Translations under genes and position numbers: made by a program | Shown here: positions 1-13,012 of the stretch, piece after piece | How positions within the stretch are numbered: the stretch's first letter is position 1 | How the letters are laid out: each line of letters opens with the position of its first letter | Assembly (NCBI GenBank): GCA_050302495.1 | Contig: JBNLBP010000001.1 | Coordinates: forward strand, 255,269 to 268,280 | Source of the DNA: Candidatus Pacearchaeota archaeon | Lineage (GTDB): Archaea; Nanobdellota; Nanobdellia; Pacearchaeales; GW2011-AR1 | Direction of reading: 5' to 3' | Length of the DNA stretch: 13,012 bases | The notes under the pieces: model-generated | Database searches by the model: none | What the model was told of the DNA's origin: nothing | Seen by the model: the letters and a program-made list of their open reading frames with translations, nothing else

Positions 1-7012: not shown

Positions 7013-8412
7013 ACATATCTCTTCATTTCCATTATTTGGTGTACTTCTTCTGAAAGAGTTGGACGTATTTTTTTTATTAGGAATTTTCTAAATGCTTTTG
7101 GATCTTTTTCTTTCTTTTTGTTTTTTACTTCTTTTATTCTGTCTATAAATAGTGCAACCACCATTATGCTGGATATAGCACTTATTAGGAATATTATCTT
7201 TATTGGAGATACTATTGTTGGATCTATGAATGTTATAAGGAATGCCCCAACTATTCCTCCAAGGAAGATTCCAATTCCCATCATCATATTGAAATATGAT
7301 ACTGCAACACCTCTTTTTTCTTGAGATACATTGTCATATATGAAATTTCCTGAGGAAAGGTTAAATCCTGCCCAACCTATTCCCCTTACGAGTCCAGGGA
7401 CGAGTATAAGATATATTAATGAAGTGTCTAGGATCCATAGTATTGGAATTATTGGAATTAATATCATTGTTATTGCAAGGACTTTATAATTTCCGTATTT
7501 GTCTGCAATTTTCCCCCAAATTTCTGTTACTAGTAACGAGAAGAATGTTGCAGATAACAGAATTAATATATAGTTTGAATAACTCATATTTAGTGTCCTT
7601 AAGAGATAAACCGCTAATAGTGAGTTTGCAATTGTAACTGTAAACGAAAAGAATAACCTAAATATTGAGAACTTTCCAAAATTGGTTTTTGGAGCTTTCA
7701 TAATGAATTCAATAAATGAAAAATGCTTTCCTGGCTTTATTTTTAATTTGGGCTCGTATTCTTTTTTAAATATGCTATAACAGATAATTCTTGTGATGAA
7801 TGCTAGGGAAAATAGTGTTATGAAACCGATCATTGCCATTTCATTTTCTTTCATATACTCTAAGAAATAAGATGCGCCTATTGTTAGAACTAGTAGAGTA
7901 AATCCTACTAGAAGGTTTCTTTTTGCAAACCATCTGCCTCTGTATTTATCACTTACAATATCTCCTGTCCAGGAAAACCATCCTGGAACAATTAATCCAA
8001 AAAATATGGTATATACAGAGAAAAATAGTATGAACATTGCAGGGAGTATTTCCTTTAGTACATCCTTTATGAATAAGATGCTTATTATTATGAAAGATAA
8101 CCAGGTTATAGACTCAAGTAGAACTCCTTTTGTTACCACCTTTTTTCTTGTTTTCTTTTCTATAAGTTTAGATCCAAATATTTGGGATAACGGGCCCAAT
8201 AATCCTGTAATCGAACTCATTATTGCAACAAGCGAATTACTTGAATTTATTGCAATGGCAAATGGAGAGAGGTATTGTACACCGAATGAATTATTCGCGG
8301 ATGCAAATATTCCTTCTTTTATACTGAGGTTTCTGGCCTTTTGTTTTATCGTTTTCATTCTTTTCTTTTCGATTAATTCTGCCTCTTTTTTTGTTAGTTT
8401 TTTATTTTTCAT
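7000..8412 (-). CDS. MFS (major facilitator superfamily) transporter
   Basis: 470 aa with ~12 hydrophobic helices in a 6+6 arrangement and a central loop. A motif-A-like sequence GRWFAKRNLL follows TM2. The ~60-aa charged C-terminal tail is cytoplasmic-looking. It overlaps the upstream TrmB-like gene by 11 nt. Confidence 0.8.
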   Translation of the reverse strand: MKNKKLTKKEAELIEKKRMKTIKQKARNLSIKEGIFASANNSFGVQYLSPFAIAINSSNSLVAIMSSITGLLGPLSQIFGSKLIEKKTRKKVVTKGVLLESITWLSFIIISILFIKDVLKEILPAMFILFFSVYTIFFGLIVPGWFSWTGDIVSDKYRGRWFAKRNLLVGFTLLVLTIGASYFLEYMKENEMAMIGFITLFSLAFITRIICYSIFKKEYEPKLKIKPGKHFSFIEFIMKAPKTNFGKFSIFRLFFSFTVTIANSLLAVYLLRTLNMSYSNYILILLSATFFSLLVTEIWGKIADKYGNYKVLAITMILIPIIPILWILDTSLIYLILVPGLVRGIGWAGFNLSSGNFIYDNVSQEKRGVAVSYFNMMMGIGIFLGGIVGAFLITFIDPTIVSPIKIIFLISAISSIMVVALFIDRIKEVKNKKKEKDPKAFRKFLIKKIRPTLSEEVHQIMEMKRYVWKK

Positions 8413-9121
8413 TTTTTGCTACTTTCCACATAAGTTCAAAATATTTTTTATAACCTCCGGATATTTCTTTATTTTTTATCAATATGCCAATAGGATTTTC
8501 TTTAGACCATAAAATTATTGCAATTTTATCTCCGTAAATGTTTATTGCCATTGGAGAAGAATATTTTTCTGGAAGAAATCTTACTTCCGAATGAGGTATT
8601 TTTCTTTTACTTGGTTTTTCATTAAATATGATCTTCATCTTTATTTTTTTCTTTGTTCTTTCCATATTATACCATTTTAAGTAGAAACTCATTATATCAT
8701 GTGCTAGATGAGATCCTCCAAGAATAAGTATTTCCTTTGGATTTTCTTTTAGTTGGTCTTCAAATATTGTTCTTATTCCAGACCTTCCTTTGTAGAAATT
8801 TGTTTCTTGTTTTTCATTTGTGTTTTTATACATCAACATCATTTCTGGAAGTATTTCATTTACAAGATTCTCTTTTTCTTTTATTATATCTAAAAATTTC
8901 TCTGGGGATGATGCTTGGAAATGTCTTCTATTGTTTTTGATTATATATCCTATTAGGCCTTTTTGGATTAGCATTTCTGTTGTGTCGTAAACTGTTCTCC
9001 TGTGTAATCCTGTTTTTCTTGAAATTTGTCCTGCTAAACTTGGGCCAATTTCCAATAGTGCTTTATATATTGAAGATTCATTTTGGGTTAGCCCAAGATC
9101 CTTTAGACTCTTTGATTCCAT
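8402..9121 (-). CDS. TrmB-family transcriptional regulator (N-terminal winged HTH)
   Basis: 239 aa. The N-terminus is LGLTQNESSIYKALLEIGPSLAGQISRKTGLHRRTVYDTTEMLIQKGLI, which matches the TrmB-type wHTH pattern. The C-terminal domain is uncharacterised. It is first in an apparent three-gene unit with the MFS transporter. Confidence 0.7.
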   Translation of the reverse strand: MESKSLKDLGLTQNESSIYKALLEIGPSLAGQISRKTGLHRRTVYDTTEMLIQKGLIGYIIKNNRRHFQASSPEKFLDIIKEKENLVNEILPEMMLMYKNTNEKQETNFYKGRSGIRTIFEDQLKENPKEILILGGSHLAHDIMSFYLKWYNMERTKKKIKMKIIFNEKPSKRKIPHSEVRFLPEKYSSPMAINIYGDKIAIILWSKENPIGILIKNKEISGGYKKYFELMWKVAKNEK

Positions 9122-9240
9122 ATTGTTTGTTGGAAAATCTAGCTTTTAAAATCTTCTAATATGTGGTGAATTGTATCACCTCATAAATTAATTAACAAAT
9201 ATTTTATCTTAGATATAACTAAATTGTGGGAGGACAAAAA

Positions 9241-9717
9241 ATGGAATACGAAAATAAGGTAAGGAAATTGGTAGCACTAAATGATCTTAATGTGCCTCTA
9301 AGCGCTTTACATAAACGTGCATACAGAAAATCAAAGAATCTTGCGTCTAACATAGAGCGTGGTTTTGATAAAAGTAAGGATTTTGGATCTTCAATTGTGG
9401 ACGTTGTTTATGAAAATCAAGGTAAGTCTAGAGAATTGAGATCTGCTATAGATGAATTTAGTTCGAAATACCCTAACCAAGGAAGGCATTTGCAGAGACT
9501 TATTTCTGTTAATAGGGCGTCTAGAGAGATGTATTTGAACTATGGTATTAGATCAGATGATTCAATTAGTGATGAAGAGTATATATCTGTTATGAGAGAT
9601 ATTGGCCTTTCAGATACTCACGCTAGGGAACTCTATCCAACACTAGTAGACATATCTGATACCATGAAGGAAAAGAGTGGTTTGAGAAGTATTTTGATAG
9701 GCCATAGTGCCTATTAA
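9241..9717 (+). CDS. Hypothetical protein (158 aa), compositionally atypical, with a strong Shine-Dalgarno
   Basis: I chose the ATG at 9241 over the TTG start at 9226 given in the ORF track. GGGAGGA at 9229-9235 lies 6-7 nt upstream. Codons are noticeably GC-richer (cgt, gcg, agc) than in neighbouring genes. The protein (MEYENKVRKLVALNDLNVPLSALHKRAYRK...) has no motif I recognise. Confidence 0.55.
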   Translation: MEYENKVRKLVALNDLNVPLSALHKRAYRKSKNLASNIERGFDKSKDFGSSIVDVVYENQGKSRELRSAIDEFSSKYPNQGRHLQRLISVNRASREMYLNYGIRSDDSISDEEYISVMRDIGLSDTHARELYPTLVDISDTMKEKSGLRSILIGHSAY

Positions 9718-9762
9718 AATCCTTTTAGTTAGTTTTTTATACTTTTGTCTTTTGATTTTTTT

Positions 9763-11607
9763 ATGACAAATAGATTTTACGTTACAACCCCTATATACTA
9801 TCCAAATGACATCCCCCATATAGGCCATGCATATACAACTATAGCGGCAGATGTCCTTGCGAGATGGAATAGGTTATTGGGAAAAGATGTTTTCTTTTTA
9901 ACTGGAACTGATGATCATGGTAAGAAAATTGAGAGTATTGCTAAAGAAAAAGGTCAAAAACCTAAAGAGTTTATTGATAAGTTAATTCCTAAATTTAAGG
10001 ATGCTTGGAAGAAATTAAATATTGATTATGATTATTTTATAAGAACTACTGATAAAGCGCATGAAAAAGTGGTTCAAGAAGTTCTCCAGAAAGTTTATGA
10101 CAAAGGAGATATTTACTTGGGAGATTATGAAGGGTTTTATTGTACTGGATGTGAGGCGTATTATACAGAAAAAGATCTTGAAGATGGAAGTTGTCCGATA
10201 CATAAAAAACCCGTTGAGGTTTTGAAAGAGGAAACTTATTTCTTTAAATTGAGTAAGTATCAGAAGAAGCTTTTAGATTTGTATAAGAAGAATCCAGAAT
10301 TTATTTCTCCTAAAAACCGTTCAAAGGAGATAATAAATAGAGTTGAAGAAGGATTGAAAGATTTGAGTATTTCTAGGACTAGTTTTGACTGGGGTATAAA
10401 ATTGCCTTTTGATAAGAAACACATAGCATATGTTTGGTTTGATGCTCTTTTGAATTATTATTCTGCTACTAGATTGAAAGGAAAAGAAAAATTCTGGCCG
10501 GCAGATGTTCATTTGATTGGTAAAGATATTATTTGGTTCCACACTGTTTATTGGCCTGCTATGTTGCTTAGTGCAGGAATTGAATTGCCTAAGAAAGTTT
10601 TTGCACATGGATGGTGGACTTTTGATAACGAAAAGATTTCAAAGTCTCGGGGAAAGGTAATAAATGTAGACGAACTTATAGGTATTGCAGGTGTTGATTC
10701 TGCAAGATACTTCTTGCTTAGAAATACTGCTTTTGGAGATGATGGTGATTTCTCAGAACAAGTTTTGATTGATAGACATAATAATGAATTGGCAAATAAA
10801 TTAGGCAATTTAGTTTCTAGAGTTTCTGGTTTAATTGAAAAGAATGGATTTGAAAAAACTTCAAATAAACTTTCTGACAAATTAAAATTAAAAGAAATTG
10901 AAAAATTGTTTGTTGGATGTGAATTTGATAAAGTTCTTAATGAGATTTTTGCCTTTGTAGATATTTGTAATGAGTATACTCAAAATAAAAAACCTTGGGA
11001 AACTAAAGATGGAAAGGTTTTGTATGAATTGGCGGATTCAATAAAAGCAATTGCAATATTACTTTGGCCTTTTATCCCAGAAACTTCAGAGAAGATTGCA
11101 AGGCAATTTGGATTTAAGATTGATTTAAAAGAATTGAACAAACCTTTAAGCGATAAGGTAAAAATAAAGAAAGGAACTGTTTTGTTTAATAAAATTGAAG
11201 TTAAGAAAGAGGAAAAAACTAATAAACCTAAGAATAATTCTAAGAATAGTAAAATTGAAGGTATTATGAATATGAGTGAGGCTAATTTTTCTGATTGGGA
11301 GAAACTTGATTTAAGAGTAGCAGAGATAAAAAAAGTAGAAGAGATTGAAGGGGCTGATAAGCTGTATAAATTGTCTTTAGATGTTGGAGAACTTGGAGAG
11401 AGAACTATTTGTGCTGGAATTAAACAATTTTATTCTAAAAAGGATCTTAAAGGTAAGAAAATAATTTATTTTTCTAATTTGAAACCTAGAAAGATGAAAG
11501 GTGTTGAAAGTCAAGGTATGTTGTTAGCCGCATCTACTGGAGACCATAGTGAAGTTATTTTGATTTCTCCAGAGAAAGATATTGATAATGGGGCAAGAAT
11601 AGGTTAA
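9763..11607 (+). CDS. metG: Methionyl-tRNA synthetase (class I) with C-terminal EMAP/Trbp111-like tRNA-binding domain
   Basis: HIGH motif: PNDIPHIGHAYT. KMSKS motif: KISKSRG. Zinc knuckle: YCTGCEAYY...GSCPIHKKP. The C-terminal ~110 aa (DLRVAEIKKVEEIEGADKLYKLSLDVGE...) form an OB-fold tRNA-binding appendix. I chose the ATG at 9763 (MTNRFYVTTPIYY) over the upstream TTG at 9745 in the ORF track. Confidence 0.93.
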   Translation: MTNRFYVTTPIYYPNDIPHIGHAYTTIAADVLARWNRLLGKDVFFLTGTDDHGKKIESIAKEKGQKPKEFIDKLIPKFKDAWKKLNIDYDYFIRTTDKAHEKVVQEVLQKVYDKGDIYLGDYEGFYCTGCEAYYTEKDLEDGSCPIHKKPVEVLKEETYFFKLSKYQKKLLDLYKKNPEFISPKNRSKEIINRVEEGLKDLSISRTSFDWGIKLPFDKKHIAYVWFDALLNYYSATRLKGKEKFWPADVHLIGKDIIWFHTVYWPAMLLSAGIELPKKVFAHGWWTFDNEKISKSRGKVINVDELIGIAGVDSARYFLLRNTAFGDDGDFSEQVLIDRHNNELANKLGNLVSRVSGLIEKNGFEKTSNKLSDKLKLKEIEKLFVGCEFDKVLNEIFAFVDICNEYTQNKKPWETKDGKVLYELADSIKAIAILLWPFIPETSEKIARQFGFKIDLKELNKPLSDKVKIKKGTVLFNKIEVKKEEKTNKPKNNSKNSKIEGIMNMSEANFSDWEKLDLRVAEIKKVEEIEGADKLYKLSLDVGELGERTICAGIKQFYSKKDLKGKKIIYFSNLKPRKMKGVESQGMLLAASTGDHSEVILISPEKDIDNGARIG

Positions 11608-11612
11608 TTTTG

Positions 11613-11650
11613 TTAGGTGCTGTTTTGTAGAAATAGCATTAAGTGCTGTT
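11613..11650 (+). repeat. Tandem 12-nt direct repeat TTARGTGCTGTT x2 immediately downstream of the metG stop
   Basis: TTAGGTGCTGTT at 11613-11624 and TTAAGTGCTGTT at 11639-11650 (11/12 identical, 26-nt spacing). These overlap GTTAGGT (11612-11618) and GTTAAGT (11648-11654), which match the GTTRRRY consensus. Confidence 0.5.
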
Positions 11651-11730
11651 AAGTCGCCCCGAGCCGATAGGCGAGAGCGCAGCGTGGTCGAGGCGAAGCC
11701 GAAGAAGTTTTGGGACGGAGGCAATACATC
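11651..11730 (+). repeat. GC-rich repeat copy A (diverged family with copies B and C)
   Basis: GTCGCCCCGAGCCGATAGGCGAGAGCGCAGCGTGGTCGAGGCGAAGCCGAAGAAGTTTTGGGACGG...TACATCAGCAG is about 65% GC in a ~30% GC genome. It contains a TCGCC/GGCGA hairpin and a GGC-GAA-GCC mini-hairpin followed by TTTT. It shares GGCGAAGCCGAA, TTTTGGG-CG and TACATCA with copy B. It shares CCGAGCC-RAWAGGCGAG with copy C. Confidence 0.6.
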
Positions 11731-11739
11731 AGCAGTATA

Positions 11740-11749
11740 TTTATAAATA
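11740..11749 (+). promoter_or_regulatory. TATA-box-like element for the downstream hypothetical gene
   Basis: TTTATAAATA lies ~24-33 nt upstream of the ATG at 11773. A GAAGGG purine tract lies 5-10 nt upstream of the ATG. Confidence 0.4.
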
Positions 11750-11772
11750 ATTTTTAATTCTTGAAGGGTAAT

Positions 11773-12273
11773 ATGTTAAGTGAATTAGAGCAAGAAGTTG
11801 TGGATAGTCATAAGGAAGGGTATTTTGGGGCATATATACAAGGGTCATGGTTTGAATATTCTGAATTACAGGAACAAATAGTTAGTGGAGAGTATCCAGA
11901 ATCATCAAGATTACAAGAAGCAAATAAAAAAATGAGTGGATGGAAAAAGGGGTTTGATATTACTTATTTACATTCATTGCCTCGTGCTGAAATTAATCCA
12001 TTACAAGTAGAACAAGAGGCATGGAAATTATTATCTCCAAATATCAAACAATATCTTAATGAATTCGGAACATATCTTGAAGGATATTCTCCCCAAAATG
12101 CGGATAGAGAACAACTTCTTGTTCATGTGAATTGGGGATGGAATTTACTGCAACAGTGGAATACCATTTCTAATTCATACAAAGCAAAGTATGACAAAAA
12201 TTGGTCATCAATTCCAGAAAGAGAGGAAGCCACAAGACAACTTATTCAAGAATTATCCTCTAAAAAACCGTAG
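11773..12273 (+). CDS. Hypothetical protein (166 aa), W/Q-rich, compositionally atypical
   Basis: I chose the ATG at 11773 (MLSELEQEVV...) over the TTG at 11761. The codon usage is GC-richer than the housekeeping genes, and the protein has a high Trp/Gln content (WFEYSELQEQ, NWGWNLLQQWN). There is no motif I recognise. It is flanked by repeat copies A and B. Confidence 0.5.
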   Translation: MLSELEQEVVDSHKEGYFGAYIQGSWFEYSELQEQIVSGEYPESSRLQEANKKMSGWKKGFDITYLHSLPRAEINPLQVEQEAWKLLSPNIKQYLNEFGTYLEGYSPQNADREQLLVHVNWGWNLLQQWNTISNSYKAKYDKNWSSIPEREEATRQLIQELSSKKP

Positions 12274-12292
12274 TCTCAAAATTGCACATAAT

Positions 12293-12400
12293 TCCTGTTA
12301 TATCCGTCGGAGTGAAACGGAGACCGAAGGTTAGTGCAACGTTCGGCGAAGCCGAAACCCGAAGAGTAATTTTTTTGGGCGTTACATCAAGAACGAAGTT
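12293..12400 (+). repeat. GC-rich repeat copy B, between the convergent genes
   Basis: CTGTTATATCCGTCGGAGTGAAACGGAGACCGAAGGTTAGTGCAACGTTCGGCGAAGCCGAAACCCGAAGAGTAATTTTTTTGGGCGTTACATCAAG contains a perfect TTCGGC-GAA-GCCGAA hairpin (12342-12356) followed by T7 (12371-12377). It is in the same orientation as copies A and C. Confidence 0.6.
12342..12377 (+). terminator. Hairpin + oligo-T; possible bidirectional terminator within repeat B
   Basis: A 6-bp GC stem with a GAA loop is followed 14 nt later by TTTTTTT. It lies between two convergent genes. Archaeal termination uses oligo-T tracts. Confidence 0.3.
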
Positions 12401-12436
12401 CCATTAAATAAAAGAATAAAGGGCAAGAAGAAACAT

Positions 12437-12856
12437 TTATTGTTGAGCTGGTAAATCATACTCAAATACTGGTCGTCCACTTTCTCGGAATTCAGCAGTT
12501 TCTCTCATTGATTGTTTTCCACCGCCAACTCTTACAAGAACATCAAGTGATTTTAAGAATGTTGGACTTTCGTCTCCCCATTCATTTCCAACAATCTGTT
12601 CTTCATCAACAGGAAAACAATCATGATCTTTAGCTTTAGAACAAGCGACACCAACGGTTCGCCAATCTCTAGAAACTGCTTCTCTATATGCTAATGCTGG
12701 AATTCCGAGGTCTGTTAGACCAGAAACAACTGCTTTTGATTTTCCAGCGTATTGACTATCAATAGTATCATATGCGTCCCTCAGCATTCTTACAGCTTCA
12801 GGTTCATCAAATTTCTGAGCTGAGTAACCTACAACTCCGATTTTTATTTCGTCCAT
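12437..12856 (-). CDS. SLOG-superfamily (DprA/LOG-like) Rossmann-fold protein, ~140 aa
   Basis: The preferred start is ATG at 12854-12856 (MDEIKIGVVGYS...). A TTTATATA box at 12881-12888 would then lie ~25-32 nt upstream. The ORF-track N-extension to 12904 would put this TATA box inside the CDS. Three motifs support the assignment: a beta1 Gly-rich segment IGVVGYS; VVSGLTDLGIPALAYREAV, which resembles the DprA SGxAxGIDxxAHxxAL motif; and RVGGGKQSMRETAEF, which resembles the LOG PGGxGTxEE motif. The gene is GC-richer than the genome. Confidence 0.5.
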   Translation of the reverse strand: MDEIKIGVVGYSAQKFDEPEAVRMLRDAYDTIDSQYAGKSKAVVSGLTDLGIPALAYREAVSRDWRTVGVACSKAKDHDCFPVDEEQIVGNEWGDESPTFLKSLDVLVRVGGGKQSMRETAEFRESGRPVFEYDLPAQQ

Positions 12857-12880
12857 GATACTATTGTAACTATTGAGTAG

Positions 12881-12888
12881 TATATAAA
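12881..12888 (-). promoter_or_regulatory. TATA box for the SLOG-like gene (leaderless-type spacing)
   Basis: Plus-strand tatataaa corresponds to TTTATATA on the minus strand, 25-32 nt upstream of the ATG at 12856. Confidence 0.45.
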
Positions 12889-12924
12889 TGTTTCTGTTGC
12901 CCAATCACTATTTAGCCCAAAAAA

Positions 12925-13012
12925 ATTATTGGATATAACCGTTGTTCGAAGACCGAGCCAAAAGGCGAGGCACGAGCTGAAGTCCACAGACTTCCTCGTG
13001 AGTTGAAATTTG
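12925..13012 (+). repeat. GC-rich repeat copy C (truncated by the window end)
   Basis: GGATATAACCGTTGTTCGAAGACCGAGCCAAAAGGCGAGGCACGAGCTGAAGTCCACAGACTTCCTCGTGAG. CCGAGCCAAAAGGCGAG aligns with copy A's CCGAGCCGATAGGCGAG, and ATATAACCGT aligns with copy B's TTATATCCGT. It contains a 12-bp imperfect hairpin with a 2-nt bulge and a CACA loop: CACGAG-CT-GAAGTC(12971-12984) [CACA] GACTTCCTCGTG(12989-13000). Confidence 0.55.

Follow-up and report, generated by a model that had tools for sequence, protein, structure and literature searches.

A candidate array of recombination-bounded single-gene cassettes with dif-like core sites downstream of metG in a pacearchaeal genome

Three GC-enriched islands follow metG

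The window analyzed here is a stretch of 13,012 nucleotides from the genome of a Candidatus Pacearchaeota archaeon (contig JBNLBP010000001.1), and it ends in a block of three GC-enriched islands (A, B, and C) that begins directly after the metG stop codon (11605-11607). These islands lie on the same strand around two genes, ORF1 (11773-12273, plus strand; 166 aa, no Pfam match) and ORF2 (12437-12856, minus strand; 139 aa, weakly SLOG-like), and apart from them, only a tRNA stands out in the window with a similar GC content. The positions of the islands, their onset immediately past metG, and their common orientation despite the opposite directions of the two genes had been described in the initial annotation and held throughout, as did the 12-bp stem with a 2-nt bulge in copy C. 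Other parts of this description were accurate for some copies only. A GC content of around 60% to 65% is right for A (61%) but not for B and C as originally delimited (47%), and only ORF2 (0.393) is GC-richer than the housekeeping genes, while ORF1 (0.339) falls inside their range of 0.29 to 0.36. Hairpins had been assigned to each copy and are evident in C, but A and B folded as single sequences do no better than shuffled sequences (z of -0.6 to -1.9), so that support for structure in these two copies comes from covariation across the family (see below).

Shared sequence blocks were found in a pairwise form, with an exact 12-mer, GGCGAAGCCGAA, common to A and B and a 17-mer, CCGAGCC-RAWA-GGCGAG, common to A and C, neither of which was matched in any of 200 shuffles. 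With all window sequence excluded from its construction, a profile recovers B (E = 2e-20) and A (E = 5e-6) as members of one repeat family, but C, which had been counted as a third copy, is recovered neither by the family profile nor by the covariance model. What it has in common with them is limited to the core site plus a first hairpin resembling that of A; it is cut by the end of the window and is best described as a divergent, truncated family member.

Elements that are short, repeated, intergenic, and hairpin-rich, and that accompany cassettes with inverted-repeat ends, bring to mind MITE-like elements or generic intrinsic terminators downstream of genes. The initial annotation had named the latter among the outcomes that would speak against its own interpretation, and the outcomes it named did not materialize. 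Exactly zero further copies are present in the window, including after the roughly 15 other genes, and copies of the repeat are confined to 4 of 80 related metG loci. A terminator scan found 0 sites, though such generic terminator and promoter scans are uninformative here. Moreover, the copies are strictly co-oriented regardless of gene direction (38 of 38 multi-copy loci among the matches listed), no target-site duplications are seen (the second cassette is flanked by TTCCTG and CCGTTG), and the mobile unit includes a gene and breaks at the cores described below. We consider this explanation extremely improbable.

The best match to metG among GTDB representatives is 83%, and in the closest relative (L011), metG is not followed by an array. 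Neither ORF1 nor ORF2 is syntenic in the 80 related loci, and no ORF1 homolog was found in any of them. Together with the recurrence of the second cassette elsewhere and the R''/R' complementarity of cassette ends, these observations strongly support the original suggestion of an acquired cargo region bounded by recombination sites. We regard it as likely that metG is followed by the start of a recombination-bounded array of single-gene cassettes, a variant of the integron/Xer theme that would be served by an XerA-type recombinase.

The cassette junctions are dif-like cores

The functional unit is larger than the 70- to 90-nt element first proposed and consists of a dif-like core plus a GC-rich module, here called Y, together with inverted-repeat cassette ends; the motif CTGTTAWRTC, listed initially as one of several shared blocks, is the recombination core. 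Across the family, this core comprises a left arm ending in TAA, a 6-nt spacer ending in CTG, and a right arm starting with TTA. Site A (11632-11659, plus strand), the first core of the array, adjoins metG and was read from the sequence in the register of the family alignment as left arm AATAGCATTAA (11632-11642), spacer GTGCTG (11643-11648), and right arm TTAAGTCGCCC (11649-11659). Its left flank is chromosomal and its arms match each other poorly, at only 5/8 positions. Site B (12281-12308, plus strand) consists of left arm ATTGCACATAA, spacer TTCCTG, and right arm TTATATCCGTC, and site C (12928-12955, plus strand) of left arm ATTGGATATAA, spacer CCGTTG, and right arm TTCGAAGACCG, which belongs to the following cassette.

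Two inverted arms of about 11 bp around a spacer of 6 to 8 bp with similarity to dif are the features of Xer/dif-type sites, and the window cores have them. The dif site of P. abyssi reads ATTGGATATAA-TCGGCC-TTATATCTAAA (Cortez et al. 2010, PMC2958812); the left arm of site C is identical to its left arm (11/11), and the arms of site B match it at 9/11 and 7/11 positions. All three spacers in the window differ, so a complete double-strand Xer reaction between these sites would be disfavored.

The initial annotation had considered the GC-rich repeat itself as an attC site with the corresponding palindromic architecture. However, the repeat is an extra module located 3' of the crossover, and an attC palindrome is absent from all three window sites, where the best upstream complement of A, B, and C has 3 to 4 mismatches in 11 positions, which is chance level. 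Lacking an upstream complement, site B is therefore not of the attC type.

Cassette boundaries and mobility of the second cassette

Cassette 1 (11649-12297, plus strand) comprises module Y_A, a TATA-like box (11740-11749), ORF1, and a 3' end composed of GTCTCAAAA (12273-12281), arm ATTGCACATAA, and spacer TTCCTG. The tail of Y_A, TTTTGGGAC (11708-11716), pairs with this 3' end over 9 bp including one G·T when read from the sequence, though scoring of Watson-Crick pairs only places the match at control level. Cassette 2 (12298-12944, plus strand) comprises module Y_B, a T-rich stretch, ORF2, a TATA-like box (12880-12889), and a 3' end composed of GCCCAAAAAAATTA (12915-12928), arm ATTGGATATAA, and spacer CCGTTG; its tail/Z inverted repeat matches at 14/14 positions. 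Only the beginning of cassette 3 (12945-13012, plus strand) lies in the window, with a divergent Y_C that contains CCGA-GCC-AAAA-GGC-GAG as its A-like first hairpin ahead of the bulged 12-bp stem.

The arms of integrated sites are hybrid, and it is the two arms of one cassette that form perfect inverted repeats, though those of cassette 1 are complementary at only 5/8 positions. In cassette 2, the first 8 nt (TTATATCC) are the exact reverse complement of GGATATAA in its 3' end (8/8). The boundary arrangement of integron cassettes, with G|TTRRRY at the crossover and a cassette start complementary to R'', is therefore clear in cassette 2 and weak in cassette 1.

Sequence comparison identifies cassette 2 as mobile. 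Positions 12294-12939 of the window, covering Y_B and ORF2, recur in an unrelated metagenome array (L120) at 92% identity (599/653) between unrelated flanks, and the homology extends from CCTG|TTATATCC to ATTGGATA(T/C)AAC, breaking exactly at the cores. The same cassette ends are also found at two further loci (L127 and L189) on cassettes with other ORFs. Neither an excised circle nor an empty site was seen.

Module Y is a covarying three-helix structure

Module Y directly follows the crossover on its 3' side and opens each cassette as an element of approximately 70 to 80 nt with three helices. Y_A (11649-11716, plus strand) represents the AGCGCAGCGTGG subfamily and is ordered as a hairpin GCC-GATA-GGC flanked by GA/GA, the box AGCGCAGCGTGG, a hairpin GGC-GAA-GCC, and CGAAGAAGT; it has relatives of 88% to 92% identity at loci L168, L193, and L101. 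Y_B (12298-12380, plus strand; covariance model 71.8 bits, E = 8e-14) represents the AGTGCAACG subfamily and is ordered as the P1 hairpin, CCGA, P3a (GGTT), AGTGCAACG, P2 (TTCGGC-GAA-GCCGAA), P3b (AACC), and CGAAGAGT, with TAATTTTTTTGGGC (12367-12380) as its tail. Pairing of the Y tail with sequence upstream of its own site was considered and dismissed, given that the partner is found at the next site, i.e., in the same cassette.

Among the family matches listed, compensatory changes are seen in 19 of 19 pairs, 89.9% of cells are paired compared to 61.3% in shuffles, and the covariation score is 0.488 compared to 0.134. Three strongly covarying helices with conserved unpaired boxes (CCGAG, AGTGCAACG, and CGAAGAGT), often followed by a T-rich run after CGAAGAGT, are also what one would expect of small structured noncoding RNA genes or of an element acting in the transcript (e.g., as an insulator or a processing signal), with the cores as a separate feature, and in archaea with AT-rich genomes, a GC-rich island often turns out to be an RNA gene. 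However, the 1,580 cells (1,397 of them Watson-Crick pairs) hold 24 G·T and 25 A·C, so that G·U is no more common than A·C, unlike in typical RNA helices, and in place of GNRA tetraloops, most loops are triloops with a C-G closing pair and the sequence GAA, GTA, or GCA (GAA in P2 of 84 of 104 sequences among the matches listed). This lack of a G·T excess together with the GNA triloops makes the fold look like one of DNA rather than RNA. No conserved TATA-like promoter precedes Y, where a core or GC-rich hairpin is found instead, the orientation of Y relative to the cassette gene is mixed, and a search of A, B, C, and the L097 array against Rfam gave no match at E up to 1. An RNA reading of the module thus seems quite unlikely to us.

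Inspection by eye for the start of an RNA with C/D-box, H/ACA, or K-turn motifs showed that the boxes do not fit, in line with the G·T/A·C symmetry arguing against RNA, and a coding role was rejected because the open frames of A and B differ and their indels are not multiples of three (also by eye). A search of the repeats for tRNA or tmRNA genes with ARAGORN found nothing. The most likely role of Y would be that of an accessory structure in single-stranded DNA that acts in recombination or second-strand synthesis, and module and cassette chassis are candidate DNA elements that have no curated model.

Related arrays are common in DPANN archaea and include attC-like sites

A scan of metagenome contigs with the family pattern found at least 120 loci, of which 118 were validated by nhmmer with a total of 170 copies, and the family is common in DPANN (Pacearchaeota- and Woesearchaeota-like) archaea. 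The same pattern has 0 matches in viral contigs; seven matches obtained there with a first, looser DNA pattern were all rejected by the profile and are therefore seen as random. Copies in multi-copy loci are spaced by a median of 896 nt. The cassettes are 0.35 to 2.5 kb in size, mostly contain a single gene, and carry diverse cargo. Among the matches listed, 17 cassette ORFs are in the same orientation and 27 in the opposite one, and both complete window cassettes have their own TATA-like box. One left module can be joined to different Y modules and vice versa.

Along an array, the right arm of a site corresponds in reverse complement to the far arm of the site that follows. Among the matches listed that have a spacer hairpin, this complementarity averages 7.04/8 and reaches at least 7 in 19 of 26 pairs, compared to 4.96 for the two arms of the same site and 5.08 for random pairs, while the match is 8/8 in seven pairs of sites that lack this hairpin, including B to C of the window. 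Such complementarity of the cassette start is the signature of integron cassettes with a crossover at G|TTA. A complement of arm plus spacer with at most 2 mismatches lies upstream of 80 of the 156 copies listed, including 51 perfect 11-mers, compared to around 4 mismatches for the best random match. These attC-like sites leave 4 to 5 nt plus TG of the spacer outside the hairpin, and one hairpin-bearing site folded as single-stranded DNA gave z = -6.6 and -7.7 for its two strands.

A XerA-like recombinase adjoins related arrays

The window shows no recombinase gene, and the link of its array to xerA is therefore drawn by analogy with other loci. Where a recombinase gene is found nearby, it is XerA-like (13 of 13 such loci among the matches listed), and in 12 of these 13 it lies downstream of the array and co-oriented with it. 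A special terminal site is located 100 to 150 nt upstream of xerA. Only 3 of the 80 metG loci hold a tyrosine recombinase, and arrays are present in two of these three. The initial annotation had proposed looking for an enzyme with the IntI-specific insertion, but the array-adjacent gene passes the XerA_Arch model (230.9 bits at a cutoff of 220) and aligns with the IntI model only in two stretches that skip this insertion. Among solved structures, its best match is P. abyssi XerA (4a8e) in one stretch, with IntI4 (2a3v) matched in two; these comparisons covered loci L013 and L005, and the insertion is absent from both. XerA, normally a housekeeping resolvase, would be the likely recombinase of these sites, by analogy with the loci where the two are linked. 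Alternatively, the adjacency could reflect arrays piling up at the chromosomal dif site with another catalyst at work, e.g., an IntI encoded elsewhere.

Comparison with integrons and Xer systems

The latter scenario would make the region part of a canonical integron array without a local integrase (CALIN), with the proximity of XerA being coincidental or caused by dif. Around half of the sites in the family form imperfect palindromes with R''-L''-variable-L'-R' architecture in which structure is kept while sequence covaries and bulged bases are unpaired on one strand. The crossover at G|TT of a GTTRRRY-like box, the complementarity of the cassette start to a 3' RYYYAAC-like box, and the tandem, co-oriented sites, which usually have one small gene of varied or unknown function between them, are likewise shared with integrons, including archaeal integrons and CALINs (Ghaly et al. 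2022, PMC9668308). That work lists Pacearchaeales and Woesearchaeales genomes with two to four attCs and no IntI, yet the available part of its supplements contains no attC sequences fitting the motifs described here, so that these DPANN CALINs may or may not be the same sites.

Several features separate our arrays from integrons. Roughly half of the family, including all three sites in the window, lacks the L-box hairpin and has plain cores of two arms around 6 nt. The linked enzyme lacks the extra domain around patch III of IntI-type integrases, no such integrase is encoded in the window, and the gene sits consistently downstream and co-oriented behind a terminal site, unlike intI. The cassettes open with a conserved three-helix module, and we know of no element of this type that is part of integrons. 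They also differ from integron cassettes in their mixed gene orientation and in carrying TATA-like promoter boxes of their own. Because the repeat is not attC, the window sites lack the attC palindrome, and the recombinase is XerA-like without the IntI insertion, we do not consider the array a canonical integron, and a CALIN is an unlikely explanation.

Xer/dif systems offer a second set of parallels. They include the 11-nt arms around a 6-nt spacer (TAA|N6|TTA) with up to 11/11 identity to the left arm of P. abyssi dif and the XerA ortholog adjoining the arrays; in addition, a series of elements that are each bounded by dif-like sites is reminiscent of dif modules or IMEX in a stack. In bacteria, IMEX exploit Xer/dif recombination, which CTX phage, one of them, does via folded single-stranded DNA, and pdif modules are known from Acinetobacter plasmids. 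In contrast to our co-oriented sites, those of pdif modules alternate in orientation, and the units described here are tiny single-gene cassettes compared to IMEX and dif modules. The attC-like hairpins and module Y have no known counterpart in Xer systems. The term IMEX does not occur in a 2021 review of archaeal tyrosine recombinases.

A proposed route of cassette exchange

We propose that each junction acts as a tyrosine-recombinase core with strand exchange just 5' of TTA (G|TTA), so that a cassette would begin with the TTA-starting right arm, continue with module Y and a gene under a promoter of its own, and finish with the left arm and spacer. Upon circularization, its arms would come to lie opposite one another in inverted orientation, as in dif or the R box of an attC, predicting circular junctions of the form GCCCAAAAAAATTATTGGATATAA-NNNNNN-TTATATCC or GCCCAAAAAAATTATTGGATATAA-N6-TTATATCCGTCGG. 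In about half of the family, the covarying spacer hairpin would extend this to a full attC-like fold, with the window sites representing a simple dif-like form, and recombination would probably be carried out by the XerA-type enzyme whose gene lies at the array's downstream end. More tentatively, the arrays may represent a so far undescribed way of capturing cassettes in DPANN archaea, forming a bridge between chromosome-dimer resolution and integrons. Here, XerA of the housekeeping type would recombine sites ranging from dif-like to attC-like, and each cassette would carry Y as a conserved single-stranded-DNA module along with a conserved promoter/terminator chassis that accommodates different genes.

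Integron integrases are thought to descend from Xer-like recombinases, and we know of no Xer enzyme that serves cassette arrays. If correct, our proposal would show how attC recombination of the integron type can arise from Xer/dif, and the coexistence of dif-like cores and attC-like hairpins in one xerA-adjacent array family makes the question of integron origin experimentally testable with defined substrates. DPANN archaea rely on hosts and make do with very small genomes, and such arrays would give these genome-reduced organisms a dedicated means of gene exchange that, with at least 120 metagenome contigs, would amount to a major overlooked route of accessory gene flow.

A minor observation concerns the helices of module Y, where hairpins of the GCGAAGC type dominate P1 and P2. 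The oligonucleotide d(GCGAAGC) forms a stable DNA mini-hairpin with a GNA triloop, and hairpins serve as signals for single-strand initiation; we take this resemblance as a lead only.

Repeat family downstream of metG

The window comes from a DPANN archaeon, has 32% GC and carries genes for TBP, an ATP-dependent DNA ligase, ribosomal protein L15e, tRNA-Ile, a TrmB-type regulator and metG. Its nearest metG loci belong to Pace-/Woesearchaeota MAGs with at most 83% identity, and synteny 5' of metG is kept across these relatives. A scan for islands of at least 50% GC found those claimed by the initial annotation 3' of metG, i.e., repeat copies A (11626-11739), B (12292-12385) and C (12927 to the window end); the tRNA is a further such island, and the remaining ones are few and weak (ca. 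50-52%). One small island (50% GC; 3304-3355) occupies the intergenic space that separates the DNA ligase gene from one for a membrane protein, and neither Rfam nor tRNA searches matched it. The GC content of 60-65% assigned to the copies holds for A (61%) but not for B and C (47% each), and only ORF2 (0.393), not ORF1 (0.339), is GC-richer than the core genes as had been stated for both. The shared blocks were borne out, with an exact 12-mer GGCGAAGCCGAA common to A and B and CCGAGCC-RAWA-GGCGAG common to A and C (each with 0 matches in 200 shuffles), and so was the 12-bp stem with a 2-nt bulge in copy C. An independent family profile of 151 copies, all from outside the window, recovered B (E=2e-20) and A (E=5e-6) and missed C. 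In C, the core is shared and the first hairpin resembles that of A, but the sequence beyond is divergent and is cut by the window end.

A profile of A and B detected copies in four related metG loci, a single one in L050 and two each, sharing a strand and separated by 0.7-1.2 kb, in L005, L013 and L007. A third, weaker copy at L013 6811-6930 (minus strand), missed by the sequence profile and found with the covariance model of module Y (the GC-rich fold just 3' of each crossover), extends the L013 array to three sites. The three-box pattern of the family occurs at no fewer than 120 loci of metagenome contigs, with 118 of the listed loci validated to give at least 170 copies, and has no match in viral contigs. 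Among the matches listed, family contigs mostly have 26-42% GC, and copies share the same strand within all 38 of 38 multi-copy loci at a median spacing of 896 nt.

Recombination core in two forms

Judging by its sequence, the first shared block of the initial annotation appears to be a recombination core. When the copies are aligned on CTGTTA, each has a left arm ending in TAA, a spacer KYSCTG and a right arm TTAWAT.... The experimentally used dif site of Pyrococcus abyssi (ATTGGATATAA-TCGGCC-TTATATCTAAA; PMC2958812) matches the left arm of window site C (ATTGGATATAA) at 11/11 positions and the arms of site B (ATTGCACATAA|TTCCTG|TTATATCCGTC) at 9/11 and 7/11, whereas its likeness to site A is poorer. 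The spacers of the window sites differ from each other. Just 5' of site A, at 11616-11629, the spacer motif is doubled (TTAG-GTGCTG-TTTTGTA 26 nt upstream of TTAA-GTGCTG-TTAAGTC), possibly as the remnant of a core or as an empty metG/array junction.

For 80 of 156 unique copies (among the matches listed), the reverse complement of 7 nt of arm plus 4 nt of spacer lies 65-165 nt upstream with at most 2 mismatches, as a perfect 11-mer in 51 of them, compared to a chance level of around 4 mismatches. These arm/complement pairs covary between copies (TTAAGAG/CTCTTAA, TTAACCG/CGGTTAA, TTATACG/CGTATAA and GGAATTTAACG/CGTTAAATTCC). Such sites are laid out as ...TAA-C-NN(N)-{hairpin}-TG-TTA..., where the 4 nt (39 copies) or 5 nt (15 copies) outside the hairpin plus TG form an effective spacer of 6-7 nt. 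As single-stranded DNA, they are predicted to fold into a 4-bp R box, a 2-nt bulge, a 12-bp L box and a branched tip (z = -6.6 and -7.7 for the two strands of one site), and in these predictions the hairpin-bearing form is attC-like. This spacer hairpin is absent at window sites A, B and C, all of the plain form with a best upstream complement at 3-4 mismatches, and the idea that the window repeats themselves are attC-type palindromes had to be dropped. The attC-like hairpins upstream of other cores (e.g., 3850-3940 of L104, one of the compared loci) have a branched tip with a conserved AATTTGGAYGGAG and a small TGCAA-loop hairpin. Their TGCA(A) motif is also the invariant box of module Y, a commonality that would suggest a shared binding site.

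Cassettes with a common chassis

Cassette 1 (11649-12297) holds ORF1 on the plus strand and cassette 2 (12298-12944) ORF2 on the minus strand. ORF1 has no homolog among 80 related loci and ORF2 only one, in the different context of L034, where it lies (58% identity) inside a three-gene cluster directly upstream of metG without flanking sites (8700-9950). In L011, the closest relative, metG is directly followed by a convergent gene. Window positions 12294-12939 are 92% identical (599/653) to metagenome contig L120, and the ORF2 proteins are 93.5% identical. This homology extends from CCTG|TTATATCC to ATTGGATA(T/C)AAC, between flanks that are unrelated on both sides (the ORF1 end and the module Y of copy C in the window, attC-like hairpins in L120), and the cassettes appear to be discrete and mobile.

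The right arm of each site is the reverse complement of the far arm of the following one, at 8/8 positions in 7 pairs of plain sites (window B to C included) and at a mean of 7.04/8 for hairpin sites (at least 7 in 19/26), compared to 4.96 for a site's own right arm and 5.08 for random pairs; the arms of window cassette 1 match at 5/8 only. Integron cassettes have the same signature, and we place the exchange at G|TTA because the first bases of a cassette would have originated as the 3' half of that cassette's R' box. The stretch after Y is likewise complementary to the one before the next arm, at 14/14 positions in window cassette 2 and over 9-16 nt in 8 type-1 pairs versus ca. 6 in controls. 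The corresponding stretches of cassette 1 can be read as pairing over 9 bp, one of them G·T, but stay at control level by strict score.

In the copy alignment, one left module occurs with different Y modules and vice versa. Cassette 2 has a 146-nt 5' end (91%; window 12289-12433, L127 712-857) composed of Y and a T-rich stretch and a 69-nt 3' end (81%; window 12871-12939, L127 1464-1526) composed of a TATA-like region and the arm in common with a cassette holding another ORF in L127, and likewise shares its ends with L189, again around a different ORF. Near-identical ends thus surround different ORFs, and we therefore recognize a conserved chassis with varying cargo. Cargo of other arrays is diverse, with no Pfam match for 6 of 10 proteins and, among the rest, HIT, Asp/Glu racemase, metallo-beta-lactamase fold, kinase-like, DUF5680, nitroreductase and deaminase proteins.

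Array-linked XerA and relation to integrons

Only L005, L013 and L068 of the 80 metG loci encode a tyrosine recombinase; the first two are 2 of the 3 metG loci with arrays, and the third array runs to the contig end. Among the matches listed, 11 further recombinase genes lie near sites in metagenome loci, and at 12 of 13 loci overall, the recombinase gene follows the last site in the same orientation. The L013 recombinase, of 267 aa, scores 230.9 bits against the archaeal XerA model, above the cut-off of 220, and aligns to integron-integrase models as two pieces that skip the IntI insertion; its best solved-structure relative is P. abyssi XerA (4a8e), aligned in one stretch, versus two stretches for IntI4 (2a3v). 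In L005, an in-frame TAG at 2175-2177 falls within the part of xerA that encodes the N-terminal SAM-like domain (...RG*SRQTIKTYKFHVKEF...); it could reflect a pseudogene, an assembly error or recoding.

In most loci, a terminal site without module Y lies ca. 100-150 nt 5' of xerA (L013 ~4090-4160, minus strand; also L117/L178, L141, L161 and L147). It comprises a last arm ATTGnnnnTAA-C, a short perfect palindrome of 9-13 bp (loop often GTTTAT) and a TTCTAT-like right arm. This site is a candidate for the primary insertion site and may be an attI equivalent or the chromosomal dif.

Archaeal integrons described by Ghaly et al. 2022 (PMC9668308) are mostly attC clusters without IntI, and among the genomes they list are some of Pacearchaeales and Woesearchaeales that have 2-4 attCs and lack IntI; some of our hairpin-bearing sites may be among these attCs. 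The XerA linkage, the plain dif-like site form, the terminal site, module Y and the shared cassette chassis are described neither in the main text of that study nor in a 2021 review of archaeal tyrosine recombinases, and a targeted literature search found no closer system. We file the arrays within the integron/Xer theme and outside the integron family.

Module Y

Every cassette has a module Y at its start, 3' of the right arm. Its major subfamily, to which copy B belongs, has the order P1 hairpin, CCGAG, P3a, AGTGCAACG, P2 hairpin, P3b and CGAAGAGT, and copy A represents a second subfamily, distinguished by the box AGCGCAGCGTGG and another helix topology. In a covariance model of 119 realigned copies (104 distinct), B scores 71.8 bits and compensatory changes occur at 19/19 pairs, with 89.9% paired cells versus 61.3% in shuffles and a covariation score of 0.488 (shuffles, 0.134; slid partners, 0.171 or less).

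An RNA-level fold would be one reading of such covariation; RNA hairpins favor GNRA tetraloops and tolerate G·U. The pairs of Y comprise 1397 Watson-Crick, 24 G·T and 25 A·C, and its helices have neither wobble excess nor strand asymmetry. The P2 loop is GAA in 84/104 copies, and P1 loops are GAA, GTA or GCA; C-GNA-G triloops, e.g., in d(GCGAAGC), form exceptionally stable DNA mini-hairpins. Moreover, the copy alignment has no conserved promoter 5' of Y, its orientation relative to the cassette gene is mixed, and an Rfam search gave no match. On these grounds, we therefore read Y as a DNA-level fold, probably single-stranded, whose function we infer. In some Y copies (L150, L121, L207 and the L205 site at 167), the P3 halves come from different types, e.g., GCCAA paired with ATCCC, as though recombination between two Y modules had occurred inside the invariant AGTGCAACG box.

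Follow-up and report, generated by a model that had tools for sequence, protein, structure and literature searches.

Integrons are the textbook platform for gene capture and shuffling, and they are defined by an IntI integrase together with attC sites. Co-oriented arrays of sites, typically with one small gene per unit, characterize integrons, including archaeal integrons and CALINs (PMC9668308), and archaeal IntIs possess the IntI-specific domain (Ghaly et al. 2022, PMC9668308). The window analysed here, a stretch of 13,012 nt, contains an arrangement of the same kind: downstream of metG lie three co-oriented GC-rich elements (A, B and C) with one small gene in each interval. We estimate a probability of about 0.7 that this locus, in a DPANN archaeon (Woese-, Pace- or Nanoarchaeota type), is the distal end of an integron-like array whose mobile cassettes hold one gene each. 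In this array, A, B and C would all belong to a single family of folded recombination sites. According to this proposal, an XerA-like tyrosine recombinase, encoded beyond the last unit and behind a primary site reading TAAC followed by AACTATTAAGCGAGATAAATGTTCGCTTAATAG, would exchange strands at the core of the folded, probably single-stranded, site (between TAA and C, or between G and TTA on the other strand). Cassettes would be excised as circles and then reinserted.

It also seems somewhat probable that the locus belongs to a widespread, previously undescribed DPANN analogue of integrons. Such a system would combine an XerA-like recombinase, a primary site, arrays of self-promoted single-gene cassettes and multi-branched sites of 130-300 nt, each with an AAC/GTT-closed hairpin, a 21-nt GC core, GAA mini-hairpins and an outer stem formed only when the cassette ends meet, as in a circle. 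Searching the literature on DPANN, XerA and integron-like cassettes, we found canonical integron work only and no published description. If the proposal is true, folded-DNA cassette capture arose, or was retained, outside the IntI clade. A parallel Xer-type platform in tiny, symbiotic DPANN archaea would untie folded-site cassette recombination from the IntI innovation.

The proposed array downstream of metG

A DPANN host is supported by the TBP, L15e, ATP-dependent ligase and TrmB genes in the window. The relatives of its metG come from DPANN MAGs, and metG orthologues were collected from 80 DPANN loci. metG is the core gene bordering the array, and its stop codon TAA lies at 11605-11607. The short GC-rich islands of the window are only a tRNA, one intragenic site and elements A, B and C, which are all on the + strand, 640-650 nt apart. 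A cassette array of the proposed type would account for such GC-rich islands, and for small orphan genes beside housekeeping genes such as metG, in genome annotation.

Read on the + strand, a full unit of the family opens with C-ATC, X, a branched variable region, X' and T. It continues with box 2 (GTTAnnnnn), hairpin 2, the 21-nt core, a GAA-loop hairpin and GAAGAAGT. Then come P0a (about 13 nt) and a gene with its own promoter, in either orientation. The unit closes with P0b (the reverse complement of P0a), ATT and box 1 (the reverse complement of box 2, ending in TAAC, with the cut expected between TAA and C). On the opposite strand this matches the plan of an integron cassette, starting with TTAnnnnn and ending with R''(..TAAC)-L''-loop-L'-G, where R' is completed by the next unit or, if the unit is circular, by its own first bases. 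The features of the window are as follows.

9763-11607, + strand: metG (methionyl-tRNA synthetase with C-terminal tRNA-binding domain; Pfam tRNA-synt_1g 1e-107, tRNA_bind 4e-28)
11613-11624, + strand: copy 1 of a 12-nt repeat, TTAGGTGCTGTT; 5' arm of a local hairpin, outside the family consensus
11616-11640, + strand: weak AT-rich hairpin GGTGCTGTTTT-gta-GAAATAGCATT (DNA fold -4.1 kcal/mol, z=-2.1)
11639-11650, + strand: copy 2 of the repeat, TTAAGTGCTGTT; 3' arm of the L stem (X', variant ..AAGTGC), linker T and start of box 2
11648-11656, + strand: box 2 of element A, GTTAAGTCG; invariant GTTA plus 5 cassette-specific bases
11654-11674, + strand: hairpin hp2 of A, TCGCC-CCGAGCCGATA-GGCGA (helix 3 of the family alignment)
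11673-11693, + strand: near-invariant 21-mer core, GAGAGCGCAGCGTGGTCGAGG, also in L050
11692-11708, + strand: hairpin hp3 of A, GGC-GAA-GCC (GAA triloop), then conserved GAAGAAGT (helix 4)
11709-11722, + strand: P0a of cassette 1, TTTGGGACGGAGGC; its first 8 nt pair with 12273-12280
11773-12273, + strand: cassette 1 gene, 166 aa, no recognisable domain; TATA-like box at 11741-11750
12273-12291, + strand: right end of cassette 1, with P0b GTCTCAAA, ATT and a box 1 remnant GCACATAA
12292-12434, + strand: element B, a diverged subfamily member (by blastn), with a 3' extension to about 12434
12297-12305, + strand: box 2 of element B, GTTATATCC
12303-12321 and 12342-12356, + strand: hairpins of element B, the second being hp3, TTCGGC-GAA-GCCGAA
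12361-12367, 12367-12380 and 12381-12387, + strand: 3' motifs of element B, namely GAAGAGT, P0a TAATTTTTTTGGGC and GTTACAT
12437-12856, - strand: cassette 2 gene, 139 aa, running against the array direction; weak SLOG-like matches
12915-12939, + strand: right end of cassette 2, with P0b GCCCAAAAAAATTA (12915-12928), ATT and box 1 GGATATAAC (12931-12939)
12940-13012, + strand: start of element C, the 5' domain of a full-length site (CG-TTGTTCG-AAG..., ending ...CCTCGTGAGTTGAAATTTG); the window ends inside C

Element B, which reaches only E=0.056 by sequence profile alone, was recognised by blastn (89% identity over 100 nt to L191; 95-96% to L112 and L179 in its 3' extension; also L091:28-164). 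Element C has the same syntax as the sites in L112, L089 and L143 (..CCTCGTGAGCAAAATTTGGG) and is matched by L136 and L091 in blastn (profile E=0.068). TATA-like boxes precede both cassette genes. The cassette 2 protein matches Pfam LDcluster4 at 5e-5, under the curated cutoff, and PADLOC gave no match for either cassette protein or for ORF 9226-9717. Look-ups of identical proteins for the two cassette products, metG and L15e gave no match either. The window ends inside the array and so includes neither the recombinase gene nor the primary site.

Folding of the repeat family

Exact copies of the 21-mer core were found in at least 120 metagenome contigs, nearly all low-GC among the matches listed; a family gathered by an exact 21-mer from metagenome assemblies carries an ascertainment bias, and some contigs may be chimeric. 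A scan of viral contigs for the 21-mer gave zero matches. Homology between family members is limited to about -170 to +150 nt around the core and the flanks beyond are unrelated. A solitary copy lies in L050, between the L15e and rubrerythrin genes.

The family sites are structured, GC-rich and multi-branched, 130-300 nt long, and their structure covaries. In 28 full-length copies, standard pairs occupy 90.3% of the cells, as opposed to 75.3% in shuffled controls (0 of 500 reached the observed value) and 34-48% in slid controls, and compensatory changes were seen at 25 of 35 pairs. The family stem comprises a TAACA/TGTTA closing stem, a 2-nt bulge and an 11-bp covarying L stem, the X and X' halves being non-complementary in L081, L100b, L117 and L182. 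The hp3 stem covaries family-wide while its GAA loop is kept. The GTT of box 2 is invariant across the alignment, and so are three single-stranded stretches (the 21-mer, GAAGAAGT and ATTTGGG). The 21-mer may have a role in the recombination site. With its 21-mer, its GAA mini-hairpins and its circle-dependent outer stem, such a site would offer biochemistry a well-defined DNA substrate that is unusually rich in information.

The sites partly resemble integron attC: an imperfect hairpin is closed by invariant AAC...GTT cores, its inner stems covary and it has bulged bases, and box 2 corresponds to the reverse complement of the attC R'' box. They differ from attC by their size and multiple branches, and by the extra 21-nt GC core, the GAA-loop hairpin and the outer P0 pairing of about 13 bp. 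Moreover, the R-L spacer, of about 5 nt in attC, is here 1 nt plus the 2-nt bulge. The boxes often deviate from RYYYAAC (AATTAAC and ATATAAC, for example), and when 10 attC sites with experimental validation were used to build a covariance model, it gave no significant match on the elements (best 12.1 bits, E=1.5). Inspection of the sequence led us to reject a canonical attC in A or B, on either strand, as there is no intra-element RYYYAAC...GTTRRRY palindrome and the partners lie at opposite cassette ends. Current integron finders would miss the system because the integrase filter and the attC model both fail.

A covarying multi-hairpin architecture is also what a structured non-coding RNA would show. 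The elements could be a 3'-UTR or terminator module, a regulatory RNA or an RNP scaffold, with the two 12-nt repeats in its 5' stem and no recombination involved. This would fit the strong covariation, the GC-rich islands within an AT-rich genome and the invariant single-stranded stretches, and the hairpin at 11616-11640 forms as RNA an 11-bp stem with G.U pairs, more stable than as DNA. However, Rfam 15 returned no match at E<=1 for A, B, C or seven family loci. GCGAAGC-type GAA mini-hairpins are unusually stable DNA hairpins, which counts against the RNA explanation. Two narrower RNA candidates were also discarded on inspecting the sequence: C/D-box and H/ACA readings of ..CTGATGTA.. and the ACA motifs (no D box and no pseudouridylation pocket), and a group II intron domain V suggested by the resemblance to GAGCCGA (the matching helix is absent). 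We consider an RNA function improbable, also in view of the array properties described below.

Cassette ends, mobility and the linked recombinase

Adjacent elements are co-oriented in 40 pairs and opposite in 1, at spacings that cluster between 565 and 1040 nt, and a single ORF is found in 25 of the 32 intervals shorter than 2.5 kb. The genes of these single-gene units show no orientation bias, 13 running with the array and 12 against it. The elements thus keep their orientation regardless of the neighbouring genes, which speaks against an RNA. Classical integrons mostly carry promoterless, co-oriented ORFs read from Pc, whereas the genes here are randomly oriented and have their own promoters.

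The ends of each unit are complementary. When P0a and P0b were compared for exact reverse-complement matches, the median length of the longest match was 13.5 nt for the two ends of one cassette and 7 nt for 860 mismatched controls. Box 2 and the following TAAC box are complementary at all 9 positions in 17 of 29 cassettes, as opposed to 5.7% of controls. Likewise, the first bases of an integron cassette complement its own R'' box, as expected for circles cut between G and TT. Pairing across genes that often lie on the opposite strand is a further point against an RNA module. In the window, cassette 2 satisfies both end rules perfectly, its P0b being the exact reverse complement of 12367-12380 and its box 1 that of box 2 of element B. 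Cassette 1 breaks the box 1/box 2 rule (GTTAAGTCG vs GCACATAA) and obeys the P0 rule over only 8 bp, 7 Watson-Crick pairs and 1 G.T as read from the sequence. Its right end is a short-form junction in which TAA is fused to TTCC-TGTTA, and this junction (TAATTCCTGTTA) recurs in the family.

Evidence of mobility comes from L128 and L190, which have in common a 1108-nt unit with 99.6% identity in unrelated flanks. On the left, identity starts at the junction of TAAC and ATCGG; this edge is not clean, since the elements are nearly identical between copies, and its position is fixed only to a range of about -135 to +45 relative to the core. On the right, identity stops exactly after ..CAACTAAC, and the next elements then differ. 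This TAAC edge is the one clean breakpoint among the cassette-sharing contigs. A second cassette, common to L138 and L192, is bounded by long and short site variants. That identical units recur between unrelated flanks and break off exactly at TAAC is again at odds with a non-coding RNA. Cassette movement would provide a concrete mechanism for the patchy accessory genes of reduced DPANN genomes.

Mobility could instead reside in the elements themselves, as non-autonomous MITE- or PATE-like derivatives of a single-strand transposon of the IS200/IS605 type that insert 3' of TAAC, the genes between them being ordinary chromosomal genes. The target of IS608 is TTAC, and the fixed 4-nt left flank TAAC is reminiscent of it. 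As in REP/BIME, MITE and PATE families, the repeats are hairpin-rich (with subterminal hairpins), GC-rich, intergenic and dispersed in unique flanks, they show an orientation bias, which would suit lagging-strand insertion, and the L050 copy is solitary. In families of this kind, autonomous copies have a linked Y1 transposase or TnpB, and the element moves without its neighbouring genes. Here, the moving unit contains a gene in both shared pairs, and its far end complements its own box 2 and P0a in a cassette-specific manner, which a small MITE would not impose. There is no recurrent transposase cluster among the 535 ORFs of the family contigs, where a tyrosine recombinase is the only recurrent enzyme, and arrays terminate at a conserved site beside it. 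We thus hold transposition of the elements alone to be quite improbable.

That recombinase is the largest protein cluster in the family contigs (10 proteins in 9 loci) and its gene is always downstream of the last element, on the same strand. The primary site, nnnnnTAAC followed by AACTATTAAGCGAGATAAATGTTCGCTTAATAG, precedes the start codon of the recombinase by about 100 nt in the L113/L150 locus and in all seven of the loci L201-L207 described below, and variants occur in L082, L143 and L140. The site carries an inverted repeat (CTATTAAGCGA..TCGCTTAATAG), with arms of about 12 bp around a 6-9-bp centre, and cassette junctions fall 2-3 nt outside this palindrome. A tyrosine recombinase beside a primary site at one array end is a further likeness to integrons, although the primary site has no sequence similarity to known attI sites. 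The linkage was tested independently on 7 loci fetched by recombinase homology alone (L201-L207): all 7 carry a TAAC site followed by AACTATTAAGCG.., and in L203 two upstream cassettes obey both end rules with diverged cores. Linkage of arrays to a recombinase and a conserved terminal site is likewise not what a structured RNA would predict.

The best NCBIfam match of the recombinase is XerA_Arch (NF040815), at 208-243 bits for a cutoff of 220. The integron-integrase model TIGR02249 aligns in two stretches (about 4-178 and 238-313) at 187-216 bits, under its cutoff of 265. In contrast to integron integrases, the protein lacks the IntI-specific domain around patch III, an insertion of about 40 residues. 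Homologues number 1537 across DPANN, the best 120 of the 1537 at 68-100% identity, and the enzyme could be the housekeeping XerA of these genomes. It is possible, though less likely than not, that the arrays exploit Xer/dif in the manner of IMEX or Acinetobacter pdif modules, with a housekeeping XerA resolving dimers at its own upstream palindrome and cassettes accumulated beside dif. The XerA-type score, the missing insertion, the high conservation in DPANN and the dif-like shape of the site next to the array all agree with this, and Xer is known to use a folded, hairpin-type site, the attP of CTX phage. A dif site is a duplex with two inverted arms of about 11 bp around a central region of about 6 bp, in which exchange takes place. 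Against this alternative, the junctions are at TAAC and not at the centre of the palindrome, and the internal sites are long covarying hairpins instead of 28-bp duplex dif copies. The arrays consist of numerous small cassettes, every one of which has a large site with a conserved structure, and they contain no phage or plasmid genes. The sites are co-oriented, whereas those of pdif modules alternate. This alternative and the integron-like cassette array differ chiefly over where the enzyme came from and what it should be called, rather than over how the cassettes work.

The two 12-nt repeats beside metG

The sequence-only reading had called attention to a pair of direct repeats between the metG stop codon and the GC-rich element A, and the pair is there: copies 1 and 2 are 11/12 identical and start 26 nt apart. 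As a bare repeat it is no rarer than chance, since the window holds 5 such 11/12 pairs at spacings of 12-50 nt and first-order Markov simulations predict 4.7. A post-hoc pattern test (2 matches vs 0.18 expected) is circular because the pattern was derived from the two copies themselves. Both GTTRRRY matches noted in that reading exist, GTTAGGT at 11612-11618 and GTTAAGT at 11648-11654, but they do not occupy equivalent positions: the first is the 5' edge of copy 1 and the second the 3' edge of copy 2.

It had been suggested that the copies are paired protein-binding sites, either like DR1/DR2 of attI or an operator, in which case they would mark the primary insertion site of the array. With class 1 attI the locus has in common a GTTRRRY-type core at the junction of fixed DNA and cassettes, with repeated GTTA motifs nearby, here as two direct matches where the core gene meets the array. 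In addition, TAA-TTTT-GTTAGGT at the metG stop loosely resembles the short family junction TAA-TTCC-TGTTAnnn. L010, whose metG is 80% identical and which has no array, keeps TTAGGTGCT 10 nt after the stop codon; copy 1 might therefore be an ancestral target sequence. This 9-mer was counted 9 times in 3.5 Mb (1.73 Mb read on both strands), which is close to the chance rate, and in L010 it may mark the ancestral flank. Relatives without the accessory genes have no tandem motif after metG, and L010 alone has the single TTAGGTGCT.

Several results make this use of the repeats very unlikely. In addition to the chance-level repetition and the different registers, no other family member has copy 1, which is unique to the metG locus, and the stretch 11580-11650 has no homologue among 200 loci. 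Besides, TAATTTTGTTA has 5 further occurrences in the loci, none beside an element. The metG junction is the distal array end, not the attI end, because the recombinase is always at the other end where it is seen. Thus, unlike DR1/DR2, these repeats are unconserved and far from the recombinase, and the recombinase-proximal site has an inverted, not a direct, repeat. The operator version fares no better, as the motif was not found at other promoters. The hairpin at 11616-11640 occupies the slot of the 5' domain (hairpin 1 and L stem) of full-length members. For 11608-11640, a degraded 5' domain or a short-form junction (TAA-TTTT-GTTAGGT) is a suggestive assignment. We take this only as a lead because TAATTTTGTTA recurs 5 times without an element. 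Coming back to the cassette array, site A, abutting metG, would have lost its normal 5' half (box 1, X and the branched region) or never had it, and copy 1 would be a locus-specific sequence that pairs with the bases immediately 5' of copy 2.

Copy 2 has a different standing. Judged by its alignment with the family, it is non-random through homology and not through repetition. The profile alignment of element A begins at 11639 (11639-11712, E=2e-20), and AAGTGCTGTTA of copy 2 recurs in L188, L168, L134, L100 and L165 at an equal distance from the core. In the fetched loci, which total 1.73 Mb, there are 6 occurrences of the motif ARGTGCTGTTA, 5 of them 28-32 nt upstream of the 21-mer; at the metG locus the distance is 31 nt. 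Copy 2 contributes the 3' arm of a covarying stem and the invariant GTTA box, and would be the L' arm and GTTA box of the terminal site A. The suggestion that the repeats form the 5' end of the repeat element thus stands for copy 2. The idea of an integron crossover survives in that an attC-like family has its invariant GTTA box at GTTAAGT of copy 2, but the observed breakpoint is at TAAC (box 1) and not at GTTA. Element B opens, as had also been noted, with the related CTGTTATATCC (12295-12305).

The two 12-mers downstream of metG

The metG stop codon (11605-11607) is followed by two near-identical 12-mers, copy 1 and copy 2, and then by the first of three GC-rich islands, so that the copies do lie at the boundary where the sequence-only reading placed them. 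The only other short GC-rich islands of the window are the tRNA-Ile gene and one intragenic site.

Features of the metG 3' flank
Copy 1: 11613-11624, + strand, TTAGGTGCTGTT
Weak hairpin: 11616-11640, + strand, DNA -4.1 kcal/mol, z=-2.1, higher stability as RNA; its 5' arm is copy 1
Copy 2: 11639-11650, + strand, TTAAGTGCTGTT
Island A: about 11650-11735, GC-rich
Island B: about 12296-12434, GC-rich
Island C: 12931 to the window end, GC-rich

The copies are identical at 11 of 12 positions and their starts are 26 nt apart, as described. The GTTRRRY matches attributed to them also exist (GTTAGGT, 11612-11618; GTTAAGT, 11648-11654), but copy 1 has its match at the 5' edge and copy 2 at the 3' edge. 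At spacings of 12-50 nt, the window has 5 direct-repeat pairs with 11/12 identity and simulated sequences have 4.7; the pair is real but, as a bare repeat, ordinary and not significant. A pattern test giving 2 against 0.18 is circular, because its pattern was taken from the two copies.

Copy 2 has an identity of its own. The fetched loci (1.73 Mb) contain ARGTGCTGTTA six times, and in five cases a near-invariant 21-mer follows 28-32 nt downstream, as in the window. This 21-mer is the core of the repeat family to which A, B and C belong, and the alignment of the family profile to the window starts exactly at copy 2 (11639-11712, E=2e-20). In terminal site A, copy 2 supplies the L' arm (..AAGTGC), linker T and GTTA box. 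Consequently, the fallback of the sequence-only reading, that the motif belongs to the repeat element's own 5' end, holds for copy 2. Upstream of it, site A is without box 1, X and the branched region of a full-length site, and the weak hairpin stands there instead; no homologue of this stretch was found anywhere in the loci searched. Copy 1 could be a chance match, what is left of a site that has decayed, or part of the ancestral flank.

Besides its archaeal-type metG, the window has genes for TBP, ribosomal protein L15e, TrmB and an ATP-dependent DNA ligase. The 80 best metG loci in species-representative genomes come mostly from DPANN MAGs (Woese-, Pace- and Nanoarchaeota; top identity 83%). 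Neither the tandem motif nor GC-rich elements were present 3' of metG in any close relative inspected, most of which have a convergent gene there. L010 (80% identity) alone has a single TTAGGTGCT, 10 nt past the metG stop, and it is this sequence that raises the ancestral-flank option for copy 1. TTTAGGTGCTAAA is found 3' of metG in L010 (L010:11790) and also, in L087 (L087:7258), upstream of a different class I tRNA synthetase gene; this could be coincidence, or a small regulatory or terminator motif common to both. In many DPANN (L014, L016, L018, L021, L024, L029 and others) the metG orthologue matches only residues 1-478 of the window protein, the C-terminal tRNA-binding domain being absent or encoded separately, the latter seemingly in L004.

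A family of structured repeats

Scanning metagenome contigs with GARAGCGCAGCGTGGTCGARG matched at least 120, and all but two among the matches listed are low-GC. The exceptions, L084 and L125 (66-70% GC), carry the 21-mer pattern inside apparent coding sequence, probably by chance and outside the family. Similarity between copies is limited to about -170/+150 nt of the core, with unrelated flanks, and no Rfam family matches the elements. A homologue of A, sharing an exact 16-mer with it, is a solitary element in the syntenic locus L050 (L050:6148-6290), between L15e and a rubrerythrin gene. The oxidative-stress genes between DNA ligase and L15e differ in these two loci: the window has SOD, DUF7670 and a small rubrerythrin-like gene, and L050 has desulfoferrodoxin and rubrerythrin.

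On the window + strand, a full-length site reads ATT-nnnnn-TAAC (box 1), ATC, X (about 11 nt), AAGT, a variable and often branched hairpin, ATTTGGG, hairpin 1 (loop usually GAGCCGA), X', T, GTTAnnnnn (box 2), hairpin 2, the 21-mer, a GAA-triloop hairpin, (C)GAAGAAGT and P0a (about 13 nt); beyond P0a come a GTTACAT-like motif and another GAA hairpin. The pairings TAACA/TGTTA and X/X' leave a 2-nt bulge. Across 28 distinct copies, standard pairs fill 90.3% of cells of the proposed structure, against 75.3% in shuffled copies (0/500 as high) and 34-48% in slid controls, and 25 of 35 pairs show compensatory changes.

Short forms without the inner part are TAAC-ATCGG..CC-TGTTA and TAA-TTCC-TGTTA. 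Element B, a diverged member of the second type, is 89% identical over 100 nt to L191, and its 3' part 95-96% to L112 and L179. The syntax of element C is that of a full-length copy's 5' domain, interrupted by the window end. In full-length sites of L081, L100 (second copy), L117 and L182, X and X' are non-pairing arms of different variants, which suggests exchanges inside the site; the conserved stretch of ATTTGGG and hairpin 1 is one place where they could occur. L193 and L179 have their 5' domain joined straight onto the 21-mer core. The interior of the family's 5' domain (..GAGAGCTGGAGCGAGG..) is similar to the core itself. A weak likeness to the hairpin-1/box-2 stretch at 7505-7541, inside an MFS transporter gene (GCAATTTTCCCCCAAATTTCTGTTAC; profile E=0.19), is probably due to chance.

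Cassette units and their ends

Of 41 pairs of neighbouring elements, 40 are co-oriented, and spacings cluster at 565-1040 nt. Intervals below 2.5 kb hold a single ORF in 25/32 cases, 13 in the same and 12 in the opposite orientation. The ends of a unit correspond: P0a recurs reverse-complemented just ahead of the ATT-nnnnnTAAC of the next element. For P0a and this recurrence (P0b), the longest exact match has a median of 13.5 nt inside cassettes; 860 mismatched controls give 7 nt (95th percentile 10). In 17/29 cassettes the far-end nnnnnTAAC reverse-complements box 2 exactly, against 5.7% of controls. Cassette 2 of the window, the SLOG-like gene unit between B and C, obeys both rules perfectly.

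End pairs of cassette 2
Box pair: GTTATATCC, 12297-12305, with GGATATAAC, 12931-12939
P0 pair: TAATTTTTTTGGGC, 12367-12380, with GCCCAAAAAAATTA, 12915-12928

In cassette 1, between A and B, the P0 pairing covers 8 bp (11709-11716 with 12273-12280) and the box 1/box 2 match is absent.

Contigs L128 and L190 share a 1108-nt unit (99.6% identity) between unrelated flanks. Identity begins at TAAC|ATCGG and stops exactly at ..CAACTAAC|, where the next elements differ. The right edge is a clean breakpoint; the left is ambiguous because the elements themselves are almost identical between copies. Another cassette is common to L138 and L192; the site after it is full-length in one of these contigs and short in the other.

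A (T/G)AGTAGTA motif lies beside TATA-like boxes in the window (12863-12890) and, downstream of the 3' extension, in many family loci; for example, GAGTAGTATATAAA reverse-complements the TTTATATACTACTC that precedes the SLOG gene. The motif looks like a lineage-specific promoter element common to cassette genes. L034:9094-9456, immediately upstream of metG, is a DNA homologue (69% identity) of the SLOG-like gene (12437-12856, - strand); the same accessory gene therefore lies on metG's other side in another DPANN genome.

The recombinase and related systems

The largest protein cluster of family contigs is a tyrosine recombinase (267-293 aa, 9 loci), always encoded 400-1000 nt downstream of the last element on the same strand. 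It has the Pfam Phage_integrase catalytic domain and an N-terminal SAM-like domain. Of the NCBIfam models, XerA_Arch fits it best (208-243 bits against a cutoff of 220); its alignment to the integron-integrase model is split in two by an absent insertion and scores below cutoff. The recombinase may be the cell's own XerA. The stretch from the last TAAC to its gene contains a conserved site, TAAC|A(A/C)CTATTAAGCG..CGCTTAATAG.

As an independent test, we searched for recombinase homologues (1537 across DPANN, the best 120 of them at 68-100% identity) and fetched contigs for five irrespective of the repeat. In 7/7 recombinase-fetched loci, nnnnnTAAC|AACTATTAAGCGAGATAAAT(A/G)TTCGCTT.. precedes the start codon by about 100 nt. 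In L203, two upstream units with diverged cores obey both end rules (P0 pairs of 12-13 nt; box pairs GTTAGGCGT with ACGCCTAAC and GTTATATGA with TTATATAAC).

Read on the opposite strand, a family unit starts with TTAnnnnn and ends ..nnnnnTAAC-A-L''-loop-L'-GAT-G, which is how an integron cassette is organised when the cut falls at G|TT. The archaeal integrons described by Ghaly et al. 2022 (PMC9668308) have IntIs with an IntI-specific domain and canonical attCs of 60-100 nt. A covariance model built from ten tested attCs of that study and run on the window and 11 family loci found nothing significant there; its best match (12.1 bits, E=1.5) lays R''-L''-L'-R' on a family element in flipped orientation. 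The DPANN array therefore appears to work much like an integron but departs from the class on two points: the IntI domain is missing, and the canonical attC model gives no significant match. It differs also in random gene orientation, site size, the extra conserved core and the outer stem. DPANN arrays likewise resemble Xer-exploiting elements, but differ in cassette junctions that lie outside the palindrome beside the recombinase gene.

The integron-type interpretation of the 12-mers was right in kind for copy 2, but wrong in its DR1/DR2 analogy, attI identity and crossover position. The metG junction is not an attI: wherever seen, the recombinase is downstream of + oriented elements, so this junction is the array end far from it. 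The cassette platform around the 12-mers appears to be a new variant and deserves follow-up; every mechanistic step past sequence geometry is inferred. We found no published description of this platform in the non-subscription literature.

Some recombinase loci show further peculiarities. L113:13982-14605 is a 207-aa ORF in which an HD-domain-like N-terminus is followed by the last ~70 residues of a tyrosine recombinase (LRHSFATHL..LLGH..Y); it may be chimeric, or a second recombinase gene that has decayed. The recombinase gene that closes the three-cassette array of L091 (L091:2197-2999) is broken by a stop or frameshift, either as a pseudogene or through assembly error; this locus is otherwise window-like, with a B-like element (28-164) and a pre-TAAC segment, TTAGCCCAAAAAATTATTG, similar to window 12913-12931. 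In L201, an IS240-type DDE transposase gene (L201:10807-11562) lies directly downstream of the XerA-like gene, and the recombinase has family elements on both sides, far upstream at 3825 and downstream at 17385.

Follow-up and report, generated by a model that had tools for sequence, protein, structure and literature searches.

The gene at positions 12437..12856 on the minus strand of the window (the whole stretch of archaeal DNA analysed here, 13,012 nucleotides long) is confirmed to encode a SLOG-fold nucleotide-binding protein, which is real and highly conserved and belongs to an uncharacterised family. The sole theme that recurs in the gene neighbourhoods of this family is that of NAD and ADP-ribose genes, including those for ADP-ribosylglycohydrolase, NAD kinase, NMNAT, NrtR, PnuC-NadR and Nudix proteins. 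From sequence and gene context we put at about even the chance that the product is an accessory SLOG protein, with an NAD-derived phosphoribosyl nucleotide as the ligand that it binds or the substrate that it cleaves. An earlier note, made from the DNA letters alone, had taken the gene for foreign defence or conflict cargo with a SLOG fold; the value of the present analysis is in part corrective, in that the fold call was right and the inference of foreign origin and defence cargo is unsupported.

The reading frame runs from an ATG at 12856 to a TAA stop at 12437-12439, and its translation begins MDEIKIGVVGYS and gives a single domain of 139 residues, a stand-alone small protein as had been described. 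A longer alternative ORF with a TTG start (155 residues, 12437-12904) is used by one public annotation (P0281). Family alignments begin at the ATG, which is the better start because the TATA box TTTATATA (12881..12888, minus strand; ending 24 nt before the ATG) falls within the TTG extension. This box is kept at the same distance from the ATG in the orthologous loci L081, L083, L084, L082 and L008, and a leaderless promoter with a predicted transcription start therefore fits the SLOG gene, in agreement with the earlier note. A scan for sigma-70 promoters and intrinsic terminators is uninformative for archaeal DNA.

A search of 5.8e9 proteins returned 387 homologues at E<=1e-3 (best 1.7e-85), and a profile search gave 555 representative clusters at 50% identity; across phyla the identity is 55-87%. 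The 99%-identical copy in contig L081 differs by eight synonymous and two non-synonymous codon changes. The best sequence-profile match is to Pfam PF18306, LDcluster4 (23.8 bits, E 3.8e-5, residues 4-132), and it lies below the gathering threshold of 26.3 bits that the homologues P0134 (27.0) and P0168 (27.7) exceed, such that the family straddles the threshold. Many homologues are already annotated as LDcluster4, and the protein is a stand-alone SLOG (Rossmannoid) protein of a family at the edge of that Pfam entry. The profile comparisons that had been suggested thus bore out a SLOG relationship through LDcluster4, while the window protein matched neither Pfam YpsA nor, even at E<=10, a LOG-family Pfam entry, and matched DprA weakly. 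Searches of NCBIfam, PADLOC and PHROGs were uninformative for the SLOG protein and for the window's ORF170 and ORF163. LDcluster4 (the SLOG cluster 4 family) is said to have been defined computationally by Burroughs and colleagues in 2015; we know of no established function for it, and a literature search on LDcluster4 found no papers.

The protein has the Rossmannoid three-layer alpha/beta fold of the SLOG superfamily, with a parallel five-stranded core whose nearest structural kin are LOG, DprA, MCP, YpsA and TRPM-MHR domains, and it also has the two loops to which nucleotide and phosphate contacts are ascribed in that superfamily: a glycine-rich one behind strand 1, and a conserved G-rich one that follows a later strand and precedes an acidic residue. 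The three motifs on which the fold had first been proposed are real; they coincide with invariant or near-invariant columns and are the most conserved blocks across the approximately 555 clusters. The first, IGVVGYS (residues 6-12; 12821..12841, minus strand), is the glycine-rich loop that follows strand 1, placed at residues 3-10 in the structure model, and its G7 and G10 are invariant among 82 diverse representatives. The second, VVSGLTDLGIPALAYREAV (residues 43-61; 12674..12730, minus strand), is a DprA/MCP-like SGxxxxG-helix motif with S45, G46, G51, Y57 and A60 invariant or near-invariant, and a profile alignment places it against the GGxxGVM motif of MCP-like chains. The third, RVGGGKQSMRETAEF (residues 109-123; 12488..12532, minus strand), is a variant form of GxGTxxE, the phosphate/ribose-binding motif of LOG and MCP. 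Its invariant or near-invariant positions include G111, G113, Q115, E119 and, among the family columns, the G111-G113 stretch, and the family's GGGxQSxxE aligns with the GxGTxxE of MCP-like chains, seen there as GIGLGTLSE or GMGPGTAAE. A fourth block, absent from the earlier note and conserved as strongly, is the family-specific acidic motif WGDES (residues 93-97; 12566..12580, minus strand), in which G94, E96 and S97 are near-invariant; in a low-confidence profile alignment (E 0.007-0.5) E96 falls at the position of an Arg in MCP-like proteins. The near-invariant polar residues of the family, again among the 82 representatives, are Y57, E96, S97, Q115 and E119.

The NAD theme was measured in a census of about 68 dereplicated loci of the subfamily with at least 50% identity, in which NAD genes were counted within three genes of the SLOG gene. 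They were present in 10 of the 68 loci, often in tight operons; of 307 genes within that distance 24 were NAD genes, compared with 8 of the 332 genes that lay farther off (Fisher p=0.0014). A nearby NAD gene is absent in 85% of informative loci, and the SLOG gene is usually solitary; the subfamily of less than 50% identity, mainly Bacteroidota, has the link in none of 42 loci, and no NAD gene lies within the window. Among 119 immediate neighbours the top recurring Pfam families are ADP_ribosyl_GH (four) and CTP_transf_like (three), followed by NrtR, NUDIX, Nuc_deoxyri_tr2 and NAD_kinase with two each; a few unrelated Pfam families also occur twice. An archaeon syntenic with the window carries the arrangement PnuC-NadR-ADP_ribosyl_GH-SLOG-Nuc_deoxyri_tr2 with overlapping genes, an 81%-identical homologue is found in the order NadA-ARH-NadK-SLOG, and in a Pacebacterium the genes for NMNAT, Nudix, PRPP synthetase, NAPRT and NadE adjoin those for the SLOG protein and NrtR. 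Further loci have NMNAT and NadK (L025), NrtR (L064) or an upstream Nudix gene (L077) near the SLOG gene. A search for NrtR operators in the intergenic regions of locus L006 yielded only promoter-like TTGACA motifs.

The gene also lies on a block (12292..12939) comprising its promoter, the coding region and some 145 nt on the 3' side, which other contigs carry as one conserved unit between unrelated flanks. This 646-bp block recurs there at 92-96% identity (94.8% over 654 nt in L081, 91.7% over 653 nt in L083 and 95.9% over 460 nt in L085) with identical junctions in all three, supporting the conclusion that the SLOG gene is a discrete portable unit. The flanking repeat elements reported in the earlier note are weakly borne out: there are short shared motifs and GC-rich islands, and a 14-nt inverted repeat that amounts to T7/A7 runs. 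One arm of this perfect repeat, TAATTTTTTTGGGC, with its T7 run, lies at 12367..12380 on the plus strand and probably terminates transcription of the convergent ORF170, and the other, with the same sequence on the minus strand, lies at 12915..12928 upstream of the SLOG promoter; both arms occur also in L081. A GC-rich island in the 3' region of the block (12302..12368; at least 55% GC in 40-nt windows) is conserved with the block, and its predicted RNA fold is no better than those of shuffled sequences. When the three GC-rich islands were folded on both strands, only the plus strand of 12915-13012 was better than the shuffles (z -3.67), and none of the islands has an Rfam match (E<=1). The Rfam search at this cut-off returned only a tRNA-Ile and one spurious miRNA match.

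Two kinds of mobile unit were considered for the block and rejected. An integron-type cassette is not indicated, as the block ends GGATATAAC and GTTATATCC do not fit the attC core consensus RYYYAAC...GTTRRRY and are imperfect in L081 and L083; neither the window nor the short related contigs showed an integrase. MITE-like terminal inverted repeats were set aside in the same way, since the candidate 9-nt inverted repeat is perfect in the window alone.

Portability with different flanks is one of several features that could point to a component of mobile-element conflict, which would detect an immune signal derived from NAD, for instance a cADPR isomer, or destroy it, either as a Thoeris-like sensor or as an anti-defence sponge or enzyme; we regard this as possible, if unlikely. 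Members of the family are fused to 2H/Acb1-like phosphoesterases, to DUF5662 and to an AlkB-like oxygenase, and one Acb1-SLOG fusion adjoins an NAD-dependent DNA ligase. The 2H/Acb1-like phosphoesterases, which are of the anti-CBASS type and whose fusions occur in phage-like contigs, have cyclic nucleotides and ADP-ribose cyclic phosphates as their substrates. Copies in jumbo phages (Phosso and phage G) adjoin RNR/glutaredoxin and thioredoxin reductase genes, homologues occur in 14 IMG/VR contigs, and the prophage-like locus L068 has a copy of 53% identity, placed after a cI/cro-like pair and oriented convergently to SLATT_1/DUF4231 and ThsB_TIR genes. Predicted roles of SLOG domains include the binding or processing of NAD+/ADPr derivatives (PMC9503650; PMC6459960), and viral ones are predicted to counter ADPr signals (PMC9503650). 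Structural matches to annotated viral SLOG families in BFVD are weak, at 10-20% identity and E values of about 1e-5 to 1e-3.

These links are sporadic, and much else argues against a conflict function as the main reading. Phage-borne relatives may nonetheless have a conflict role. The SLOG protein has no PADLOC or PHROG match, and the PADLOC matches among the 119 immediate neighbours are to generic helicase, kinase and radical-SAM domains. The partner effectors that the earlier note proposed to look for are rare among the relatives, with SLATT and TIR neighbours in only one of about 110 loci (L068). The window, which ends 156 nt upstream of the gene, contains none: neither an effector nor a TIR gene lies within the 1.2 kb of its visible side, as a Thoeris-type or SLOG-SLATT-TIR system would have, and no effector is fused to the protein; a partner may lie farther upstream than those 156 nt. 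The convergent neighbour, ORF170, is an orphan plain four-helix bundle that is absent from every one of more than 160 SLOG loci and had no matches in a metagenome scan; ORF170, ORF163 and ORF101 had no BLAST or tblastn matches in any of the fetched loci, and they are therefore not conserved partners of the SLOG family. The nearest archaeal relatives lie amid translation and other housekeeping genes (aIF5B/rpS6e, Sec61beta/NAC, proteasome/SBDS, MetRS), and the level of identity across phyla is unlike that of fast-evolving conflict proteins. Nor is the composition foreign, as had been claimed. GC3 is 0.164 in the SLOG gene against 0.21-0.31 in the other genes, with the excess GC at codon positions 1 and 2; because GC3 is lower than in the neighbours, the higher GC of the gene comes from its amino-acid content, and its composition is native-like.

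In the reading that we favour, an accessory protein that binds or cleaves an NAD-derived nucleotide, the phosphoribosyl part of the nucleotide would be held by two loops, the glycine-rich one that follows strand 1 and that of GGGxQSxxE, by equivalence with the corresponding loops of LOG and MCP-type SLOG proteins, in a pocket predicted to be lined by E96 and E119 together with S97, Q115 and Y57. The likeliest ligand would be NMN, ADP-ribose or a derivative. The fusions, the phage copies with their neighbours and the published predictions for SLOG domains, described above, count in favour of this reading too. The protein might cleave the N-glycosidic bond, in a reaction like that of the LOG phosphoribohydrolases, or it might sequester or sense the ligand; as it has no PGGxGTxxE motif, no catalytic Arg and no LOG match, it may only bind it. 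The gene would then be a chromosomal accessory gene for nucleotide-cofactor salvage and homeostasis in a DPANN-type archaeon, carried with its own putative leaderless promoter on a small module that appears to be reshuffled between chromosomal sites. A bolder proposal, which we make tentatively and judge unlikely to hold in full, is that the family is a new NAD/ADP-ribose recycling enzyme of ultra-small DPANN archaea and CPR bacteria and of jumbo phages. It would be an N-glycosidase with NMN, ADP-ribose or a cyclic ADPR-type nucleotide as its substrate, in which two invariant Glu residues replace the Arg and Glu of LOG; phages would have recruited the enzyme, sometimes fused to an Acb1-like domain, to destroy NAD-derived immune signals, and in the archaeal lineage of the window the gene would be carried by the self-contained 646-bp module as this relocates between chromosomal sites.

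The resemblance of GGxQSxxE to PGGxGTxxE, with its Glu kept, and the presence near some loci of the salvage genes IU_nuc_hydro (L003), SurE (L005) and Nuc_deoxyri_tr2 (L001, L097 and L104) would suit a LOG/PpnN-type nucleotide 5'-monophosphate phosphoribohydrolase that acts on purine or cytokinin-type substrates in housekeeping purine salvage. We consider this improbable, given the lack of any LOG Pfam match, the replacement of the motif Gly and Thr by Gln and Ser, and an invariant Glu at the position that aligns, with low confidence, to the catalytic Arg; in addition, the protein is some 40-60 residues shorter than the LOGs, and the recurring neighbours are NAD-specific, not purine-specific.

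It is quite improbable that the protein carries or stores a cofactor, without catalytic activity, in the manner of MCP (molybdenum-cofactor carrier) or TM1055. MCP, the best structural match of the window protein, binds the molybdenum cofactor and not a nucleotide, which counts against the reading that we favour. MCP-like chains are the only PDB sequences matched by profile, and one neighbour in the family is a tungstopterin-type AFOR, but molybdopterin biosynthesis genes do not recur among the neighbours, the MCP-like model TIGR00725 scores only 11.7 bits (E 0.13) against an NCBIfam cut-off of 106.9 bits, and the pocket residues, with two invariant Glu, a Gln and a Ser, are unlike the MCP motifs. 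The family is moreover found in jumbo phages and in CPR and DPANN organisms with reduced genomes, where molybdoenzymes are rare. A DprA-like single-stranded-DNA-binding recombination mediator is very improbable, as the match to DNA_processg_A (PF02481; 14 bits, E 0.028) falls far below the 29.6-bit cut-off and spans only the 49 residues around the SGxxxxG helix motif (residues 28-76), there is no SAM or winged-helix extension, and genes for competence or recombination do not recur in the neighbourhood.

DPANN archaea and CPR bacteria rely on salvaging nucleotides and cofactors, and how they maintain NAD homeostasis has been mapped only poorly. The recurrence of the family in clusters with PnuC-NadR, NadK, NMNAT and NrtR, together with its fusions to anti-CBASS-type phosphoesterases, makes the protein a concrete and easily expressed candidate for a missing step in NAD/ADP-ribose processing or sensing, and it would give a SLOG clade so far known from computational predictions alone a member that lends itself to experiment.

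Among known systems, LDcluster4 likewise consists of small SLOG domains that are often solo or fused to nucleotide-processing domains, although the present family has its own WGDES and GGGxQSxxE signatures. From LOG and PpnN (5wq3, 9us2, 5ajt) it differs in that the window protein has GGGKQSMRE in place of PGGxGTxxE and, by a weak alignment, E96 where the catalytic Arg is expected, and in that its neighbours are NAD genes and not purine or cytokinin genes. It is without the Moco-related context of MCP (2iz5) and of TM1055/TIGR00725 (1rcu), and its conserved pocket residues differ from theirs. The YpsA-clade SLOG proteins and the Thoeris ThsA SLOG sensor (2nx2, 7uxs) are only 9-16% identical to the window protein, which also has no fused SIR2 or transmembrane effector such as that of ThsA; the recurring context of the family is one of biosynthesis and salvage operons, not of defence islands. 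With the viral SLOG domains (Iyer, Burroughs, Anantharaman, Aravind 2022; PMC9503650) it shares an occurrence in jumbo phages and IMG/VR contigs and its fusions to or proximity with 2H, Nudix and NAD-dependent ligase proteins, whereas the copy in the window is chromosomal and resides in an archaeon.

The SLOG gene at 12437-12856 on the minus strand is clearly real, since its protein has 387 homologues in a search of 5.8e9 proteins (best E 1.7e-85), a profile search with the family returns 555 representative clusters at 50% identity, and eight synonymous against two non-synonymous codon differences separate it from the 99%-identical copy on contig L081. The product has 139 aa, beginning MDEIKIGVVGYS and ending LPAQQ before the stop. 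A mechanical ORF list gives the longest ORF at the locus as 155 aa from a TTG at 12904 (12437-12904, minus strand), and this upstream start is used in one public annotation, apparently of the same genome (protein P0281, 155 aa, on a 268-kb NCBI contig). We favour the ATG at 12856, because the family alignment begins there and because a TATA box, TTTATATA (12881-12888, minus strand), lies inside the TTG extension and ends 24 nt before the ATG, a spacing that orthologous loci conserve along with the box. The claim in the earlier note that the gene has its own TATA box in a leaderless configuration is thus supported, with a predicted transcription start.

The contexts of relatives were drawn from protein look-ups (loci L001-L009, L081, L082 and L163-L165), a scan of GTDB genomes (55 loci), IMG/VR (14 loci) and JGI metagenomes (80 loci), and a link to NAD metabolism recurs in them. 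A DPANN archaeon has the order PnuC-NadR-ADP_ribosyl_GH-SLOG-Nuc_deoxyri_tr2 with overlapping reading frames, MetRS following immediately and L15e-DUF7575-MFS lying upstream, a backbone also seen in the window; an 81%-identical homologue lies in a NadA-ARH-NadK-SLOG arrangement (ARH, ADP-ribosylglycohydrolase), and in a Pacebacterium SLOG and NrtR adjoin NMNAT, Nudix, PRPP synthetase, NAPRT and NadE genes. NadK, NMNAT, NrtR or ARH accompany further relatives. Among the 68 informative dereplicated loci of the subfamily with at least 50% identity, ten have NAD genes within three genes of SLOG, and such genes make up 24 of 307 near genes versus 8 of 332 farther genes of the same loci (Fisher p=0.0014); in the distant, mostly Bacteroidota subfamily no NAD genes were found near SLOG (0 of 42 loci). 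In an unbiased Pfam census covering 119 immediate neighbours, ADP_ribosyl_GH (four) and CTP_transf_like (three) come first, followed by NrtR, NUDIX, Nuc_deoxyri_tr2 and NAD_kinase with two each, a few unrelated families likewise being seen twice. At loci lacking NAD genes SLOG is solitary amid unrelated, frequently housekeeping genes: between aIF5B and rpS6e (70% identity), adjoining Sec61beta/NAC (87%), adjoining proteasome/SBDS genes, near TatD (91%), or adjoining the gene for a DUF359-cytidylyltransferase protein (86%). The best-supported reading, to which we give about an even chance, is that of an accessory chromosomal SLOG protein that would take an NAD-derived phosphoribosyl nucleotide as its ligand and serve cofactor salvage and homeostasis.

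That the protein is instead a conflict-system sensor or an anti-defence factor is unlikely, though conflict-related signals do occur sporadically in the family. Its SLOG domain is fused to 2H/Acb1-like phosphoesterases in proteins P0151, P0181, P0199, P0152 and P0146 (2358 aa), and other fusions involve DUF5662 or an AlkB-like oxygenase; the Acb1-like domains are of the anti-CBASS 2H phosphoesterase type. On a phage-like contig (L163, 170-3627) the Acb1-SLOG fusion P0199 has genes for an NAD-dependent DNA ligase and for thymidylate kinases as neighbours, and the giant P0146 unites a 2H phosphoesterase, an Fe/Mn-SOD C-terminal domain, SLOG (residues 922-1043) and topoisomerase IB, with a weak match to M91 peptidase. 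IMG/VR contigs as long as 524 kb also carry family members. The homologue in Sinorhizobium phage Phosso (L065; 52% identity) adjoins RNR and glutaredoxin genes, and that in Bacillus phage G (gp345) adjoins thioredoxin reductase. In Phosso (5995-6917) and in L069-L074 and L080, SLOG is conserved with a TnsA-like 'head completion' gene on one side and, on the other, an overlapping gene of 168 aa, which has no Pfam match and is co-conserved in seven of the jumbo-phage loci; in Phosso the RNR genes come after this pair. In prophage-like L068 (3870-6241; IMG/VR UViG 2894286821_000001) a cI-like repressor and a cro-like HTH gene precede a 53%-identical SLOG copy, convergent with genes for a two-TM protein (SLATT_1/DUF4231) and for a TIR protein of ThsB type, and this copy may act on TIR-derived signals. 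At L077 a Nudix gene is immediately upstream of SLOG. SLOG domains have been predicted to bind or process NAD+/ADP-ribose derivatives, and their viral versions to act against these signals (PMC9503650; see also PMC6459960); the fusions, the jumbo-phage copies, L068 and L077 are consistent with that prediction.

From such scattered signals it does not follow that the window copy is a defence gene, as the earlier note had proposed. PADLOC returned nothing beyond generic domain matches on the same 119 immediate neighbours, and no partner effector is visible within the window, which includes only 156 nt upstream of SLOG, its last gene. The convergent neighbour ORF170 (11761-12273, plus strand) is an orphan. 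It probably starts at the ATG at 11773, for a product of 166 aa, and a TATA-like box of its own, TTTATAAATA, precedes this ATG by about 25 nt. It has only eight homologues among 5.8e9 proteins, all of about 166 aa and without domains, and is found at none of more than 160 SLOG loci; its confident AF2 model (pLDDT 90) shows a plain bundle of four helices, matched only by generic and de novo bundles.

The other grounds for regarding the gene as foreign cargo were its composition and its repeats. The window, of about 31% GC, is archaeal; its genes are those for TBP, an ATP-dependent DNA ligase, ribosomal protein L15e, Fe/Mn SOD, a SET-domain protein, a TrmB regulator, an MFS transporter, tRNA-Ile and, by synteny with the gene in L001, MetRS (9745-11607), besides ORFs with no assigned function. 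The SLOG gene has a GC content of 0.393 and a GC3 of 0.164, lower than the 0.21-0.31 of all other window genes bar the short unannotated ORF o94 (0.158); its excess GC is at codon positions 1 and 2 (0.60 and 0.41) and stems from the amino-acid composition of the protein, so the composition is not foreign. Comparison of window 5208-11607 with L001 376-8916 shows the common L15e-DUF7575-MFS ... MetRS backbone; the MFS-MetRS slot holds the PnuC-NadR-ARH-SLOG-NDT operon in L001 and the TrmB regulator with an unknown 163-aa ORF in the window, where SLOG is instead placed beyond MetRS and points the opposite way. The window MetRS is a single 620-aa protein. Its C-terminal part falls into one cluster with the tRNA_bind gene that stands alone in L001, and so appears to be a fused tRNA-binding domain; in L001, 6908-8916 has separate genes for MetRS (467 aa), a chorismate-mutase-like ORF (87 aa) and a tRNA_bind protein (122 aa).

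The description of the locus as repeat-bounded holds only weakly. A discrete, reshuffled module of 646 bp (12292-12939), which carries the promoter, the SLOG gene and, 3' to it, about 145 nt that include one GC-rich island, is 92-96% identical in four contigs: the window, L081 460-1113 (94.8% to the window), L083 1967-2619 (91.7%) and L085 3-462 (95.9%). Homology ends each time at the same two junctions, ...ATCC/AATAATTTTTTTGGGC and CGGATATAACAG/ (slashes marking the ends), beyond which neither flank is related. Neither a recombinase nor a canonical recombination site was recognised, and integron attC and MITE models do not fit the block. In L083 the gene preceding SLOG, an unknown 157-aa ORF, has a paralogous 3' module: 1729-1918 and 2469-2663, behind these consecutive genes, share a 58-nt copy (74% identical) and a 51-nt copy (86%) with the palindrome GAAACCTTGCAGGTTTC, spaced 740-745 nt, an organisation that on its sequence is a cassette-like tandem. 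As for bounding repeats the claim is weak, since the perfect 14-nt inverted repeat around SLOG consists of T7/A7 runs, for which two oligo-T terminators insulating the gene would be the simplest reading, and the GC-rich islands have no Rfam match and mostly unremarkable folding. These three intergenic islands (at least 55% GC; 11634-11728, 12302-12368 and 12935-13006) cluster in the window's final 1.4 kb and have short motifs in common (GGCGAAGCCGAA twice, CCGAGCCnAnAGGCGAG twice); only a hairpin at about 12970-13000 (plus strand) beats shuffles (z -3.67). The only other GC-rich stretches in the window are the tRNA gene and 45 nt inside the MFS gene (7363-7407).

The fold had been assigned correctly. 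Every Pfam match of the protein is to a SLOG family, each below its cut-off (LDcluster4, 23.8 bits against 26.3; LSDAT_prok, 19.7 against 25.4; DNA_processg_A, 14 against 29.6), and the fold table lists, with figures as given, molybdenum-cofactor carrier protein (MCP; 14.4), YpsA (14.0), TM1055 (12.8), PpnN and LOG enzymes (12.6-11.0), the TRPM2 N-terminal domain (11.5), ShosA/DprA (11.5-10.8) and the ThsA SLOG domain (9.0). The three motifs first noticed are all present and are the most conserved parts of the family, equalled by a fourth block, WGDES (residues 93-97). The near-invariant polar residues Y57, E96, S97, Q115 and E119 in 82 diverse representatives suggest a specific ligand pocket and possibly catalysis. 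If the protein does serve cofactor salvage and homeostasis in this reduced-genome archaeon, the conserved glutamates might cleave the nucleotide in the manner of a LOG-like N-glycosidase, or the protein might bind it as a sensor or buffer. An ordinary LOG/PpnN-type enzyme is improbable. A cofactor carrier like MCP is more improbable still. MCP heads the fold table, and a profile search of PDB sequences matches MCP-like chains only, and weakly (E 0.007 and 0.5); the alignment, of low confidence for residue equivalence, sets GGGxQSxxE opposite the GxGTxxE loop and E96 opposite Arg. A DprA-like DNA binder is very improbable, the DNA_processg_A score being far below its cut-off.

Both the fold and the general association of SLOG with NAD are already known; no paper characterising this family turned up in the literature searched, and easily testable leads are the recurrence of this particular small family in DPANN/CPR NAD clusters, its pocket with two glutamates and its mobility as a module. 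The window protein belongs to the SLOG superfamily and falls just under the cut-off of Pfam LDcluster4 (PF18306), at the margin of that family. The testable defining features of LOG, DprA and TIGR00725 are absent from it.
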